Assembly (NCBI GenBank): GCA_963840455.1 | Contig: CAWIYV010000001.1 | Location: 128,001-192,000, forward strand | Origin: Nitrospirota bacterium | GTDB taxonomy: Bacteria; Nitrospirota; UBA9217 | Reading direction: 5' to 3' | Length of the DNA stretch: 64,000 nt | Part shown: in pieces, positions 1 to 64,000 of the stretch | Layout: each line of letters begins with the position of its first letter | How positions within the stretch are numbered: the stretch's first letter is position 1 | The notes under the pieces: model-generated | Database searches by the model: none | The model's input: only the letters and a program-made list of their open reading frames with translations | Told to the model about the DNA's origin: nothing | Position numbers and translations under genes: made by a program

Positions 1-42
1 GATATTACCGAGCCCCAGAATGGTAATGGTCGGTTCTTTCAT
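1..42 (-). CDS. hybD: Hydrogenase maturation endopeptidase HybD/HyaD family, 5' end only (runs off window)
   Basis: Minus strand from ATG at 42 reads MKEPTITILGLGNI (LGxGN motif of hydrogenase maturation proteases); GGAGGAG RBS at 53-59; directly downstream of the hydrogenase large subunit. Confidence 0.8.
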   Translation of the reverse strand, partial: MKEPTITILGLGNI

Positions 43-65
43 GGTTGTACTGCTCCTCCCTGAGC

Positions 66-108
66 AAAAAAAAGCCCTCCGCCTCCAGATGAGGGGGCAA
101 GAGGGCTT
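66..108 (-). terminator. Intrinsic terminator-like hairpin after hybC
   Basis: AAGCCCTC...GAGGGCTT stem followed by a T-run on the minus strand. Confidence 0.7.
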
Positions 109-130
109 CGTGCAAACTGTTACAGATATT

Positions 131-1831
131 TTACAGGGCCTTCACCGTGATGATATCTTTCCCTTTCGCATCGACCATGTGAATGGCGCAGGCCAGACAG
201 GGATCGAAGGAATGCACGGTCCGGAGGACCTCCAGAGGCTTTTCCGGGTCCGCCAGCGGCGTGCCGATGAGCGATGCTTCGTACGGGCCGGGTTGATCGC
301 TTCCGTTCCGCGGGGCTGCGTTCCAGGTTGAAGGAACGACGCACTGATAGTTTTTGATCTTCCCGTTGTCAATGACGCTCCAGTGTGACAGGATGCCGCG
401 CGGCGCCTCGTGGAAGCCAACGCCCTTGATCTCGCCGCTGGGGAACTTAGGCGCGTTGAAGGTCTTCACGTCGCCTTTGCCGATGTTGGCGACCAGAGCG
501 TTCCACTGGTTCGTGCACTCATCTAACAGCACCGCGCAGCGCACGGCGCGGGCGCCGATGCGGCCGATGGTCGAATGCAGCGCTGCTGGTCCGACCTTGG
601 TCTTGGCAACTGCACTGATCGTGTTTAGCATGTCGGTGACGTACTTCTTCGTCCCCGCATGACCGGCTGCGTACATGCAGAGCACATTGGCCAGCGGACC
701 GACCTGGGCGGTCTTGCCGTTGAACGTCGGCGCCTTGACCCATGAGTATTTTCCATCATACTGCATGCCCGTGTGGTTCGGGTCCGTAGACTCCTCCCAA
801 GGATGCTTGTTCCAGTCGCCCTTATACCAGGAGTGCTTGACGCTCTCTTTTACGCCGTTCTTGAAGAACTCGTCATTGAAGCTCTTGATGGGCTTAAAGG
901 TGCTGAAATCGGCGTTCTCGATGTATCCGCCCGGAAGAGCAAAGGTCGTTCCCTTCGTGTCCATGGGCATATCAGGAGCCGAAAGATAGTTCGTCACGCC
1001 TTTGCCGTACCCGGTCCAGTCGGCATACAAGGCTGCTACGGCCGCCACATCTACGAGCATGGCGTTCCTCACGAAGCTCTGGACCTCGTCGATAAGTGTC
1101 TTGATGTAGTAGAGCCTCTCCATGTTGAGCGCCGACTGGTTCTCCGGATTGATCGCGTTCGCCACGCCGCCGACCGCCAGGTTCTGGATGTTCGGCGTCT
1201 TGGACCCCAGAATGGACACCACCATGTTGATCCTGCGCTGGTAGTGGAGCGCCTGGAGGTAGTGTGCAGTAGCAAGGAGGTTCACCTCGGGCGGCAGTTT
1301 CATGGCCTTATGGCCCCAGTAGCCGTTCGCGTAAATGCCGAGTTGGCCGCTTTTTACAAAGGTCCCCAGCCGGTCCTGGACTTCCTTCATGTGCTTCGTG
1401 CTGTTCTGGTCCCAGTTCGAAAGGCTCTCACCGAGCTGCGACGCCTTCTTGGGGTCCGCCTTCAGGGCTGAGACGATGTCGACCCAGTCAAGGGCAGCCA
1501 GGTGGTAGAAATGCACAATATGATCATGGACGCCATGGGCTGCCATGATCAGGTTCCGGATATATTGCGCGTTCAGCGGTATTTCGAGCTGCAGGGCGTT
1601 CTCAACCGACCTCACCGAGGCCAGTGCGTGAACAGACGTTCAAACCCCGCAGATCCGTTGGGTAAAGAGCCAGACCTCCCGGGCGTCCCTGCCCTTCACG
1701 ATGTTCTCGATCCCGCGCCACATCTGGCCGGACGACCAGGCCTTGCTGACCTTGCCGTTCTCCACTTCGCATTCGATGCGCAGATGGCCTTCGATCCTGG
1801 TGATTGGATCTATAACGATTCTTTTCGACAT
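131..1831 (-). CDS. hybC: [NiFe]-hydrogenase large subunit (HybC/group 1c-like), 566 aa if the in-frame TGA at codon 64 is read as selenocysteine
   Basis: ORFs 1640..1831 and 131..1615 are in one frame, separated only by TGA at 1642-1640. Joined they read RIEGH...QRICGV(TGA)TSVHALASVRSVE...DPCLACAIH plus a C-terminal extension, colinear with hydrogenase-2 large subunits. Confidence 0.92.
1598..1639 (-). promoter_or_regulatory. Candidate bacterial SECIS element immediately 3' of the in-frame UGA
   Basis: mRNA after UGA reads ACGUCUGUUCACGC-ACUGGCCUC-GGU-GAGGUCGGU-UGAGAAC: 9-bp stem (2 G-U pairs), GGU apical loop starting 24 nt after UGA, possible lower GUUC/GAAC pairing. Confidence 0.75.
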
Positions 1832-1856
1832 TGTTCAGTGTCTCCTTCCGCGTAAG

Positions 1857-3038
1857 TTATGCGTGCTCAGCCTTCGGCAGCACGGGGAATGTCTTGACTA
1901 TATACAAATAGGCCATGATCTCGAAGGAAATGATGCCCAGCGTTATCATGGTCTCCCCGAACGAGGGGAAATAGTTCCAGTTGTTCCCGGGATTGAACCC
2001 GACCAGATACGTGTCGAAACGATAGACCGCTCCGGCCAGCACCATCGCAGCTGCCGCCAGAAAGAGCTGCTTGGGCCGAGAGCGGTTCGCTGCCTGCAGG
2101 AGGATGATGAACGAATAGACATACAGGGCGTTCTCGATCCAGAACGCAAGGGCGTACTTGTTGAACTGGAACGCCATCCCGAACGCACCCCGCCAGAGCA
2201 GATCAGCGACCCGCACCAGGAGATAGGCACCAATAAGCCAGGGGATGATCCCCGAGAGCTTCGACAGGAAGGGCATCTCGATCTCGCGCTTGAACCCAAT
2301 GGATGAATAGATGGACTCAAAGACCACCATCGCGTATCCCATGGTGATGGCCGAGATCAGGAAGAGCAGAGGCAGGAATCCCGTCTGCCAGAGCGGATGG
2401 AGCTTTGCCCCGGAGATATACATCAGCGTGCCGAGCGAGGACTGGTGCATGGTCGGCAGGAGTACCCCAACGGCAATGAAGACGAATAACCACTTGTTCA
2501 GCGTCTTATGGATGCCTTCGACCTTCCATCCCTGGACGAACTTCGGCAGCTTGTCCTTGTGTTTGATGATGCCTTCCAGAAAAGCAGGTGTGAATTCGAT
2601 CCAGAGCACGGTGGTATAGGTCATCACGCAGAAGGCGACTTCAAACATGGTCGAGTTGATATTCGCATACCACGGGGTGAAGAGTTTCCAGCCATTCCAG
2701 TACCGTCCGATGTCAACCATGATGGATGCGCCCGCAAGCGTGTAGCCAAATACGCCTGCGAGCAGCGCGGGACGGACAAGCGGATGATACTCACCTTTGT
2801 TCATGACATAGACCAGCAATGCCATGGAATATCCGCCACAGGCTATGGCCGTGCCCACAACCACGTCATAGGCGATCCAGATGCCCCATGGATAACCGTC
2901 GTTCAGGTTCGAGACAGCCCCGATCCCGAAGATGTAGCGGATGCCGATCAGGATGACCGCAACGCCGAACAAGCCGGCAAAGAACAGAAATGGCTTGGTC
3001 AAAACATTTCCGCCTAAGGGTCTGCTTTCTTCCGACAT
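1857..3038 (-). CDS. hybB: Hydrogenase-2 membrane subunit HybB (NrfD/PsrC family)
   Basis: About 10 hydrophobic segments, GYPWGIWIAYDV and LLPTMHQSSLG motifs, position in the operon. Confidence 0.92.
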   Translation of the reverse strand: MSEESRPLGGNVLTKPFLFFAGLFGVAVILIGIRYIFGIGAVSNLNDGYPWGIWIAYDVVVGTAIACGGYSMALLVYVMNKGEYHPLVRPALLAGVFGYTLAGASIMVDIGRYWNGWKLFTPWYANINSTMFEVAFCVMTYTTVLWIEFTPAFLEGIIKHKDKLPKFVQGWKVEGIHKTLNKWLFVFIAVGVLLPTMHQSSLGTLMYISGAKLHPLWQTGFLPLLFLISAITMGYAMVVFESIYSSIGFKREIEMPFLSKLSGIIPWLIGAYLLVRVADLLWRGAFGMAFQFNKYALAFWIENALYVYSFIILLQAANRSRPKQLFLAAAAMVLAGAVYRFDTYLVGFNPGNNWNYFPSFGETMITLGIISFEIMAYLYIVKTFPVLPKAEHA

Positions 3039-3055
3039 AGGTATCTCCCTTGTGG

Positions 3056-4009
3056 TTATTTGTGATCCTTCGTGTTCTTATGCACCACGTACAGCAGACC
3101 GCCGAGGAATACGATCGGCGCGATCATGCCTTTGTAGATCGTGTGATTCAGCGTTTCCGACCGCTTCGCATCCGAAGCTTCCGTCAGGCTCGGCATGCCG
3201 AGCTTTTCGAACGGCACACCGGTAAGATAGAGGATCTGCGTGCCGCCGCCATCTTTCTCGCCATAGATCTTCTGGATGTAGGGGGTCACATCCCGCTCGG
3301 TCGTGACCGATCCACCGAGTTGCTCTACCGGATAGTTCTGTCGGCTCCCCGGTTTGTACTGGAGCCGCTTCCTGGCTTCAGCGAGAAGGTCTTCCACCTT
3401 GCCGTATACCGTGGCTCCCGTGGGACAATTCTTGGCGCACGCCGCAAACTCGCCCTTCTTCATCAGGTGATCGCATAGCTGGCATTTGCGGATCTGCGGG
3501 AAGGCCTTTTCAAATTCGAACTTCGGAACATTAAACGGACAGGCAAGTTGGCAGTAACGGCACCCGATGCAATTACCCTTATCGTAGCTGACAACGCCGG
3601 TCTTCGGGTCCTTGATCAGTGCCGATACCGGACATGCTGAAACACACGCAGGGTCCGTGCAGTGCATACACTGCCGCTTGACGTAGGCATGGCCGTCCTT
3701 TTCCCGGTCCTTCGCCACCCCCGTACCGTCTTTATAGAGCTTGATGATATTTAAGGTCTTGGAATCATCGTCTAACGCATTGTCCCAGAGCTGATCGCTC
3801 GAGGAGAAGCTCGGCGGCATTTCATTCGCCTGTTTGCAGGCGGAGACGCAGGCTTTGCAGCCGGTGCAGACCGTCGAATCATAGAGAAAGCCTACCGCAT
3901 CCTTTGCTCGCTCCTTGGGCTCGCGGGCAAGGACCGGATGTGCACTGGACGCCGCCATGAGGCCGCCGGCTGCAGCAACTTTCAGGAAATCTCTTCGTTT
4001 AATTTCCAT
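3056..4009 (-). CDS. hybA: Hydrogenase-2 Fe-S subunit HybA (Tat-exported, 4x[4Fe-4S])
   Basis: RRDFLK Tat motif; CTGCKACVSAC, CMHC..PACVSACP, CIGCRYCQLACP and CQLC..CAKNCP clusters; C-terminal TM helix. Confidence 0.93.
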   Translation of the reverse strand: MEIKRRDFLKVAAAGGLMAASSAHPVLAREPKERAKDAVGFLYDSTVCTGCKACVSACKQANEMPPSFSSSDQLWDNALDDDSKTLNIIKLYKDGTGVAKDREKDGHAYVKRQCMHCTDPACVSACPVSALIKDPKTGVVSYDKGNCIGCRYCQLACPFNVPKFEFEKAFPQIRKCQLCDHLMKKGEFAACAKNCPTGATVYGKVEDLLAEARKRLQYKPGSRQNYPVEQLGGSVTTERDVTPYIQKIYGEKDGGGTQILYLTGVPFEKLGMPSLTEASDAKRSETLNHTIYKGMIAPIVFLGGLLYVVHKNTKDHK

Positions 4010-4029
4010 AGGTTCGTTCTCCCGTGGCC

Positions 4030-5166
4030 TTATTTTTTCCCTTTGCCTTCATCTTCACCCAGCTTATGAGCAACTTTATTCACTGCTGCGAACGCAGCTC
4101 CAGCGGCTGCCGCTGCGACGACAACACCTCCGATGGTCGCACCCGTGCTCGCACCTTGCCTTTCTGCGATGTGCGGATAGGTGTCTGGTGGGGTCACCAT
4201 ATGCAGGCTGGCCTTGGTGAAGAGCGGCTTATGGAATCCGATGCCCTTCTCAGAGCATCCAAAGCACGGATGACCGCATCCTACCGGCCATGTTCCAGCG
4301 CCAGTATCGCCGAATAGCAGAGAAGGGCAATTGTTGAATGTCTCAGGCCCCTTGCACCCAAGCTTATAGAGGCAATATCCCTTGCGATGGTTGTCATCAC
4401 CGAACTCTGTGGCGAACCGGCCAGCGTCAAAGTGCGGCCTGCGCTCGCAGTTCTCATGAATGAGCCTGCCATAGGCGAACTTCGGCCTGGCCAACTCGTC
4501 GAGCTCCGGCAGTTTCTTGAAAGTGACGAAGTACAGAACGGTCGAAAGGAAATTGTAGGGATTCGGCGGACATCCGGGGATGGAGACCACCGGCGTCTTG
4601 ATGCCTGCGTCGGTGAGTATCTTATGAACCGGTGTGGCACCTGTCGGGTTGGGATCAGCGGACGGTACACCGCCCCAGGACGAGCAGGAACCCATCGCCA
4701 CGATCGCGAAGGCATCCTTGGCCGTGTCTTTAAGGATGTCCAGGGCCGTCCTGCCGGCAATCATGCAATAGATGCCGTTGTCCTTGACCGGTATGGCGCC
4801 ATCCACGACGAGGATGAACTTGCCTTTGTTCTCCTTGATCGAGGTTGCTCGTGCTTCCTCAGCCTGATGACCGGAGGGAGTGCTGAGCGTTTCGTGGTAA
4901 TCGAGGGAGATGAGATCGAGGATAAGATGTTCGAGGGTGGGATGTGTGGCCCGAAGCAGCGATTCTGTACAACCGGTACACTCCTGCGCCGACAGCCAAA
5001 TCACCGGCGGGCGCTTCGCCGCTCCTGCAACGGCCTCTGCGATCTGCTCGCCGGCACCGAGCGGCAGCCCCATGCCTGCGGCCACAATACTGCAATACTT
5101 GATAAACTCCCTGCGTGACACACCAAGCTGCTTGCTGACCGATTCAGTATCTTTGTTCTTCTTCAT
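4030..5166 (-). CDS. hybO: [NiFe]-hydrogenase small subunit (Tat-exported, C-terminal membrane anchor)
   Basis: SRREFIK Tat motif; ECTGCTES, GSCSSWGG, PGCPPNP, HENCERR, CLYKLGCKGP and GHPCFGC motifs. Confidence 0.94.
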   Translation of the reverse strand: MKKNKDTESVSKQLGVSRREFIKYCSIVAAGMGLPLGAGEQIAEAVAGAAKRPPVIWLSAQECTGCTESLLRATHPTLEHLILDLISLDYHETLSTPSGHQAEEARATSIKENKGKFILVVDGAIPVKDNGIYCMIAGRTALDILKDTAKDAFAIVAMGSCSSWGGVPSADPNPTGATPVHKILTDAGIKTPVVSIPGCPPNPYNFLSTVLYFVTFKKLPELDELARPKFAYGRLIHENCERRPHFDAGRFATEFGDDNHRKGYCLYKLGCKGPETFNNCPSLLFGDTGAGTWPVGCGHPCFGCSEKGIGFHKPLFTKASLHMVTPPDTYPHIAERQGASTGATIGGVVVAAAAAGAAFAAVNKVAHKLGEDEGKGKK

Positions 5167-5307
5167 ACAACCCCCTCAAAGAAAAGAATATTCAAACAAT
5201 ATGCAGGCTTGTTGGTGAGACGATGCGACACAGAAGCATCAAGATTCATTCGGGCGTGAATAGTTTAGATAGTGATTAACAATATAAGAAAATATTATAG
5301 TTTTATC

Positions 5308-5323
5308 AGCAAATATCATGCCA
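5308..5323 (-). promoter_or_regulatory. Sigma54 (-24/-12) promoter of the hyb operon
   Basis: Minus strand TGGCATGATATTTGCT fits TGGCA-N-TTGCW with exact GG-N10-GC spacing, about 140 nt upstream of hybO, next to a very AT-rich tract. Confidence 0.75.
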
Positions 5324-5372
5324 TGTATAAATATATGATTTATATAATTATATATACTACTTTCTAAATATT

Positions 5373-5391
5373 TATGACAATATCCGTCATA
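5373..5391. promoter_or_regulatory. Inverted repeat, candidate enhancer-binding-protein or regulator site
   Basis: TATGAC-N7-GTCATA palindrome about 50 nt upstream of the sigma54 motif. Confidence 0.4.
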
Positions 5392-5463
5392 CCATACGTA
5401 ACTTTTTGTAACAAATATGTGGATAAAATAATTATTTGTTGCACCATTATTATCTGATGATGA

Positions 5464-5808
5464 CTACTTCCCAAATGTCTTTATAATATATTCCGCTATT
5501 TCCTTTGCATCTTTGTCCGGAATGGACTTCACATCAAACGTGGTCATACCGGGGCCGGGCTTTCTCATAAGATTCACAATATCATCTTTGGATTTTATGT
5601 TGTTCGCTTCGCGGTCTTTTTTATGGAGGGTTTTCTTCGGATTGACGATATTTCCGCCGTCAGGATGGCAAAGCGCGCAGTGCTCCTTGAACAAGGATTC
5701 TCCTGACTTGCCACCAGCCTGTGCGCTGTTGCTTGAACCTATGAATAATACAAGTGAGATTGATACGGCACACAAGAGGACCCCGACAAATGGCTTTCGC
5801 ATTTTCAT
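5464..5808 (-). CDS. Monoheme cytochrome c (c6/PetJ-like), secreted
   Basis: Signal peptide ending AQA, CALCH heme motif, GGN..P.KTL and distal PGM(Met); AAGGAG RBS before ATG 5808. Confidence 0.85.
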   Translation of the reverse strand: MKMRKPFVGVLLCAVSISLVLFIGSSNSAQAGGKSGESLFKEHCALCHPDGGNIVNPKKTLHKKDREANNIKSKDDIVNLMRKPGPGMTTFDVKSIPDKDAKEIAEYIIKTFGK

Positions 5809-6049
5809 GGCTCCTTTGTACAACAGGAATACTGTTGGCGGATACTGTGGAGATTATATCATAAAAAAAAATGATGGGAGATTTTTTTGTATATTTCTGT
5901 CCACAAGGCACAACAGGTGATGTCGAGAAGATGACCGGTCAATAGACCGCATCGATCATAAAACCTTCCTCGTTTGGAGCTTTATGACAACTGCCTCCAA
6001 GACCGATAATGAACGTTGGGTGTTCAATGAGCTGTCGGTGATCAACGGT

Positions 6050-6919
6050 CTACTGGCGAGCGTTGCGTCGATATGTTGCGTCACGGATGACCAGATAGCC
6101 TGATATCATGATGAGGAGACCGCCCGCCAGCGATGAAAAGGTCGGCCTCTCTCCGAGGAAAAGGACTGCCAAAGGTACGGCAGCAAGAGGCTCTATATAC
6201 CCGAGGATAGCGGCGTGCTGCGCCATTACCTTCCTCAGCGCGCTGAAATAAAGGAGCGGCGCGACCGTGGAATGGACGAGGCCGCCGGTGAGCAGGAGCA
6301 ATGCCGCCACCAGGGACACTTCATGATCGACCGCAAGCGCCACAGGCGCAGTTATCGCTATCGTGATCCAGAGGAGCACAACAACCGCCTTATGATGCAT
6401 TAACATTCGGCTGAGCTTGCGGGACAGGATGATCAAGCATGCATAGGCGACGCCTGAAACGGTCCCGGCAAGTATGCCCCGGGTATTCTCACCGCCCAGG
6501 TCGAGACCTCCGCCTGCAACAATGATCATCACCATGCCGGCTACCGCGATAGGAAGCGATATGAGGGTTATCTTCTGGAGCTTCTCAGCGATGAGCAACG
6601 GGGCGAGGGCCGCAACAATGACGGGAGCCGTATAGTGCGTGAAGACCGCGTTCGAAACCGTTGTGTGCCCCAGGGAATAGAAATAGCTGATGTTGTTGAC
6701 GACCGAGGAGAGGGCAAGCGCCGCGAACAACGGCCAGACGGTCAGCACGCCGCTCAGGTCCAGTTCCCCCCTTACTTTCAGGATGACGGGAACGGCAATG
6801 CTCGCGATAAGAGCGGTATAGAACAGAACGACCACGGGAGGCAAGGCGATCCAGCGGATCATGATCCCCCAGGTGCTCCAGATCAGCATGGCGGCAACGA
6901 TCTTCAGGTAGTTGTGCAT
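6050..6919 (-). CDS. EamA/DMT family transporter
   Basis: About 10 TM helices in two repeats; YTAP and YIEPL..LFLGE motifs. Confidence 0.85.
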   Translation of the reverse strand: MHNYLKIVAAMLIWSTWGIMIRWIALPPVVVLFYTALIASIAVPVILKVRGELDLSGVLTVWPLFAALALSSVVNNISYFYSLGHTTVSNAVFTHYTAPVIVAALAPLLIAEKLQKITLISLPIAVAGMVMIIVAGGGLDLGGENTRGILAGTVSGVAYACLIILSRKLSRMLMHHKAVVVLLWITIAITAPVALAVDHEVSLVAALLLLTGGLVHSTVAPLLYFSALRKVMAQHAAILGYIEPLAAVPLAVLFLGERPTFSSLAGGLLIMISGYLVIRDATYRRNARQ

Positions 6920-6961
6920 CGAAGGAATAATGCAGATTCCGTACCGGAGGCTCCGGTCAAT

Positions 6962-7010
6962 AAAAATGCGGAATGAAGAGCGTATCTATACGCCATCCTT
7001 CATTCCGCAT
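6962..7010 (-). terminator. Intrinsic terminator downstream of ahcY
   Basis: ATGCGGAATGAAG...CTTCATTCCGCAT stem followed by TTTT on the minus strand. Confidence 0.7.
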
Positions 7011-7032
7011 GCGTTTGTTCATCTTCTTGAGA

Positions 7033-7146
7033 TGAATCCAGGAGCGAGCGCATTCCCCGCAGTTTGATGTGGGGGTAGCGAGCGATGAGAACACCTATAC
7101 TGCCGTGAGGATCGAATTCCCTGCAGCTTGCTGCAGGGAGCATCAA
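7033..7146 (-). repeat. Dispersed ~115-bp two-hairpin element, copy 1 (reverse orientation)
   Basis: Reverse complement matches copies at 19455, 34348, 38282 and 52315; abuts the ahcY stop codon. Confidence 0.9.
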
Positions 7147-8412
<1,266 letters not shown>

Positions 8413-8452
8413 TTACCATAATTTAGGTCGTTTTCACGCCTTCAACACAAAA

Positions 8453-8480
8453 GTAGGGACACGGCGCGCCGTGCCCCTAC
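8453..8480. repeat. GTAG-type REP-like palindrome
   Basis: GTAGGGACACGGCGCGCCGTGCCCCTAC, a near-perfect 28-bp palindrome with GTAG/CTAC ends between metK and ahcY. Confidence 0.75.
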
Positions 8481-8503
8481 GAATGACGCATAGCTTCAGA
8501 ATG

Positions 8504-9661
<1,158 letters not shown>

Positions 9662-9713
9662 CTGTTTTCCTCCCGGCCGGTGTGACTCGTATGTTCAAGG
9701 AAAAAGCCCTGCA

Positions 9714-9741
9714 TTTATAGCACAATCACGGTTTTTGTCAA
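9714..9741 (-). promoter_or_regulatory. Sigma70-type promoter for metK-ahcY
   Basis: TTGACA-N16-TATAAA with a TG extended -10. Confidence 0.55.
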
Positions 9742-9989
9742 GAGCAAATTGCTCATGAAGCACACAATATTGTGGTCTCTTCGGGCCGCACCCCAACTGG
9801 CTTGAAGAATCTTGGAACCGTGAGTCCCCGAACGATGTTGTTCTCCTTTTCCTGATATCGTATCCACACCGACCGGCCCCATGAACCTTGTTCTTGGGTA
9901 ACGAAAAATGCTTAAAAAAAATGCGGCGTATTGCCGCATGGTTGTAGCATCTATGGCAGAGCTGTCCCTATGGATTCTCCAATCTTACG

Positions 9990-11861
9990 TTACCTTCCCT
10001 CTCCCAGTGAAGCAGGGTCAAAGGCGCGGAGCGTGGGCAGGAAACCAGCACTGCCCGCCGGCGGGTTCATGACCCGCACTTCAAAGTTCACGCTGCCCCG
10101 GGCGGGGATCATCCCATCCCGAACTGCAGTCATTTTTTGTATATCTTCCGTCTTCGTTCCCCGCTTCGCCAAGAGTTCCCGCTCCTTGGCTGTATACAGT
10201 TGGATGCCGTTCATCATTTTCACCGTCGTCAGCACGACCTCCTTCGCGTCGCGGACCTCGGTCACCAGGTACCAGCCCAACTTTGGCTTGTCCGTCGTGT
10301 TCTGTATCGAGCCGGACACGACGAGGTCCCCGGTGGCGGGGTCGATGTATCCGTGTGCATTCGAGACCTGAAGCCCTGTCGGGACAAGCATATCTCCGTG
10401 TTTCTGACCTGGCTCCTGCATGGACTGTTCCATCCTCCCGGTGATGGTGCCCGTCTCGTAAAAGGCGAAAAGGACCACGACAAGAGAAACGACAAGACCT
10501 GCCTTCTGCAGGCCCGAGAGGTCGGCAGAGAGGGTTTCGTTTTTTTCGTTGATCAAGATGCGTCTCGCGACAACAACAAGAATGCTCAGAACAAAGGCAG
10601 CTGCCGCCGACATGATCGCATTCGCGACAATCAACTGCACGTTCAGGCCGGCACCCGACGCCAGGGAGATCATGATGGACTCACCGACACCGAAGCCAGC
10701 TCCGAAGACCGTTCCGATCAGGACGTTCACCAGGAAGAAGAGCTTCTTCCCGGCTTTCGCCTGGACAATGGATATGACGAGCCCTATCAGCACACTCATG
10801 CTGATGATGCCGCTTCCCGCAAGAGCGATGAGATGGACCAGGGACGCGCTTGCAAAGAACGGGACCAGCTTCATCACGATGCCTGCGGACAGGAGCAAGA
10901 GCGCCACGGTCGGCACAGCGCAACCCAGTCCCGCTACGGCACCGGTGATATTGCCGGACGCAAGAGGATGGACCGCATCCTGCACACCGGCAGCAACTGT
11001 ACGCGCAGTCTCTTCCCGGTCTTTCCCTGCGAACGACGCATCAGTCCCGATAGACCGAGGAATACTAAGGGCTGCGCCGAGGTCGATCTCTTCGTCACTC
11101 TCCTGCTGGGGCTGAGGCGCCGGTTTCTGCTTTGGCGGTGCTGTGAATACAGGTCCGGTCTTCAGCGGTACATCCCGGACCGGTGTGGGCTGCATCGTCA
11201 GTTCCGGTACGGCCTGCGGTTCCGATCCAGTTTCCAGGTCAGCTTTCGGTTCAGGTTCCGGCTCAGAGCCGTGATCAAGCGCAGGCGCCTGCTCTTCCGA
11301 TGAAGGCATCGCGAAGGCCGATTTTCGCTTCGGCTCCGATGAAAGATCATCGGGAAACTGCAAAGCTGCTTCCGCTTCGGCCGCCGCTTCAGGGGATATC
11401 TCGATCTCCGGGGCCACCTGCTCCTGCGATGCGTCGAAGGAAAAGTCGGGGCCACCGAATCCTTCCGCGGGATGTGCTGCCGATGACGCTGCGGCATGGG
11501 GCTCGCTGAAGTCGAAATCGCCCAGCGACACGGGTGGTATCTGCTGATCCTCCGCCGGTCGTTCATCGGCAGGCTGCTCCGCCAGAGGCCGATACTCCTG
11601 GGGTTTATACTCCTGCGCTTTCGACTGCGGTGTTGGCGGCGGCGACGGTGATGGTGGTACCGGTTTTAGTGCGGGAGCGGACGGCTGCGCGGCTGGAGCT
11701 ACGGTCTCAGTCTCGCGGGCGAGCAGGTCCATCTCAAAGTCATCCTTCGTGATGGTGATGACCTCAGCGCACTTAGAGCATTTGAACCGGATACCCTTTC
11801 CCGCTATCTTTTCGTCTGCCACGCGGAAAAGTTTGCTGCAGCTGGGGCACCGGATATTCAT
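9990..11861 (-). CDS. Zinc-ribbon (MJ0042-finger) membrane protein with Pro/Glu-rich linker
   Basis: N-terminal CPSC...KCSKC, long low-complexity acidic/Pro region, about 5 TM helices, C-terminal soluble domain. Confidence 0.75.
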   Translation of the reverse strand: MNIRCPSCSKLFRVADEKIAGKGIRFKCSKCAEVITITKDDFEMDLLARETETVAPAAQPSAPALKPVPPSPSPPPTPQSKAQEYKPQEYRPLAEQPADERPAEDQQIPPVSLGDFDFSEPHAAASSAAHPAEGFGGPDFSFDASQEQVAPEIEISPEAAAEAEAALQFPDDLSSEPKRKSAFAMPSSEEQAPALDHGSEPEPEPKADLETGSEPQAVPELTMQPTPVRDVPLKTGPVFTAPPKQKPAPQPQQESDEEIDLGAALSIPRSIGTDASFAGKDREETARTVAAGVQDAVHPLASGNITGAVAGLGCAVPTVALLLLSAGIVMKLVPFFASASLVHLIALAGSGIISMSVLIGLVISIVQAKAGKKLFFLVNVLIGTVFGAGFGVGESIMISLASGAGLNVQLIVANAIMSAAAAFVLSILVVVARRILINEKNETLSADLSGLQKAGLVVSLVVVLFAFYETGTITGRMEQSMQEPGQKHGDMLVPTGLQVSNAHGYIDPATGDLVVSGSIQNTTDKPKLGWYLVTEVRDAKEVVLTTVKMMNGIQLYTAKERELLAKRGTKTEDIQKMTAVRDGMIPARGSVNFEVRVMNPPAGSAGFLPTLRAFDPASLGEGR

Positions 11862-12265
11862 ACTGAATTTTCTCCTGGTCGCTTACACTAATATGACGGG
11901 CTTGAGGACTGTAGATCTTGCCGAAAGGAACGGAAGTTTCTGATTCGTATTGTAATATATTTTTTATTATAATTCTACTTGTCTATACTATTTTTTTTCG
12001 TCCCCGGCGTCTTCAGGAAGGGTCTTTTTTTCACCGGCGATCCGATATTCCTCCGAGGCCCAACGACCCAGATCCACTGAGCGGCATCGCTCAGAACAGA
12101 ACGGCCTGAAAGGATTGTCCTTCCAGGCTGTTACCTTTTTGCAGACAGAGCATTTTATCAGCATGTCGTTTCTTCACCATTCCCGCATCGGCAGCGATCG
12201 ATGCTTCCATGCCTTGTACTGTGCATTTTGCACGGTGCGTTCGTGTTCTGCGTGAGCCTCCACGG

Positions 12266-12940
12266 CTATTTCAGTTCATAGACCATCGGGACCTCGACCC
12301 ATCCTTTCACGTAAGGCATGGGCGCGGCCCGGTAGACCGTTTTGACCGAAGCCTCGTCGAGGATCTGCATGCCCGAGCTCCTGACCACGTCAACTGCCTC
12401 GATGTCTCCTGAAGGAAGCACCTTGAACCGGACAAGCACGGTGCCCTCGATGCCGCGCTCACGGGCGAACCGCGGATAGGTTTTGGCCTTTTCGATGGCC
12501 CTTTGCAGGTGCAGCATCAGATCCTGCGGGATCCCACCGCCGGTATCGCCGGCGGCATTCACGGCGCTGACGCCGATTCCTCGCTCCTCCGCACGGCCGC
12601 CGCCGCTCCCTGCGCCAGAAGGCGCAAACAGTTCCGGCATCGTTTCATGATGATCCGATCCGTCAGACCGGCTCGCCTCAACCGCAGCTCCATCAGCGGG
12701 CCTTGCCGGCACAGGAGCCGGAACAGGAACGGCATCGGACGCAGGAGATGACCGTACCGTTTGTCGTTGCCCACCGGCAGACGTCCCTTCGCCGACAAGC
12801 GATACCATGACCGCGCGTAGGGATTCTCCGGACCTTATGCCGCCGTAGTGCGCGAAGGCCAGAGCGCTGCCAAAGACCGCTGCATGCACCGCTAGAGACA
12901 GGACCAGGGTCCTCGATAATTTTGTTTCACCGTGCTTCAT
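12266..12940 (-). CDS. tonB: Energy transducer TonB
   Basis: SLAVH TM anchor; YPRFARERGIEGTV..SSG..LDEA C-terminal domain. Confidence 0.88.
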   Translation of the reverse strand: MKHGETKLSRTLVLSLAVHAAVFGSALAFAHYGGIRSGESLRAVMVSLVGEGTSAGGQRQTVRSSPASDAVPVPAPVPARPADGAAVEASRSDGSDHHETMPELFAPSGAGSGGGRAEERGIGVSAVNAAGDTGGGIPQDLMLHLQRAIEKAKTYPRFARERGIEGTVLVRFKVLPSGDIEAVDVVRSSGMQILDEASVKTVYRAAPMPYVKGWVEVPMVYELK

Positions 12941-12969
12941 ACCATCTTCTCGTTGCGCTCTCGAAGCTG

Positions 12970-14811
12970 TCAGAAGGAGAACGATAAACCGCCGCGCACC
13001 TCCCGGGGAGGCATGGGATAGCCCTGAACAGTTTCATATTTTCTATCGAAGATGTTCGTCATAGCAAAATAGACCTCGGCACTTTTCCACTGGCTCAGTT
13101 TTTCCGCGATCTTCGCGTCATAGACCGAATAATGCCATACCGCCTCGCCGGGCCTCACGTAATTCTCTACCGCCCGGCCCTCCACGGTTAGATAGGTGTT
13201 CTTCTCCGGGAACACCGTCACGGCGCCTTTCAACTGTTTCTTCGGTATTGTGTAATATATCTTCTCTCCCGTGACCTCGTCAACAGGGTTTATGTACGTA
13301 TAGTTCGCCAGAAGAGTAATAACCGAGGCGATTCTGTACGTGGCCTCGGCCTCGTACCCACGGATGTGCGCCTTGCCTATGTTCTCGACCTGCATGGGGA
13401 ATACAGACCAGTTCCACTGGATGAGGTCTGCCACCCTGCGGTCGAAACCGGCAATCTTGACGGTGATCTCCTTGCTCAGTTGCTGTTCCACGCTCCCCTC
13501 ATATTCTTTCGCGGACTCGGGCTTCAGGCTCGGATTCCCGACCGCCCAGGACGTATTGAAATAAAGGTCATTGAACGTCGGGGCCCGGAAGCTCTTTCCG
13601 TAGGACGCGCGGAAGATGGTCCCGGTGCTCTTGAGGGAATACCGGCCGCTGACCTTGGGGCTGAACTTGTTCCCGTAAACGGAGTGGTCATCCTCCCGGC
13701 CGCCGACCACTATGATGAAGGGCTCGCCGATGCTGATCTCGTCCTGGAAGTAAAATGCATTCAGGGACGCTGCATGCTCCGCGGTCCCGTTCAGGGCATC
13801 GAAGCTGTTCAGCCGGTCCCGCCGTGTCTCATAGCCGGCCGTCAGCTGGTTCCACGAGGCGATAAGCCAGGTCAGTTGGGCCTCGCCCCCGTCGCTCGTT
13901 GTCTCGTAGTAATTGTTAGTCGGCGGATCCTGGAACCCCAGATCGTCCTGCTTACGGTAACCGGAGAGCCTGAGGTCGAACGATTGCCCGAACCGTGTCC
14001 GGTATGCGCCGCTGTATACCTGGTTCCGCTCCGACTGCCGGGCATTCGGTGTGGCCAACGGGACCCCGAGAAAAGTCAAGGTCGATCCCGGAGATCCGAC
14101 ATCCTCGGAGAGATAGTTAGCGGCGAATTCGAGCGACGAGGTTTTGGACAGTTCGTAACCCACCTTGCCGTTGAAGACCCACCGGTAGAGGTCGCCGTTC
14201 ACCCGATAGCCGTCTGAGGTCTCGCGTTTGCCTGCAACAGCATAGTACCATTCGCCTTTCCTTCCCTCTCCGCCGAGGTGGATAGAGTCATATCCGTGGC
14301 TCCCGGCAGAAGCGATGATGCTGCTCCTGTCCCCCTGCGGTTTCCTGGTGATAATGTTGATGACCCCGCCGACCGCATCGGAACCATAGAGGGCAGATGA
14401 CGGTCCTCTGACGATCTCGATCCGCTCGATGTCCTCCACGGACACCGGGAGAAAGGAGAGGTCGAATCCGCCGTCGCGGGACGAGTTCATGCGGATGCCG
14501 TCCAGGAGCACGAGCACCTGGGCGGAGGATGCCCCCCGGATGCTCATCGACTCGACAGACCCCGGCGTTCCAAAGTTCGCGATGTGTACGCTAGCCGCGT
14601 TCTGGACCGCTGTGGCAACGTCGGTCGCCCCCGACTTCCTGATCTCATCTCCGGTGATGACCGTCACCGACTGCGTCACGTCCTTGAGTTCCTTTTCCGT
14701 CTTTGTGGCCGTTACGACGACCTCGTCCAGCCTGACGTTGGCCTGTTGGGCCTGCAAGCCGGTCGGCATCACGACCGCCCATATTGAAGCAGCAAGAGCT
14801 ATCCGTTTCAT
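12970..14811 (-). CDS. btuB: TonB-dependent outer-membrane cobalamin receptor
   Basis: Signal peptide, DEVVVTA TonB box, plug (IERIEIVRGPSSALYG), C-terminal Phe; preceded by a cobalamin riboswitch. Confidence 0.88.
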   Translation of the reverse strand: MKRIALAASIWAVVMPTGLQAQQANVRLDEVVVTATKTEKELKDVTQSVTVITGDEIRKSGATDVATAVQNAASVHIANFGTPGSVESMSIRGASSAQVLVLLDGIRMNSSRDGGFDLSFLPVSVEDIERIEIVRGPSSALYGSDAVGGVINIITRKPQGDRSSIIASAGSHGYDSIHLGGEGRKGEWYYAVAGKRETSDGYRVNGDLYRWVFNGKVGYELSKTSSLEFAANYLSEDVGSPGSTLTFLGVPLATPNARQSERNQVYSGAYRTRFGQSFDLRLSGYRKQDDLGFQDPPTNNYYETTSDGGEAQLTWLIASWNQLTAGYETRRDRLNSFDALNGTAEHAASLNAFYFQDEISIGEPFIIVVGGREDDHSVYGNKFSPKVSGRYSLKSTGTIFRASYGKSFRAPTFNDLYFNTSWAVGNPSLKPESAKEYEGSVEQQLSKEITVKIAGFDRRVADLIQWNWSVFPMQVENIGKAHIRGYEAEATYRIASVITLLANYTYINPVDEVTGEKIYYTIPKKQLKGAVTVFPEKNTYLTVEGRAVENYVRPGEAVWHYSVYDAKIAEKLSQWKSAEVYFAMTNIFDRKYETVQGYPMPPREVRGGLSFSF

Positions 14812-14840
14812 CTATCATGTCTCCTTCTTTCGAGGTTGTG

Positions 14841-14981
14841 GGAATGAGCCGTCTCCTGGCTGAGGACATCCTACTCTCCGGCCTTCCCATCCCGCTCGCG
14901 GGACAGTGGCTTGTCCGGATTTCGTTTCCATCACAGTTGCGTGACAGCGGGGGATTCCCACCCCCTTCCGCTTCTCATTCC
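14841..14981 (-). ncRNA. Cobalamin riboswitch upstream of btuB
   Basis: Minus strand GGAA...GGGAATCCCCCGCTGTCACGCAACTGT...AAGCCACTG...GGGAAGG...AGCCAGGAGAC (B12 box), closed by GGAATGAG/CTCATTCC. Confidence 0.9.
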
Positions 14982-15092
14982 CTCTTGTATCCCGTCTTCC
15001 CTGTTTCCCTTGTCCATCCTGATCCTGTTCCTGCTGACGATCACCTCCTGAGTGGTGCCATGGGTCCTCTGTTCGCGCGAACAAGTCCATCT

Positions 15093-15866
15093 TCAGAACC
15101 ACTTTTCGTGCGTAATATACATTCCATGCTCGGCCTTCCGCAGCTCGATCGACACATCAAAAGCGTCACGGATCATCGGCCCGGTCAAGACGACATCCGG
15201 TGCCCCGATGCCGAGCACCGCGCCGTTCTTGATCACCATGACCTTCTCGAACTGCAGCGCCACATTGATGTCATGGAGCGCCATGACGACGGAAATGCCC
15301 TTCTGTTCCTGCAGCCGCCGCAGCAGCCGCAGGAACTCGATCTGGTACCTTATGTCCAGGTTCGCCAGCGGTTCATCGAGCAGCAGGATCCCCGCGCCCT
15401 GGATCAGCGTCATGGCAATGAACACCCTCCTGCGCTCCCCGCCGCTCAAGTTCGTCACGTAGACGTCCGCCTTGTCCAGAAGCCCTACGGTGTCCATCGC
15501 TTCATCAACGGTCATCGCCGGAGGGATATCGTAGGGGTACATCCCCATGCCCACGATCTCCCGGACCGTGAACGGCACGCTTACATCCAGATGCTGGGGA
15601 AAGTAGCACAGGAGTTTCGCCCGGTCCTTGTTCCGGTATGCGGCCAGCGGCTTGTCCCAGAGCCTTACGGTCCCGGTGTCCGGCCGAACCATGCCCGCGG
15701 CAAGCTTCAGGATAGTGGATTTGCCGGAACCGTTCGCGCCCAGAAGTCCGATGAACTCTCCCCCCCCGATGGCGAAGGCAAGGTCATCGATGATCCGTCC
15801 GGCGCCGGGATATCGGAAGGACACCCGGTCGAGCTCGAGAATGGGGCCGCTATACGCCGAGAACAT
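15093..15866 (-). CDS. btuD: Cobalamin ABC transporter ATPase (BtuD/FecE family)
   Basis: GANGSGKS, LSGGE, LLLDEP and HD motifs. Confidence 0.85.
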   Translation of the reverse strand: MFSAYSGPILELDRVSFRYPGAGRIIDDLAFAIGGGEFIGLLGANGSGKSTILKLAAGMVRPDTGTVRLWDKPLAAYRNKDRAKLLCYFPQHLDVSVPFTVREIVGMGMYPYDIPPAMTVDEAMDTVGLLDKADVYVTNLSGGERRRVFIAMTLIQGAGILLLDEPLANLDIRYQIEFLRLLRRLQEQKGISVVMALHDINVALQFEKVMVIKNGAVLGIGAPDVVLTGPMIRDAFDVSIELRKAEHGMYITHEKWF

Positions 15867-16815
15867 CTTTTTTCCTTAACAGATAGAGAAAATACGGCGC
15901 GCCGATCACCGCGGTCACGGTCCCGGACGGAAGTTCCAGGGGCGGCATCAGCGACCTTCCGATCAGGTCCGCAAAGCACAGGAACGCCCCGCCTGCGACC
16001 GCTGAAGCCGGCACGAGGAGCCTGCTGTCGGCTCCGAGCAGGAAGCGCACGATGTGCGGCATCAGGAGCCCGATGAAACCGATGGTCCCTCCCAGAGACA
16101 CTGACGCCGATGTCATGAGCGCCATCGCCGCGAAGAGAATGAGCCGTTCCCGCTGAACGGCGAATCCGAGACTGTAGGCGAATTCGTCGCCCAGGATCAG
16201 TGCGTTCAACGCCTTGGAGCGGAAGAGCGCAATGCCGAGGCCAATGATGATGAAAACGGACGCCGAAGGGATCAGCGTCCAGTCCGCCATGGAGAGGTCG
16301 CCGAACATCCAAAGGACCGCCCGCCGAAGACCCTCGTCGCTCGACAGGGACATGAGCAGCATCAGAACAGCGCTGAACAGGAAGTTCAATCCGATGCCGG
16401 CAAGCAGGAGACGTTCGGGCCAGAGACCGCCGCGCTTCCAGCCGAACGCCCCAACGAGGATGCTGACGAGCGAGGCGCCGATGAACGCCGATACAGGCAC
16501 GCTCGATCCGCCGAAGACATAGAAACCCGCAAGAAGGCCGAGGGCTGCTGCAAGGGACGCGCCGCTGGAGATCCCCAGGATATAAGGGTCAGCCAGCGGG
16601 TTACGCAGGACGCCCTGCAATATGGCGCCGGAAGCGCCCAGGGCCATACCCATCAGCAGCGCGACCGCCACGCGCGGCAGCCGTATGGAGAGCAGGATCT
16701 CGCGCTCCATGTCCGTCATGGCAAGAGGATTGATCGTCCGGGGACCGGCGTACAAGGCCAGGACCAGGATGGCCGCGGCCATGAGCAGAAAGAGAGTGAT
16801 CCTTACTTTATGCAT
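15850..16815 (-). CDS. btuC: Cobalamin ABC transporter permease (BtuC/FecCD family)
   Basis: IRLPR, RNPLADPYILGISSGA and GFIGL..PH motifs. Confidence 0.87.
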   Translation of the reverse strand: MHKVRITLFLLMAAAILVLALYAGPRTINPLAMTDMEREILLSIRLPRVAVALLMGMALGASGAILQGVLRNPLADPYILGISSGASLAAALGLLAGFYVFGGSSVPVSAFIGASLVSILVGAFGWKRGGLWPERLLLAGIGLNFLFSAVLMLLMSLSSDEGLRRAVLWMFGDLSMADWTLIPSASVFIIIGLGIALFRSKALNALILGDEFAYSLGFAVQRERLILFAAMALMTSASVSLGGTIGFIGLLMPHIVRFLLGADSRLLVPASAVAGGAFLCFADLIGRSLMPPLELPSGTVTAVIGAPYFLYLLRKKDVLGV

Positions 16816-17633
16816 GCCGCCAGTTCCTCGATCCCCTGCACGACCCGCGGGCCGAGCCGGTAGAGACTATCACTGACATAGCAGACCTTGTTGTTCCTGA
16901 CCGCGGGCACGGTCGCGAGCTTTTTCAGGATGCCCTGGGACACGGCCTGCATGTCCATCCCCGACCCCTTGCCGATGAACACAACCTCCGGCGCCTGACG
17001 GATGAGCTCTTCGATCGAAAACCGCGGATAGGCCGTCCTGGCGCCCGCTGCCGCGTTGTTCATGCCGAGCAGTGTGATCGCGTCATCGATCGCGGTTCCC
17101 GGGCCCGCTACCAGCAGGGGTTCCGGCCAGACGATGTACAGTACCTTCAAGCGCCGGGAAGACCGGTCCTTGACCAGCGAACGTTGTATCCCTGTTTCTA
17201 TCTCTCCAGCCAGTTTCTCACCGCGTGCCTGCGCATTGATGACCGACGCGAGCGCCCTGATGCCGTCAGGCAGTTCCGAAAGCTTCCGCGCGGTCCATAC
17301 GTAGGTGCGAAGCCCCATCGTCCGCAGCCGCTCGTCGACCTCCTGCGGGTTGCCGTCGGTGGTCATGACCACCAGGTCGGGCTTGAGCGCCACGATCGCT
17401 TCGAGCGACGGATTGGACAGCCCGCCGATCTTCTGTTTTTTCTTTGCCTCCTCCGGATGGTCGCAGAAACTGGTCACGCCGATGATCCGGTCCCCTGCAC
17501 CGAGTGCGAAGAGGATCTCCGTCGTCGCCGGGGACAGGGAGATGATGCGAGCAGGGGGCAATGCAGGTTCACCGGCATAGGATGACGGGGAGGCGTACAT
17601 AAGGAAGAAGAGCGTAATAAATAGTTTATGCAT
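16803..17633 (-). CDS. btuF: Cobalamin-binding periplasmic protein (BtuF family); alternative start 17651
   Basis: Signal peptide; RIISLSPATTEILFALG, EAIVALKPDLV and R.GPR motifs. Confidence 0.87.
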   Translation of the reverse strand: MHKLFITLFFLMYASPSSYAGEPALPPARIISLSPATTEILFALGAGDRIIGVTSFCDHPEEAKKKQKIGGLSNPSLEAIVALKPDLVVMTTDGNPQEVDERLRTMGLRTYVWTARKLSELPDGIRALASVINAQARGEKLAGEIETGIQRSLVKDRSSRRLKVLYIVWPEPLLVAGPGTAIDDAITLLGMNNAAAGARTAYPRFSIEELIRQAPEVVFIGKGSGMDMQAVSQGILKKLATVPAVRNNKVCYVSDSLYRLGPRVVQGIEELAACIK

Positions 17634-17703
17634 TTGGCCGTCCATCTTCATTGGTGGAAGTGGTTTTCACGTTCCTCTGCGTCCACTGCGGTGAACGAGG
17701 TGC

Positions 17704-17742
17704 AAATAAAAATCCCCAGCCTTCTTGGGAAGACTGGGGATT
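17704..17742 (-). terminator. Intrinsic terminator, likely the expression platform of the upstream riboswitch
   Basis: AATCCCCAG..CTGGGGATT stem plus TTTATTT on the minus strand, between the riboswitch and btuF. Confidence 0.8.
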
Positions 17743-17794
17743 AAGGTACACATTAACCCACACATGATCTTAACGCCGAAGACTGTGCGAGAAA

Positions 17795-17958
17795 CATCCA
17801 GGCAGGTCTTCTGGCTCTCCCCCTTCTGCCAGCCTTCCCAGTCATGCGCTGCATGACCAGTGGCCTCTATCGACAGATGGTTGGCCTTGCTTGCGCAAGG
17901 CCGGGATCACAGCGGCGGGTCCGCTCCCGGTTCTCACGGGATTCCCTTCGCCTGGATG
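17795..17958 (-). ncRNA. Cobalamin riboswitch upstream of btuFCD
   Basis: Minus strand AGGGAATCCCGTGAGAACCGGGAGCGGACCCGCCGCTGT...GCCACTG...GGGAAGG...AGCCAGAAGACCTG, closed by CATCCAGGC/GCCTGGATG. Confidence 0.92.
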
Positions 17959-17981
17959 AGTTCATATTGAGTTGTGACTTT

Positions 17982-18010
17982 CTTATATCATCCCCCGCGA
18001 CAAAAGTCAA
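17982..18010 (-). promoter_or_regulatory. Sigma70-type promoter for the btu leader
   Basis: TTGACT-N17-TATAAG just upstream of the riboswitch. Confidence 0.6.
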
Positions 18011-18071
18011 TCCGTTTGTCTTTCTGCTTCCCGCGTTGTTTTTTTTATTTATTATGGTATAATCTGCTCCG

Positions 18072-18138
18072 TTGAATATCCCTGCAGCAGCTTGCGGGGA
18101 ATCATCGATCCTCAAGGAAGTATCATCATCCTAATCGC
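18072..18138 (+). repeat. Degenerate 5' half of the ~115-bp two-hairpin element, copy 2
   Basis: TTGAATATCCCTGCAGCAGCTTGCGGGGAATCATCGATCCTCAAGG...CTAATCGC matches the first half of the other copies. Confidence 0.75.
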
Positions 18139-18172
18139 CCCTTGGTTCATACCACGGAATGGGAGACAGGTC

Positions 18173-19298
18173 ATGCTGCTCGACGAACTGAAACAGGATC
18201 TTGCCACGGTCAAGGACCGGATAGAATCCCTCCGGAGGCATCTTTGACACCCCTGCCAAGGAAGCCCGTCTCAACGACCTCACCCGCCTGTTAGAAGCAC
18301 CCGATTTTTGGAACAATCAGGACAAGGCGAACACCACGCTCAAAGAGAAGGCCGCGATCGAGCGGTCGCTTCGGGACATGGCCTCCCTTGCCCAGCGCCT
18401 GGGCGACCTGGAGGCCATGATGGAGCTTGCCTCTGAAGAGGGGGGGGAGGCCATGGTCGAGGAACTTGCGCGGGAGACCGCCGTGATCCAGAGCGATATC
18501 TCCCGGTCCGAGATAGCCGCCCTCCTGTCGGAAGAGCTCGACATGGTCAATGCCATTGTCTCGATCCACCCGGGAGCAGGCGGGGTCGAGGCCCAGGACT
18601 GGGCCGAGATGCTGATGCGCATGTACCTCCGGTGGGCCGAAAAGAGCGGTTTCGGAAGGGATATCCTCGACTATCAGGCCGGTGAGGAGGCGGGTGTGAA
18701 GTCCGTGACCTTTACCGTGTCCGGCGACTATGCCTACGGCAAGCTCAAGGCCGAAGCGGGCGTCCACCGGCTGGTGCGGATCTCCCCCTTCGATGCCAAC
18801 AAACGGCGTCATACGTCCTTTGCTTCGGTCTATGTGTACCCTGAAGTGAAGGAGGACATCGATATCACCATCGATGAGAAGGACCTCCGTATCGACACCT
18901 ACCGCGCGTCCAGCGCCGGCGGCCAGCATGTGAACAAGACGGATTCCGCGGTCCGCATTACCCACCTCCCCACGAACATCGTGGTCCAGTGCCAGAACGA
19001 ACGGTCCCAGCTCAAGAACAAGAACGTCGCCATGAAGGTCCTCCGCTCTCGGCTCTACGAGCTGAGGAAGAAGGAACAGGACGAAAAGCTCGGCAAGGTC
19101 GTGAGCGAGAAGAAGGACATCGCCTGGGGCAGCCAGATCCGGTCCTACGTGTTCCAGCCCTATCAGCTGGTCAAGGACCACCGTACCGGCATGGAGACGG
19201 GCAATGTGAACGCCGTGATGGACGGCGAGATCGAGCACTTCATCGAGGCGTATCTGATGGGGAGGAAAGCAACGGGAGAGGGAAAGGACCTGGAGTAG
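18173..19298 (+). CDS. prfB: Peptide chain release factor 2 with programmed +1 frameshift
   Basis: ATG at 18173, 24 codons to GGAGG-CAT-CTT-TGA-C (TGA at 18245); the +1 frame continues into ORF 18378..19298 with SPF and GGQ motifs. Confidence 0.95.
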
Positions 19299-19454
19299 AG
19301 GATGGTCCGAAATCAGCCATGATGCAGCCAAAAAGCTGCCGCATGGCGGTCTTCGTACGGATGGGACTGGAGGTTCATTCCAGGAGGATAGTTGCTTCGA
19401 TCATTTGCTTATCTGCTCCTGGTCCGCGTGACGTCTTAGGTCCGTCATATTCTA

Positions 19455-19570
19455 TTGAAGCTCCCTGCAGCAAGCTGCAGGGAATCTTCGATCCTCAAGG
19501 TAAAACTATTTATTCTAATCGCTCGCTAACCCCGCAGCAAGCTACGGGGAATGCGCTCGCTCCTGGATTC
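19455..19570 (+). repeat. Dispersed ~115-bp two-hairpin element, copy 3
   Basis: TTGAAGCTCCCTGCAGCAAGCTGCAGGGAATC...CCCCGCAGCAAGCTACGGGGAATGCGCTCGCTCCTGGATTC. Confidence 0.92.
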
Positions 19571-19600
19571 GAAAATCCTCACCCCTCGCTCCGAACTGAT

Positions 19601-21406
19601 CTAAAGCCTCGCTATCTGCTGACCCCGCGATTCAACGTATTTTTTGACCCCCTCGAAGAGCGCCTCGGCAAGGTTCTGACGGTAGGCTTCCTTCTTTAAG
19701 AGCGTTTCCTCATCCGGATTACTGATGAATCCCACCTCCGCCAGTATGCTCGGCATCTCCGTGTTGATCAACACATAGAAGAACGCACGCTTCACCTTCA
19801 GATCGACCACCTTCTTCTGCGTCCTTTTCACATTGCTGATGAGCGCTCCCTGGACGGCATGGGCAAGCTGGAGAGACTCTTCCTGCTTGTCATCAGTGCG
19901 GAGGTCCTTCAGGATACGGTCGAGCTCGTTTCCCAACTGGCTCAGCGTCTTGCTGGATGTGGCGTTCTCGAAGGCCGCCGTTGCCATGGCGTCCCGGTCG
20001 GAAGCACGCAGGCTCTGGATGTAGGTCTCGATGCCCCGCGCCTTCCTCTTGCGGTTGGCATTCACGTGGATCGACACGAACAGGTCGGCGCCTTTCGATT
20101 TTGCGATGAACGGCCGTTGCTCGAGCTCGATGAAGACATCACGGTCGCGCGTCATGACGACCTCGCAGCCCAGCCGCTCCTTCACGAGCACGGCGAGCCG
20201 CTTGGCCACATCGAGCGTGATGTTCTTTTCCTTCAGCCCGCTCTTGCCGATCGCACCGGGGTCCTTGCCGCCATGGCCTGCGTCAATGGCAATGGTCTTG
20301 ATCTTGAGCCCCAGCTGCCGCGACAGGGACAACTTGGGGTCTGCTTTCGTGGACCGCTCGGTCTTCGGCACCGGAGGCGAAGGCGCGGGGGGCGCCGGCG
20401 GCTCAGGCTTGGCCTCAGCCTCTTTGTCCACAGGCGCTGCGGAAGGGTTTTCCGTCCCCTGCTCTGCATCGGCCGCATCCCCCGTGACGTCGATCACGAG
20501 CCGTTCAGGCTCGTGGAGCGGAAAGGCCGCATAGCTCTTGAGGCTCGCGAGGTCCAGCACCACGCGGACCGTGTCCGGCGCGTACTGGCTCGTACGCACC
20601 TGTTTCAGGATCCCGTCGTTCACGGGCAGCGGGTCCTTTTCAACGGAATCGTCCACCCGCGCGCCGAGGATGTCGAACACCAGACGGTCCGGGTTCTTGA
20701 GCTCGTGGGCCTGGAACTTGAGCATCCGGTCCTGGTCGATCACAATACGGGTATAGGCGCCGCCGGACCAGTACCGTACGTTCGTGACAATGCCCGCTTC
20801 CTTCGGCTTGCCCGGTGCCGCGATGATCGTTTCGGGCATTTTGCGGATCTCCGGCTCTTTCTTCTTTTTCTTGCTGTTCCGGGCCATGACCTTGATGCCA
20901 AGGCGCGCCTTTGCCTTATCGGTCCATGAGCTTGCAGGATAGGCCTCCGCCAGCTTCTTATAGGTATCCATTGCCGAAGCAGTGTCCTTCTTCTGCTCCT
21001 TGGCAATGATGATCACGCGGTAGAGGGCTTCAGGTGCACGGTCGTGTTTTGGATAGGATGCCTGGCACCTTGCGAATGAACGGGAGGCCTCGTTGAGGTC
21101 CTTGGACCAGCGGTTCAGCTGATATAGATCAAGATAGACCTCGGCGCGCTCGAAGCAGGAGTCCGCTGCGGAGGGGGTGGAGGGATATTTCTTTTCTACC
21201 AGCTCGAAGGTGCGGACGCAGTCCATCCAGTAGGAACGGTACTTTTTCTTTTTGGGGGATCGTTTTAGATCTGCGAGGCGCTCGCGGGCGACAGCAAGCT
21301 TGTGCCCGGCCTCGGTATTATAGGACGGGAAAGCATCGGCGGAGAACAGCAGCAGGAGTGTGCTTGCCAGGATGGCCGCCAGCAATGTACGGCCGCGTAT
21401 CACCAT
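19601..21406 (-). CDS. N-acetylmuramoyl-L-alanine amidase with TPR-like and AMIN domains (AmiC-like)
   Basis: Signal peptide, helical repeats, two RLVFD/RLVID AMIN strands, IDAGHGGKDPG, SIHVNA and EVGFISN; start at 21406 preferred. Confidence 0.9.
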   Translation of the reverse strand: MVIRGRTLLAAILASTLLLLFSADAFPSYNTEAGHKLAVARERLADLKRSPKKKKYRSYWMDCVRTFELVEKKYPSTPSAADSCFERAEVYLDLYQLNRWSKDLNEASRSFARCQASYPKHDRAPEALYRVIIIAKEQKKDTASAMDTYKKLAEAYPASSWTDKAKARLGIKVMARNSKKKKKEPEIRKMPETIIAAPGKPKEAGIVTNVRYWSGGAYTRIVIDQDRMLKFQAHELKNPDRLVFDILGARVDDSVEKDPLPVNDGILKQVRTSQYAPDTVRVVLDLASLKSYAAFPLHEPERLVIDVTGDAADAEQGTENPSAAPVDKEAEAKPEPPAPPAPSPPVPKTERSTKADPKLSLSRQLGLKIKTIAIDAGHGGKDPGAIGKSGLKEKNITLDVAKRLAVLVKERLGCEVVMTRDRDVFIELEQRPFIAKSKGADLFVSIHVNANRKRKARGIETYIQSLRASDRDAMATAAFENATSSKTLSQLGNELDRILKDLRTDDKQEESLQLAHAVQGALISNVKRTQKKVVDLKVKRAFFYVLINTEMPSILAEVGFISNPDEETLLKKEAYRQNLAEALFEGVKKYVESRGQQIARL

Positions 21407-21449
21407 AATTTTCTGCTGTTTTTTAACCGAAATACGGGTGGATGTCAAT

Positions 21450-21479
21450 AAAAAAAGGCCCCGGTGCTTCGGGGCCTTT
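21450..21479 (-). terminator. Intrinsic terminator after rplT
   Basis: AAAGGCCCCG-AAGCAC-CGGGGCCTTTTTTT. Confidence 0.85.
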
Positions 21480-21502
21480 GACCTTTTACTGCGGTTCACT
21501 GC

Positions 21503-21859
21503 CTACGCGGTCGCGGTCTTGGCGGATTCGGCAAGCTTGGTGAAACCCGCCGGATCGGATATGGCAAGGTCCGCGAGGATCTTGCGGTCCAGCGCCACAC
21601 CGTTCTTTGCCAGACCGGCGATGAACTTGCTGTAGGACAGTCCGTTCAGCCTGGCCGCCGCATTGATGCGCGCGATCCACAGCCGGCGGAAATCCCGCTT
21701 GCGGGCCTTGCGGTCCCGGTACGCATATTTCAGTGCATGGTCAACGGCTTCAGTAGCAGGGCGGAACAGCTTTGATTTTGCTCCCCAGTAACCCTCTGCT
21801 AGGTTGAGAACCCGCTTCCTTCTGGCCCGTGTTTTCGGGCCTCCTTTTGCTCTCGGCAT
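21503..21859 (-). CDS. rplT: 50S ribosomal protein L20
   Basis: [30 protein letters not shown]. Confidence 0.98.
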
Positions 21860-21972
21860 TGTACTATCCTCCTCGTAAATAGATCCCTGCTCACCCGAAG
21901 GATTGGCGGGAGATCAGGATGCCTTTTCCCTGATGCTCTCCGCATCCTCTGCAGCTCATGGTAAATCAGTCC

Positions 21973-22179
21973 TTAGTTCCCGTACGGGAGCATCCGTTTG
22001 ATGTTCGTGAGATTGTCCTTGTTCACTTCCACCGAGCCGGTCAGCCGGCGTCTCCGGGTGGCGTTCTTGCCGGTCAGCAGATGGCCCTTCCAGCCCTTCC
22101 TCCGCATCACCTTGCCTGATCCGGTCACCTTCAGCCTCTTGGCGGCGCTCCGGTTCGTCTTCAATTTCATCTTTGCCAT
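21973..22179 (-). CDS. rpmI: 50S ribosomal protein L35
   Basis: KLKTNRSAAKRLKVTGSGK..HLLTGK..MLPY. Confidence 0.95.
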   Translation of the reverse strand: MAKMKLKTNRSAAKRLKVTGSGKVMRRKGWKGHLLTGKNATRRRRLTGSVEVNKDNLTNIKRMLPYGN

Positions 22180-22269
22180 GGTGCTCCCCTTTCCCTCACG
22201 TCTATGATAAGTCGCCGATAATAGTTACGGGACCCTTTGCCGGTCAGCTCTCTCAGGCCGGGCCCCGGA

Positions 22270-22788
22270 TCATTTCTGGGGTTTTGCTGCAAGCATCAGG
22301 TACATGTTCCTTCCTTCCATGCGCGGGTGCTGTTCAACGATGGCAACCTGCTCGAGGTCCTTCACGATGCGCTCAAGGAGCGCCCGCCCCTGCTCCGGAT
22401 GGGCCATTTCCCTGCCCCGGAACATGATGCTGACCTTCACCTTGTCGCCGCCTTCAAGGAAACGCTTGATGTTGTTCGTCTTGAACGCGATATCGTGGTC
22501 GTCGGTCCGCGGCCTGAGCTTGATCTCCTTGACGGCAATGACCGTCTGATGTTTCTTGGACTCATGGGCCTTTTTGTTCATCTCGTACTTGTACTTGCCG
22601 AAGTCCATGATTCGGCAGACCGGCGGGACCGCCGTCGGCGCCACTTCCACCAGGTCGAGCCCCGATTCCTCGGCCTTCTGGAGCGCCTCGCGGAGCAGCA
22701 TGACCCCGAGCTGCTCGCCTTCCGAAGCGATGACGCGCACCTCCCTGGCCCTGATCAAATGATTGATCCTTGTCGTTATCTTAGAAAT
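22270..22788 (-). CDS. infC: Translation initiation factor IF-3, probable ATT start
   Basis: RINHLIRAREVRVI, DLVEVAP and KEIKLRP motifs; no ATG; ATT at 22788 lies 7 nt after a GGGGTG SD that overlaps the thrS stop. Confidence 0.93.
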   Translation of the reverse strand: MSKITTRINHLIRAREVRVIASEGEQLGVMLLREALQKAEESGLDLVEVAPTAVPPVCRIMDFGKYKYEMNKKAHESKKHQTVIAVKEIKLRPRTDDHDIAFKTNNIKRFLEGGDKVKVSIMFRGREMAHPEQGRALLERIVKDLEQVAIVEQHPRMEGRNMYLMLAAKPQK

Positions 22789-22794
22789 AAACAA

Positions 22795-24735
22795 TCACCC
22801 CCTTGTCAATTCTGTTGTCGTGCTTTTGCTGGCAATGATATCCGTTACACGGTTCATAAACTCATCAAGCGGCATGGCACCGAGGTCTTTTCCGCCCCGT
22901 TCGCGCACTGCCACCGTATTCTGCTCGATCTCTTTGTCCCCCACCACCAGGATGTAGGGGACCTTTTCCATGGCAGCCTCGCGGATCTTGAAGCCGATCT
23001 TTTCGGACCGGGGATCCAGCTCCGCCCGGATGCCAGCTGCGCGAAGCCGGTCGCGCACGCCCTTGGCGTAGTCGAACTGCTTGTCGGAGATGGACAGGAC
23101 CTTTGCCTGCACCGGAGCGAGCCACACCGGGAACGCGCCGGCATAGTGTTCGATCAGCATGCCGAAGAACCGTTCGATCGATCCCAGGAGCGCCCGATGG
23201 ATCATGTAGGGCCGGTGAGCCTGGTTGTCCACGCCGACAAAGGTCATATCAAACCGTTCCGACATGTTAAAATCGAACTGCACGGTGGAACACTGCCACA
23301 ACCGTCCAAGGGCGTCCTTGATCTTGATATCGATCTTCGGCCCGTAGAAAGCGCCCCCGCCCTCATCTATTTCGTAGCTCAGGCCGACCTTTTCAGCGGC
23401 AACCTTGAGGGCTTGGGTAGCCTGCTCCCAGCGGGAACTCTCTCCCACTGACTTTTCCGGTCGCGTAGCAACATAGGCCTTAAAATCATCAAATCCAAAC
23501 GTCCGAAGCATCTTGACCACGAACGCGAGAACGCTGATGACCTCTGTTTCCATGTCTTCGGGTGCCACGAAAATATGCGCGTCGTCTTGAGTAAATCCGC
23601 GAACGCGAAGCAACCCATGCAGCACGCCCGAGCGCTCGAACCGGTATACCGTACCCAGCTCCGCATACCGCAGCGGCAGTTCACGGTATGAGCGCAGCTT
23701 GTTCTTGTAGATCATGATATGGAACGGGCAGTTCATCGGCTTTACATAATATTCCTGCCCCTCTATATCCATGGAGGAATACATGTTCTCCCGGTAAAAA
23801 CCGAGATGGCCCGACGTTTCCCACAAAGAACCGCGTCCAACATGAGGAGAATACACGAAATCGTATCCGCTCTTCAAGTGTTCGTCGCGCCAGAAATCCT
23901 CGATGGTCTTCCGGATCAGCGCGCCCTTCGGGTGCCACAGGACCAGTCCGCCTCCGGATTCCTCGGAGATGGAGAACAGGTCCAGGTCCTTGCCGAGTTT
24001 CCGGTGATCGCGCCTTTTGATCTCTTCAAGCCGCGTGACGTATTCATCCAACGCTTCCTTGTTCGGGAACGAGATGCCGTAGATGCGCTGAAGCATCTTG
24101 TTCTTCTCGCTGCCGCGCCAGTAGGCGCCTGCAATGGAAAGCAGCTTGAACGCCTTGATCCTGGCCGTGGATGGAACGTGGGGACCGCGGCAAAGGTCGG
24201 CAAAGTCCCCCTGCTCATAGATCGAGATCGCTTCATCGGGCAGTTCGCCGATAAGCTCCGCCTTGTAGGTCTCGCCTCTGTTGTTAAAGAACGCCAAGGC
24301 ATCGGCCTTGGAAATGTCTTTTCTTGTGATCGGCGTGGCCGCTTTGGCCAGCTCCGTCATTTTCTTTTCGATCTTCTCGAGGTCCTCGGGCGTAAAGGGA
24401 CGTTCGAGGTCGAAATCATAGTAGAACCCCTCTTCGATCGCAGGACCGATGGCAAGTTTTGCCTGCGGAAAGAGCTGCTTGACCGCATGCGCCATAAGGT
24501 GCGAAGTGCTGTGCCAGTACACTTCGTGTCCCTCAATGCTGTCAAACGTGAGGATCGCTATGGAAGCATCTTGCTCAACAGGAAGGTTCAGGTCCTGAAG
24601 CCGTCCATCGATCTTGATGGCGAGGGCGTCCTTTGCCAGGCGGGAACCAATCTTCTCGGCTACTCCCTGACCGGTGATGCCTGCGGGCACCCGTCTTTCG
24701 GAGCCGTCAGGCAGCCTCAGCCGTATCTCACTCAT
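22795..24735 (-). CDS. thrS: Threonine--tRNA ligase
   Basis: TGS domain; [25 protein letters not shown] and GAFYGPKID motifs. Confidence 0.98.
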
Positions 24736-24777
24736 AGTTTGTCATGTTCTCTTATCGTGTTGATATACCAAGGAAAA

Positions 24778-24852
24778 TGGTAGGCCCGGGCGGTTTCGAA
24801 CCGCCGACCTCTACCGTGTCAAGGTAGCGCTCTCCCACTGAGCTACGAGCCT
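24778..24852 (-). tRNA. tRNA-Val(GAC)
   Basis: Cloverleaf AGGCTCG...CTACC-TT-GAC-AC-GGTAG...GGTTCGAAA...CGGGCCT-ACCA. Confidence 0.95.
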
Positions 24853-24873
24853 ATGGACCTTTAGTGACCGTGA

Positions 24874-24902
24874 ATTCTATGAAATTTCCGGTTGTTTGTC
24901 AA
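24874..24902 (-). promoter_or_regulatory. Sigma70 promoter for tRNA-Val/thrS
   Basis: TTGACA-N17-TAGAAT. Confidence 0.7.
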
Positions 24903-25142
24903 GGATAAAAACCTTGATTTCACAGAACATATTATCGTTTGGGGAAATCGGTGAACGAAGGGCAAACCACGAGGAAGATTAGGACAAAACCGGTATGATA
25001 AATTTGCGCACTACGACATTTGCGGACGAACTGCGATGATCGAAGGGCACGGGCAGTTTCCGGGAATGTATTTACACATTTTTCTTCACGGATTCATTCA
25101 TTACAATTGATCATTGGCTTATCTATTTTTTAATTAAAGAAC

Positions 25143-25173
25143 AAAATAAGCCGATCACGTAGTGACCGGCTTA
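25143..25173 (-). terminator. Terminator-like hairpin after tRNA-Arg
   Basis: TAAGCCG..CGGCTTA stem followed by TTTT on the minus strand. Confidence 0.6.
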
Positions 25174-25185
25174 ACAAAGCTTTAT

Positions 25186-25262
25186 TGGTGCCCCTGGGGT
25201 GATTCGAACACCCGGCACGCGGTTTAGGAAACCGCTGCTCTATCCACCTGAGCTACAGGGGC
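25186..25262 (-). tRNA. tRNA-Arg(CCT)
   Basis: GCCCCTG...GCGGT-TT-CCT-AA-ACCGC...GTTCGAAT...CAGGGGC-ACCA. Confidence 0.95.
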
Positions 25263-25267
25263 GTTAA

Positions 25268-25357
25268 ATTGCGGATTTCGGATTGCGGAATACTGCATTG
25301 AAGGTCTCCTTTGTCTTTGCTTTTTCAATCCGCAATCTGCAATCCGAAATCCGCAAT
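25268..25357. repeat. Inverted arrays of a heptamer (AATCCGC/AATCCGA-type)
   Basis: ATTGCGGATTTCGGATTGCGGA ... AATCCGCAATCTGCAATCCGAAATCCGCAAT, able to form a long hairpin. Confidence 0.8.
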
Positions 25358-25360
25358 ATA

Positions 25361-26332
25361 TTAAAGCATTCCCTCCAGGTCTATCTTCTTCCGCTTGGTA
25401 ATGGCCCGGAGCTTGTTCAGCGCCTGCGTCTCGATCTGACGCACCCGCTCCCGGGTGATGCCGAACTCTTTACCGATGCTGTCCAGGGTCATGGGCTCGC
25501 CGTCGTTCAGGCCGAACCGCATTTCCACGACCTTCTTTTCGCTCACCGAGAGCTGCTTCAGCCAATCGTCAATGTGCTCTCTCCGGCGGATATCATCGGA
25601 AAAGCTCGCCGGAGACAGGGCGTTGGTGTCCTGAAGGATGTCCTTGAGCGTGTCCTCTTCCTGGTCGCCGATGAGCATGTCCAGGGAATAGGTCTCACGC
25701 ACCACCTGAGAGATGCTCCGTACCTTGTCTATGGTAACCTTCATCTTCTTGGCGACCTCCTCTGTGGAGGGGTCCCGGCCGAGCTTCTGGGTCAGCTGGC
25801 GATTAGCGCGCATGTAGGAATTCACGATCTCGGCGATGTGCACGGGAAGGCGGATCGTGCGTGTCTGGTTCACGATGGCCCGTTCAATCGACTGTTTGAT
25901 CCACCAGGACGCATAGGTGCTGAATTTGAATCCCCGCTGGTACTGGAACTTCTCGACAGCACGGATGAGCCCCAGGTTGCCCTCCTCGATGATATCGGAG
26001 AACGGGAGACCGCGATTGATGTATTTCTTCCCGATAGCGACCACAAGCCGCAGGTTTGCCTCGATCATCCGTGCACGGGCTTCCTGGTCGCCCTGGGCGA
26101 TCAACTTTGCAAGTGATTGTTCCTGCTCGAAGGTAAGGAGGGGTGTCCTGCGGATTTCCTTGAGGTAATACTTGATGGCATCGAGACCTTTTTGGGATGA
26201 GCCCGCCTCGTCGTCGCCGCTGCCCGGTTGTTCCTTCTGGTTCAGCTTGTCCTGTGCGTCCTTTTCATCAAGCTCTTCGCCGTACTGCTCCGTGCCCATA
26301 ACGTCATCGACCGACCGTTCCCTCTCGCTCAT
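25361..26332 (-). CDS. Sigma-70 family RNA polymerase sigma factor, RpoS-like (no region 1.1)
   Basis: [32 protein letters not shown] and TRERVRQIE motifs; 323 aa. Confidence 0.9.
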
Positions 26333-26411
26333 TCACTCCCCTTATGCCCGGGAAAATATCGTCAGCGATGCTGCGTTCCCTGCGAGCTTGAGTCACCGGA
26401 AAGATTAAGAA

Positions 26412-26489
<78 letters not shown>

Positions 26490-26524
26490 CAAGGCTGATA
26501 TAATATACTAACTTAGACTCTCTG

Positions 26525-27832
26525 TCAACGCTGTTTCTTCTTCGCCGCGATAAAATTGTCGAACGCTTCCTGAAAATAATCTTTCGACTGCCTGATGGTC
26601 TCCGGTACGCGTTTTTCGTAAAGGGCCCTGCCTTCGGTGATATCTTCATTCAGCAGGTCGTAGAACGTCCCCCTGGCTATGCCTTCAGCCACAGCCTCCT
26701 GATTGTACAGCGCAATATCGGAAACGATGAGCCGGGCGAACCGCCGCGCCCGTTCGACCTCTTCAGGATCCACCGCGACCTTCTGCGGTTCCTTCACCGG
26801 TGCTGCATACTCATCCTGTTCGAAGAAGGAAGCATCCAGCTTGAGCGACTCGTCCTGCATCGCCGGTCGCCTGATCTCCGGCTTCGGTGGTTCGGTCTTT
26901 GCTGCTACGGCCGGTGGCGGGGAGGTCTGCAGGGCTCTCGGCTCCTCAACCTTCGGCGGCGGAGCACCGGGGGCCGGTGATGACTGAGAAGAGAACCTCT
27001 TCCGGGCAATGTCGAGGGTCACCGGGACCTTGGGCAAAACGTCCGGAACTTCCGGCGCAATAAATCTTGCAGCCGGGACCTGCGGCGAATGTTTCGCTGT
27101 CATAGCGGCCGATGGTCGGGGGCTGAGTCCGGGAGCAGGCGATGCATCACCGGTCGATGCTGCCAGGTCCGGGGCAGCTGCCGGCTGGCCCGAGAGAAGC
27201 TGTCTGAGCTTCGGTACGAGCCTGTCCGGGATATGATGTTTTTCGATAAAATCGTCAGCACCGTAGAGCGTGACAGGATTTCGCTTATACGCCGTCAGGC
27301 CATATACGGAAGAAAGCAGGATGATCTTGATGTTCCGGGTGTCCGGGTCCCCTTTCAGGCGCTCACAGAGCTCAAAACCGTAGATACCGGTAAGGCCCAC
27401 ATCAACGATCATGACCTTGGGTTTGAGCGCAGTCGCCTTTTTGAGCGCATCAAGCCCGTCCGCGGCATGTACGACGGTCAGTCCTGCCTCCTTGACCACT
27501 CCCTGGACCATCTCAGCCACCAGCTTGCTGTCATGTGCCACGAGCATGAGCGAGGACGAAGGGGCAGGAACCGTTCTCTGCATAGACGCCGGTTCCGCTT
27601 TCGGCGCAGATACAGGTACCGTTACCGCCGGCGCCGGAGGTGGCGATGCAACGCTCGATGCCGGGGCGAACCAGGGCATGGCAGGTTCCGAAATAGGCTC
27701 TGATGCGGCAGGCGCAGACCTCCTGGCCAGATGGACCGTCCCGCATTTCGGACACTTGATCCGCACGCCGGCCTCGCTAAGCTTATCGTCGCTGACCTTG
27801 AGTTTCGCGCCGCATGTACAGGTTACGATCAT
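26525..27832 (-). CDS. Zinc-ribbon plus receiver-domain protein with Pro-rich linker and helical C-terminal domain
   Basis: MIVTCTC...KCPKC; REC domain (VMIVDVGL..GFELC..GADDFIEK); C-terminal ARRFARLIVSDIALYN; ATG overlaps the rhomboid stop. Confidence 0.8.
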   Translation of the reverse strand: MIVTCTCGAKLKVSDDKLSEAGVRIKCPKCGTVHLARRSAPAASEPISEPAMPWFAPASSVASPPPAPAVTVPVSAPKAEPASMQRTVPAPSSSLMLVAHDSKLVAEMVQGVVKEAGLTVVHAADGLDALKKATALKPKVMIVDVGLTGIYGFELCERLKGDPDTRNIKIILLSSVYGLTAYKRNPVTLYGADDFIEKHHIPDRLVPKLRQLLSGQPAAAPDLAASTGDASPAPGLSPRPSAAMTAKHSPQVPAARFIAPEVPDVLPKVPVTLDIARKRFSSQSSPAPGAPPPKVEEPRALQTSPPPAVAAKTEPPKPEIRRPAMQDESLKLDASFFEQDEYAAPVKEPQKVAVDPEEVERARRFARLIVSDIALYNQEAVAEGIARGTFYDLLNEDITEGRALYEKRVPETIRQSKDYFQEAFDNFIAAKKKQR

Positions 27833-28527
27833 AGAACGCCGTATCTCCTCCCGCCCCAGAACGGGACCGTGCTCCTCTTGAACAGGCCGATGAGCATCAT
27901 CCCGGCGAGGAAGCCGCCGATGTGCGCATACCATGCAACACCGCCGCCTTCCCCCTGCGTGACCAATGCGTTCAGGAACTGGAACACAAACCAGAAACCG
28001 AGGACGACAATCGAGGGAACCTCGATCATCCGTACAAAGAACCCCAGGATGAAGAGGGTCAGCACCCGCGCCTGCGGATACAGAATCAGGTACGCACCCA
28101 GTACGCCCGAAATGGCCCCCGATGCCCCGATCATCGGGACCAACGATTGCGTGTTCGTCATCGCGTGGCTGACCGCTGCAACCATGCCGCAGAGCAAGTA
28201 GAACACGATGAAGCGGAACCGCCCCATAGCGTCCTCGACGTTATTGCCGAAGATCCAGAGATACAGCATGTTCCCGGCAAGGTGGAACAGTCCCCCGTGC
28301 AGGAACATGGAGGTAAACAACGTCACCCCGGCGGGAAACGGCCCGGGTAACGCCGTGGCCGCGTGAAAGAGCCGGGCCGGGACCAGCGCGAATGCCCCAA
28401 CGAAATACTCCCCCTGCCCTTCGCCAAGAGAGATCTCATAGAGGAATACGAGGATGTTAAGCGCGATGAACAACACGGTGACGATGGGAAATCGTTCCGT
28501 GGGGTTGGAATCCTTCAGTGGTATCAC
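27829..28527 (-). CDS. Rhomboid family intramembrane serine protease
   Basis: SMFLHGG..HLAGNM, GASG catalytic Ser, AHIGG catalytic His. Confidence 0.93.
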   Translation of the reverse strand: MIPLKDSNPTERFPIVTVLFIALNILVFLYEISLGEGQGEYFVGAFALVPARLFHAATALPGPFPAGVTLFTSMFLHGGLFHLAGNMLYLWIFGNNVEDAMGRFRFIVFYLLCGMVAAVSHAMTNTQSLVPMIGASGAISGVLGAYLILYPQARVLTLFILGFFVRMIEVPSIVVLGFWFVFQFLNALVTQGEGGGVAWYAHIGGFLAGMMLIGLFKRSTVPFWGGRRYGVL

Positions 28528-28770
28528 AACTCAACCTCGTCGCGCCACCCGCCTCGCTGGCTGCTCTGCGAATCAGGGCGCCGCTGGCCACCTGACAACA
28601 ATAACTGAATAAAAATACAGGATTTTGTTGGCTTTGTCAATAAATGGAGGGGACCCGAGCGGCATCGAAACGCACGTACTCCAAGCCGAACAGGAGCTCA
28701 CATCCGGCCCGGAAAAGATCAGGCCCGCCGGAGATCCCCAAGTCGGGCCAGGGGGTCAGGCGCTGGTTGA

Positions 28771-29120
28771 CTATTTGTTCTTCCCTTCACCCATTGCCCT
28801 CACCGAGATGAACGGCACAGCACCGCCGGTCACATTGGGAAGATGTCCGTCCCATTTATCAATGGCCTTCATCTGGGCCTCCACCTCGCGCAGTCGCACG
28901 AGTTCGGGTGACATGGCCTGACGCTGGAGCCGGAGCGCCTCGGCCTCGCCTGGGCCGTGGCGATCCTCTGCTGCGCCTCCACCTTGATGCGGTCCAAGTC
29001 CCGCTTGGCCTTGAGCGCCAGCTGCTCAGCGGTCTGCTTGGATTCAATGGTTTTGCTGAATTCCGGCGAGAACTCGAAATCCGTGATCGAAAGCTCGACC
29101 ACCATGATGCCGAACGGCAC
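28771..29120 (-). pseudogene. Truncated, frameshifted prohibitin/SPFH (band 7) gene remnant
   Basis: ITDFEFSPEFSKTIESKQTAEQLALKAKRDL..AQA, then a missing base near 28948 and EAEALRLQ..KAIDKWDGHLP..TAG at 28771; N-terminal half absent. Confidence 0.75.
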
Positions 29121-29147
29121 CCCCGGCGAGCATTGGATCGCTCAATC

Positions 29148-30581
29148 TTATTCCAGATATTGTCTCACATTGATCTTGGCAAGGTTTGGATCAATCGTAC
29201 CGAAGATCGAGCGTTTCGGGCGGCCGCCTTCTGTTTCCAGGAGGCTTACTTCAATGCCGGAATCCTTTTCGGAGCCATCGAACTTCGTAAGGAGCAGTAC
29301 CCGGGGCCTCAGCAGGTCCCTCGTCTGATGCATGACGATCCCGATCTCCCCGGTATCAAGCTTGACCAGCGTTCCGACGGGGTAAATGCCGACCATGTTG
29401 ACGAACGCCTTCACCAGAACGGGATTGAAGGCGGTCCCGCGCTTCTTCAGCATGATCCGGATCGCCTGGTCAGGCGGTGTCGCGACCTTGTAGTACACCC
29501 GCGCCGCAATGATCGCATCATAGATATCCGCCATCGCCACGATCTCCGAGAAGGGATGCATCTGGACCACGTCATCCATCCGGGGATACCCGCGGACACC
29601 TCCATGCTGGTGGTGTTCGAAGGCCGCAACCATGGCCAGCCTGGTCATGGCGGGAACGTCCGCCAGGATGAGCGCCCCCTCGACGGGATGACGCTTGATA
29701 ATCTGAAATTCCTCGTCCGTCAGCTTATCTGGCTTGTTGATGATCTCCAGGGGGATGCTCACCTTGCCGATGTCGTGCATCATCCCCGCGATGCCGAGCG
29801 CCGCGATCTGCGGCTTGTCAAAGGACAGGTAGCTCCCGAGTGAAATAGCAAGGACCGATACGTTCACCGAATGGGCAAAGGTGTACTCATCGTACATCTT
29901 GATGTTCGTCAATCCCACCATGGCATCGCGGTTCTCCAGGATGTCATCGACCATGGAGTGGACCATCGAACTGACCTTGCGCATATTGACGGCCTTTTCC
30001 AGATGCACGGACTGAACGATCTCCTTGACGGTGTCGAAGGCCTCGCTGAAGACCTCGTTCGCCTTCTTCTTCGATTCCTTGATGGCGCTTCCGCGCTTCT
30101 TGTCAACGAGGATCACGCGGTGCAGGACGATATGAGTGATATTTTCCTTCGCGATGACGCCCGCACCTCCACCTTGTGCAACAAAGTACGCCTCATCCTT
30201 GTTCATCAGGTTCGCGAACAACACCAGTTCATCCCGCGTGATCCCAGGCTTGAAGATGACACCTCCCACGTCCCGCGCGGTGAACTGCTCCATCAGCATG
30301 GACTGGCTCTGGTCGACCGGAACGGAATGGGTCTCGAAGAACAGTTCGCCCGCCACCAGGTAGAAGGCGACCTCTTTCCGCGACAGCAGCAGATCGTTGA
30401 TCTTGCTGAGGAGCTGATCTGCGGACGCGAGCAGGAACGGATGGGCAGCGGGATATACCGCCGCGGCCCTGACGACCCCGGCAATCTGCTGGAACGCAGA
30501 TTTTGCCGAGGCGATCAGCTGCTGCTTCGCATAAAACGACTGCCGCGCTTCTCTCCGGGCTTCACCCAGTTCTTCCTGCAT
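29148..30581 (-). CDS. HD-GYP domain cyclic-dinucleotide phosphodiesterase
   Basis: YTFAHSVNV, HDIGK, KRHP, EHH..GYP and ADIYDA motifs. Confidence 0.9.
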   Translation of the reverse strand: MQEELGEARREARQSFYAKQQLIASAKSAFQQIAGVVRAAAVYPAAHPFLLASADQLLSKINDLLLSRKEVAFYLVAGELFFETHSVPVDQSQSMLMEQFTARDVGGVIFKPGITRDELVLFANLMNKDEAYFVAQGGGAGVIAKENITHIVLHRVILVDKKRGSAIKESKKKANEVFSEAFDTVKEIVQSVHLEKAVNMRKVSSMVHSMVDDILENRDAMVGLTNIKMYDEYTFAHSVNVSVLAISLGSYLSFDKPQIAALGIAGMMHDIGKVSIPLEIINKPDKLTDEEFQIIKRHPVEGALILADVPAMTRLAMVAAFEHHQHGGVRGYPRMDDVVQMHPFSEIVAMADIYDAIIAARVYYKVATPPDQAIRIMLKKRGTAFNPVLVKAFVNMVGIYPVGTLVKLDTGEIGIVMHQTRDLLRPRVLLLTKFDGSEKDSGIEVSLLETEGGRPKRSIFGTIDPNLAKINVRQYLE

Positions 30582-32706
30582 TGCCCTGTCTCCTCTGGAT
30601 CTCTGCGATGGCTGGCTCAGCTGCTGCGCGGAGCTCGTCCTGCGGTCTTCTGGCCTTCCACCACCTGACCTTCAAGTACCGTTTCAAGAACTCCGCGGTC
30701 TCGGCGTCTCCGATCTTTTCCAGTGTCTTGAACACTTCCTTGGTCAGTTCGTTCTCTTTCTTCTTGATCGGACGTCCTTCAAGGAACTCGGTAAGCGCCT
30801 GCGCCTCGCTCTTTCCCGCCCCGTGAATGCTGGCGAGACCCCGAATGGCGGAGAGCTGAATGTCACTGTCGATGTCATTGATGAAGCGGCAGAGCAGGAC
30901 CGCTGCTTTTTTCCCTCCGATGTTCAGGAGTCCCTTGATGACCTCCTGCCGAACCTGGATCTGCGTGTGGCTCGTAACCTTCTCCAGGAACGGAAGTGCA
31001 TCCTCTGAACCGCTGTCCCCGAGGATGTTCACGATGTTCCGGACCACGAACCACCGGCTGTCGGAGAGATGGCGCCCGATGATGGAGATCTGCTTCCTGC
31101 CGAGATCTTTCAGTATCTCGACCAAGTTTTTTCGAATGGTACGGTCCTTCTCGACCGCAAGGATCTCCAGCAGGACCGTCGTCGCCTCCCGGTCAAGCAC
31201 CATCAGGTAGGAATAAGCGGCAAGATATTCCGGCGACCCCTTCTTGTTCATGCGCATGTCGGTCACGACTGCGCTGATAACATCGCGGGAAGAAGCCTTT
31301 TTGATAGCCTCGACCATCCGTGGTTTGAACGCCGCATCCACCGGCAGATGATACGAGCGGACTATGATCGTCGCTAGGGCATAGTCCTTGGTCTTGAGCA
31401 GATAGGTCAGCATGTCCTCGAGCTGTTGCACGAGGCTCGAGAACTGGTCAAGCTCCTTCTCGGGATGCAGCGTGCGGTAAGGGTTCTTCACCAGGGGGAG
31501 CAGGAAGATCAGCGTTCTGACCGATGCCTCGATGATGTCTGACTCCATGCCCACTTCACTGATGATCTTCAGGGCCTCCATCTCTTCAGGCGTATATTCC
31601 GACAGCTCGAGCGCAATGCGGTACAGGTCCTCGGTGAGCGGTACGGCGGAGACCTGGGAGGGAGGGATGGCGGGAGCTGGTTTCTCCGGCTGCTTGGCAG
31701 CAGATCTTTTCAGGAGCGTGGCGATCTGCCTGACGGTCCATTGCCTGGAATACCGACCCGTTACAATCTCATGCAGCTCATCGGGTATGTGGCTCTGTGA
31801 TACCAGGGAACCTGCCACACCTTCGTACCCCGGCGCTCCAGCCTCCTGTCCTTCGCCTTTCTCCTCGCCCTGTTCCCGCACCTGTTCGGCGTCCATTTCT
31901 GCATACAGCTTCGCAGCAATGAACTTATCACGGTATTCAGGGTCCATGGCAAGGACCGACTTGGCCAGCCCCTCGAACAACTCATCACTCTGCTCCCGAT
32001 GCTGCTCCTGGATCTTACGGCCCGCCTCCTGATACAAGGAGTGCAGCCGGTCCTCGACCGTTTCGTTCTCGCCTGCGGTCTGGCGGGCTGTATCAAGCAT
32101 GGCTGCGCCGAGCTTCCCCGGGTCGTCCACGAGGTCACCGAGAACGAGGGTGCGATCGGAGAGGACGAACTCTTTCTTCGCCTCTTCCTTGGACAGCTTC
32201 GTAATGACATTATCGTCCGCACCTTCCCGATGCGGTTCCGGCGACGCAGTAATGACCTCTTGGAGCGCTGCCTCGGTCACTTTGATATGTGTTGATCCCA
32301 TTTCCCAGAGGATCGATACGATGCCGCTTTTTAGCGCCTGTTCCTCGGCTGACAGCGCTAGGGCGGCGCAGAACCCGGCCAGTTCCTCCTCGGTAAGGCC
32401 CTGCTGAAAGACGAACTCACGCATCCCTTTTCCGAAGAGGTCCTGCGCGATCGTCTTGTTCAGTTGTGTGTCCTTGCTAACAGGGATCTGTTCGTAGAGG
32501 AAGTAGGTCTTCTGGACACCAAGCGTGTACCGGGGCGCCGTTTCGAGGAACCGGGCGAAGGATTCGTAGGCTTTCTTGATTGCTTGCGAATAGACCGGGT
32601 TGTTCGGTGGGTAGAGTTTGACGGCGCGGACAGCGGACACGAAATTCCGCATGACGTCCTGGACCTCCGGCGAAAGCACCTCGGTCTGCTTTTCATCTTC
32701 CTGCAT
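30562..32706 (-). CDS. HEAT-repeat protein overlapping the HD-GYP gene
   Basis: C-terminal HEAT-like repeats (WFVVRNIVNILG, QVRQEVIKGL); start at MQEDEK preferred. Confidence 0.8.
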   Translation of the reverse strand: MQEDEKQTEVLSPEVQDVMRNFVSAVRAVKLYPPNNPVYSQAIKKAYESFARFLETAPRYTLGVQKTYFLYEQIPVSKDTQLNKTIAQDLFGKGMREFVFQQGLTEEELAGFCAALALSAEEQALKSGIVSILWEMGSTHIKVTEAALQEVITASPEPHREGADDNVITKLSKEEAKKEFVLSDRTLVLGDLVDDPGKLGAAMLDTARQTAGENETVEDRLHSLYQEAGRKIQEQHREQSDELFEGLAKSVLAMDPEYRDKFIAAKLYAEMDAEQVREQGEEKGEGQEAGAPGYEGVAGSLVSQSHIPDELHEIVTGRYSRQWTVRQIATLLKRSAAKQPEKPAPAIPPSQVSAVPLTEDLYRIALELSEYTPEEMEALKIISEVGMESDIIEASVRTLIFLLPLVKNPYRTLHPEKELDQFSSLVQQLEDMLTYLLKTKDYALATIIVRSYHLPVDAAFKPRMVEAIKKASSRDVISAVVTDMRMNKKGSPEYLAAYSYLMVLDREATTVLLEILAVEKDRTIRKNLVEILKDLGRKQISIIGRHLSDSRWFVVRNIVNILGDSGSEDALPFLEKVTSHTQIQVRQEVIKGLLNIGGKKAAVLLCRFINDIDSDIQLSAIRGLASIHGAGKSEAQALTEFLEGRPIKKKENELTKEVFKTLEKIGDAETAEFLKRYLKVRWWKARRPQDELRAAAEPAIAEIQRRQGNAGRTG

Positions 32707-32806
32707 AGGTATGAGGGTATCACAACTGATAATTCGTGTCAAAAGGGTATTGGCCGTTGGGACAGTCACCGGGCAGAGGTGCAGGACAATGCAAAGGAAT
32801 GGACCG

Positions 32807-33346
32807 TTATAAGGTGCAGACCTCGCCGCCGCAGATAAGCGCCTTTTCGTTCAACGGCAGGAGGCCATGACGCCTCGTTGGAAGGACCGATTTCAATGCG
32901 TTCAGGACCGACTCTAGTGCCACGACGCCGGTCTTCTTGAGGAGAGCGCCGAGCATGACCATGTTGGCGATGCGGATATCCCCGAGTTCTTCGGCGATGT
33001 CGTTGGCCCGGATCTCGATGCGATGGAGGTCGTTCCGCGTCGGGGGCTGCTGCACCAGGGAGGTGTTCAAGAAGAGGTCTCCGGACGGCTTGATCCTCGG
33101 CTCGAATTTTTTGAACGATGCCTCGTTCAGGATGAGCATCGCCGATGGGTTTTGGACCAGAGGCGATCCGATCTCCCGGTCCGCAATGATGACCGTGCAG
33201 TTCGCGGTGCCGCCGCGGATCTCGGCGCCGTACGAGGGGAACCAGGTCACATGCTTTCCTTCGAGCATGCCCGCGTGGGCAAGAAGTTTCCCGACCAGCA
33301 GCACCCCCTGCCCGCCGAATCCCGCTATCATGACGTCCTGGTACAT
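32807..33346 (-). CDS. 2-oxoacid:ferredoxin oxidoreductase gamma subunit
   Basis: AGFGGQG, PSYGAEIRGG and NMVMLGA motifs. Confidence 0.92.
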   Translation of the reverse strand: MYQDVMIAGFGGQGVLLVGKLLAHAGMLEGKHVTWFPSYGAEIRGGTANCTVIIADREIGSPLVQNPSAMLILNEASFKKFEPRIKPSGDLFLNTSLVQQPPTRNDLHRIEIRANDIAEELGDIRIANMVMLGALLKKTGVVALESVLNALKSVLPTRRHGLLPLNEKALICGGEVCTL

Positions 33347-33348
33347 GG

Positions 33349-34140
33349 CTATGCAGTATCCTTGTCTTCCTGACCCGTGGACCCTGACCCGTGGCCGGTG
33401 TCTTTATACACTCCCAGCGGGTAGTGCTTGATCATGCTGCTCCTTACCCACTCGGCGGCCTGCAGCGAGGTCATGCCCCAGTCCGTGGGGCACAGGGAAA
33501 GCGCCTCGACGAAGGAGAACCCCTTCCTGTCCACCTGGTTGCGGAATGCCTTCATGATCGCGCGCTTCGCGGTGATCACGTTCTTCGGAGAATCGAGGGA
33601 GACGCGCTCGATGTAGACCGGCCCTTCCAGGGTCGCGAGCATCTCGCTTACGCGAAGCGGATTGCCCGCAAGATGCGGGTCGCGTCCGGCAGGCGTCGTG
33701 GTTGTCTTCTGGCCAGCGAGTGTGGTCGGCGCCATCTGGCCGCCGGTCATACCGTAATTCGCATTGTTCACGAAGATCACGGTGAGGTTCTCGCCCCGTG
33801 CCGCCGCATGGACGATCTCTGCAGTGCCGATGGCCGCAAGGTCGCCATCACCCTGGTAGCAGAAGACGATAGAGTCCGGCCGCGAGCGCTTCATGCCCGT
33901 TGCGATCGCTGGCGGCCTTCCGTGGGGCACCTCGATCATGTCGATATCGAAGTAGTCGTAGGCAAATACTGCGCATCCCACGGGTGCGATGCCGATGGTC
34001 CGGTCCCGGATATCGAGCTTGTCGATGCACTCCGCCACGATCCGGTGAAGCACCCCGTGACCGCAGCCGGGACAGTAGCGGAACGGTTTGTCCTTGAGGC
34101 ATGCGGGTCTTTCGAACACTTTCTTCATCGTCATGGTCAT
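33349..34140 (-). CDS. 2-oxoacid:ferredoxin oxidoreductase beta (TPP-binding) subunit
   Basis: YCPGCGH, PVGC, HGR, GDGD..NN..YGMTGGQ and CPT motifs; start uncertain (34140, 34134 or 34128). Confidence 0.92.
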   Translation of the reverse strand: MTMTMKKVFERPACLKDKPFRYCPGCGHGVLHRIVAECIDKLDIRDRTIGIAPVGCAVFAYDYFDIDMIEVPHGRPPAIATGMKRSRPDSIVFCYQGDGDLAAIGTAEIVHAAARGENLTVIFVNNANYGMTGGQMAPTTLAGQKTTTTPAGRDPHLAGNPLRVSEMLATLEGPVYIERVSLDSPKNVITAKRAIMKAFRNQVDRKGFSFVEALSLCPTDWGMTSLQAAEWVRSSMIKHYPLGVYKDTGHGSGSTGQEDKDTA

Positions 34141-34160
34141 CGTGCGCGGCCAAAAATCCC

Positions 34161-34190
34161 TTGACATTCAACCCGTCTGTCTGTTATTGT
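34161..34190 (+). promoter_or_regulatory. Sigma70-type promoter for tRNA-Phe
   Basis: TTGACA-N18-TATTGT with TG extension. Confidence 0.55.
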
Positions 34191-34217
34191 AGCGCTCGTT
34201 CAAGCGGCCCGCATGAT

Positions 34218-34293
34218 GCCGAGGTAGCTCAGTTGGTAGAGCAGAGGCCTGAAAAGCCTCGTGTCCGCAGTTCGATTCTGCGCCTCGGCACCA
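34218..34293 (+). tRNA. tRNA-Phe(GAA)
   Basis: GCCGAGG...GAGGC-CT-GAA-AA-GCCTC...GTTCGATT...CCTCGGC-ACCA. Confidence 0.95.
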
Positions 34294-34347
34294 CTCTTCT
34301 TTTCCCATCATATCATATCATACTTCAGCAAAGCAACCATCAATTGA

Positions 34348-34463
34348 TTGAAGCTCCCTGTAGCAAGCTGCAGGGAATCTTCGATCCTCTAGGTAGTATT
34401 GTTTATTCTCATCGCTCGCTAACCCCGCAGCAAGCTGCGGGGAATGCGCTCGCTCCTGGATTC
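34348..34463 (+). repeat. Dispersed ~115-bp two-hairpin element, copy 4
   Basis: Matches copy 3 end to end with a variable central spacer. Confidence 0.92.
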
Positions 34464-34503
34464 AGCCAGCAGGAGTGAGTCGTTCTCCTGACTCCTGACG
34501 TCC

Positions 34504-35901
34504 TTATTCCTTCTCGAACAGCCCCAATTGCAGCATCTTCTCGCCCGGGAACGGCACCGGGTAATCGCCGCAAAAGCACGCGACGCAGTAGTTGATCGGC
34601 CGGTCGACCACCTTCCTCACCCCATCCAGGGTGATGTATCCCAGGGTGTCCGCGGTGATGTATTTCCGGATCTCCTCGATGTTATGCGACGACGCGATCA
34701 GCTCCTGCCGCGTCGGCGTATCGATCCCGTAGTAGCACGGGAACATGGTGGGCGGCGAGCTGATGCGCATATGGATCTCCGATGCGCCCGCGTTCCTGAT
34801 CATCTTGATGATCTTCTTGCTCGTCGTCCCCCGTACAATGGAGTCGTCAACGACCACGACCCGTTTGCCTTTCAGGACGTCCCTGACCGGGTTGAGCTTG
34901 ATCTTCACACCGAAGTGCCTGATGGCCTGGCGGGGTTCGATGAAGGTCCGTCCAACATAGTGGTTCCGGATCAGGCCAAGCCCGAAGGGGATCCCGGCCT
35001 CCTCGGCATAGCCCAGCGCGGCTGGCACGCCCGAGTCCGGCACCGGGATCACCACGTCCGCCTGCACGCCGGTCTCCCGCGCGAGCTGCCTGCCGAACTC
35101 CTTCCGGATGGAATAGACGTTCTGGCCGAAAACATAGCTGTCCGGCCGCGCGAAATAGATGAACTCGAAGATGCAGTGCGACGGCGTAGCCCGTTTGAAC
35201 GGGAAGGTCGATTGGATGCCCGAACCGTTGATGACGACCATCTCGCCCGGTTCGATCTCCCGGATATAGGTGGCCTCGATCAGGTCGAGTGCACAGGTCT
35301 CCGAGGCGAGCACGTACGCGCCGCCCACCTCGCCCAGCACCAGCGGACGGAATCCGTGCGGATCGCGCACGCCGATGAGCTTGTCCTCGGCGAGCAGCAG
35401 CAGACTGTAGGCCCCCTGTACATGCTGGAGAGCGTCGACGATCCGCTCGTTGAGGTTCGACAGGCGTGATTGTGCAATGAGGTGGATGATTACCTCGCTG
35501 TCCATGGTCGACTGGAAGATGGAACCATACGCTTCGAGCTCGGCTTTCAGGATGCCGGCGTTCACCAGGTTCCCGTTGTGCGCGATGGCCAGTCCGCCCA
35601 TTGCGAAATTGACCAGGATGGGCTGGATGTTGATGCTGATGCTGTCCCCGGTCGTCGAATAGCGGTTGTGGCCGATGGCCGCGTTACCGGGCAGCTTCTT
35701 GATGCGGTCCTCGGTGAAGATGTCCGCGACGAGGCCCATGGACTTCTCGCTGTAGAGCTTCTTGCCGTCCGAGGACACGATGCCGGCAGATTCCTGGCCC
35801 CGGTGCTGGAGGGCATAGAGCCCCAGATAGGTCAGGTTCGCGGCATCGGCATGGCCGTAAATCCCGAACACCCCGCATTCTTCATGGAACTTGTCGTACA
35901 T
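34504..35901 (-). CDS. purF: Amidophosphoribosyltransferase
   Basis: EECGVFG (N-terminal nucleophile Cys after a propeptide), [16 protein letters not shown], Fe-S cysteines; alternative start 35985. Confidence 0.96.
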
Positions 35902-35981
35902 AGTGTCAGCGTTCACCCGGACCCGGGAAGGAGGATTGCACGGACCCGACCCGTCGCGATCGCCTTTCCCCGTCCGTGAGT

Positions 35982-37289
35982 TCATCGCCCCTTCTTCCCG
36001 AAGACCCGTTTGAAGATATAGTCCACTTTTTTGATCGTATGTTTGATATCAAAACAGCCGTCGATTTCCCTAGCCGTCAGGTACTGACCGATGTCGGGGT
36101 CGCCCTTAAGCCGGTCCGAGAAATCACCGCCCTGCTTCCAGACCATCATGGCGTTCCGCTGCACGAACTTGTATGCCTGTTCCCGCGTGAGCCCCTTGCC
36201 CACCAGCGCCAGCATCACCGTTTCGGAATGGAACAGGCCGCGCGATATCTCCATGTTCCGCTCCATATTGGCGGGATACACGATCAGCTTGTCCACCAGC
36301 CCGGTGAACCGTGCCAGCATGTAGTCCAGAAGGATGGTGCTGTCGGGAAGGATGATGCGCTCGACGGAGGAGTGGCTGATGTCCCGTTCGTGCCACAGGG
36401 CTACGTTCTCGAGCGCGGCGAGCGAATTCGCCCGGACCACCCGTGCCAGGCCCGAGAGGTTCTCGGCCGAGATGGGGTTCCGTTTGTGCGGCATTGCCGA
36501 GGACCCTTTCTGTCCCTCCGAGAAGTACTCCTCGGCCTCGAGCACCTCGGTCCGCTGGAGATGCCGGAGTTCCACGGAGAATTTTTCGATCGACGAGGCA
36601 ACGAGCGCGAGCGCCGTCAGGTACTCAGCGTGCCGGTCACGCTGGACCACCTGCGTCGCCGCAGGCTCCGGCGTGAGCCCGAGTTCCCTGCAGACATACC
36701 GCTCCACAAAGGGATCGATGTTGGCGAAGGTCCCGACGGCGCCCGAGACCTTTCCGACACTGGCGACCTTGCGTGCCCTGATCATGCGGTCCAGGGCCCT
36801 GCCCATCTCCTCGTACCAGAGCGCCATCTTGAGCCCAAAGGTGACCGGTTCCGCATGGACGCCGTGGGAACGGCCGATCATGACCGTGTCCTTGTACTGG
36901 AAGGCCTTTTTCCTGAGCACGGCGCGAAGGGCCTTGATATCGTCGATGAGGATGTCGGCGGCCTGCAGCATGAGGTAGGCGAGCGAGGTGTCGAGGACAT
37001 CGGAGGAAGTGAGGCCGAGGTGGATGAATCGTGATTCAGGCCCCACATGCTCGCCGACAGCGGTAAGGAAGGCGATGACATCGTGCTTCACGACACTCTC
37101 GAGCTCATCGATCCGTTTGACGTCAAAGGCCGCTTTTTTCTTGATCGCGGCGAGGGACCGCGCAGGGACCAGGCCGAGCTTGGCGTTCGCCTCGCAGGCA
37201 AGAATCTCCACGAGGAGCCACGTGCGGTACCGGCTTTCGGGCTCCCAGAGACTGGTCATTGCAGGCCTGCTGTAACGAGGTATCATCAA
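35982..37289 (-). CDS. purB: Adenylosuccinate lyase
   Basis: MIPRY, KHDV, GRSHG and [11 protein letters not shown] motifs. Confidence 0.97.
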
Positions 37290-37309
37290 GTTCTCCTGTC
37301 AGCGTCGGG

Positions 37310-37798
37310 TCATGCCCGGACGAACCGGGACATCCGCGCAAAGGCAGTGTCGTCAGGCGCAAGAAGGGTGAAATCGATCGGATGGGCCCCTGCCCCGTCC
37401 GCAAGCCCTTCCCGGATGGCGGCAAGGACATCATCGCTCTGTGCTGCTCCCGCGGGGAAAAAATCCAGGGCTGCACGGGTAATCCCAGCATTGACCGAGC
37501 TCGCCGCGGCGACACGGGCGGCAACGCGCAGCGACTCCGGAGACGATGCTTCCCGGGGGCCGAGCCCGACCATGAAGATCTTGTCGGCGGGGACCTTCCC
37601 TTTCGAGGTCAGCAGGGCGACCTCGCCGAGGACTCCCCGCATTTTTTTCTTGATGATGAGATGGGAAAGGGCGCCGCACAGGAGCCAGTCCAATGCACCG
37701 GCGGTACCTTTCAGGGGGCGAACATCCTCATGGAAACCGACGATCACGGCATCGGTTTCCAGGTCCTTGATATCGTGCATGAGTACTCTCAGAACCAC
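37310..37798 (-). CDS. Stand-alone M17 peptidase N-terminal-domain-like protein
   Basis: EDVRPLKG..GALDW.L.G.LS..G..GE..L..VGLG pattern; no catalytic domain. Confidence 0.6.
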   Translation of the reverse strand: MVLRVLMHDIKDLETDAVIVGFHEDVRPLKGTAGALDWLLCGALSHLIIKKKMRGVLGEVALLTSKGKVPADKIFMVGLGPREASSPESLRVAARVAAASSVNAGITRAALDFFPAGAAQSDDVLAAIREGLADGAGAHPIDFTLLAPDDTAFARMSRFVRA

Positions 37799-37816
37799 CT
37801 GGGGGCCCTTTTCGCG

Positions 37817-38245
37817 TCAGCGGAGGTTCTTCGCGTCCACTTTGCCGGCCATGCGTGCGACGCTGTCGAGAATGCCGTTGACAAAGGCGCCGGACTCGTC
37901 GGTCCCGAACTTCTTGGCAAGCTCGATGGCCTCGTTGATCGTCACGCTCGGAGGGATGTCCTTCCGGTAGAGGATCTCGTAGGCTGCCATGCGGAGCACG
38001 TTGCGGTCAACGATGGCCATGCGCTCGAGGGTCCAGTTCTTGGCGCAGGCGAGGATCTTCGCGTTGATGCTTTTCAGGTGCTTATGGGTCCCTTTCACGA
38101 TCTCCTCGGTGAACGCACGGACCTCATCGTCCGGTACGTACTCCGTCCAGAAGCGTTTGAAGAGAATGGCCGCCGGCTTTTCCTTCCGAATGTCCAGCTG
38201 GAACAGTACCTGGAGCGCGTATTCCCTGGCCTTCCTTCTCTTCAT
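37817..38245 (-). CDS. nusB: Transcription antitermination factor NusB
   Basis: [25 protein letters not shown] and FVNGILD motifs. Confidence 0.95.
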
Positions 38246-38281
38246 TCCCTCACCGCGGAGCAATGCATATCGATCGTGGGC

Positions 38282-38396
38282 TTGAAGCTCCCTGCAGCAA
38301 GCTGTAGGGAATCTTCGATCCTCAAGGTAGAATGTTTATCCTAATCGCTCGCTAACCCCGCAGCAAGCTGCGGAGAATGCGCTTGCTCCTGGATCC
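38282..38396 (+). repeat. Dispersed ~115-bp two-hairpin element, copy 5 (between ribH and nusB)
   Basis: Matches the other copies with a few substitutions. Confidence 0.9.
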
Positions 38397-38401
38397 CGTT
38401 G

Positions 38402-38866
38402 CTACAGCTGCTTCATCAGGTTGGCCATCTCGATGGCCGAGAGGGCGGCGTCCCATCCCTTGTTGCCGCTCTTCGTGCCGGCACGTTCGACGGCCTGCTC
38501 GATCGTGTCGGTGGTGAGCACGCCGAAGACAACGGGGAGTCCCGTTTCCATCGATACCGCGGCAATGCCCTTGCTCACTTCGGCGCTCACGTACTCGAAA
38601 TGCGGTGTTGCCCCGCGGATGACCGCGCCGAGACAGATGACGGCGCTGTACTTTTTCGACCGGGCCAGCTGCTGTGCGACCAGGGGTATCTCGTAGGCAC
38701 CTGGCACCCGCACCACTTCGATGTCCGAGTCGGACGCGCCGTGCCTTGTCAAAGCGTCAACCGCGCCATCGAGCAGGCGCGCGGTGATGAAATCATTGAA
38801 CCGCGACGCGACGATCCCGAACTTGAACCCTTTCGCACTCAGATCTCCCTGGATGATCTTAGGCAT
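38402..38866 (-). CDS. ribH: 6,7-dimethyl-8-ribityllumazine synthase
   Basis: [20 protein letters not shown] and GNKG motifs. Confidence 0.97.
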
Positions 38867-38950
38867 GAGAACCTCCATAATTTATACGAACACGTGCGAA
38901 ATGCCAAAGAGCGGCAAACATCTTAATCTTTTCATTGAGCGATTTACCTT

Positions 38951-40156
38951 TTACACTTTTTCCAGCATGTGTCCCATCTTGCTCTTCTTGATCTTGAGGT
39001 ACTGGAGGTTCTTCGGGTGCGGATGCATCTCAATGGCTACCCGCTCCACCACCGTCAGGCCGTAGCCTTCGAGGCCGATGATCTTCTTGGGGTTGTTCGT
39101 CAGAAGGCGGAGCTTGCGGATGCCGAGGTCGCGAAGAATCTGGGCGCCGACACCGTAATCCCGGAGGTCTGCCTTGAAGCCCAGGGCAAGGTTGGCCTCC
39201 ACGGTGTCCTTGCCCTTGTCCTGGAGCTCATAGGCCTTGAGTTTGCCCTCAAGGCCGATGCCGCGGCCTTCCTGGCGCATATAAAGGATGACCCCCTTGC
39301 CTTCTTCGGATATCATCTGCATGGCGTTATGAAGCTGCTCGCCGCAGTCGCAGCGGAGTGAACCGAACACATCACCGGTAAGGCACTCGGAATGGACCCG
39401 GACCATGACCGCGTCGTCGGGCTTGATATCGCCCTTCACCAGCGCGACATGGCTCTGGCGGTCGATATCGTTGGCATAGAGGATCGCCGTGAACTCATCG
39501 CCGTAGGCCGTGGGGAGCTTGGTGACCGCCACCCGGCGGACAAGGGACTCCTTCCTCACCCGATAGGCGATCAGGTCCTTCACGGTAACGATCTTCATGT
39601 GGTGCTTTTTCGAGAACTCGAGGAGCTGCGGGACGCGTGACATCGTCCCGTCATCGTTCATGATCTCGCAGATGACCCCCGCAGGATTGAGGCCGGCGAG
39701 CCTCGCCAGGTCCACGGAACCCTCGGTCTGGCCTGCGCGCTGCAGCACGCCTCCCGGCCGTGCCCGGAGCGGGAACACATGGCCGGGACGGGCAAGGCCC
39801 TCGGAGCCCATCTTGGGATCGATGGCGGCTTTGATGGTCGTTGCGCGGTCAGCCGCGGAAATGCCCGTCGTCACGCCTTTCTTTGCCTCAATGGAGATGG
39901 TGAAGGCCGTTCCGAAGGACGATGTGTTGTCCGTCGTCATCATGGGGAGCTGAAGGTGCTCGACACGCTCCGGTGTGAGCGATAGGCAGATGAGCCCCCT
40001 TCCGTGCATGGCCATGAAATTGATGGCCTCCGGCGTGACCTTCTCGGCCGCCATGGTCAGGTCGCCCTCGTTCTCCCGGTCCTCGTCGTCGACAAGAATG
40101 ACCATCTTCCCTTTTTTGATGTCCTCGATGGCCTCTTCGATGGTATTGAACTTCAT
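38951..40156 (-). CDS. ribBA: Bifunctional DHBP synthase / GTP cyclohydrolase II
   Basis: [30 protein letters not shown] and EGRGIG motifs. Confidence 0.97.
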
Positions 40157-40217
40157 GGAATGATCACCTCGTGTTCTCTTGTTCCGCGCTCCGCATCCGC
40201 CGCTCCGCGCTCCGGCC

Positions 40218-40856
40218 TCAGGCGAACCCGCTCTTTTTCAGGGCATCAAGGCTCACGCCCCCCTCCATCCGTCCGGCGAGGAGGCGCTCCACGTATTTGC
40301 CGATGATGTCGGATTCCAGATTTACGCTGTCGCCGGCTGTTTTGAAGCCCAGCGTCGTGAGCTTCGCGGTGTGGGGGATCATGGCGATGGCAAAACCCGC
40401 GTTATCCACGTCGGCCACGGTCAGGCTGATGCCGTCGATGGCGATGGAACCCTTCTTGATCACGTACCGGAGGACCGACGCGGGCGCGTCGATGAAGATG
40501 CGCCAGCCGTTCCCCTCTTCCCGTTTCTCGCGGACGCGTCCCACGGCGTCCACGTGTCCGGTCACCAGGTGCCCGCCGATCCGCGCGGAAAGCTGAAGGG
40601 CACGCTCCAGGTTCACTTTTTTCCCTGCCTGAAGATCACCGAGGTTCGTAACCCTGAGGGTCTCCACGGCAACATCGGCGGAGAACTCTGTTCTGTTCAT
40701 CTCGACGACGGTGAGGCAGACGCCGTTCACGCAGATGCTGTCGCCGAGCGCCGTCCCGTCCAGCACCTTCGCGGCGGAAAGGGTTAGACGGGCGGCACCA
40801 GCCTCGCGCCGGAGCGCCTTTACCATACCCAGCTCTTCAATGATCCCCGTGAACAT
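40218..40856 (-). CDS. ribE: Riboflavin synthase
   Basis: [22 protein letters not shown] and VNLESD motifs. Confidence 0.96.
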
Positions 40857-40868
40857 TCGGTCTCGCGG

Positions 40869-41600
40869 CTACTTAAGCAACGGCAGCAGCACGATCTCGA
40901 TCCTGCGGTTCTTTGCCCTGCCTTCATCCGTATCGTTCGGGGCAAGAGGCTGATATTCCGAGTAGCCCGTTGCCGAGAGCAGCTTTGGGTCCAGCCCGCC
41001 CTCTTCCTGGAGATACCGCACGACCTGCGTGGCGCGCCCCGCGGAGAGCTCCCAGTTCGTGGGATACTTGGTCTTGATGGCGCTGTAGATCCGCACGTTG
41101 TCCGTGTGGCCCTCCACCTGGATGCGCTTGTCCTTGATGTCCTTCAGGATCGTAATGACCTTGTCCAGGACCTTCTTGCCTTCCCTGCTTACATCGGCGC
41201 TGCCCGAGGCGAAGAGGATCTTGTCCACCATGGTCATAGTCAGCCGGTTCTTCATCTCCGTCAGCTGGACCTGTCCGTCCTGGATCTCCTTCTCAAGCTT
41301 CTTCTGGAGGTCCTGATAGGTCTGCGTCGCCTTCTCGAGCTGCTCTGCCTTCTCGGCCTTCGTCGTCAGCTCGTTCACCTTCCCCTGGAGCGCCTCCTTG
41401 TCCTTCTTGAGCATCTCGTTATCCGCCGTGAGGCCCTTCACCTGGCTTCTGCATGTGTTCACCTGCACCACTGTTTCGTCACGCTGCTTCGCGCAGTCGG
41501 CAAGGTCGTTCACTGCCTTGGTGTGCTCGGCGGTCGGCACTCCGCAGGCAGACAGCAAAAAAATAAGGGAAAATAAAGGAAAAACCAGCGTTTTTTTCAT
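40869..41600 (-). CDS. OmpA/MotB-family peptidoglycan-binding lipoprotein with coiled coil
   Basis: LSAC lipobox; EGHTDN, NWELSAGRA and NRRIEI motifs. Confidence 0.85.
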   Translation of the reverse strand: MKKTLVFPLFSLIFLLSACGVPTAEHTKAVNDLADCAKQRDETVVQVNTCRSQVKGLTADNEMLKKDKEALQGKVNELTTKAEKAEQLEKATQTYQDLQKKLEKEIQDGQVQLTEMKNRLTMTMVDKILFASGSADVSREGKKVLDKVITILKDIKDKRIQVEGHTDNVRIYSAIKTKYPTNWELSAGRATQVVRYLQEEGGLDPKLLSATGYSEYQPLAPNDTDEGRAKNRRIEIVLLPLLK

Positions 41601-41651
41601 ACGATGCTCCTTACGGAAAGAGATATGTCAGGGCCCTTTTTGAGCACGGTT

Positions 41652-41680
41652 ATAATAACGGTAGGATGATTTAATGTCAA
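41652..41680 (-). promoter_or_regulatory. Sigma70 promoter upstream of the ompA-like/rib operon
   Basis: TTGACA-N17-TATTAT. Confidence 0.65.
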
Positions 41681-41722
41681 GAATATTTCTGGTAAATAGC
41701 GGGGTTACGGCAACTGGACAGG

Positions 41723-42313
41723 TCAATTTTTCTCGAAGCAGGGAATGCAGACGATCTTCCCTCCCTTCACCCGCCCGCGAGACTCCATGAACCGCTCGCG
41801 GCACTGGGCGCAGCGCACAGAAGCGCGTATCTTGGCCAACGACGGGGGCGGCGTGGTGACTGGTTCGATGTTCAGGAACTCCTTGTCGTCGGCCCTGAGG
41901 ATCGCAGCGGTCTTCTCCATCTTGAACTGTTCCATTTCGCGGGAGACATCCTCTCCTGCGTCCTGCCGCTTCTTGAGCTCGGGGTACCGCGCATCGTTCT
42001 CGAACCCCCGGTAGTTCTCGGAAACGCGCACACCTTTGCCTGTAGAGCGATTGTAGAAGGTATAAACATGCTTGCCGTAGTCGCGGAAGATGAGGTTCCC
42101 CTTCCCGAACGTAGCGCCGGTGATGAACTGGATCGCGTCCACGGCGCAGGAGTCGTTCTCGACAACGGCAACGAGCTCTTCGTCGTGCGGCCGGTCGGCC
42201 TTGAGCTCACGAAGCGCTGCCTTCGCCACACGGTACCCCAGGGTCAAGCCCGTACAGAGATGGCCGTGGAACTGGATGGCATCGCGGAGATCGGGATCGA
42301 ACTGATCGGTCAT
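41723..42313 (-). CDS. FmdE/FwdE family protein with C-terminal zinc finger
   Basis: FHGHLC, ENDSCAVDAIQ..GKGNL and CAQC..CIPC motifs; GGAGG RBS before ATG 42313. Confidence 0.88.
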   Translation of the reverse strand: MTDQFDPDLRDAIQFHGHLCTGLTLGYRVAKAALRELKADRPHDEELVAVVENDSCAVDAIQFITGATFGKGNLIFRDYGKHVYTFYNRSTGKGVRVSENYRGFENDARYPELKKRQDAGEDVSREMEQFKMEKTAAILRADDKEFLNIEPVTTPPPSLAKIRASVRCAQCRERFMESRGRVKGGKIVCIPCFEKN

Positions 42314-42370
42314 GGGAACACCTCCAATAACTTTGTAACCACGGATAAAAACGGTAACGACAAAACCTTT

Positions 42371-42479
42371 CACCGCAGAGGACGCAGAGAGCGCAGAGGA
42401 TAGACGGAAATCTGATTTGCGTGTAATTCACAACAAGCAGTTTTCTTCAATTCTCCGAGTACTCCGCGATCTCTGCGGT
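42371..42479. repeat. Inverted nonamer-repeat element (CGCAGAG units)
   Basis: CACCGCAGAGGACGCAGAGAGCGCAGAG ... CTCCGAGTACTCCGCGATCTCTGCGGT. Confidence 0.7.
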
Positions 42480-42486
42480 AATACTC

Positions 42487-43599
42487 CTATTTTCTCAGCA
42501 CGAGCTTCGCCGCAAGGATGGCCTTGGCGCGCTTTAGGTGCGCCTTGACCGTCTCGCTGTCGTCCATGGCAAGATGGATCTCCCGGGCGATCTCCTCTTC
42601 GCCCGCGGCGCTCGCTTTTTCTGCCCACTCGCGGTAGCTTGCTACATGGGAATCATCGTGCTCGATCCAGTGGTCGAGCATCATCTGCAGCTTGCGCAGA
42701 TCTTCGGTCCCCTCGACCGCGTGCTCATGGTCATGGCCGTGTCCGTGGCCGTGTGAATGTCCCTTGTGCATGTCGTCCTCTCTCCCTCCGTTCACGTGGT
42801 AGTGGCCAAAGTGGCCGTGCCGGTGCACATGCGCCTGGCCGCCGTGGGTGTGCGCGTGCTCATGGATCAGGTTGACCGAAAGCAGGAGATCGTCGTTCTG
42901 GATGATCTCGTCAATGGCCCCGTCCGCCGCAAGGGTGTGGTCCTCGGAAAAGACGATTGCCCGTTCCGCGATGTCCCCGGCTATGGCGAGGTCGTGGGTG
43001 GCCGCGATGATGGTCTTGCCTTTTTGATGCAGGCCGTGGAGCAGCTCGATGAGCCACACCTGCGTCCGCGGATCGAGGCCGTTCGTCGGCTCGTCCATCA
43101 GGAGGACGTCGGGGTCCGTGGCCAGGCTCGAAGCGATGGCGACCTTCTTCTTCTGTCCGTCCGAGAGCGTATGGGGGGCGCGGTCGCGGAGGTCCTGTAT
43201 CCGCAGGGATTCGAGCTGTTCGTCCACGATCTCCTTCACCCGGTCCCGCTGGATTCCGAGCTGGAGAGGCCCAAAGGCCACGTCGTCCCAGACGGTTGAG
43301 GAAAAAAGCTGTACATCGGGGTTCTGGAACACGAAGGCGACCTTTTTCCGGAATTCCTTCGAGAACACCCGGTCCTCCAGGGCATGCTCTGAAAGGACCT
43401 TCCCGAAGGCCCGGACCTCGCCCTGCTGGGCGAACACCAGACCGTTCAGCAGGGACAGCAGGGTGGACTTGCCGGTGCCGTTGGCCCCGAGGATCACCGC
43501 ACGTTCGCCGGCCTGGAACTCGGCGCTCACGCCGCGGACCACCGGCGCTGAACGAAGATACGCATAGCTGACCTCATGGAGGCTGAGCAGCGGCATCAC
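42487..43599 (-). CDS. nikO: Ni/Co ECF transporter ATPase (NikO/CbiO) fused to His-rich tracts and a CooJ-like domain
   Basis: GANGTGKS, FQNPD, LSDGQ and DEPT motifs, then HEHAHTH..HGHGHGHDHEH and HWIEHDDSH. Confidence 0.85.
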   Translation of the reverse strand: MMPLLSLHEVSYAYLRSAPVVRGVSAEFQAGERAVILGANGTGKSTLLSLLNGLVFAQQGEVRAFGKVLSEHALEDRVFSKEFRKKVAFVFQNPDVQLFSSTVWDDVAFGPLQLGIQRDRVKEIVDEQLESLRIQDLRDRAPHTLSDGQKKKVAIASSLATDPDVLLMDEPTNGLDPRTQVWLIELLHGLHQKGKTIIAATHDLAIAGDIAERAIVFSEDHTLAADGAIDEIIQNDDLLLSVNLIHEHAHTHGGQAHVHRHGHFGHYHVNGGREDDMHKGHSHGHGHGHDHEHAVEGTEDLRKLQMMLDHWIEHDDSHVASYREWAEKASAAGEEEIAREIHLAMDDSETVKAHLKRAKAILAAKLVLRK

Positions 43600-44471
43600 C
43601 GGAGCAGCCCCCTTTCTGCGGCGACCAGGGCAGCGCCGATGGTGAGGACCAGGACAAGCCAGCAGTAATCCGCGGTAGTGGTGCGAAATCGCACGAGGGA
43701 GATGACCTCGCCATGGTATCCCCGCGAGAGCATGGCCAGATAGACATCATTGCTCATCTCGAGGGACTTCCTGAAGATAACACCGATTCGGGACGCGATC
43801 CATCCCCGCTCGTCGGCAGCCGAGAGCGGATGGATCGTCCTGCTCTTTCTTGCGCGAAACATGTCCTGGATGAGCCGGAGGAAGACGAACAGGTAACGGT
43901 TCGTCATGCTCAGGGTCATGACAAAGATCCGGGGAACCATGAGCGCCCGGAGACCGGCAAAGATGTCCGACCACCGCGTCGTCAGCGTCAGGAGAACGGC
44001 GAAGGACACTGATGCCGCCACGCGGGAGACGAGGACAATACCGCTCCAGAGCCCCTGCCGGGTGACCGCGATCTCCTGCGGAATGACATAGGGCCCCCAG
44101 GTGTACGATTTCTGCAGGGCAACGATGACCCACAGCGGTTCGCCGGGGGTGATGACATTGAGGAGCGCCGGTAGGACGACAGCCGCCGAAAAGAGCGGCA
44201 CGAACAGCCACACGCGCATCACGAAGAGCCCGAGCGGCACCCGCGAGGCAGCGGCAAGAAGGATGCTCGCGCCGTAGAGGAACCCGAGCGACCGCGGCGC
44301 ATGAATGAAGCTGATAAGAACGAGGATGAACAGGAACGAGAGCAGCTTGATGCGCACATCCAGCGCCTGCAGCAGACCGTTCATCCGTGCATGTTCCTCG
44401 GAAAAGAAAGACTGCTCCGCGACGCGAGCAATGGCCAGCAGTGTTTTATCGAGAAATCCCGTTCGCGACAT
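43596..44471 (-). CDS. nikQ: ECF transporter T component (NikQ/CbiQ)
   Basis: LD.R.K, RYL, ARKSR and AMLSRGY motifs. Confidence 0.85.
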   Translation of the reverse strand: MSRTGFLDKTLLAIARVAEQSFFSEEHARMNGLLQALDVRIKLLSFLFILVLISFIHAPRSLGFLYGASILLAAASRVPLGLFVMRVWLFVPLFSAAVVLPALLNVITPGEPLWVIVALQKSYTWGPYVIPQEIAVTRQGLWSGIVLVSRVAASVSFAVLLTLTTRWSDIFAGLRALMVPRIFVMTLSMTNRYLFVFLRLIQDMFRARKSRTIHPLSAADERGWIASRIGVIFRKSLEMSNDVYLAMLSRGYHGEVISLVRFRTTTADYCWLVLVLTIGAALVAAERGLLR

Positions 44472-44488
44472 ATCAGCCTTCGAGATGA

Positions 44489-44842
44489 TCAGTCCTTGTC
44501 GGACCGATCGGAATTGTTCCTGCGTGCCAGCAGTTTTGAAAGACTATACATGGCACCGGCGGTTATTGCAACACCGATGATGCCTGTCAGGACATACCCC
44601 AGGCTCTCGCCCAGCAACCCCGTGCGCTGGCCGGGGACCGCGTAAGCGGGCATCGGCGCCTTCCACAATTCAGCGAGACGCTTCATCCCGGCAGGCACGA
44701 ACCCAGCCATCTTTTCGATCTCACCAAGCCCCCACTCGCCCCATCCACCCTCTGCTCCGAGCCATTTCGGGACGATCACGCCCAGCGGGGACAGGAGCGC
44801 CAGGATGCCGATGCCAATCCACAGTTTTTTCACCATGGTCAT
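44489..44842 (-). CDS. Small two-TM ECF accessory subunit (NikN/PDGLE-like)
   Basis: LSPLG..WGEW..WKAPMPAY..TM; located between nikM and nikQ. Confidence 0.7.
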   Translation of the reverse strand: MTMVKKLWIGIGILALLSPLGVIVPKWLGAEGGWGEWGLGEIEKMAGFVPAGMKRLAELWKAPMPAYAVPGQRTGLLGESLGYVLTGIIGVAITAGAMYSLSKLLARRNNSDRSDKD

Positions 44843-44897
44843 GCCGTTCGAATTACGCTGTTCATGCATCATCCCGCAATCCTCAATCCGCAATGAT

Positions 44898-45566
44898 CTA
44901 CGCCAGCATCTCGGGATCGTTCTTCTGGAAGTACTTGATCACGAGCGCTGTAACCGCGGCTTCAATAAATCCGAAAACCAGCAGATGCTCAATGGCCATT
45001 GCCGGCACGGCGATTGCCAGGGGGAACGGCGAATAGAGCGGCTGGCCATCGGCGGACCGCTCCAGGAGGGGCTGGACGCCGAACTGCACCGCCGTGAGCA
45101 GGGCTGAAACATTCAGGCTGACGTATGCCGCAACAGCACCTGCGATCCAGCGTCTCCTGCTCAGGACGCCGGCATGACCGGCGATCAGACGGTACACTGC
45201 GTATCCCGAGAAGACGCCGGCAACAGCCATGTTGAAGCAGTTCGCGCCGATCGCGGTTATGCCTCCGTCGCCGAACAGGACCGCCTGGATGATGAGCGCC
45301 ACCGACACGGATATCAGTGCGGCCCAGGGGCCGAGCAGGATCGCGATGAGCGTGGCGCCGGTCGCATGGCCGGTCGTCCCGCCGATGATCGGGATATTGA
45401 ACATCATGATCACGAAACTGAACGCCGCGCCGATCGCGAGGAACGGCGCCTGCTTTGCCTTCAACGTTCTGTTCAATCTCCACGACGCGACGGCCCAGAA
45501 CGGGACCGTGACGGCATACAGCGTGCCGTACGTGGCAGGACCGAGATAACCGTCAGGGATATGCAT
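44898..45566 (-). CDS. nikM: ECF transporter S component NikM/CbiM
   Basis: Starts MHIPDGYL after a GGAAGGAG RBS; GTTGH and GDGGITAIGAN motifs. Confidence 0.9.
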   Translation of the reverse strand: MHIPDGYLGPATYGTLYAVTVPFWAVASWRLNRTLKAKQAPFLAIGAAFSFVIMMFNIPIIGGTTGHATGATLIAILLGPWAALISVSVALIIQAVLFGDGGITAIGANCFNMAVAGVFSGYAVYRLIAGHAGVLSRRRWIAGAVAAYVSLNVSALLTAVQFGVQPLLERSADGQPLYSPFPLAIAVPAMAIEHLLVFGFIEAAVTALVIKYFQKNDPEMLA

Positions 45567-45661
45567 GCACCGTCTCCTTCCGGGAACAGAAACAGCCGCA
45601 AGCGCTGCGATGCGGGACTGCACTCGGGATCATCAACCGCGGGGATCGATCCCGCACTCGC

Positions 45662-46477
45662 TCAGAACTTGTATCCAAACCCCGCCAGGAACCCATAATC
45701 CTCGGAGTTCGCATTCAGCCCGACCCGGATGCCGGCATCGACATAGTAATGCTCCGAGGGCTCATAGATCAACCCGACCAGTGCATTCGCAATTCGCGAG
45801 AAGACGTCTGTTTCCTTTACCCGTACCACTGCCAGTTCGACCACGGGTTCCCAAGGTTTTGATCGTTCATATTTCGCGGCAATGCTCATGGCAACAGCAT
45901 GTTCGAACGTGAAATTACCCCGCCTGAGCGCTCTGCCCGAGGATTCGTATCCAAGGTTGGCGTTGATCTCAACGGATTCCCACTCAGTCGTGCTGATCAG
46001 CCGCCCGCCCCACCGTGATTTACCGGCACCCAGCCCCTTCTCCTCATTGCCCGTGGGCCGGCTGAACGCAACCTGATAGGCCAGCGACTGCTCGTGGTGG
46101 TCGCGTCCCCCGCTTTTCTTTTCCTGCTCATAGAACCGATGCTTGAACCTGAAGACGACGTCGCTGAGACCGCTCTCGTTGTTCCCCGTGGCCGGACTCG
46201 GACGAAGCGAGAGATAGGGCATCTCCACGGCAGCATCCATGGTTTCCCCGATCCCCAACGTGACCGCAACCGGTACCACCGTCGACTTGAACTCGTTGTC
46301 CTTCAGATAGTTGATGCTCGATTCTACCAGAACGCCTCCTGGTCCCTGCGTGCCCGTGTCATCGGTAACGAGCGGATGCATTGCCTGCGCCGGCGGGGCG
46401 ATCGCCGCCAGGATCATGGTCATGATCAACAGCACACACAACCGAATACCATATTCCCTGCCGAGACATTCCCGCAT
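45662..46477 (-). CDS. Outer-membrane beta-barrel channel in the nickel operon
   Basis: Signal peptide ending AQA, mature MHPLVTDDTGT, amphipathic strands, C-terminal GFGYKF. Confidence 0.7.
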   Translation of the reverse strand: MRECLGREYGIRLCVLLIMTMILAAIAPPAQAMHPLVTDDTGTQGPGGVLVESSINYLKDNEFKSTVVPVAVTLGIGETMDAAVEMPYLSLRPSPATGNNESGLSDVVFRFKHRFYEQEKKSGGRDHHEQSLAYQVAFSRPTGNEEKGLGAGKSRWGGRLISTTEWESVEINANLGYESSGRALRRGNFTFEHAVAMSIAAKYERSKPWEPVVELAVVRVKETDVFSRIANALVGLIYEPSEHYYVDAGIRVGLNANSEDYGFLAGFGYKF

Positions 46478-46478
46478 C

Positions 46479-46898
46479 TCAGGCGAGTTCCTTGCCCGTG
46501 GTCGTCATCGTGAGCTTCCCGTGCTTGACGCCCCGGGCGCCGATGAGCCGGTCGGCGATCTTCTTGATGTCCTGACCCTTGCCTTTCACCACCAGGACCT
46601 CGAGACAGTTGTGCGGGTCGAGGTGCACATGGAGGGCGGAGACGATCTGCTGGAAGGATTTGTGCTGCATCTCCGTGAGCGCGTGTTCCAACTCGCGGGT
46701 ATGATGATTGTACACGATCGTGATCGTCCCCACGGTCTCCTGGTCTCCTGCTTTCCATTCCTCTTCGACCAGTTTGTCGCGGATCAGATCCTGGATCGCC
46801 GCGGACCGGCTTCCATACCCTTGTTTGGCGATCAGGGCATCGAACTTTCTGACCAGAGCGTTGTCAATGGACATGCCGAAACGGGTGATCCCTGCCAT
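46479..46898 (-). CDS. nikR: Nickel-responsive regulator
   Basis: RHH N-terminus (RFGMS..SRS.AI.DLIR); YNHH, QH and HVHLD..C motifs. Confidence 0.96.
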
Positions 46899-46907
46899 AC
46901 CGCCTCC

Positions 46908-46935
46908 GTGTTACTATTTATTGATTTAGTAACAC
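46908..46935. promoter_or_regulatory. NikR operator overlapping the nik promoter -10
   Basis: Perfect palindrome GTGTTACTA-N10-TAGTAACAC, with minus-strand TTGACA at 46949-46954 upstream. Confidence 0.8.
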
Positions 46936-47119
46936 GCTACGGTCGCGATGTCAAGCGGTTTATTCCTGGCAGGAACATCCGGGGCATGGCTTAAGACCGC
47001 CGCACCGAAGATTATCGCCTTGACAACAATGCATACCTCTGTTAATTTAAATTCAGTCGCATTTGCATGATACGATGTGAATAGTACCCAATCAAAAGAG
47101 CTGTCACAAGGAGGTCGTC

Positions 47120-47866
47120 ATGAGAAGGATCATCATTGCATTGCTATTGGTATTGATCACAGCCGTGCCCGCCATGGCAAAGACCGACATCACCCTGCCG
47201 CCCAGTTTCACCCAGGACGATTTCAAGGGCCTGAGCCGCGACCTGGGGCTGGCCATCAGCTACGTCCCTCTCGCGACGGCTGAGCCTCTTGGCGGAGTAC
47301 TCCCGCATATCGACCTTGGCGTCGAAGCAACGAGCACCAGCATTGACAACAACGCTTCCTACTGGACAAAGATCTCAAATGTGCCCGGGAACAGCTCGAT
47401 CCCGAGCAACCTGGTCATGCCCAAGGTCCATCTCCAGGTGGGCCTGCCGATCATACCGATCGACCTTGGCTTCGTCTATGCGAACGTGCCGAACACCAAC
47501 ATCAAATATACCGGCTATGAAGTCAAATGGTCCATCCTCCAGGGAAGTGTGGCTACTCCCGCCATCGCGCTTCGCGGCGCTTATACGGTGCTGTCCGGCA
47601 TATCCGACATCGACATTAGTACTAAGTCCGCTGACCTGTCCATCAGCAAGGGATTCGCCATGTTCACCCCCTATGCCGGATATGCCCTGGTCTGGATCGA
47701 CAGCAAGGAGAAAAGCACTGCCGTCACGCTCCAGGATGAGAGCCTCACCGAGAACAAGTGGTTTGTCGGATGCAAGATCACCTTCTTTCCGCTCATGAAC
47801 ATGGTCGCCGAGGCGGACTTCGCCAAGGTGAACTCCTACTCGCTCCGTTTGAACATACACTTCTAA
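47120..47866 (+). CDS. Secreted, probable outer-membrane beta-barrel protein of unknown function
   Basis: AGGAGG RBS, signal peptide (AMA), alternating beta strands, C-terminal Phe. Confidence 0.7.
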   Translation: MRRIIIALLLVLITAVPAMAKTDITLPPSFTQDDFKGLSRDLGLAISYVPLATAEPLGGVLPHIDLGVEATSTSIDNNASYWTKISNVPGNSSIPSNLVMPKVHLQVGLPIIPIDLGFVYANVPNTNIKYTGYEVKWSILQGSVATPAIALRGAYTVLSGISDIDISTKSADLSISKGFAMFTPYAGYALVWIDSKEKSTAVTLQDESLTENKWFVGCKITFFPLMNMVAEADFAKVNSYSLRLNIHF

Positions 47867-47888
47867 GCGCCTGCTTTCGGAGTACCTC

Positions 47889-47915
47889 AGCCCCCGGCAT
47901 CCGCCGGGGGCTTTT
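47889..47915 (+). terminator. Intrinsic terminator
   Basis: AGCCCCCGGC-ATCC-GCCGGGGGCTTTT. Confidence 0.8.
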
Positions 47916-47972
47916 CTGCTCCTACGCCCTTCCTCCTTGCCCCTGCAGAGACCTTTATGGTATATTCCAGCC

Positions 47973-48755
47973 GTGAAGCCGAAGATCGACGCATTGATCC
48001 TGAAGGTGAGCGGGAACGAGATGGAAGGGGCCGTGGACGAGGTCGCGGCAGAACTTCCGGTCAGGCTCGTCCTGAACGGCGAACCGCTCGTTACCCTCCT
48101 CTGCACACCAACGGAGCTCGAGGAGCTTGCCGTCGGATTCCTCCTGTCCGAGGGTCTTCTGCATGAACGGTCTGCCATCAAGAAGCTTTCTGTATCCGGG
48201 ACCGGCCCGTCCATCTTTATCGAGCTGGCCGGCCTGCCGCAGCACTGGGAAAAACAGTTCGAGAAGCGGACGATCTCGTCGGGCTGCGGCAAAGGCATTA
48301 CCTTTACGAACTATGACCGGAGCAAGGACCGGAAGCTCGATACAAGGGGACCGGTGGTGAGTATCAGCGCCATCCGTGAGTTGCTCAAGGTCTTCCGGAA
48401 CATCTCGACGCTCTACCTCGAGACCGGCGGGGTCCACAGCGCGGCGCTGTCGGACGGAAAGGACCTCCTGTTCTTCTCGGAGGACATCGGCAGGCACAAC
48501 GCGGTGGACAAGCTGATCGGAAAGGCGTTCCTGAAGGGCGTATCGATCGAGAACAAGATCCTGTTCACCAGCGGCAGGGTGACCTCGGAGATCGTGACCA
48601 AGGCGGGAAGGAACCATTTCCCCATCCTCGTCAGCCGCGCGGCCGCGTCGTGCATGGCCATCAACTACGCCGAGGACATGGGCATCACCCTCGTCGGCTT
48701 TGCCCGCGGGGACCGGATGAACATCTATACGTGGCCGAACAGGATCAGGATGTAA
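47973..48755 (+). CDS. fdhD: Formate dehydrogenase accessory sulfurtransferase
   Basis: LAVGFL.SEG, SSGCG, TGGVH, EDIGRHNAVDK and GFARG motifs; GTG start inferred. Confidence 0.93.
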   Translation: MKPKIDALILKVSGNEMEGAVDEVAAELPVRLVLNGEPLVTLLCTPTELEELAVGFLLSEGLLHERSAIKKLSVSGTGPSIFIELAGLPQHWEKQFEKRTISSGCGKGITFTNYDRSKDRKLDTRGPVVSISAIRELLKVFRNISTLYLETGGVHSAALSDGKDLLFFSEDIGRHNAVDKLIGKAFLKGVSIENKILFTSGRVTSEIVTKAGRNHFPILVSRAAASCMAINYAEDMGITLVGFARGDRMNIYTWPNRIRM

Positions 48756-48886
48756 GCGACAGTGCGGAGTGGGGAGTAAACTGCAGGTCGACAACGGCAA
48801 GAATCTTTTCAATGCTCAATTTTCACGACTGATCGATTCGTGTATGCTTCTTTTTTCGTCCTCGAGGCCTTTCTACGTGTAACGTA

Positions 48887-50578
48887 CTACTTTTCCATCG
48901 TCAATATCTTGTCCAAGTTGATCTCGAACGCCGCGCAGGGCATGGTGATCTGCCGCCGCTCCAGGGCCTCCGGCCGCACCTCGCCCAGATGGCCGAGCTC
49001 CCGATCCCCTGCCATGACCCTGCCGCATCTCCCCTGCAGGAAGAGCGGATGCTCCGCAGGCTCCAGCGTGTACTCCACACCGAGATAGTAGAGCAGCACG
49101 TCGAGCGTCGAATGCATCTCCGAGAAATTGGCCGTCGGATGAGCAATGAGCGCGGCAAGGTTCAGGTCGGTCCGCGTCCCCATGTTCGTTCTCTGATCGA
49201 GGACGGCCACCTCCCCCACCTCGAAAGTCCGGTGAGGATAGAAGGCCTTGGAGCTCGCAGCCTCAACGTTCAGCAGCGACGGCAACACGCAGTTCCTGAG
49301 CACCGAGTATGCCAAGGACATGATATTATCCACCTCGACCAGTTTGTCGCCGGCGGCAAGCCCGTCGGCCATCTCTTCCTGTGAGCAGAGGATGTTGGAA
49401 ACGAACTCCTGGAAGCCCGCTCCGACCATGTGCCCCCGGACAGCATCGGACAGAAGCTCGATCCGCGACAGTCCGCCCACCGTGGACTGCTGCGGCATGA
49501 CGGCCTCGAAGGAGTCATAGCCCCTGCTGATGGCGTAATCCTCCACCATGTCCATGGCGTGCATGATATCGTCCCGATAGGGGGGATAGGTGATGGACAC
49601 CACTCCTTTTGAGGCTTTGACCTTGTGGCCATAGGAACTGAGCCGTTTGCCCAGCTCGGCCGCAGGGATGATCTCGCCCAGCGCAGCGTTGAACTTGGAC
49701 AGGGAGAGCCTGACCGTTCCCGACGTGTCATAGGGGCAGGTCACCGACCTTCCCATCTCCGTGGCGTAGGGATAAACGACCATCACCGGATCGATCTCGG
49801 CACCGCGGTCGTGGAAGTTCACGGCAAGGATGTTCAGCGTCAGCGCGACCATCCGCTGGTCCGTGCCGGTCACCTCGACCAGGACGTTCCGCGTGGTCGT
49901 CTTCACTTCGCCGATATCGGTGCTGTTGATGATGGGCGGGAAGGACAGCACGTGGTTCATGCTGTCGACCAGGACCGGGTATTTCGGAAAAGGCTTCACA
50001 ATGCTGCCATACTGGACGCCCTTGGGATGGCGCTCCAGTATCTGGCCGAGCGTCAGTTTTTCGTTCATGCCGAGGGGTGTGAACGCTATGGCATCGGGAC
50101 CTGCAAGCTTATAGTCCACGGGGAAGGTGATCTTGTCCATCTCATAGATGCCGATGGAGACCGTGCTCCGCTTCCTGCCGAATATCTCCGAGAGCTTGTC
50201 CTGGCTCTGGATCATCTGCGCGAGGACATCATCGTTCATCCGGATGTCGAAGGCGATGCAGGCAGCGATGTAGGGCCGTACCGCCTTCATTTCCTTCGCG
50301 ACCTTGATGGTCCGCGTTGCCTTGTGGCCCGGTTTGAAGAAGGCATACTCTTCGGGCTTGCCCGAGAGCGCGATACGGACCTGGCGGGCCACGCCTTCGG
50401 CGCACCACAGGTCGGGCCGGTTGCTGTCCGACAGCTCCACCTTCAGGTCGTCCGTATCGGCGCTGTACTCCTTCAGTTCCGCCTTGGCGAGCATGAGCAG
50501 CTTCTCTAATGCGGCGATGTTGAGCTTCTTGCCGATGAGACCGTCGAGGTCCTTCTTTTTAATGTCTATGGTAGGCAT
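48887..50578 (-). CDS. pheT: Phenylalanine--tRNA ligase beta subunit, archaeal/eukaryotic-type
   Basis: 563 aa; MPTI start, NRPDL, LSFPPIINS and R.DIMH..D..ED motifs; lacks the bacterial OB-fold insert and the C-terminal anticodon-binding domain. Confidence 0.9.
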   Translation of the reverse strand: MPTIDIKKKDLDGLIGKKLNIAALEKLLMLAKAELKEYSADTDDLKVELSDSNRPDLWCAEGVARQVRIALSGKPEEYAFFKPGHKATRTIKVAKEMKAVRPYIAACIAFDIRMNDDVLAQMIQSQDKLSEIFGRKRSTVSIGIYEMDKITFPVDYKLAGPDAIAFTPLGMNEKLTLGQILERHPKGVQYGSIVKPFPKYPVLVDSMNHVLSFPPIINSTDIGEVKTTTRNVLVEVTGTDQRMVALTLNILAVNFHDRGAEIDPVMVVYPYATEMGRSVTCPYDTSGTVRLSLSKFNAALGEIIPAAELGKRLSSYGHKVKASKGVVSITYPPYRDDIMHAMDMVEDYAISRGYDSFEAVMPQQSTVGGLSRIELLSDAVRGHMVGAGFQEFVSNILCSQEEMADGLAAGDKLVEVDNIMSLAYSVLRNCVLPSLLNVEAASSKAFYPHRTFEVGEVAVLDQRTNMGTRTDLNLAALIAHPTANFSEMHSTLDVLLYYLGVEYTLEPAEHPLFLQGRCGRVMAGDRELGHLGEVRPEALERRQITMPCAAFEINLDKILTMEK

Positions 50579-50603
50579 GGTAGATTAGTTCTTAATGCGT
50601 TTT

Positions 50604-50675
50604 ACCGCAGAGATCGCTGAGACCGCAAAGTTCTGATCCCTGCTTTTTCTCAGCGCCCTCTGCGCACTCTGCGGT
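50604..50675. repeat. Inverted nonamer-repeat element, second copy
   Basis: ACCGCAGAGATCGCTGAGACCGCAAAG ... CTCAGCGCCCTCTGCGCACTCTGCGGT between pheS and pheT. Confidence 0.7.
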
Positions 50676-50681
50676 GCACAT

Positions 50682-52258
50682 TTATTTGTTCAATTGTATT
50701 TTTTTGGTTCGGACAAAATCCAGGTCCGTCGAGAACAGGTCGCGGATGTCCTTAATGCCCAGCGCGATCATGGCCATCCGGTCCAGACCCAATCCCCAGG
50801 CGATCACCGGGACATCAACGCCGAGGGGCAGCGTCACTTCAGGCCGGAAGAGGCCCGCGCCGCCCAGCTCCATCCACCCGAGCTCGGGATGCTTCACGTG
50901 AAGCTCGACCGACGGCTCGGTGAAGGGGAAATAGGCCGGTCGGAACTGGAACTCCTTCGCCTTGGCGATCTCCTGTCCGAAGAGCTTGAGCAATCCCAGC
51001 AGAATCCGAAAATTGATATCTGTTCCCAGCACGATCCCTTCCACCTGGTTGAAGTCCGGTGCATGGGTCGCGTCGACCGCATCGTACCGGAAACAGCGTG
51101 CGATGGAGAAGTACTTGCCCGGCACCTTCGGGCCGGATGCGAGCGTCCGCGCGGAAACAGCCGTACCCTGGCTCCGCAGGATCAGGCGCTTGGCGCGCTC
51201 TATATCGAAAGCGTAGCGCCAGCCGCTGGAGCCGGTCTTTCCGCCGTCCTTGTGCGCGCTAGCGACCTGTTTTCCGAAAGGCGCCTCGATCTCCTTGCAC
51301 GACGACGGCTCCTTCACAAAGTAGACATCGTGGATGTTCCGGGCCGGATGGAACTGGGGCATGAACAGCGCGTCCATGTCCCAGAACTCGTTCTCCACCA
51401 GGGGGCCGCGCATCTCCTCGAAGCCCATGCTGACGAACTGATACTTGACGAAGTCGAGGAACTCGCGGTAGGGATGCTTCCTGCCGATGCTGGCGCGCGG
51501 CGGACTGAGTGAGATGTTGTAAGCGCGGAACCGGACGTTCTTCCAGCTCCCCTGCTTCAACATCTCCGGCGTAAGGGCTGACGCCTCTTCGGTCACCGCG
51601 CCCCGCACTTGCACGAGATGCAGGGCCTCTTTGCCGTCTGCAGTGAGGCTGTAGATGCGGTCCTTCTTCTCGGTGATGCGGAAGATGCCCTTCCCCTTGC
51701 CGCGTTTATGGAAGTTGTCCTTTATGACCGTTTGTTTCTGTTCCGGGGAATGTTGAGAGAACGACCGATGCACCTCCTGTTTCATCGGATCACTTCCAGA
51801 AGCAAATCATAGGATGCTGTAGTTCGCCTCAGGATTCAGCTCGAAAACACCCCCCTGGACTATCCGAATAACATTGTTCGACTTTCAGCGAGCCCGATTG
51901 CAGAGCTCACCTCCGACGGATCGATGCCCCATGAACTGGATGATATCCTTTGACCGTGAACTTTTTACCCTCACGCAGCGCTGCGATGATTCGCTGTTTC
52001 CGGTGTACCCTTATCCTTGTACTCAGTACCGGTCTCGGTCAGGGAGACTTCGGTTACGGTGACCGTCTCTCCGGTCACGGCGAGCAGCCCCTTGGAGGTC
52101 AGCCATCCGGCGGCCATGTCCAGGCGCGACTCGTCAAGGCCTGAGACGGCCATGATGCCGGAAGCCGAAAGGCTCTCCGACCGCGAGAAGCTCAGGAGGA
52201 GCTTGTTCTCGAGAGGATGGAAGCTTGAGATGAGCTTGTTCAGTTCCGATGGTGTCAT
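50682..52258 (-). CDS. pheS: Phenylalanine--tRNA ligase alpha subunit, archaeal-type; reading frame broken by several indels at ~51740-52000 (probably assembly errors)
   Basis: N-terminal ORF (HPLE..LTETG.EY...GTPE) plus C-terminal ORF (DALFMPQFHPAR, FRYDAVDATH, YFPFTEPS, AWGLGLDR); the intervening sequence reads sensibly only after removing single extra bases. Confidence 0.85.
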
Positions 52259-52314
52259 AGAAAAAAGACGCTCTATGCCTTGTCCTAAACGAGTGAAAAC
52301 GGCACGAGCAGCAA

Positions 52315-52427
52315 TTGAAGTTCCCCGCAGCAGCTGCAGGGAATCTCGATCCTCAGGGAATAAAGTTTATTCTAATCGCTCGCTAACCCCGCAGAAAGCC
52401 GCGGGGAATGCGCTCGTTCCTGGATTC
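52315..52427 (+). repeat. Dispersed ~115-bp two-hairpin element, copy 6 (in the pheS leader)
   Basis: TTGAAGTTCCCCGCAGCAGCTGCAGGGAATC...CCCCGCAGAAAGCCGCGGGGAATGCGCTCGTTCCTGGATTC. Confidence 0.88.
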
Positions 52428-52513
52428 ACGTGGGGCTAAGATTACTGATAATACAGGGGTTTGTCAAGGGAAAAGCCGTTGACTGAGGCGCCCTTCTGTG
52501 TTACTGTTCCGTC

Positions 52514-52924
52514 ATGGCGACCAACAAGATACGACCAAGGCTGGTGCACACCATTGTGTGCGACGATGTGCGTCAGGAAACGGGCGGGAAGTTCAGCCTT
52601 ATGGGTTTGTTCGAGACCATCTCGGCCGGGATATTCCCCGCCCTCCACCCGCGCTTCGCGATCATAAACGAATGGTCGGGCGGTCGGGGAGAGTTCCTGG
52701 CGAAGATCAAGCTCCTTGCGCCTGACCGGAGAACGGTCTTGTCCGAGTCGGAGGCGAAATTTACGCTCTTCAATGACACACAGCGGCACCGGGACATCTC
52801 GATCCGCTTCAACACTTCTTTCCCGGCGCCCGGGACCTACTGGCTTGAGATGCTGCTGGACAACGACCAGGTCGCCATGGTCCCCCTTCCCGTAGAGCAG
52901 GTGAGCCAGCAGACGGTGCATTAA
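52514..52924 (+). CDS. Conserved hypothetical protein (CDDVR.E..GK.SL.G.F type, DUF6941-like)
   Basis: 136-aa ORF with CDDVRQETGGKFSLMGLF and FPAPGTY; TTGACT-N17-TACTGT promoter-like motif upstream. Confidence 0.7.
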   Translation: MATNKIRPRLVHTIVCDDVRQETGGKFSLMGLFETISAGIFPALHPRFAIINEWSGGRGEFLAKIKLLAPDRRTVLSESEAKFTLFNDTQRHRDISIRFNTSFPAPGTYWLEMLLDNDQVAMVPLPVEQVSQQTVH

Positions 52925-53015
52925 TGCCAGGTAGAACAATAAGGTGGATGGGATAAGGTTCTTCCCCTTGTTCGTTTTACCTTCTTCCTTTTACCTTTCA
53001 CCGTCTACCGTTTTT

Positions 53016-53714
53016 TCACTCCGTCGTGATGAACCCGTCGATCCCTTCCTTGCTCTTCAGCTCCTTTGCCAGCTTTTCCGCTGACTGCCTGTTCGCAAAG
53101 CTCCCTACACGTACGCGGTACCACTTTCCCTTTTCCGGGATCTCGCTGGCCACGAGGAACGCGGCGTAACCGCGTTTCTTCATGTTCTTTGTTTCCTCCT
53201 CAGCCATGGCCTTGTCGGGATAGGACCCCACCTGGATCGTATACCGGACCTTCGACGGCGGCGTCTGCTTCGCGACCGCAGATTCCTTCGGAGCAGGAGC
53301 CGGCGGGCGCTGTGCCTTGGCCGTCTGCTGGACCGCCGGTTTGGCTGCGGTCTTCTCGGCCCTTGCCTCGGGGGCTTTTGCCGTTTCCTGCTGCTTCGGC
53401 TTCGTTTCGGCGGCAGGAACGGCATTCTCCTTTTTCGAAGGAGCGGCCTCCTCCGGTCTCTGCTTCGGCTTCAGGTCGATGGATACCGTCTTTTCACCTT
53501 TTTCGGTCAGCGTCTTGTAGAAGGTAAACTCCTCCTTCTTGGGCAAATACTGCGAGACTACCTCGGGGAGGGCAGCCGGTTTCTCGTTCGATGCCGTCTT
53601 TTTGCCCTGGTCCCGCCCCATGTAGTAACCCAGGGAGAAGACGCCGATGATCACCACAACGCCCACCGGGATGATGAATATCTTTGATATGATGCCGCCC
53701 CGTTGATCAAGCAT
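53016..53714 (-). CDS. SPOR-domain cell-division protein (FtsN/DedD-like)
   Basis: Single TM helix, FTFYKTL, charged linker, YTIQVGSY...WYRVRVGSF SPOR domain. Confidence 0.85.
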   Translation of the reverse strand: MLDQRGGIISKIFIIPVGVVVIIGVFSLGYYMGRDQGKKTASNEKPAALPEVVSQYLPKKEEFTFYKTLTEKGEKTVSIDLKPKQRPEEAAPSKKENAVPAAETKPKQQETAKAPEARAEKTAAKPAVQQTAKAQRPPAPAPKESAVAKQTPPSKVRYTIQVGSYPDKAMAEEETKNMKKRGYAAFLVASEIPEKGKWYRVRVGSFANRQSAEKLAKELKSKEGIDGFITTE

Positions 53715-53755
53715 TACGGACTCCGTTCGAATGGAAAGCTGCACGACAGAGATAG

Positions 53756-54799
53756 CTACAGAATGAGCATCGCATCGCCATAGCTGAAGAACCGGTAACG
53801 TTGCCTGACGGCCTCGCGGTACGCGGTCAGGACATTCTCCCTCCCCGCGAACGCGGCGACAAGCATGAGCAGCGTCGACTTCGGCAGATGGAAGTTCGTG
53901 ACCATGCCATTCACGACGTTGAAACGGTACCCTGGCGTAATGAACAGTTCCGAGGAACCCGCGCCGCCATGGACCTTCCCGTCGGTCCGTGCCGCGGTCT
54001 CCAGCGCTCGCACACTGGTAGTGCCCACCGCTATGATCCGCCGCCCTTCCGATCTTGCCCGGTTGACCTGTTCGGCCGTACCCGCCGGGATATCGTATCG
54101 CTCGGCATGCATCCGGTGTCTCGCGATGTCCTCGGTCCGCACGGGTTGGAACGTTCCCGGCCCCACATGGAGGGTAACCATGGCCGTACCGATCCCCCGG
54201 TCTCGCATCCACTGGAGGAGTTCACCCGTAAAATGCAGCCCCGCCGTCGGCGCAGCCACAGCACCTTCCCTGCTCGCGTATACGGTCTGGTACCGATCAC
54301 GGTCTTCGGCAACGGGTTCACGCTTGATGTACGGCGGGAGCGGCGTCCTGCCCAGGTCGTCGAGCCTCGCCCTGATGTCCGTTACCCCATGGAAGCGCAC
54401 GAGCCGGATGCCGTCTCCTGCCTCAGATAACACTTCTGCCTCGATGTCTGGCGCGACGAAAACCGTCTTCCCGGCGTCAACCCCGCCCTTGACCAGGGCT
54501 TGCCAAAGGTTGATCGCCTTTTCCTCGATCAGGAACAACTCGGCCTTGCCGCCTCCCGCCTTCCGGGCCTGCAACCGGCAGGGGAAGACCTTCGTATCGT
54601 TCAGGACAAGGAGGTCACCCGGAACAAGATATGCTCCAAAATCCGAGAACACCCGGTGAACAACGGCTCCGGTCTGACGGTCCAGGACCAGGAGCCGGGA
54701 CCGGTCGCGGTCCTCCGCTGGCGCCTGGGCGATGAGCTCTTCGGGGAGGTCAAAATCGAAATCAGACAGACGGAGATGTTCCGATACCGGTGACGTCAT
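53756..54799 (-). CDS. queA: S-adenosylmethionine:tRNA ribosyltransferase-isomerase
   Basis: DFDFDLPEELIAQ, AAPTAGLHF, LHVGPGTF, TNFHLP and FFSYGDAM motifs. Confidence 0.96.
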   Translation of the reverse strand: MTSPVSEHLRLSDFDFDLPEELIAQAPAEDRDRSRLLVLDRQTGAVVHRVFSDFGAYLVPGDLLVLNDTKVFPCRLQARKAGGGKAELFLIEEKAINLWQALVKGGVDAGKTVFVAPDIEAEVLSEAGDGIRLVRFHGVTDIRARLDDLGRTPLPPYIKREPVAEDRDRYQTVYASREGAVAAPTAGLHFTGELLQWMRDRGIGTAMVTLHVGPGTFQPVRTEDIARHRMHAERYDIPAGTAEQVNRARSEGRRIIAVGTTSVRALETAARTDGKVHGGAGSSELFITPGYRFNVVNGMVTNFHLPKSTLLMLVAAFAGRENVLTAYREAVRQRYRFFSYGDAMLIL

Positions 54800-54922
54800 G
54801 GCGAATAGTACCACAACATACCGGTGTGATAAAGAGAAATCATTTTTCCAGAACAGGATCCGTGAAAAAGGCGCTGAGAGCAACAGGAGCAGTGACAAAG
54901 AGGAAAAGCTGTTCGGAAGGGA

Positions 54923-56050
54923 TCACTCCAGCGACCGTCTCCAGCCCCGTTCGAAATCCGCATAGGAGACAAGAAGAGCGTTGTCGATCGAAGTAGCGGT
55001 ATCGGCGCCGTTCGACAGTTCCTCCAGCACCATCTTGATCCGGTACATGCCGAAATGGTCGGCCATGTGGCGCACGACGGAAAGGCTGACCAGGTACGCG
55101 TAGGCCGCCTGGGGACCGGTCAGCCCCATGAACGAACCCTCAAGTGCCGCGAGGTCCGGAAGCTTACCCGCCTGCGCATGCTGACGGAGCATTTCCTTCT
55201 GGCGGGAACCGATCTCCCTCCCCTCGAAATACTGCGCGAGCCCTTCGTTGAGCCAGGTGGGAACACGCCGGGTGATGGTACGGACCGCTGCATGAGTGTA
55301 TTCATGGACCAGCAGCTTCCGGAGTCCCGGCGTTTCCTGCTCGATGCCGCCGATAGGGATGCGGATCTTGCCGTCGTAGATGCCGCCGCTCCAGCCGGGA
55401 GCATCGGTCACCTCCTGGAACTGCTGGTTCGTGTAGAGGATAACGGCGATCTCCTGGTCCGGGTAGTACGATAGGGCCCGGCCAACCTCACCGTAAGCAT
55501 CCTCGAGGATCCGGAGGACGATCCTGCCTGCCTCGATCTTCTCCCTTCCCTCATACTTGATGGAGAAATGGCTTGTGACGTCCCGGTTGAAGTCCTTCTC
55601 CGTCCGGTGCTCCCGGCGGATCCGCTCCAGCCGCGAATTGAGTGCTGCATCGGACGGGTCGATCTCGAGCGCCTTTTCCCAGTTGGCCACGGCGGCGCCG
55701 AGATCGTCCCTCCGGTATGCCAGGTCGCCGAGCACCTGATAGGCGGTCTTGTCGCGGGGCTTGAGCTCGATGGCGCGCTCGAGCTCCCGTTCCGCTGCCC
55801 GGTCGTCCTTGAGATGGAAATTGGCTATTCCCAGTCCGAGATGCGCTGCCGAATCAGTATCGACGTACCGAAGCGCTTCCTCGAAGGCGTCGCGCGCTCC
55901 TCGATGGTCGCCCTGCTGGAGACGCGCCAAGCCTGCCGCGACCAGCCGCCGGTAGGTGTTTATCTCCGCGGACTGCGCATGTGCAAAGGATACCCAGGAG
56001 AGAAGGAGCGATCCGATAAGAATTGCAGGCCGTAGGTAGTGTTTAAACAT
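54923..56050 (-). CDS. Secreted TPR-repeat peptidase MA-like metalloprotease
   Basis: Signal peptide, TPR repeats, HEYTH..WLNEGLA gluzincin motif. Confidence 0.85.
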   Translation of the reverse strand: MFKHYLRPAILIGSLLLSWVSFAHAQSAEINTYRRLVAAGLARLQQGDHRGARDAFEEALRYVDTDSAAHLGLGIANFHLKDDRAAERELERAIELKPRDKTAYQVLGDLAYRRDDLGAAVANWEKALEIDPSDAALNSRLERIRREHRTEKDFNRDVTSHFSIKYEGREKIEAGRIVLRILEDAYGEVGRALSYYPDQEIAVILYTNQQFQEVTDAPGWSGGIYDGKIRIPIGGIEQETPGLRKLLVHEYTHAAVRTITRRVPTWLNEGLAQYFEGREIGSRQKEMLRQHAQAGKLPDLAALEGSFMGLTGPQAAYAYLVSLSVVRHMADHFGMYRIKMVLEELSNGADTATSIDNALLVSYADFERGWRRSLE

Positions 56051-56089
56051 TTTTTCGCTGAAGGCTGGAGGTTATTCCTGGTTCCTGAC

Positions 56090-56494
56090 CTAATCCTTCA
56101 TCACCTTCACGAATACCCTGCGGTCCCGTGGTCCGTCGAACTCGCAGTAGAAAATGGCCTGCCAGGTCCCGAGCGCAAGCCTGCCCTCCTCGACCATGAC
56201 CGCCTTGGACACCCCCACGATGGTGGACTTGATGTGGGCAGCAGAATTGCCTTCGTTATGGCTGTACTGGTCGTCGAAAGGGATCACCTTGTTCAGTTCC
56301 TTAAGGATGTCCCGCCCCACATTGGGGTCCGTGTTCTCGTTGACGGTGATGCCCGAGGTCGTGTGCGGCACATAGACGTAGCAAATACCGGAGCGGATGC
56401 CGCTTTCGGTAACGAGCCGCTGAATGCCCTGGGTGATATCGACCAGTTCGGTCCTCGATTTGGTCTGCACGCGCAACTGTCTGATCATGAGCAT
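56090..56494 (-). CDS. yjbQ: YjbQ/UPF0047 family protein
   Basis: PHTT, NEN.DP, H.EGNS.AH.K and LGTWQ..EFDG motifs. Confidence 0.9.
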   Translation of the reverse strand: MLMIRQLRVQTKSRTELVDITQGIQRLVTESGIRSGICYVYVPHTTSGITVNENTDPNVGRDILKELNKVIPFDDQYSHNEGNSAAHIKSTIVGVSKAVMVEEGRLALGTWQAIFYCEFDGPRDRRVFVKVMKD

Positions 56495-56566
56495 CTCTCC
56501 GCAATGGTTGCATTAAGGGTAAGATCCTGACTCCCGACCCCTGCTAACGGTCTCCCGGCTTGTTTC

Positions 56567-58207
56567 CTATCCTCCTACGACAAACGATTCTTCCCTGCCG
56601 CGGCTCCTCACATCCTCGAAGATGGGATAGACGATGTGGGTGATGAGCGAGTTGATGCGGGCATAATTCCCGATCGTGTCCAGATGGATGTGGCTGGTCT
56701 CCATGGATTCCCGGAGCCCCTTGCGCAACCGCTCCAGGTGCGCCTGGACCAGCTCCCGTTCCAGCTCCTCCAGTTCTTCCTTGTTCCGGAGCACCCGCCT
56801 GCCGAGATCGCGGTCATTGCCGGTGAACGCGGAAAGGGACATATCGAAGTTCTCCACGAGCTTCTTGTGGTAGCCGATGATCTCGTTCATGCCCTCCTCG
56901 GAGAACATGAGACCTTTCGTGATGCGTTTGGTCGCCAGGGGCATGATGTTGCGGTCGATGATGTCGCCGACGCTTTCCAGGTCGCGGCTCGCTTCGAGGA
57001 GTCCCACGGCGCGCCGGGAATGGATCTCGGTCAGGGTCGATGACGACAGGCGGGTGAGGTACAGCCTGATCTGCCGGTCCAGCATGTCCACAAGGTTGTC
57101 CTTGTCCCGGATGGCGGCGATGAGCCCCGGATCGTCAACCTGGAAGACCTTGATGGAGTCGATGAGCATCTCGCGGACGATATCGGATTCTCGGAGCGTC
57201 TCGCGCGTCGCCTGGCCCAGCGCCAGGGACGGCGTTCCGAGTACATGGTCATCGAGGTACTTGGGGCCGAACTTCTTCTCTTCCGGCGACTCCGGGACCA
57301 GTTTGACCAGCAGCTTCGAGAACAGCCCGAGGAACGGGAGGAAGCATACTGCCATGATGACATTGAACAGGGTATGGGCGTTCGCGATCTGCCGTGTAAG
57401 CTCGGTCCCCGTACCGGCGACCAGGTGTTCGAAGAGCGGCAGGAAGGGCAGCATGAGCAGGACGCCAAGCAACTTGAAAATGGTGTGGGCCCAGGCCACG
57501 CGGCGCGCTTCCGCAGGAGCGCGCATGCTCGCCATGAGCGCCGTGGAGCACGTGCCGATGTTGGCCCCGAGAACGATGTGAATGGCCCCGTCGAGCGGGA
57601 TCAGCCCGTGCACGGCAAGGGCAAGGGCGATCCCGATGGTGGCCGCGCTGCTGTGGATCAGCGCCGTGAAGGCCGCTGATATAAGGATGCCCGTGAACGG
57701 CGCACCCACGAGCGCTACGAGCACCTCCTTGAAGAGAGCGCTCTCCTGCAGGGGGGCCAGGGCCTCAGACATGATGCGGATGGCCATAAACACGAAGCCG
57801 AAGCCCAGCAATCCGTTCCCGATGGTCTTCAGGTGATGGCGCTTTGCGAAGAAGAGGATGCACAGGCCGAGGCCGATGAGAAGGACCGCGTAGTCGGCGA
57901 CGTGGAACGCGATGAGCTGGACCGTGAGCGTGGCGCCGATGTCGGCCCCCAGGATCACGGCCAGGGTCTGACGGAAGCTCATCAGGCCGGCACTCACGAA
58001 TCCGACGAGCATGACCGACGTTGCGCTGCTGGACTGAATGAGACCGGTGATGAACGCCCCTGCCCCGACAGCGGTCAGCCGGTTGCTCGTGAGCGACCTC
58101 AGGAGGAAGCGGATGCGGGGGCCCGCGGCGTTCTGGAGGCCGTCGTTCACCAGCTTGATGCCGTACAGGAGCAGCAGCACGCCACCGAAGAGGTTCAGAT
58201 AGATCAT
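56567..58207 (-). CDS. Na/Pi cotransporter family protein with PhoU-like C-terminus
   Basis: QSSSAT, GADIG, HSSAAT, GANIGT and IANAHTLFN motifs; helical cytoplasmic tail. Confidence 0.9.
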   Translation of the reverse strand: MIYLNLFGGVLLLLYGIKLVNDGLQNAAGPRIRFLLRSLTSNRLTAVGAGAFITGLIQSSSATSVMLVGFVSAGLMSFRQTLAVILGADIGATLTVQLIAFHVADYAVLLIGLGLCILFFAKRHHLKTIGNGLLGFGFVFMAIRIMSEALAPLQESALFKEVLVALVGAPFTGILISAAFTALIHSSAATIGIALALAVHGLIPLDGAIHIVLGANIGTCSTALMASMRAPAEARRVAWAHTIFKLLGVLLMLPFLPLFEHLVAGTGTELTRQIANAHTLFNVIMAVCFLPFLGLFSKLLVKLVPESPEEKKFGPKYLDDHVLGTPSLALGQATRETLRESDIVREMLIDSIKVFQVDDPGLIAAIRDKDNLVDMLDRQIRLYLTRLSSSTLTEIHSRRAVGLLEASRDLESVGDIIDRNIMPLATKRITKGLMFSEEGMNEIIGYHKKLVENFDMSLSAFTGNDRDLGRRVLRNKEELEELERELVQAHLERLRKGLRESMETSHIHLDTIGNYARINSLITHIVYPIFEDVRSRGREESFVVGG

Positions 58208-58258
58208 AGGCCTATACTATATCCGCATTTCTCTGTTTCCGTCAAATGGAAACTTGTC

Positions 58259-60880
58259 TTACCGCCTGCCGATGACCCGTTTGACATATGCGACCTCGTC
58301 CTCTTTCGTGGCAACAGCGCCGTCCAGTTTTGCGTCGAGCAAGCCGGCGAGGATCTTTTTGTACCGCGGGCCGGGCGGGAGCCCCATCCTCTTCAGGTCA
58401 TCACCCGTGAGCGACACGTTCACGTTCCGCAGCCGGGTCAGATAGAGCGAGATATACCGCTTGGCAGGCTCCTTCCGAGCCTTCGCCATCATCACGAGGA
58501 CCTGCTCGATGTCCAGGGGATGGAGCAGGTCATAGACCCGGCTCGCCGGGAGCCGCGCGTCGCGGTAAAACTCGAACAGGATGTCACGGCAATGCAGGCG
58601 CGACGCCATGACGCGCTTCCGGACGCGCGGGGGGACGGCCAGTCTCTCCAGCGCCTCCTGAGCCGCTTCGTCCTTCAGCCGGTCAAGAAGGCCCAGGAAA
58701 TAGACGAACCATCGTTCCACCGGCACCTCGAGGTACAGCAGACGGTACCAGGTGAGCGTCTCACTGATGCCGGCGAAGAGCCGCTCCAACTCGGCGCCGA
58801 ACCGCAGGTTCGGGTGAAGGAACTTCAGCAGATCGAGCTCCTCCATGCGCCGGAGGACCTTCAGGGGGTCCAGCTCGGAGAACATGAGGACCAGTTCGTC
58901 ATAGATCCGCTCCCCGGACAGTTTGTTGAACAGCTTCAGGTTGACGGCGCTCCTGATCAGGTTCCGCGTGTGCTTGCCGATCGGGAAGTCGAAGCGTTGT
59001 TCGAAGCGAATGGCCCGGAACACGCGCGTCGGGTCCTCGACGAAGGAAAGGTTGTGCAGGATGCGGATGGTCCGCTCCTTGATATCCCGTAGTCCGCCGA
59101 AGAAATCGATCAGCTCGCCGTAGCGGTCCCGGTTCAGGCGGACCGCCAGGGTGTTGATGGTGAAATCGCGGCGGTAGAGGTCCTTCTTGATGGAGGAAAG
59201 CTCCACGGTCGGGAGGGCTGCGGGGGTCTCGTAATATTCGAGCCGCGCCGTGGCGATGTCGAGCTTGACGCCGCCGGGCAGCACCACGACCGCGGTCCCG
59301 AACTTCTGGTGGGTCCTCATCCGGCCGCCGAGCTTCCGGACGATCATGCCCGCGAAGACGATGCCGTCCCCTTCCACCACGATGTCGACGTCGAGGTTCT
59401 CCATGCGGAGGAACAGATCGCGGACGATGCCGCCCACAAGATACACGGGAAAGCCGGAATCATCGGCGATCTCGCCGACTATCTTCAGGGTCTCGCGCAC
59501 CGCTGCTGGCAAACGTTCCTCGAGCATCCCCCGGACGTTTCGCACCGGTTGCGTCCCCGGCTCCGCGGGAAGACCGGCCGCCCCGAAGCGCTGTTCGTGC
59601 AGCGACCGCAACAGATCCGTCCGCGTGATGGCTCCGACGACCGTGCCGTCTTCGGCGATGACCGGCATGAACCGCTGGCGCTCGCCGATCATCACCTGCT
59701 CCACCCGTGCCATGGGCATGTCGGGAACGGCGACAGGCACGCCGGTGGACATGAACTCATCGACCGTGCGGTTCCCCAGGCCGTGGAACAGGGCCTTCTG
59801 GACGACCTCGCGGGTGATGATACCGAGAAAGCGTGTCCCGTCAAGAACGGGCAGGACATTCACGCTGAACCGCGTCATCCGCTCGTTCGCCTGCTCGATG
59901 GATGTGCGCGTAGGCACGGTCTTGACCGGTGACGTCATGATGTCCGAGGCTGCCCTTCCCGGTACGATGTGACGCTTCAGGATGTCGATGAGCCGCTCCC
60001 GGGTCTCCAGGTAGGTCAGGTCGCGTGCCACGGCGGACGCGGCGGTCAGGTGTCCTCCGCCGCCCAGTGGTTCCAGCACCTTCCCGGCATTGACCTGCGC
60101 AAGCCTCGAACGTCCGATGACATGCGTCTTGTCTCCCATCTGCACCACAAGGAACAGCACATCCAGGCCGTCGCGGTCGCGCATGCGGTGCGCCAGGGCC
60201 GCGAGGTCCGGCACGAAATGGGGCGTGGCAATGGCGGCGACCACCACGGTCACACCGTTGATATCATAGCTCTTCGCGGCGGCTGAGAGCTCGTTCAGGA
60301 CGGCGACCTGCTCGGGGGTCAGGTCCCGCACGATGAAGTCGGCTACGACGTTCAAGTTGGCGCCCTGACCGATGAGGTAGGCGGCGGCCCGGGCGTCGCG
60401 CGCCGTCGTCGAAAGGTAGGTGAGCGCGCCCGTTTCCTCATAGATGCCGAGGGCGAACACCGTTGCTTCGAAGGGCGTGATCGCGATCCCTTTCTGCTGC
60501 AGGAGCTCCACCATCAGTGTCGTCGTTGCTCCGACCTCCTCGATCAGTTCTTGCTCGCCCTTGATGTCCCCGCCGGTGCGCGGATGGTGGTCGTAGAGGT
60601 GGACCGACACGCCCGGCCTGCCCAGCGCGCCGGCGAGCTTCCCCAGTCGGTTCGGGTTCCGGTTGTCGACGATGATGAGCCGTGTGATCTTGTCCACGTC
60701 GATGTTCCGCAGCCGCTCGGTCTCGATGGAGTAGGCGGTCGATTCGAGGAAGAAGTCCCGCATGCTCTTCTCCTGCGAGCCGGCAAAGACCAGCTTGGCA
60801 GCGGGATAGAGCTTCTTCGCCGCAACCATGGATGCCAGGGCATCGAAATCGGCGTTCGTATGACTGGTGATGATCTCCAT
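58259..60880 (-). CDS. DHH-CBS-tRNA nucleotidyltransferase (A-adding type)
   Basis: HTNADFD..DHH, a CBS pair, VGGIVRD..DVD, RRDFTIN and EDPTR motifs. Confidence 0.9.
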   Translation of the reverse strand: MEIITSHTNADFDALASMVAAKKLYPAAKLVFAGSQEKSMRDFFLESTAYSIETERLRNIDVDKITRLIIVDNRNPNRLGKLAGALGRPGVSVHLYDHHPRTGGDIKGEQELIEEVGATTTLMVELLQQKGIAITPFEATVFALGIYEETGALTYLSTTARDARAAAYLIGQGANLNVVADFIVRDLTPEQVAVLNELSAAAKSYDINGVTVVVAAIATPHFVPDLAALAHRMRDRDGLDVLFLVVQMGDKTHVIGRSRLAQVNAGKVLEPLGGGGHLTAASAVARDLTYLETRERLIDILKRHIVPGRAASDIMTSPVKTVPTRTSIEQANERMTRFSVNVLPVLDGTRFLGIITREVVQKALFHGLGNRTVDEFMSTGVPVAVPDMPMARVEQVMIGERQRFMPVIAEDGTVVGAITRTDLLRSLHEQRFGAAGLPAEPGTQPVRNVRGMLEERLPAAVRETLKIVGEIADDSGFPVYLVGGIVRDLFLRMENLDVDIVVEGDGIVFAGMIVRKLGGRMRTHQKFGTAVVVLPGGVKLDIATARLEYYETPAALPTVELSSIKKDLYRRDFTINTLAVRLNRDRYGELIDFFGGLRDIKERTIRILHNLSFVEDPTRVFRAIRFEQRFDFPIGKHTRNLIRSAVNLKLFNKLSGERIYDELVLMFSELDPLKVLRRMEELDLLKFLHPNLRFGAELERLFAGISETLTWYRLLYLEVPVERWFVYFLGLLDRLKDEAAQEALERLAVPPRVRKRVMASRLHCRDILFEFYRDARLPASRVYDLLHPLDIEQVLVMMAKARKEPAKRYISLYLTRLRNVNVSLTGDDLKRMGLPPGPRYKKILAGLLDAKLDGAVATKEDEVAYVKRVIGRR

Positions 60881-60886
60881 AGAGTT

Positions 60887-60989
60887 ATTTCGGATTGCGA
60901 ATTGCGAATTGCGGATTTCGGATTGGAACGTTCCGTATCATCAATGCATTTGACCCATTTTTCACTTCGCGATCCGCAATCCGCAATCG
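60887..60989. repeat. Inverted heptamer arrays (ATTGCGA/ATTGCGG versus ATCCGCA)
   Basis: Same repeat family as 25268-25357; fills the xerD to nucleotidyltransferase intergenic gap. Confidence 0.75.
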
Positions 60990-60991
60990 CT

Positions 60992-61873
60992 TCATCCCCT
61001 CGGATGGTATTTCTCATGGATCCGCTTGAGCCGCTCGCGGGAAACGTGGGTATAGATCTGCGTCGTTGAGATGTCGGAATGGCCGAGCATGGCCTGCACC
61101 GCGCGGAGGTCTGCGCCGTTGTCCAGGAGATGGGTGGCGAAGGAGTGGCGCAGGGTATGCGGAGAAACGTTCCGGGTGATGCCGGCCTTCCGGACGTAAT
61201 GCTTGGTCCGCTCCCAGAACATCTGGCGGGTAAGCTGGCGTCTTCGGGAGCTGACGAAGACGGCATCGGACGCCTGCCCCTTGAGCAGCAGCGGGCGGCT
61301 GCGGTCCAGATATTCCTTCAGGCGAGCCGACGCAACCTCGCCCAGTGGCACCGCCCGCTCCTTGGAGCCCTTTCCAGCAACAACGACGAACCCGCGCTCA
61401 AGGTTCATATCCTGCAGCCTAAGTCCGACCAGTTCGCTCACACGGAGACCTGCAGCGTACAGGACCTCGAGCATCGCCTTGTCCCGGATGCCCAGCGTCG
61501 TTGTCAGGTCCGGCTGATTCAGCAGCGTCTCCACCTCACTGCTGCTCAGTGTCTTGGGCAGCCGGGTCCAGCCGTGGGGAGCGTCGATGTTCACGGTCGG
61601 GTCAGCGGCGGTGAGACCGTCGGTCAGCAGATATTTGTGGAACCCCCGTATCGCGGAAAGGCACCGCGCTGACGAAGGTACCGCCATGCCCTCTTCTGAA
61701 AGACGTGAGAGGAAATCAAGAACATCCTGCTGTTTGATGTCGTCAGGGGCCTTCTTCTCCATGAACGTGAAATATTTTCGCAGGTCCCGCTCATAGGACT
61801 CCAGCGTGTTCCGGGACAGCCCTTTTTCGACGGCCAGGTAGTTGAGAAACCTTTTCAGAAGGTCGCTTTGCAT
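60992..61873 (-). CDS. xerD: Tyrosine recombinase XerD
   Basis: GLRVSEL, GKGSKER, HTLRHSFATH, LGHSDISTTQIYTHV and C-terminal HPRG. Confidence 0.93.
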   Translation of the reverse strand: MQSDLLKRFLNYLAVEKGLSRNTLESYERDLRKYFTFMEKKAPDDIKQQDVLDFLSRLSEEGMAVPSSARCLSAIRGFHKYLLTDGLTAADPTVNIDAPHGWTRLPKTLSSSEVETLLNQPDLTTTLGIRDKAMLEVLYAAGLRVSELVGLRLQDMNLERGFVVVAGKGSKERAVPLGEVASARLKEYLDRSRPLLLKGQASDAVFVSSRRRQLTRQMFWERTKHYVRKAGITRNVSPHTLRHSFATHLLDNGADLRAVQAMLGHSDISTTQIYTHVSRERLKRIHEKYHPRG

Positions 61874-62525
61874 TCATTTTCCGTCAAGAAATCAGGATAT
61901 TGATTTCGTTTCTATTGTAGGCCATTGATCGGGGAAATGCAAGGAAGGCAGAAGCAGAGAAACGATACAACTGCAACGTTCACCACGGGGTACTCGTGGC
62001 AGGACCCAACGTGGAGCAATACCATTTAAGACGAATGATCGCGGAACTGTGGTAGGACGGAAGGAATGCCTTGCGAAGAAGGTTAAAAAGTTCGTTCACA
62101 CGGACCCGTGAACAAAGGGCGGAAAGAATACCAGGCGTCCCGATGTCCTTGTTACGGGTAGCCCTGTGTTCCAGGGGGCATCGGGACGCCGCCAGGCGCC
62201 GCTGTCACGAAGGGGGTTTTTCGTGGAAAGCTGTGTAATCCTGCATACCGATGGTCTTAGGACAGCGCTTCTTTCCTCGTATAGGGTCGGGATGAGGGGG
62301 ATAAGAAGCACCTCATTCGGCAGGCATACAGCGTCGCCGTTGTTTCAATGATAGCAGTCGGGATGACCCTGTCAATAGGTCTTTGTACGTATTTTCAGAA
62401 CGTGCAGATAATTGCGGTATGCTCGACCATGCCATGATGGGAATGAGAGAAAGCATGGCACGTGCTCTTCATGAGCCAATCAATTCCAGCGTCTGCGGAA
62501 CCGCCTCCGAAGAATCAACGTGCGT

Positions 62526-63170
62526 TTACTGTGTCAGAAGCGCGATCGCCTTGGTCCTGCTCTTCACATTGAGCTTGCGATACACGCGGTAGAGGTGGGT
62601 CTTGACCGTCCGCTCGCTGATATTACTTATCTCGGCGATCTCGCGGTTCGTGGCGCCCTTCAGGACATGACCGAGCATGTCCATCTCTCGGCTCGTGAGG
62701 GGCTGGAGTTCCGGCACGTGGGACTGGAGCAGATCCGGAAGGAGCATCTGATGCATGCTGATGGCCTTCTCCAGGATCCGCCGCTCGGCCCAGATCCCTC
62801 CTGCCGCGACGGCACGGACCGCCTTCGCGATAAGCGCTGGCGGCGATGATGACAGGAGATATCCACGCGCGCCTTGCCGGATGTTTTCAATGAGGACATC
62901 GTCCCCCGCGCTCGCGGTCAGCAGCAGGACCAAACGGGTCTTCGGTGACCGCATACGCAGGGTGCGCAGGAAACGCGGGAGATTGAACCGCTTCAGCCCG
63001 TCGGGATTCAGTAGCAGGACATCAGGGAGGAGCGCAAGCTGTTTGAGCGCTGTCTCCCGTTTTGAGACAGCGGATAGGATTGCGAGGTCCTCATGCTCCC
63101 CGAATGCCAAGGTAAGATCAGCGAGACGGGCCGGATCATTTTCCACGACCATTATCGAGATCACGCTCAC
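62526..63170 (-). CDS. LuxR-family regulator with atypical (pseudo-)receiver domain
   Basis: LTSRE..G.TNREIA..ISERTVKTH HTH; receiver has PDVLLLN (Asn at the phospho-Asp position) and GYLLS (no Lys). Confidence 0.85.
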   Translation of the reverse strand: MSVISIMVVENDPARLADLTLAFGEHEDLAILSAVSKRETALKQLALLPDVLLLNPDGLKRFNLPRFLRTLRMRSPKTRLVLLLTASAGDDVLIENIRQGARGYLLSSSPPALIAKAVRAVAAGGIWAERRILEKAISMHQMLLPDLLQSHVPELQPLTSREMDMLGHVLKGATNREIAEISNISERTVKTHLYRVYRKLNVKSRTKAIALLTQ

Positions 63171-63303
63171 GAAAACGCTCCTAAAGACAGATTTAATTGG
63201 GGTCTTTTTTGGGATAATCCTAATACTTATTGTAGATGGTCGGATGCAACTTTGTCAAGTGGAATTGGTCACTTCGCTGAGTGCTGACCGGCCAAAGGAT
63301 ATT

Positions 63304-63882
63304 CTATAAAATAATACCAAAGTTGCAGAGCATCTCACCCAAGAGAGAGAGCGGTAGCCCCACGACGTTGGAATAACACCCTTCAATCCTCTCCACCAGC
63401 AGTGCGCCCCGCTCCTGGATCCCGTATGCGCCTGCCTTGTCGAGCGGTTCGCCCGTCGCGACATAGGCGGAGATTTCCCGTTCCGACAGTTTACGGAAAC
63501 AGACCTTGGTGACCGAAGTGCGCACGGAAGAGCGCCCCGATGCCGCGTCCATGACTGCGAGGCCGGTGACGACTTCGTGTTCTCTGCCGGATAGTACGCT
63601 CAGCATGCGCCGTGCATCTGTGGCATCGACCGGCTTCCCGAGGATGGTATCGCCGATAACGACGATGGTATCAGCGGCGATAACGATGCCCGTCCTCGCC
63701 CGCCCGGCAGCGACCCGGGCCTTGTCCAGCGCAACCCGGACGGCATATGCCTCCGGTGTTTCTCCCGGGAGCATGCGTTCATCCACGTCTGCAGGATCAA
63801 GGGAAAAGGAAATCCCGATCTGCTCCAGTAATGCGCGTCGCCGCGGAGAGCTCGACGCAAGGATAACGGTTGGAAGCTTCAT
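63304..63882 (-). CDS. maf: Maf/YhdE nucleoside triphosphate pyrophosphatase
   Basis: ILASSSPRR, AADT, GKP, DKAGAYGIQ and NVVGLP motifs. Confidence 0.95.
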   Translation of the reverse strand: MKLPTVILASSSPRRRALLEQIGISFSLDPADVDERMLPGETPEAYAVRVALDKARVAAGRARTGIVIAADTIVVIGDTILGKPVDATDARRMLSVLSGREHEVVTGLAVMDAASGRSSVRTSVTKVCFRKLSEREISAYVATGEPLDKAGAYGIQERGALLVERIEGCYSNVVGLPLSLLGEMLCNFGIIL

Positions 63883-64000
63883 AGGCACCGAGGAGCGTTC
63901 TGGTCCGTGGGAAGTCAAGAGGTGATGTCAGGTTCAAGAGAAAAGGAACTGCCGGCCTGCCGCCGGTTGCGACGGAGCATGATGGTACTGCTTGCCCGCG

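Follow-up and report, generated by a model that had tools for sequence, protein, structure and literature searches.

The window, a stretch of 64,000 nucleotides from a Nitrospirota bacterium (contig CAWIYV010000001.1 of GenBank assembly GCA_963840455.1, positions 128,001 to 192,000), begins with a hydrogenase operon that lies on the minus strand throughout. It encodes a hybO-like small subunit (4030..5166, with Oxidored_q6 and NiFe_hyd_SSU_C matches), a hybA-like ferredoxin-type subunit with a Tat signal (3056..4009), a hybB-like integral membrane subunit of the NrfD family (1857..3038), a hybC-like [NiFe]-hydrogenase large subunit (131..1831), and the start of a hybD-like maturation endopeptidase of the HycI family (1..42) which runs on beyond the window. 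HybA-type ferredoxin and HybB (NrfD-type) membrane subunits take the place of a cytochrome b, and a dedicated C-terminal endopeptidase gene is present downstream of the large subunit; the HycI-family protease was located at L022:912-1409 (minus strand, HycI match 2.3e-30), followed by a HypB-like gene. These results corroborate the first-pass annotation of this DNA, a reading of the letters alone, in which the remainder of the operon (hybO, hybA, hybB and the start of hybD) had been described as intact. The large subunit matched Pfam PF00374 (NiFeSe_Hases) over its whole length (3.3e-217). The HybA-like and HybB-like proteins scored above the cut-offs of their NCBI models (NF008134, 439 bits for a cut-off of 263, and NF008133, 526 bits for 450), and the small subunit (NF007779, 501 bits for 659) and the large subunit ('hydrogenase 2 large subunit', 884.6 bits for 969) remained below their equivalog cut-offs. 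Since the two subunits fall short of these cut-offs and yet score best with these very models, the operon was identified as a distant orthologue of the Hyb type and not as a member of another family.

The large-subunit gene consists of 566 codons followed by TAA and contains a single in-frame TGA at codon 64 (1640..1642, minus strand), with no further stop and no frameshift. The surrounding sequence reads QRICGVU-TSVHA, so that the TGA occupies the position of the second Cys of the RxCGxC motif, opposite the Ni-Fe bridging Cys64 of E. coli HybC. The first, terminal Cys of this motif is encoded by TGC at codon 61 (1649..1651, minus strand), which is TGA in a sister clade referred to here as UXXU. 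The C-terminal Ni-binding motif DPCLACAIH (179..205, minus strand; residues 543-551) has both of its Cys and aligns with DPCMACAVH of HybC, and beyond it lies a 15-residue C-terminal extension (134-178, minus strand) that is presumably removed by the protease. Translation of 131-1831 bears out the earlier reading that this frame is broken only once, at the second N-terminal Cys, and that the C-terminal motif is complete. With a UGA at the second N-terminal Cys and only Cys in the C-terminal motif, the gene fits the N-terminal CXXU type. It had also been predicted that automated annotation would mishandle such a gene, and gene callers do shorten it: a GTG at codon 73 opens a frame of 494 codons, and 12 of the 120 top-ranking database relatives are truncated to 485-495 aa, beginning just past the TGA. 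Hydrogenase surveys built on called proteins undercount or truncate CXXU genes, and annotation in this way hides the family.

A TGA at the position of codon 64 was found among 41 relatives in all six genomes of the genus and in two further genera. The 11 closest orthologues among these relatives carry TGA in eight cases and TGC in three, and the TGA-bearing orthologues are 72-96% identical in protein sequence across genera. A Cys-type orthologue (P0002) that is 83% identical to the large subunit of the window has TGC at this codon. A pattern scan with one genome per species returned 80 loci, 78 of which were hydrogenase genes with QR[IF][CU]GVU. After tallying, there were 50 distinct CXXU genes, drawn from the eight related genomes and from 43 loci of the species scan (one of which duplicates one of those eight), and 40 distinct UXXU genes. 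The latter form a Group 1 sister clade in which TGA encodes both N-terminal ligands (RIUGVU). According to their record titles, CXXU and UXXU genes together come from Nitrospirota, Chloroflexota, Thermodesulfobacteriota, Spirochaetota, Nitrospinota and Rokubacteria/Methylomirabilota, and the 50 CXXU genes span at least six phyla. None of the 61 scanned loci that cover the C-terminal motif has a U as the first residue of that motif. The TGA occurs at this codon far beyond chance, and Cys and Sec codons interchange repeatedly among Group 1 orthologues, which points to gains or losses on many occasions. The first-pass annotation had proposed a comparison with related genomes and a confirmation of the TGA in raw reads. 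The comparison came out in its favour, as the TGA is not unique and recurs in eight relatives alongside Cys orthologues. Contigs from the DNA run X5 and from the RNA-library runs X16 and X15 cover the codon and keep it. The X16 contigs showed 0 differences, one of them (record 23) being identical across 1604-1696, and differences flanking the TGA in the other-run contigs were spaced at 3 nt. As DNA carry-over is possible, the RNA-library contigs do not prove transcription.

These data bear directly on whether the TGA is real and whether it is translated. A sequencing or assembly error for TGC or TGT is refuted, and its probability is practically nil, by the same codon in the eight related genomes and the further CXXU loci of the species scan, and by the contigs of other runs that cover the site with no listed difference at 1640-1642. 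It is also hardly credible that the gene is split into a 63-residue piece with Cys61 and a 494-residue piece starting at GTG codon 73, which would leave three protein ligands to Ni. That GTG does open a long frame which gene callers use, but codons 65-72 lie between the TGA and GTG73 and would be untranslated in a split gene, and these codons are conserved (TSVHA...) with variation at third positions: column entropy was 0.47, 0.29 and 1.34 at positions 1, 2 and 3, before any downstream start, and within the window's own clade third positions account for 16 of the 19 variable columns just past the TGA. Moreover, the TGA invariably coincides with a ligand codon, and the sister clade has a TGA at each of the two. 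A pseudogene, or a gene that yields a 63-residue peptide and nothing else because the TGA is a genuine stop, is very unlikely as well. The truncated database relatives show that gene callers treat the gene in this way, and UGA is a normal stop in this genome, as had been stated at the outset: of the window's 45 open frames that reach 300 codons or more, 18 end in TGA, and RF2 is encoded by prfB (18173-19259) with a classical CTT TGA C frameshift site. Against this, 50 distinct genes retain the TGA, purifying selection is strong before and after it, protein identities are 72-96% across genera, the 566 codons hold no other stop or frameshift, and both the operon and the protease gene are intact. 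The TGA at codon 64 is real, conserved and translated through, and is neither an error nor the mark of a pseudogene.

The machinery for reading UGA as selenocysteine was searched for across the genome, as had been suggested, and selA, selB, selC and selD are all encoded. The tRNA-Sec scored 66.5 bits and has G73, selA adjoins selB, selD itself contains an in-frame TGA, and so do at least five formate dehydrogenase-like genes. Among the relatives, selA was found in all eight CXXU genomes. In two UXXU genomes, G007 (89% complete) and G024 (86%), no hit above cut-off was obtained for selA, selB or tRNA-Sec. In-frame TGA codons occur in formate dehydrogenase genes of both genomes and in selD of G007; the gaps were read as incomplete assemblies and another decoding system was rejected. 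A candidate for a canonical hydrogenase with a C-terminal Sec in the same genome as the window (the match on C14) was discarded, since its TGA is the stop codon directly after DPCISCSVH.

A SECIS-like hairpin follows the UGA at 1605..1625 (minus strand). It has a 9-bp uninterrupted stem at +17..+25 and +29..+37, counted from the U of UGA, and a GGU loop at +26..+28, which puts a G early in the apical loop as in bacterial SECIS elements. Folding energy was not significant, with z = -0.30 for a 76-nt fold against dinucleotide shuffles and z = -1.06 for the 48 nt after the TGA against synonymous recodings (11 of 91 genes reached p <= 0.05), and a position-restricted stem statistic together with a comparison within the genome was therefore used instead. 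An equally long stem arose in only one of 300 synonymous recodings (p = 0.003), and the hairpins after the TGA of two formate dehydrogenase genes in this genome place stem and loop identically, with GGG as the loop. A hairpin of the sort that the first-pass annotation had asked for is present in the window's gene. The UXXU genes did not stand out by the stem statistic (0 of 40 at p <= 0.05). Across 91 genes the hairpins fall into three registers, and a single consensus hairpin for all of them was consequently rejected. The commonest register over these 91 genes, R2, showed compensatory changes (one pair is AU in 20, UA in 17 and GC in 10 cases) and a covariation score of 0.190 versus 0.127 for shuffles, which was reached by none of 500 shuffles and exceeded every slid control. 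For the window's own register, R1, the covariation score was reached by 9 of 500 shuffles, and shuffles were not exceeded in how many pairs and cells had changed on either side together, nor in the number of additional pair types; this weak signal is attributed to the close relatedness of the window's clade. Register R3 showed little covariation. Since the close Cys-type orthologue L029 retains a similar hairpin, the hairpin alone does not discriminate between Sec and Cys types.

The locus is thus quite probably a functional uptake [NiFe]-hydrogenase operon of the Hyb type (Hyd-2-like, membrane-bound and periplasmic), in which UGA64 is recoded and not terminated. In the proposed mechanism, SelB bound to the hairpin 17-37 nt downstream would deliver Sec-tRNA(Sec) to UGA64. 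By homology with E. coli Hyd-2 and Hyd-1, residue 64 would bridge Ni and Fe, so that a Ni-Se-Fe bridge is expected in the mature enzyme with both C-terminal Cys kept. Metal insertion would depend on Hyp proteins, after which the HybD-like protease would cleave the C-terminus behind His551; the large subunit would then be exported together with HybO via Tat, and electrons would pass through HybA and HybB to the quinone pool. The insertion of selenium at residue 64, the bridging geometry and any catalytic consequence are predictions from sequence. As far as is known, all structural, spectroscopic and electrochemical work on [NiFeSe] enzymes concerns the terminal Sec of the C-terminal motif, and CXXU hydrogenases are known from their sequences only. 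Putative enzymes with a selenium bridge between Ni and Fe are commonly encoded by uncultured anaerobes from soil, wetland and subsurface habitats, and the CXXU genes provide a defined family for testing the effects of a bridging Se on Ni-Fe distance, hydride binding, O2 sensitivity and catalytic bias.

The first-pass annotation had considered only Sec for UGA64. The Sec machinery and the hairpin agree with this, but a co-resident tRNA had not been taken into account. A second tRNA-Sec-like gene at G000:C9:389439-389529 scored 52.9 bits, above the Rfam cut-off, and is predicted to adopt an 8/4 fold with an 8-bp acceptor, a 6-bp D and a 4-bp T stem and a long variable arm. It has a UCA anticodon and U73 followed by CCA, which places it among the selC* tRNA-Cys species defined by U73 together with a GCA or UCA anticodon; such tRNAs have been described from Thermodesulfovibrio and Nitrospirae (Mukai et al. 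2017, PMC5389517). Its orthologues in three genomes (G005, G017 and G010) share U73 and have acceptor-stem changes that compensate each other. In 3 kb around the gene no additional selB or cysS was seen, and as a possible helper gene only a LysR-type regulator and a weak DsrE-like frame were found within 1.5 kb on either side, neither of which was accepted.

In the presence of this tRNA, UGA64 could be read as Cys besides Sec. If Cys were inserted mainly or exclusively, by the selC*-type tRNA with SelB acting on the same hairpin, the product would be a usual all-Cys [NiFe] Hyd-2, at least under scarce selenium. The presence of the tRNA and its compensated orthologues, its fit to the definition and to the reported Nitrospirae occurrence, and the ability of selC*-type tRNAs to put Cys at SECIS-dependent UGA codons (PMC5389517; PMC13582414) speak for such a reading, and an equal caveat has been raised for Group 4 enzymes (Takano et al. 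2026, PMC13582414). I nevertheless consider it improbable, since the canonical tRNA-Sec with G73, selA and selD are present, and selD, the five formate dehydrogenase-like genes and hybC all use TGA. A TGC, as in P0002, would be the simpler solution if Cys were wanted, yet TGA is kept genus-wide and in many separate clades. In addition, a selC*-like tRNA was not found at E <= 1e-8 in four of the eight CXXU relative genomes (G002, G003, G009 and G011, 93-100% complete), and cysteinylation of the second tRNA is a prediction from its sequence.

A further and tentative proposal, possible although rather doubtful, is that one gene gives rise to two enzymes. UGA64 would be read as Sec by tRNA-Sec or as Cys by the selC* tRNA, in both cases via SelB and the shared hairpin. 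A bridging selenolate, favoured by natural selection as a way to tune catalysis, would have arisen many times in Group 1, and the sister clade with RIUGVU would add a second, terminal Sec. If such dual decoding were true, selenium supply would decide whether the cell's hydrogenase is Ni-Se-Fe-bridged or of the ordinary Hyd-2 type.

Returning to UGA64 as a recoded codon, the N-terminal CXXU type has been published before. As cited in PMC13582414, two Group 1 sequences and one Group 3 sequence in which Sec was predicted to bridge Ni and Fe were described in 2011 by Baltazar et al. (Eur J Inorg Chem), and Evans et al. 2021 (PMC8020662), who also cite that paper, mention 'purported examples' of a bridging Sec. 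The claim of a distinct natural [NiFeSe] enzyme in the HybOABC architecture stands as regards the translated TGA, the bridging position, the architecture and the cleavage site, while the enzyme is not of an unreported kind. The Group 1 sequences of Baltazar et al. 2011, as described in the citing text, resemble the window's gene in having UGA at the second N-terminal Cys and a bridge predicted from sequence, and they may include the window's clade; here, the trait is documented in 50 distinct genes across at least six phyla and placed in the context of hairpin, tRNAs and phylogeny. A limited literature search found no publication on the Group 1 UXXU form or on the breadth of Group 1 CXXU, and UXXC and UXXU are stated in PMC13582414 to be previously unrecognised. 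A 2026 review of prokaryotic selenoproteins covers only UxxC hydrogenases, which it calls exclusive to sulfate reducers and methanogens (PMC13188914). New in the present analysis are the breadth of the trait, the repeated Cys/Sec switching and the Group 1 UXXU clade with its 40 RIUGVU genes.

Of the known systems, E. coli hydrogenase-2 (HybOABC; 6EN9, 6EHQ and others), which belongs to 'Group 1c' in the HydDB scheme, is similar in both sequence and gene order (small subunit, HybA, HybB, large subunit, protease). HybC (6en9_L) aligns over its full length (residues 1-566 vs 1-567, 3e-238), and in the alignment the two proteins share Glu14, Asp103, the PRG-motif Arg, the DPC-motif Asp, the His at the C-terminal cleavage site and a 15-residue tail; the roles of the aligned active-site residues have been described for Hyd-2 (PMC5902676), and solved mature HybC chains have 552 residues. 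One difference lies at codon 64, which encodes Cys in HybC and is UGA here. Canonical [NiFeSe] hydrogenases (HysAB of Desulfovibrio vulgaris Hildenborough; Desulfomicrobium baculatum, 1CC1) belong to the same superfamily and likewise have a UGA-encoded Ni ligand, but their Sec, a terminal ligand of Ni, stands at the first position of the C-terminal motif (DPUxxC), where the window's protein has Cys. The large subunit scored 344 bits with the HysA model (cut-off 780) and the small subunit 236 bits with the NiFeSe small-subunit model (cut-off 470). [NiFeSe] enzymes are said to have Ser in place of the canopy Asp (Evans et al. 2021, PMC8020662), whereas the window's protein has Asp in the alignment.

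The Group 4 [NiFeSe] hydrogenases of the CXXU, UXXC and UXXU types (Takano et al., Front Microbiol 2026, PMC13582414), from a study which left out Groups 1-3, share with the window's gene that Sec is encoded only in the N-terminal motif, that they originated sporadically and repeatedly from Cys-type ancestors, that selC*/tRNA-ReC co-occurs, and that gene callers truncate them. They are cytoplasmic-facing and energy-converting, however, whereas the window encodes a periplasmic uptake hydrogenase of the Hyb type that has a C-terminal extension and a protease of its own. A counterpart for the predicted bridge itself is the engineered E. coli Hyd-1 C79U, which has Sec at the same ligand position as UGA64 (Evans et al., PNAS 2021, PMC8020662). 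This variant matures and oxidises H2 at 13% of the native rate, the best of four Sec variants, with a lower Km for H2, and is almost inactive at 10% O2 (PMC8020662). Hyd-1 C79U is artificial, UAG-programmed and EF-Tu-delivered in an O2-tolerant Group 1d scaffold, while the UGA in the window is natural, and by analogy its activity makes a bridging Sec chemically plausible.

The large-subunit frame of the hybC-like gene (window 131-1831, minus strand) runs for 566 codons to a TAA end and is interrupted only once, by a TGA at codon 64 (1640-1642; UGA64). Its read-through product is a full-length [NiFe]-hydrogenase large subunit (Pfam PF00374 at 3.3e-217) whose nearest solved structure, HybC of E. 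coli hydrogenase-2 (Hyd-2), aligns over the entire length, starting at residue 1 (3e-238), Cys64 of RICGVC facing the TGA and DPCMACAVH facing the C-terminal DPCLACAIH. Hyd-2 is described as having four metal ligands, Cys61, Cys64, Cys546 and Cys549, and Cys61 and Cys546 are treated there as Ni-only thiolates (PMC5902676); Cys64 would therefore be one of the two bridging ligands, as I infer from that account and from Evans et al. (2021). Upstream lie, all on the minus strand, genes for the small subunit (4030-5166), a HybA-like ferredoxin with a Tat signal (3056-4009) and a HybB/NrfD-like membrane subunit (1857-3038), while downstream a HycI-family protease gene, from window 42 and running past the window edge, is followed by a HypB-like gene. 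The first-pass annotation had described the frame, the TGA, the motifs and the operon genes correctly on every checkable point.

The TGA at this codon is shared across genera, and the earlier observation of an in-frame TGA at the N-terminal ligand is confirmed. Among 41 related genomes it was found in orthologues (78-96% protein identity) from 6/6 genomes of the genus and from two other genera, and three orthologues (72-78% identity) carry TGC instead. It was also kept in contigs of one other DNA run and of two RNA-library runs from one further study, the latter not being proof of transcription, and differences near the TGA in these contigs are spaced by 3 nt. Eight codons separate the TGA from the next possible start, and their variation is nearly all third-position (entropy 0.47 / 0.29 / 1.34), third positions making up 16 of the 19 variable columns in the window's own clade, so that an untranslated gap is ruled out. 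Sequencing error, pseudogene and split gene were rejected as explanations of the TGA, given the conservation across genera, the coding-type variation past the TGA and the contigs from other runs. The best 120 database relatives comprise 108 full-length Cys-type proteins, the closest 83% identical, and 12 fragments of 485-495 residues starting just past the TGA, which show how annotation handles genes of this type.

A degenerate pattern around the motif was then used to scan one genome per prokaryotic species, yielding at least 80 loci. Among the matches listed, 78 of 80 were hydrogenase large-subunit genes reading QR[I/F][C/U]GVU (U being the TGA-encoded position, predicted Sec) and two were chance matches. 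After removal of one duplicate there were at least 50 distinct CXXU genes, like that of the window, and at least 40 distinct UXXU genes; record titles place them in Nitrospirota, Chloroflexota, Thermodesulfobacteriota, Spirochaetota, Nitrospinota and Rokubacteria/Methylomirabilota. The C-terminal motif DPC..C..H was present in all 61 scanned loci reaching that far. In a FastTree phylogeny of 187 large subunits (42 CXXU, 31 UXXU and 114 CXXC, the Cys-type sample being the best matches to the window's protein only), with TGA-encoded ligand positions set as gaps, CXXU genes were interspersed among Cys-type Hyb enzymes as six or more distinct clades. The tree requires a minimum of 13 switches of motif type, without telling gains from losses, and the window's gene falls in a clade of nine adjoining the 83%-identical Cys-type protein.

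The UXXU genes (L033-L037 and 35 loci within L044-L120) constitute a sister Group 1 clade, ~53% identical to the window's protein and represented in Nitrospirota, Chloroflexota and Methylomirabilota; the two N-terminal ligand codons are both TGA (QRIUGVU), and the C-terminal DPCMAC keeps Cys. Their UGAs lie 9 nt apart and are followed by a single hairpin with covarying pairs. One such locus (L046:3344-5059, plus strand) encodes, in order, the small subunit, the large subunit, cytochrome b, a protease and HypB.

UGA is a normal stop in the window's genome (G000). Of the window's 45 open frames with 300 codons or more, 18 end in TGA, and prfB, encoding RF2 (18173-19259, plus strand), has the classical in-frame programmed +1 frameshift site, CTT TGA C, at codon 25 (18242-18248), with GGAGG ahead of it. 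A second [NiFe] large subunit, of cytoplasmic type (G000:C14:405508-406785, outside the window; RICGICSIGH ... DPCISCSVH), has its TGA stop immediately after the C-terminal His and thus no cleavable extension.

The same genome, 100% complete by marker genes in 14 contigs, encodes a canonical tRNA-Sec with G73, adjacent selA and selB, and a selD with a TGA of its own in the CGUxxK motif. The usual in-frame TGA occurs in five formate dehydrogenase-like genes, namely two tandem alpha genes outside the window (G000:C8:21374-24481 and C8:28578-31700; ARIUHSATV) with near-identical SECIS hairpins and three others elsewhere, and the genome therefore makes heavy use of Sec. Among the relatives, selA was present in 8/8 CXXU genomes. 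Two genomes of one genus, G007 and G024 (89% and 86% complete, respectively), have UXXU hydrogenase genes and TGA-containing formate dehydrogenase genes; in G007, selD contains TGA as well. In neither did selA, selB or tRNA-Sec score above the cut-off; since selA and selB adjoin in G000, this gap probably reflects one missing contig.

UGA64 is followed by a SECIS-like hairpin (window 1605-1625) with a 9-bp uninterrupted stem from 17 nt past the UGA and a GGU triloop. The overall folding energy of the region was not unusual; when the peptide was recoded synonymously 300 times, a stem this long arose in the permitted zone only once. In G000, two formate dehydrogenase genes also carry a 9-bp stem at identical offsets (+17 to +25), their triloop (+26 to +28) being GGG. 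Three registers of the hairpin were distinguished across the 91 Sec-type genes. In the commonest, pairs covary while the amino acids change too (AGC...GCT, TGC...GCA, GCT...AGC, GCC...GGC), with a covariation score of 0.190 vs 0.127 in shuffles that was reached by 0/500 shuffles and by none of the slid controls; covariation is weak in the remaining two, the window's own included. One Cys-type orthologue (L029 from G020; TGC, 78% identical) has a hairpin much like that of a CXXU relative (L030), which is compatible with either a recent Sec-to-Cys reversion or a pre-existing hairpin. Takano et al. (2026; PMC13582414) saw a similar hairpin kept in Cys-type Group 4 enzymes too.

The alternative that survives best is that UGA64 is read as Cys. 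G000 has a second tRNA-Sec-like gene outside the window (G000:C9:389439-389529, L002:1501-1595; 52.9 bits), whose tRNA folds as an 8/4 cloverleaf; its D stem has 6 bp, its variable arm is long, the anticodon is UCA and the discriminator base U73. The gene is conserved in 4/6 genomes of its genus as well as in other genera; in the orthologues from three other genomes, U73 is retained and the acceptor stem has changed in a compensatory manner. Neither a further selB nor a further cysS adjoins the gene. U73, UCA and this fold are the defining features of selC* tRNA-Cys/tRNA-ReC (Mukai et al., 2017; PMC5389517), and such tRNAs allow Cys reading of SECIS-dependent UGA codons (Takano et al., 2026). 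The product of UGA64 may therefore be Sec, Cys or both. Sec is rated the main product on three grounds: the genome has the complete Sec pathway, TGA has been retained although TGC would serve, and no copy of the selC*-type tRNA was detected in half of the related CXXU genomes. The mechanism proposed initially, Sec at the bridging ligand, was largely right but lacked the caveat of Cys decoding.

The proposal of a new kind of enzyme did not hold, as Baltazar et al. (2011; cited in PMC13582414) had noted an N-terminal CXXU with a predicted Ni-Fe-bridging Sec in three sequences, two of Group 1 and one of Group 3, which makes the window's gene a further member of a kind in print. CXXU, UXXC and UXXU motifs are reported in Group 4 enzymes by Takano et al. 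(Front Microbiol 2026), who call UXXU previously unrecognised in a study confined to that group. In the literature searched (Baltazar et al. via citation only), neither the breadth nor the repeated origin of CXXU in Hyb-type enzymes was found, nor any mention of Group 1 enzymes having TGA at both N-terminal ligands. The genes represent an overlooked, uncharacterised natural variant of a heavily studied active site, and form a set that is now defined and abundant. Evans et al. (2021; PMC8020662) mention 'purported examples' of bridging Sec, and their made variant of E. coli Hyd-1, C79U, which is equivalent to Sec at UGA64, had 13% activity left.

Follow-up and report, generated by a model that had tools for sequence, protein, structure and literature searches.

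A probable selenocysteine insertion element behind an in-frame UGA in a hydrogenase-2-type large-subunit gene of a Nitrospirota bacterium

The hyb operon and its in-frame UGA

The DNA analysed here, a 64,000-nucleotide stretch of a Nitrospirota genome (the window), carries a hydrogenase operon with the gene order hybO-hybA-hybB-hybC on its minus strand. The genes and features are as follows:

134..1831, minus strand: hybC, large subunit of a Hyb-type [NiFe] hydrogenase (E. coli hydrogenase-2-like); 566 codons, codon 64 being UGA
1640..1642, minus strand: in-frame UGA, codon 64 of hybC, at the second Cys position of the N-terminal RxCGxC nickel motif
1605..1625, minus strand: upper stem-loop of the probable SECIS; 9 bp including two G-U pairs, GGU triloop
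1598..1633, minus strand: lower helices proposed for the element (nt 10-13/42-45 and 15-16/39-40), which fold in this genome but lack conservation
1860..3038, minus strand: hybB, cytochrome b membrane subunit (NF008133, 526 bits, above cut-off)
3059..4009, minus strand: hybA, Fe-S subunit (NF008134, 439 bits, above cut-off)
4033..5166, minus strand: hybO, hydrogenase small subunit (TIGR00391, 465 bits, above cut-off; NF007779, 501 bits)

Three of the subunits have family matches above the cut-off. The best NCBIfam match of hybC, which ends with a TAA stop at 131-133, is NF007778 (hydrogenase 2 large subunit) with 884.6 bits, below the cut-off of 969, and its alignment to E. coli HybC (6en9_L) runs from end to end with 795 bits. 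Under translation table 11, the gene is split into two ORFs of 63 and 494 amino acids. When TGA was translated as U in the 64-kb window, hybC gave the motifs RICGVU...DPCLAC, and all nickel-ligand and canopy motifs are kept.

The E. coli hydrogenase-2 subunit HybC (PDB 6EN9/6EHQ) belongs to the same family; the N-terminal part aligns residue for residue, and UGA64 falls on Cys64 in the alignment to 6en9_L. The ligands of E. coli HybC are given as Cys61, Cys64, Cys546 and Cys549 in PMC5902676, and the selenocysteine of CXXU motifs is assigned a Ni-Fe bridging role in PMC13582414. Residue 64 of hybC is predicted to occupy the Ni-Fe bridging ligand position. With the UGA at the second cysteine of RxCGxC, cysteine as the other three ligands and a Group 1 operon, hybC fits the N-terminal CXXU type of Group 1 [NiFe(Se)] hydrogenases. 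The classical [NiFeSe] type with a C-terminal UxxC (HysA type) was ruled out, the C-terminal motif of hybC being DPCLAC; scores against NF033181 and NF045518 were 468 bits (cut-off 600) and 344 bits (cut-off 780), respectively.

Anatomy of the hairpin behind UGA64

A preliminary description of this DNA had proposed a SECIS-like hairpin directly behind the UGA, consisting of a 9-bp stem, a GGU loop starting at the 24th nucleotide after UGA and a possible lower GUUC/GAAC helix. Indeed, RNAfold returned the 9-bp stem of hybC on the minus strand in both the minimum free energy (MFE) and the centroid structure. The 5' arm is ACUGGCCUC (1625-1617), the apical loop GGU (1616-1614) and the 3' arm GAGGUCGGU (1613-1605). 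When the U of UGA is counted as nt 1, the loop occupies nt 27-29, exactly where it had been placed, with 14 nt between UGA and stem and 23 nt (nt 4-26) between UGA and loop. With the folded context varied between 48 and 360 nt, the MFE structure retained the stem, at pair probabilities of 0.85-1.0. Free energies were -12.2 kcal/mol for the hairpin alone and -17.5 kcal/mol for the 68-nt stretch. The GUUC/GAAC helix (1633-1630 with 1601-1598) was also formed in the RNAfold structure.

The archetype of bacterial SECIS elements is that of E. coli fdhF. The bSECIS model of Zhang and Gladyshev, as described in PMC13188914, calls for an upper stem of 4-16 bp capped by an apical loop of 3-9 nt. One or both of the two leading loop nucleotides are G, most often as GG or GU; the spacing is 16-37 nt and the free energy -7.5 kcal/mol or lower. 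The hybC hairpin lies within all four constraints (loop and stem, loop G, spacing, energy), and the context agrees as well: the UGA aligns with the cysteine of homologues, and selA, selB, selC and selD are in the genome. Like the consensus element in PMC13188914, it lies in the coding region immediately behind the UGA and has a small loop with G as its first nucleotide; unlike the consensus, its loop is a minimal triloop, its 9-bp stem is perfect, and it lacks both a bulged U and a conserved lower stem. A search of positions 1300-1900 against Rfam with E values up to 10 returned only unrelated families at chance level (E >= 3), but this says little, since bacterial SECIS elements share no sequence.

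Comparison with the SECIS elements of the genome's own formate dehydrogenases, which the preliminary description had suggested, spoke for the proposal. fdnG1 and fdnG2 (contig C8 of this genome, G000) have a 9-bp stem (nt 18-26/30-38) and a GGG triloop at nt 27-29, and the register of the hybC hairpin is identical to theirs in stem, loop size, loop position and the GG at the loop start. Three pairs are the same (G21-C35, G22-U34 and C23-G33), and 11 of 21 bases are identical; the host proteins differ. Presumably, the hybC and fdnG elements are served by the same SelB. All 17 unique FdnG elements of the family share the fdnG geometry, one of them with a GGU loop. A covariance model of these 17, run over the whole window with filters off, did not have the hybC hairpin among its 14 hits with E <= 10. 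However, the model, with a mean column identity of 95%, is too sequence specific for this miss to be informative on function. In the Rfam and covariance model searches, the hybC hairpin is thus without sequence homology to other SECIS elements. The best match of the fdnG model in the window (16078-16103, E 0.32) lies within an ordinary open frame without an in-frame TGA, which, by the look of the translated peptide, may encode an ABC-type permease.

By stability alone, the hybC hairpin is no better than chance. The 68-nt stretch had a z-score of +0.65 against dinucleotide shuffles, 149 of 200 shuffles folding at least as well, and when the next 16 codons were recoded synonymously, 11.7% of the variants were as stable as hybC. 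The MFE z-scores of whole groups were weak (CxxU, -1.18; UxxU, +0.05; Cys, -0.49). Moreover, the generic bSECIS constraints are loose: hairpins within them were found in 724 of 2000 synonymous recodings (36%) and in 38 of 97 Cys-type genes (39%), so that the conserved peptide HALASVR is inherently prone to form hairpins. Because the shuffling and recoding tests of MFE separate Sec and Cys genes poorly, energy was dropped as a criterion between them, and position, loop identity and synonymous entropy were used instead.

By shape and place, the hybC hairpin exceeds chance. A stem of at least 8 bp with a G[GU]N triloop at an allowed spacing was present in 15 of 2000 synonymous recodings (0.75%). 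The genome contains 281 such GGN-triloop hairpins in 8.06 million positions, and only two of them, those of hybC and fdnG1, lie 23 nt past a TGA with a long open frame on both sides. The stem had also been said to depend on particular synonymous codons; it does need GCC, UCG, GUG, AGG and UCG, but all of these are common codons in hybC.

Conservation in selenocysteine- and cysteine-type relatives

Among 195 Hyb-type genes collected, 46 had the CxxU layout, mostly from Nitrospirota. UGA was found at the same codon in these 46 genes, in metagenome-assembled genomes (MAGs) of Nitrospirota, Desulfobacterota and Rokubacteria, and no further in-frame stop followed from the motif to the end of the gene. 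From 78 fetched metagenome loci, the motif was recovered in 68 contigs, 24 of which carried the same TGA. The frame from motif to stop was open in all TGA-bearing assemblies and contigs, and the proteins were 70-99% identical.

In the codon alignment of CxxU genes (43 rows, two genes at contig ends being left out), synonymous entropy reaches its gene-wide minimum in the 12-codon windows that begin between -2 and +1 relative to the UGA, with values of 0.52-0.55 versus a gene mean of 0.80 (sd 0.08). UxxU genes (n = 48) gave the same picture, with the four lowest windows starting at -2 to +2 (0.40-0.44 versus 0.815, sd 0.086). In Cys genes (n = 93), the window behind the codon was ordinary (0.879 versus 0.859; rank 194 of 297). 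The Val codon in the loop was GUG in 43 of 43 CxxU genes, and its entropy in Cys genes was 1.8 bits.

A positioned G-loop hairpin was defined as one whose loop begins between nt 20 and nt 29 and has G as its first or second nucleotide, with a dG of -7 or lower. It was the best hairpin in 41 of 45 CxxU genes, 44 of 49 UxxU genes and 8 of 97 Cys genes. Pooled, 85 of 94 Sec genes had it. The comparison with Cys orthologues, which the preliminary description had named as a refuting test, thus came out for the SECIS reading, the hairpin being less conserved in them. New metagenome sequences, assayed with a slightly different hairpin test (at least 6 pairs, a loop of at most 5 nt and a dG of -7.5 or lower), gave 13 of 13 for CxxU versus 6 of 39 for Cys. 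A few Cys genes, among them the ones from Morganella and Accumulibacter, have a good hairpin at the same place. Of the phylogenetically independent Sec/Cys contrasts, about 4 associate the hairpin with Sec and none does the opposite (median p 0.125); the direction agrees, but significance is out of reach because there are only 5 to 7 contrasts.

Within the hairpin class of hybC itself (class A, 22 distinct sequences), 96.5% of the helix cells were paired, and G27 and G28 of the loop were invariant (22 of 22). At three pairs, G-U is exchanged with A-U or U-A, while a single compensatory pair, C-G to U-A, occurred in 2 sequences; covariation within this class is thin. Two pairs with double changes were found in class C. 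Other clades have the same peptide with differently paired hairpins, the loop lying mostly in the same place; in class B, it is 5 nt closer to the UGA. The lower helices of class A were paired in 79.5% and 86.4% of the cells, with no compensatory change, and the U12-A43 pair was broken in 13 of 22 sequences. Therefore, although the lower GUUC/GAAC helix folds in this genome, we do not count it among the conserved parts of the element. Judged from these alignments, the RNA structure behind the UGA is under Sec-specific selective constraint.

Predicted decoding of UGA64 and its meaning

The genome encodes selB (383.5 bits), selA (606.9 bits), tRNA-Sec (selC, 66.5 bits) and selD, the last with an in-frame TGA of its own, as well as five formate dehydrogenase genes with TGA at the Sec position. 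The hairpin of hybC is very probably a genuine bacterial selenocysteine insertion signal. We give a probability of roughly 0.87 to the reading that it is a SECIS inside the hybC coding sequence that is bound by SelB, and that UGA64 is read mainly as selenocysteine to yield a full-length large subunit. With such a signal, hybC is very probably not broken but an intact gene for a selenium-type enzyme of a rare, already noted kind. The original claim that the element marks recoding rather than a nonsense mutation is borne out by the agreement with the bSECIS model, the geometry shared with fdnG, the complete Sec machinery, the conservation of the UGA in 46 genes, and the low synonymous variation and positioned G-loop hairpin that set Sec-type genes apart. 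With the ribosome at UGA64, the 9-bp stem and GGU loop would be bound by the C-terminal domain of SelB, which, competing with release factor 2, would place a tRNA with a UCA anticodon in the A site. The UGA would be read through, mainly as selenocysteine, to give the full-length hydrogenase-2-type subunit, in which the second nickel ligand of the N-terminal motif, predicted to bridge Ni and Fe, would carry selenium instead of sulfur. SelB binding, the actual read-through and the identity of the inserted residue are what we infer here.

A pseudogene, with the TGA arising by nonsense mutation or faulty assembly, would explain the two ORFs of table 11, but the same TGA recurs at the same codon of 46 independent assemblies and 24 of 68 metagenome contigs, all with open frames, and the nickel-ligand and canopy motifs are all retained; we regard this explanation as practically negligible. 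The hairpin could also be a functionless by-product of the self-complementary peptide HALASVRSV in a G+C-rich gene, with read-through, if any, driven otherwise. The unremarkable shuffle score, the ease with which recodings and Cys-type genes satisfy the generic constraints, the strong hairpins in some Cys genes and the failure of the fdnG-trained model to recognise the hairpin fit this explanation. It does not account for the gene-wide synonymous minimum just past the UGA, found in Sec-type genes only, the loop position and loop G fixed in Sec but not in Cys genes, the invariant Val codon, the base pairs preserved through changes in classes A and C, the geometry identical to that of the fdnG elements or the rarity of such a hairpin among recodings, and we consider it very improbable.

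A third explanation accepts the hairpin as a SECIS, with UGA64 being read mainly as cysteine via SelB and a second tRNA with a UCA anticodon (tRNA-ReC or selC*-like); the product would be an ordinary all-Cys hydrogenase, or Sec and Cys would switch with the selenium supply. Such a tRNA is encoded in this genome (G000:C9:389439-389529). The tRNA-Sec model gives it 52.9 bits, and in ARAGORN it comes out as a tRNA-SeC with a UCA anticodon; its discriminator is U, followed by an encoded CCA, while canonical selC has G. Its sequence has the features by which tRNA-ReC is recognised in PMC13582414, according to which UGA may be read as Cys in genomes with tRNA-ReC. The same type was found in 5 further genomes of the family among those inspected (G001, G005, G010, G016 and G017). 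Thus, some Cys insertion at the hybC UGA is possible. Against cysteine as the main product stand canonical selC, selA and selD, all present, and the five formate dehydrogenase genes that need Sec. Furthermore, CxxU-type genomes G002, G009 and G011 showed the canonical tRNA only, a weak point in incomplete MAGs, and G016 and G017 have the second tRNA but no Sec-type Hyb gene. A Pfam search of 13 ORFs in the 12-kb stretch around the second tRNA, with a crude choice of ORFs in G+C-rich DNA, found no CysRS paralogue. We consider mainly cysteine at UGA64 unlikely.

A broader, joint reading, which we hold tentatively and find rather doubtful as a whole, goes beyond insertion of mainly selenocysteine. 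Selenium supply may tune codon 64 as a switch between Sec and Cys at the Ni-Fe bridge, and one SECIS may serve two SelB-deliverable UCA tRNAs, tRNA-Sec and the tRNA-ReC-like one with discriminator U. The SECIS may have evolved convergently: a single conserved peptide carries four or more non-homologous pairing registers, and the residues at +6 and +11 may co-vary (Leu with Ser/Thr, or Thr with Ala) in a way that keeps the RNA paired. Finally, uptake hydrogenases with bridging Sec or double Sec (UxxU) may be widespread and unstudied in Nitrospirota.

N-terminal CXXU-type Group 1 [NiFeSe] hydrogenases were listed by Baltazar et al. 2011 (as cited in PMC13582414 and PMC8020662). As in those, Sec would be at the second cysteine of the N-terminal CXXC motif of hybC, the predicted Ni-Fe bridge, with the C-terminal cysteines kept. 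Two Group 1 sequences are cited from that work, compared to 46 of 195 Hyb-type genes here. Takano et al. 2026 (PMC13582414) described Group 4 [NiFeSe] hydrogenases with N-terminal CXXU, UXXC or UXXU, which have Sec in the N-terminal motif only, as predicted for hybC. There, a loop G at the first or second position is reported for all Sec forms and much more rarely for Cys forms, SECIS-like remnants are described in Cys relatives, and an association with tRNA-ReC is discussed. Group 4 enzymes are energy converting and cytoplasmic, in contrast to the periplasmic HybOABC uptake type considered here, and that survey excluded sequences of Groups 1-3. Our literature search, which covered Baltazar 2011 through citing papers, returned no description of Hyb-type or Group 1 UxxU hydrogenases or of Nitrospirota CxxU genes.

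Selenium at this position has been engineered in E. coli, in HybC by a Cys64-to-Sec exchange (Evans et al. 2024, PMC11212049) and in Hyd-1, where C79U, the best of four variants in this respect, retained 13% of native H2 oxidation (Evans et al. 2021, PMC8020662). In these enzymes, Sec was inserted at UAG by an EF-Tu-based route without SECIS (PMC11212049, PMC8020662), whereas hybC has UGA and a SECIS.

The finding will not surprise specialists. As predicted from sequence, the hairpin makes hybC a working selenoprotein gene and not two fragments, and the annotation of hybC and of dozens of relatives would be corrected accordingly. The element is an example of a SECIS that would constrain synonymous sites, and even the choice of amino acids, within a coding sequence. 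In these genes, a hydrogenase-2-type enzyme would naturally carry selenium at its metal-bridging ligand, a position that, as far as PMC11212049 and PMC8020662 go, had hitherto been studied only in engineered E. coli variants.

The hybC gene and the hairpin after its UGA

The hydrogenase large-subunit gene hybC has an in-frame UGA at codon 64 (U64). The gene, its neighbors, and the parts of the hairpin following the UGA lie as follows.

Window 134-1831, minus strand: hybC, [NiFe] hydrogenase large subunit, 566 codons, translated with TGA as U
Higher window coordinates than hybC, minus strand: hybB, hybA, and hybO, the three operon genes preceding hybC
Window 1640-1642, minus strand: UGA, then 14 nt
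Window 1625-1617, minus strand: ACUGGCCUC
Window 1616-1614, minus strand: loop GGU
Window 1613-1605, minus strand: GAGGUCGGU

The translated protein contains RICGVU at residues 59 to 64 and DPCLAC near the C terminus. Its top NCBIfam match was NF007778, "hydrogenase 2 large subunit" (884.6 bits, under the cut-off of 969), and the two classical NiFeSe models of NCBIfam both scored under their own cut-offs. E. coli HybC (6en9_L) aligned end to end with the window protein (795 bits), and since the N-terminal parts align residue for residue, U64 corresponds to E. coli HybC Cys64, which is one of the four metal ligands Cys61, 64, 546, and 549 (PMC5902676). Directly downstream of hybC, the start of a putative hybD-like maturation protease gene (MKEPTITILGLGNI...; window 1-42, minus strand) leaves the window edge.

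A preliminary description had proposed that a 9-bp stem with a GGU loop follows the UGA. Indeed, RNAfold placed this stem in the MFE structure and also in the centroid structure, and it was stable across contexts of 48 to 360 nt, with pair probabilities of 0.85 to 1.0 and an energy of -12.2 kcal/mol for the hairpin by itself. Counting the U of the UGA as nt 1, the helix (18-26/30-38) was 96.5% paired in 22 distinct sequences of this hairpin class. The lower GUUC/GAAC helix proposed at the same time forms in the source genome, but positions 10-13/42-45 were only 79.5% paired in the class and U12-A43 was broken in 13 of the 22 sequences without compensation; therefore, it was not counted in the element.

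Covariation in this class was thin: U20-G36 alternated with U-A and A22-U34 with G-U (14 and 8 of 22 sequences each), and C23-G33 was changed to U-A in 2 of 22. Both-side changes at two pairs were found in a CGUGA-loop class of 36 sequences. Other clades form different hairpins on the same peptide, namely, ACGCACUG-GCUU-CAGUGCGU (loop at nt 22), CAGCUC-CGUGA-GAGCUG, the bulged ACCGCCUC-GGU-GAG(A)GCGGU, and CAGCUCG-GUY-CGAGCUG. Because the pairing registers differ on one peptide, these variants point to selection for the presence of a hairpin after the UGA rather than for a particular sequence.

The UGA itself is part of a 5-bp mini-hairpin (window 1629-1642, minus strand, and relatives) in which UGAAC pairs with GUUCA 4 nt downstream. 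RNAfold predicted it in many genes of the double-UGA type, where the Val codon is almost always GUU (0.6 bits). Several Cys genes have a matching UGCAC....GUGCA, and the mini-hairpin may be a chance product of the peptide (U/C)TTVH.

The folding energy of the hybC hairpin is no better than chance. Compared with dinucleotide shuffles, the 68-nt stretch gave a z of +0.65, with 149 of 200 shuffles folding as well or better, and when the 16 codons that follow were recoded synonymously, 11.7% of the recodings were equally stable; overall, the energy-based tests were negative or weak. The shape and position of the hairpin, on the other hand, are more than chance. The generic bSECIS criteria are easily passed (724 of 2,000 synonymous recodings of the peptide did so), and a stem of at least 8 bp with a G[GU]N triloop arose in just 15 of 2,000. 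In the whole genome, 281 hairpins of at least 8 bp with a GGN triloop were found in 8.06 million positions; 6 of them sit 23 nt after a TGA, and only 2 of these 6, those of hybC and the formate dehydrogenase gene fdnG1, have a long open frame on both sides.

Codon constraint and hairpins in Sec and Cys genes

Hyb-type large subunits (E ≤ 1e-160) were found in 115 of 401 genomes of the phylum. Any in-frame TGA was always in the N-terminal motif (RxCGxU or RIUGVU), and the C-terminal motif was DPCxxC throughout. UGA thus occupies the second (CxxU), both (UxxU), or neither (Cys) of the N-terminal Ni-ligand positions. Further CxxU genes, at 6 of 80 loci, came from genome contigs of Desulfobulbus, Desulfobacca, Desulfobacterales, and Rokubacteria MAGs, and a metagenome scan yielded 24 CxxU and 44 Cys genes in the 68 loci having the motif (78 fetched). 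Another hydrogenase group (13 genes, motif ...CPTSH) was excluded, and the working set comprised 195 genes, 191 of them unique over 63 nt from the Cys/Sec codon (97 Cys, 45 CxxU, and 49 UxxU). The post-codon peptide T[TS]VHA..SVR.VENAL is common to all three types, and therefore, the Cys genes are a natural control.

Synonymous codon entropy was calculated in 12-codon windows over the rows that have at least 1,500 nt and include the N-terminal anchor.

Synonymous codon entropy by gene type (window starts relative to the Cys/Sec codon)
CxxU, n = 43: lowest windows of the gene start at -1, 0, -2, and +1; entropy, 0.52 to 0.55; gene mean, 0.798 (SD, 0.080)
UxxU, n = 48: lowest windows of the gene start at -1, 0, +2, and -2; entropy, 0.40 to 0.44; gene mean, 0.815 (SD, 0.086)
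Cys, n = 93: lowest windows of the gene start at +453 to +456; entropy, 0.73 to 0.75; gene mean, 0.859 (SD, 0.041)

The post-codon window of the Cys genes had an entropy of 0.879 and ranked 194th of 297. The Val codon of the loop was GUG in 43 of 43 CxxU genes (1.8 bits in Cys genes).

The hairpin was not equally conserved in Cys orthologues. When the best hairpin in nt 4 to 57 had to have a loop start at nt 20 to 29, a G at loop position 1 or 2, and a dG of ≤ -7, 41 of 45 CxxU and 44 of 49 UxxU genes passed versus 8 of 97 Cys genes. Eight of the nine Sec-type exceptions retain this hairpin, though its stem is shorter, and the ninth (locus L065) has another, more stable hairpin. A slightly modified test (≥6 pairs, loop ≤5 nt, dG ≤ -7.5) of new, nonredundant metagenome sequences was passed by 13/13 CxxU and 6/39 Cys genes. 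The post-codon peptide is hairpin prone by nature: generic criteria were passed by 38 of 97 Cys genes (39%), equal to the neutral recoding expectation of 36%, versus about 90% of Sec genes. On a FastTree phylogeny of 185 proteins with the motif columns taken out, 7 Sec/Cys changes were needed, 5 of them forced by well-supported branches; the hairpin went with Sec in about 4 of 5 independent contrasts and against it in 0, a sample too small to reach significance (median p, 0.125).

A strong hairpin is also present at this position in some Cys-type hybC genes (L228, Morganella morganii; L210, Candidatus Accumulibacter; L098; L168; L190), for example, GCGCUG-GCAU-CGGUGCGU; those of Morganella and Accumulibacter have a good hairpin with a GCWU loop. 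Encoded by the peptide HALASVR, such hairpins are latent structures of a SECIS-like kind, by which a Cys-to-Sec switch could be eased. The nearest Cys relatives (L029 and L270 to L273) retain a partial CCUC-GGU-GAGG core that may be a decaying or latent SECIS. The same point was made by Takano et al. for Cys relatives in Group 4 (PMC13582414).

Residues also varied along with the RNA. Leu(+6) occurred with Ser/Thr(+11) in 31 of 45 CxxU genes (codons of window 1605-1625; loci L022 to L324), and Thr(+6) with Ala(+11) occurred in 12 of 45 CxxU and 38 of 49 UxxU genes; Cys-type genes have mostly Ile/Leu/Val/Met(+6) with Ala(+11), with Ser/Thr at +11 in 18 of 97. The amino acid sequence seems to be shaped by the SECIS.

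The UxxU genes form a clade ~53% identical to hybC with two in-frame UGAs (RI-U-GV-U) at both N-terminal Ni ligands (L033 to L037 and L077 to L138; e.g., L033:1495-3207, plus strand) and a C-terminal DPCMAC, or DPCLAC or DPCMSC in a few. This layout was found in 51 genes among the 401 sampled Nitrospirota genomes. Since there is one hairpin, which follows the second UGA and has a loop at nt 27 to 28, 32 to 33 nt from the first UGA, one SECIS may serve both codons. In Group 4, UXXU is called new in PMC13582414.

Sec machinery and the residue inserted at U64

The source genome encodes selB (383.5 bits), adjoining selA (606.9 bits), tRNA-Sec (66.5 bits), and a selD gene that carries an in-frame TGA, as well as five formate dehydrogenase alpha genes, each with TGA at the Sec position. 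In selD and in each of these five genes, there is one in-frame TGA with a hairpin after it.

Source genome C8:21374-24481, C8:28578-31700, C13:12639-15842, C9:237513-239519, C10:288497-290518, and C14:252661-253584: five formate dehydrogenase alpha genes and selD

In fdnG1 and fdnG2, a 9-bp stem (nt 18-26/30-38) encloses a GGG triloop at nt 27 to 29, which is exactly the hybC register; two fdhA genes have stems of 7 to 9 bp and a GGUCU loop at nt 22 to 26. The elements of this genome thus have their loops at one of two positions. In the wider family, the same 9-bp stem and a GGN triloop, which is GGU in one, are shared by 17 unique FdnG SECIS elements. Because it shares the fdnG register, the hybC hairpin resembles what the host SelB already reads. 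By sequence, however, it is no homologue: a covariance model trained on the fdnG elements did not recover it, and an Rfam search gave no family matching it. The top match of the fdnG model, window 16078-16103 on the minus strand (11.6 bits; E, 0.32), was rejected as a chance match in an ordinary open frame without an in-frame TGA, presumably that of an ABC-type permease, which the peptide resembles.

The tRNA-Sec model also matched a second tRNA with a UCA anticodon (source genome C9:389439-389529; locus L010:1501-1594), at 52.9 bits. This tRNA has U as the discriminator before an encoded CCA, where the canonical selC (C1:311722-311816) has G, and it is a predicted tRNA-ReC (selC*)-like tRNA by the criteria of PMC13582414. 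The same discriminator-U type was found in five relatives' genomes (G001, G005, G010, G016, and G017), and three more genomes have a second, lower-scoring match to the tRNA-Sec model. SECIS-linked UGA can be decoded as Cys by a tRNA of the ReC type (PMC13582414). With such a tRNA in the source genome, it is possible that a share of Cys is inserted at UGA64; no CysRS paralogue was seen near its gene. The hairpin would be needed whether Sec or Cys is inserted. We consider Sec the main product at UGA64, with a probability of roughly three in four.

A predicted bridging-selenocysteine hydrogenase

On every criterion tested, the hybC hairpin is a predicted SECIS of the standard bacterial kind. The SECIS reading in the preliminary description is supported by the register match with fdnG, the low synonymous entropy found only in Sec genes, and the association of the hairpin with Sec. 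These data support the prediction that hybC is a natural bridging-selenocysteine gene of the hydrogenase-2 type with a SECIS; bridging of Ni and Fe is predicted for Sec at the N-terminal CXXU position (PMC13582414). In contrast to a classical NiFeSe hydrogenase, the C-terminal motif is Cys, and therefore, the enzyme is not of that kind but belongs to the rare N-terminal CXXU type. Of this type, two Group 1 sequences and one Group 3 sequence were listed by Baltazar et al. in 2011 (as cited in PMC13582414 and PMC8020662). By engineering, each of Cys61, 64, 546, and 549 of E. coli Hyd-2 has been replaced by Sec (PMC11212049), and Hyd-1 C79U retained 13% of native activity, the highest of four variants (PMC8020662). 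For Group 4, enzymes carrying CXXU, UXXC, and UXXU motifs at the N terminus were described in 2026, in a survey that left out Groups 1 to 3 (PMC13582414).

The hybC SECIS is thus a known kind of element and of modest interest. The wider pattern, with widespread CxxU and UxxU uptake hydrogenases, convergent SECIS solutions, and a second UCA tRNA, is worth bench work.
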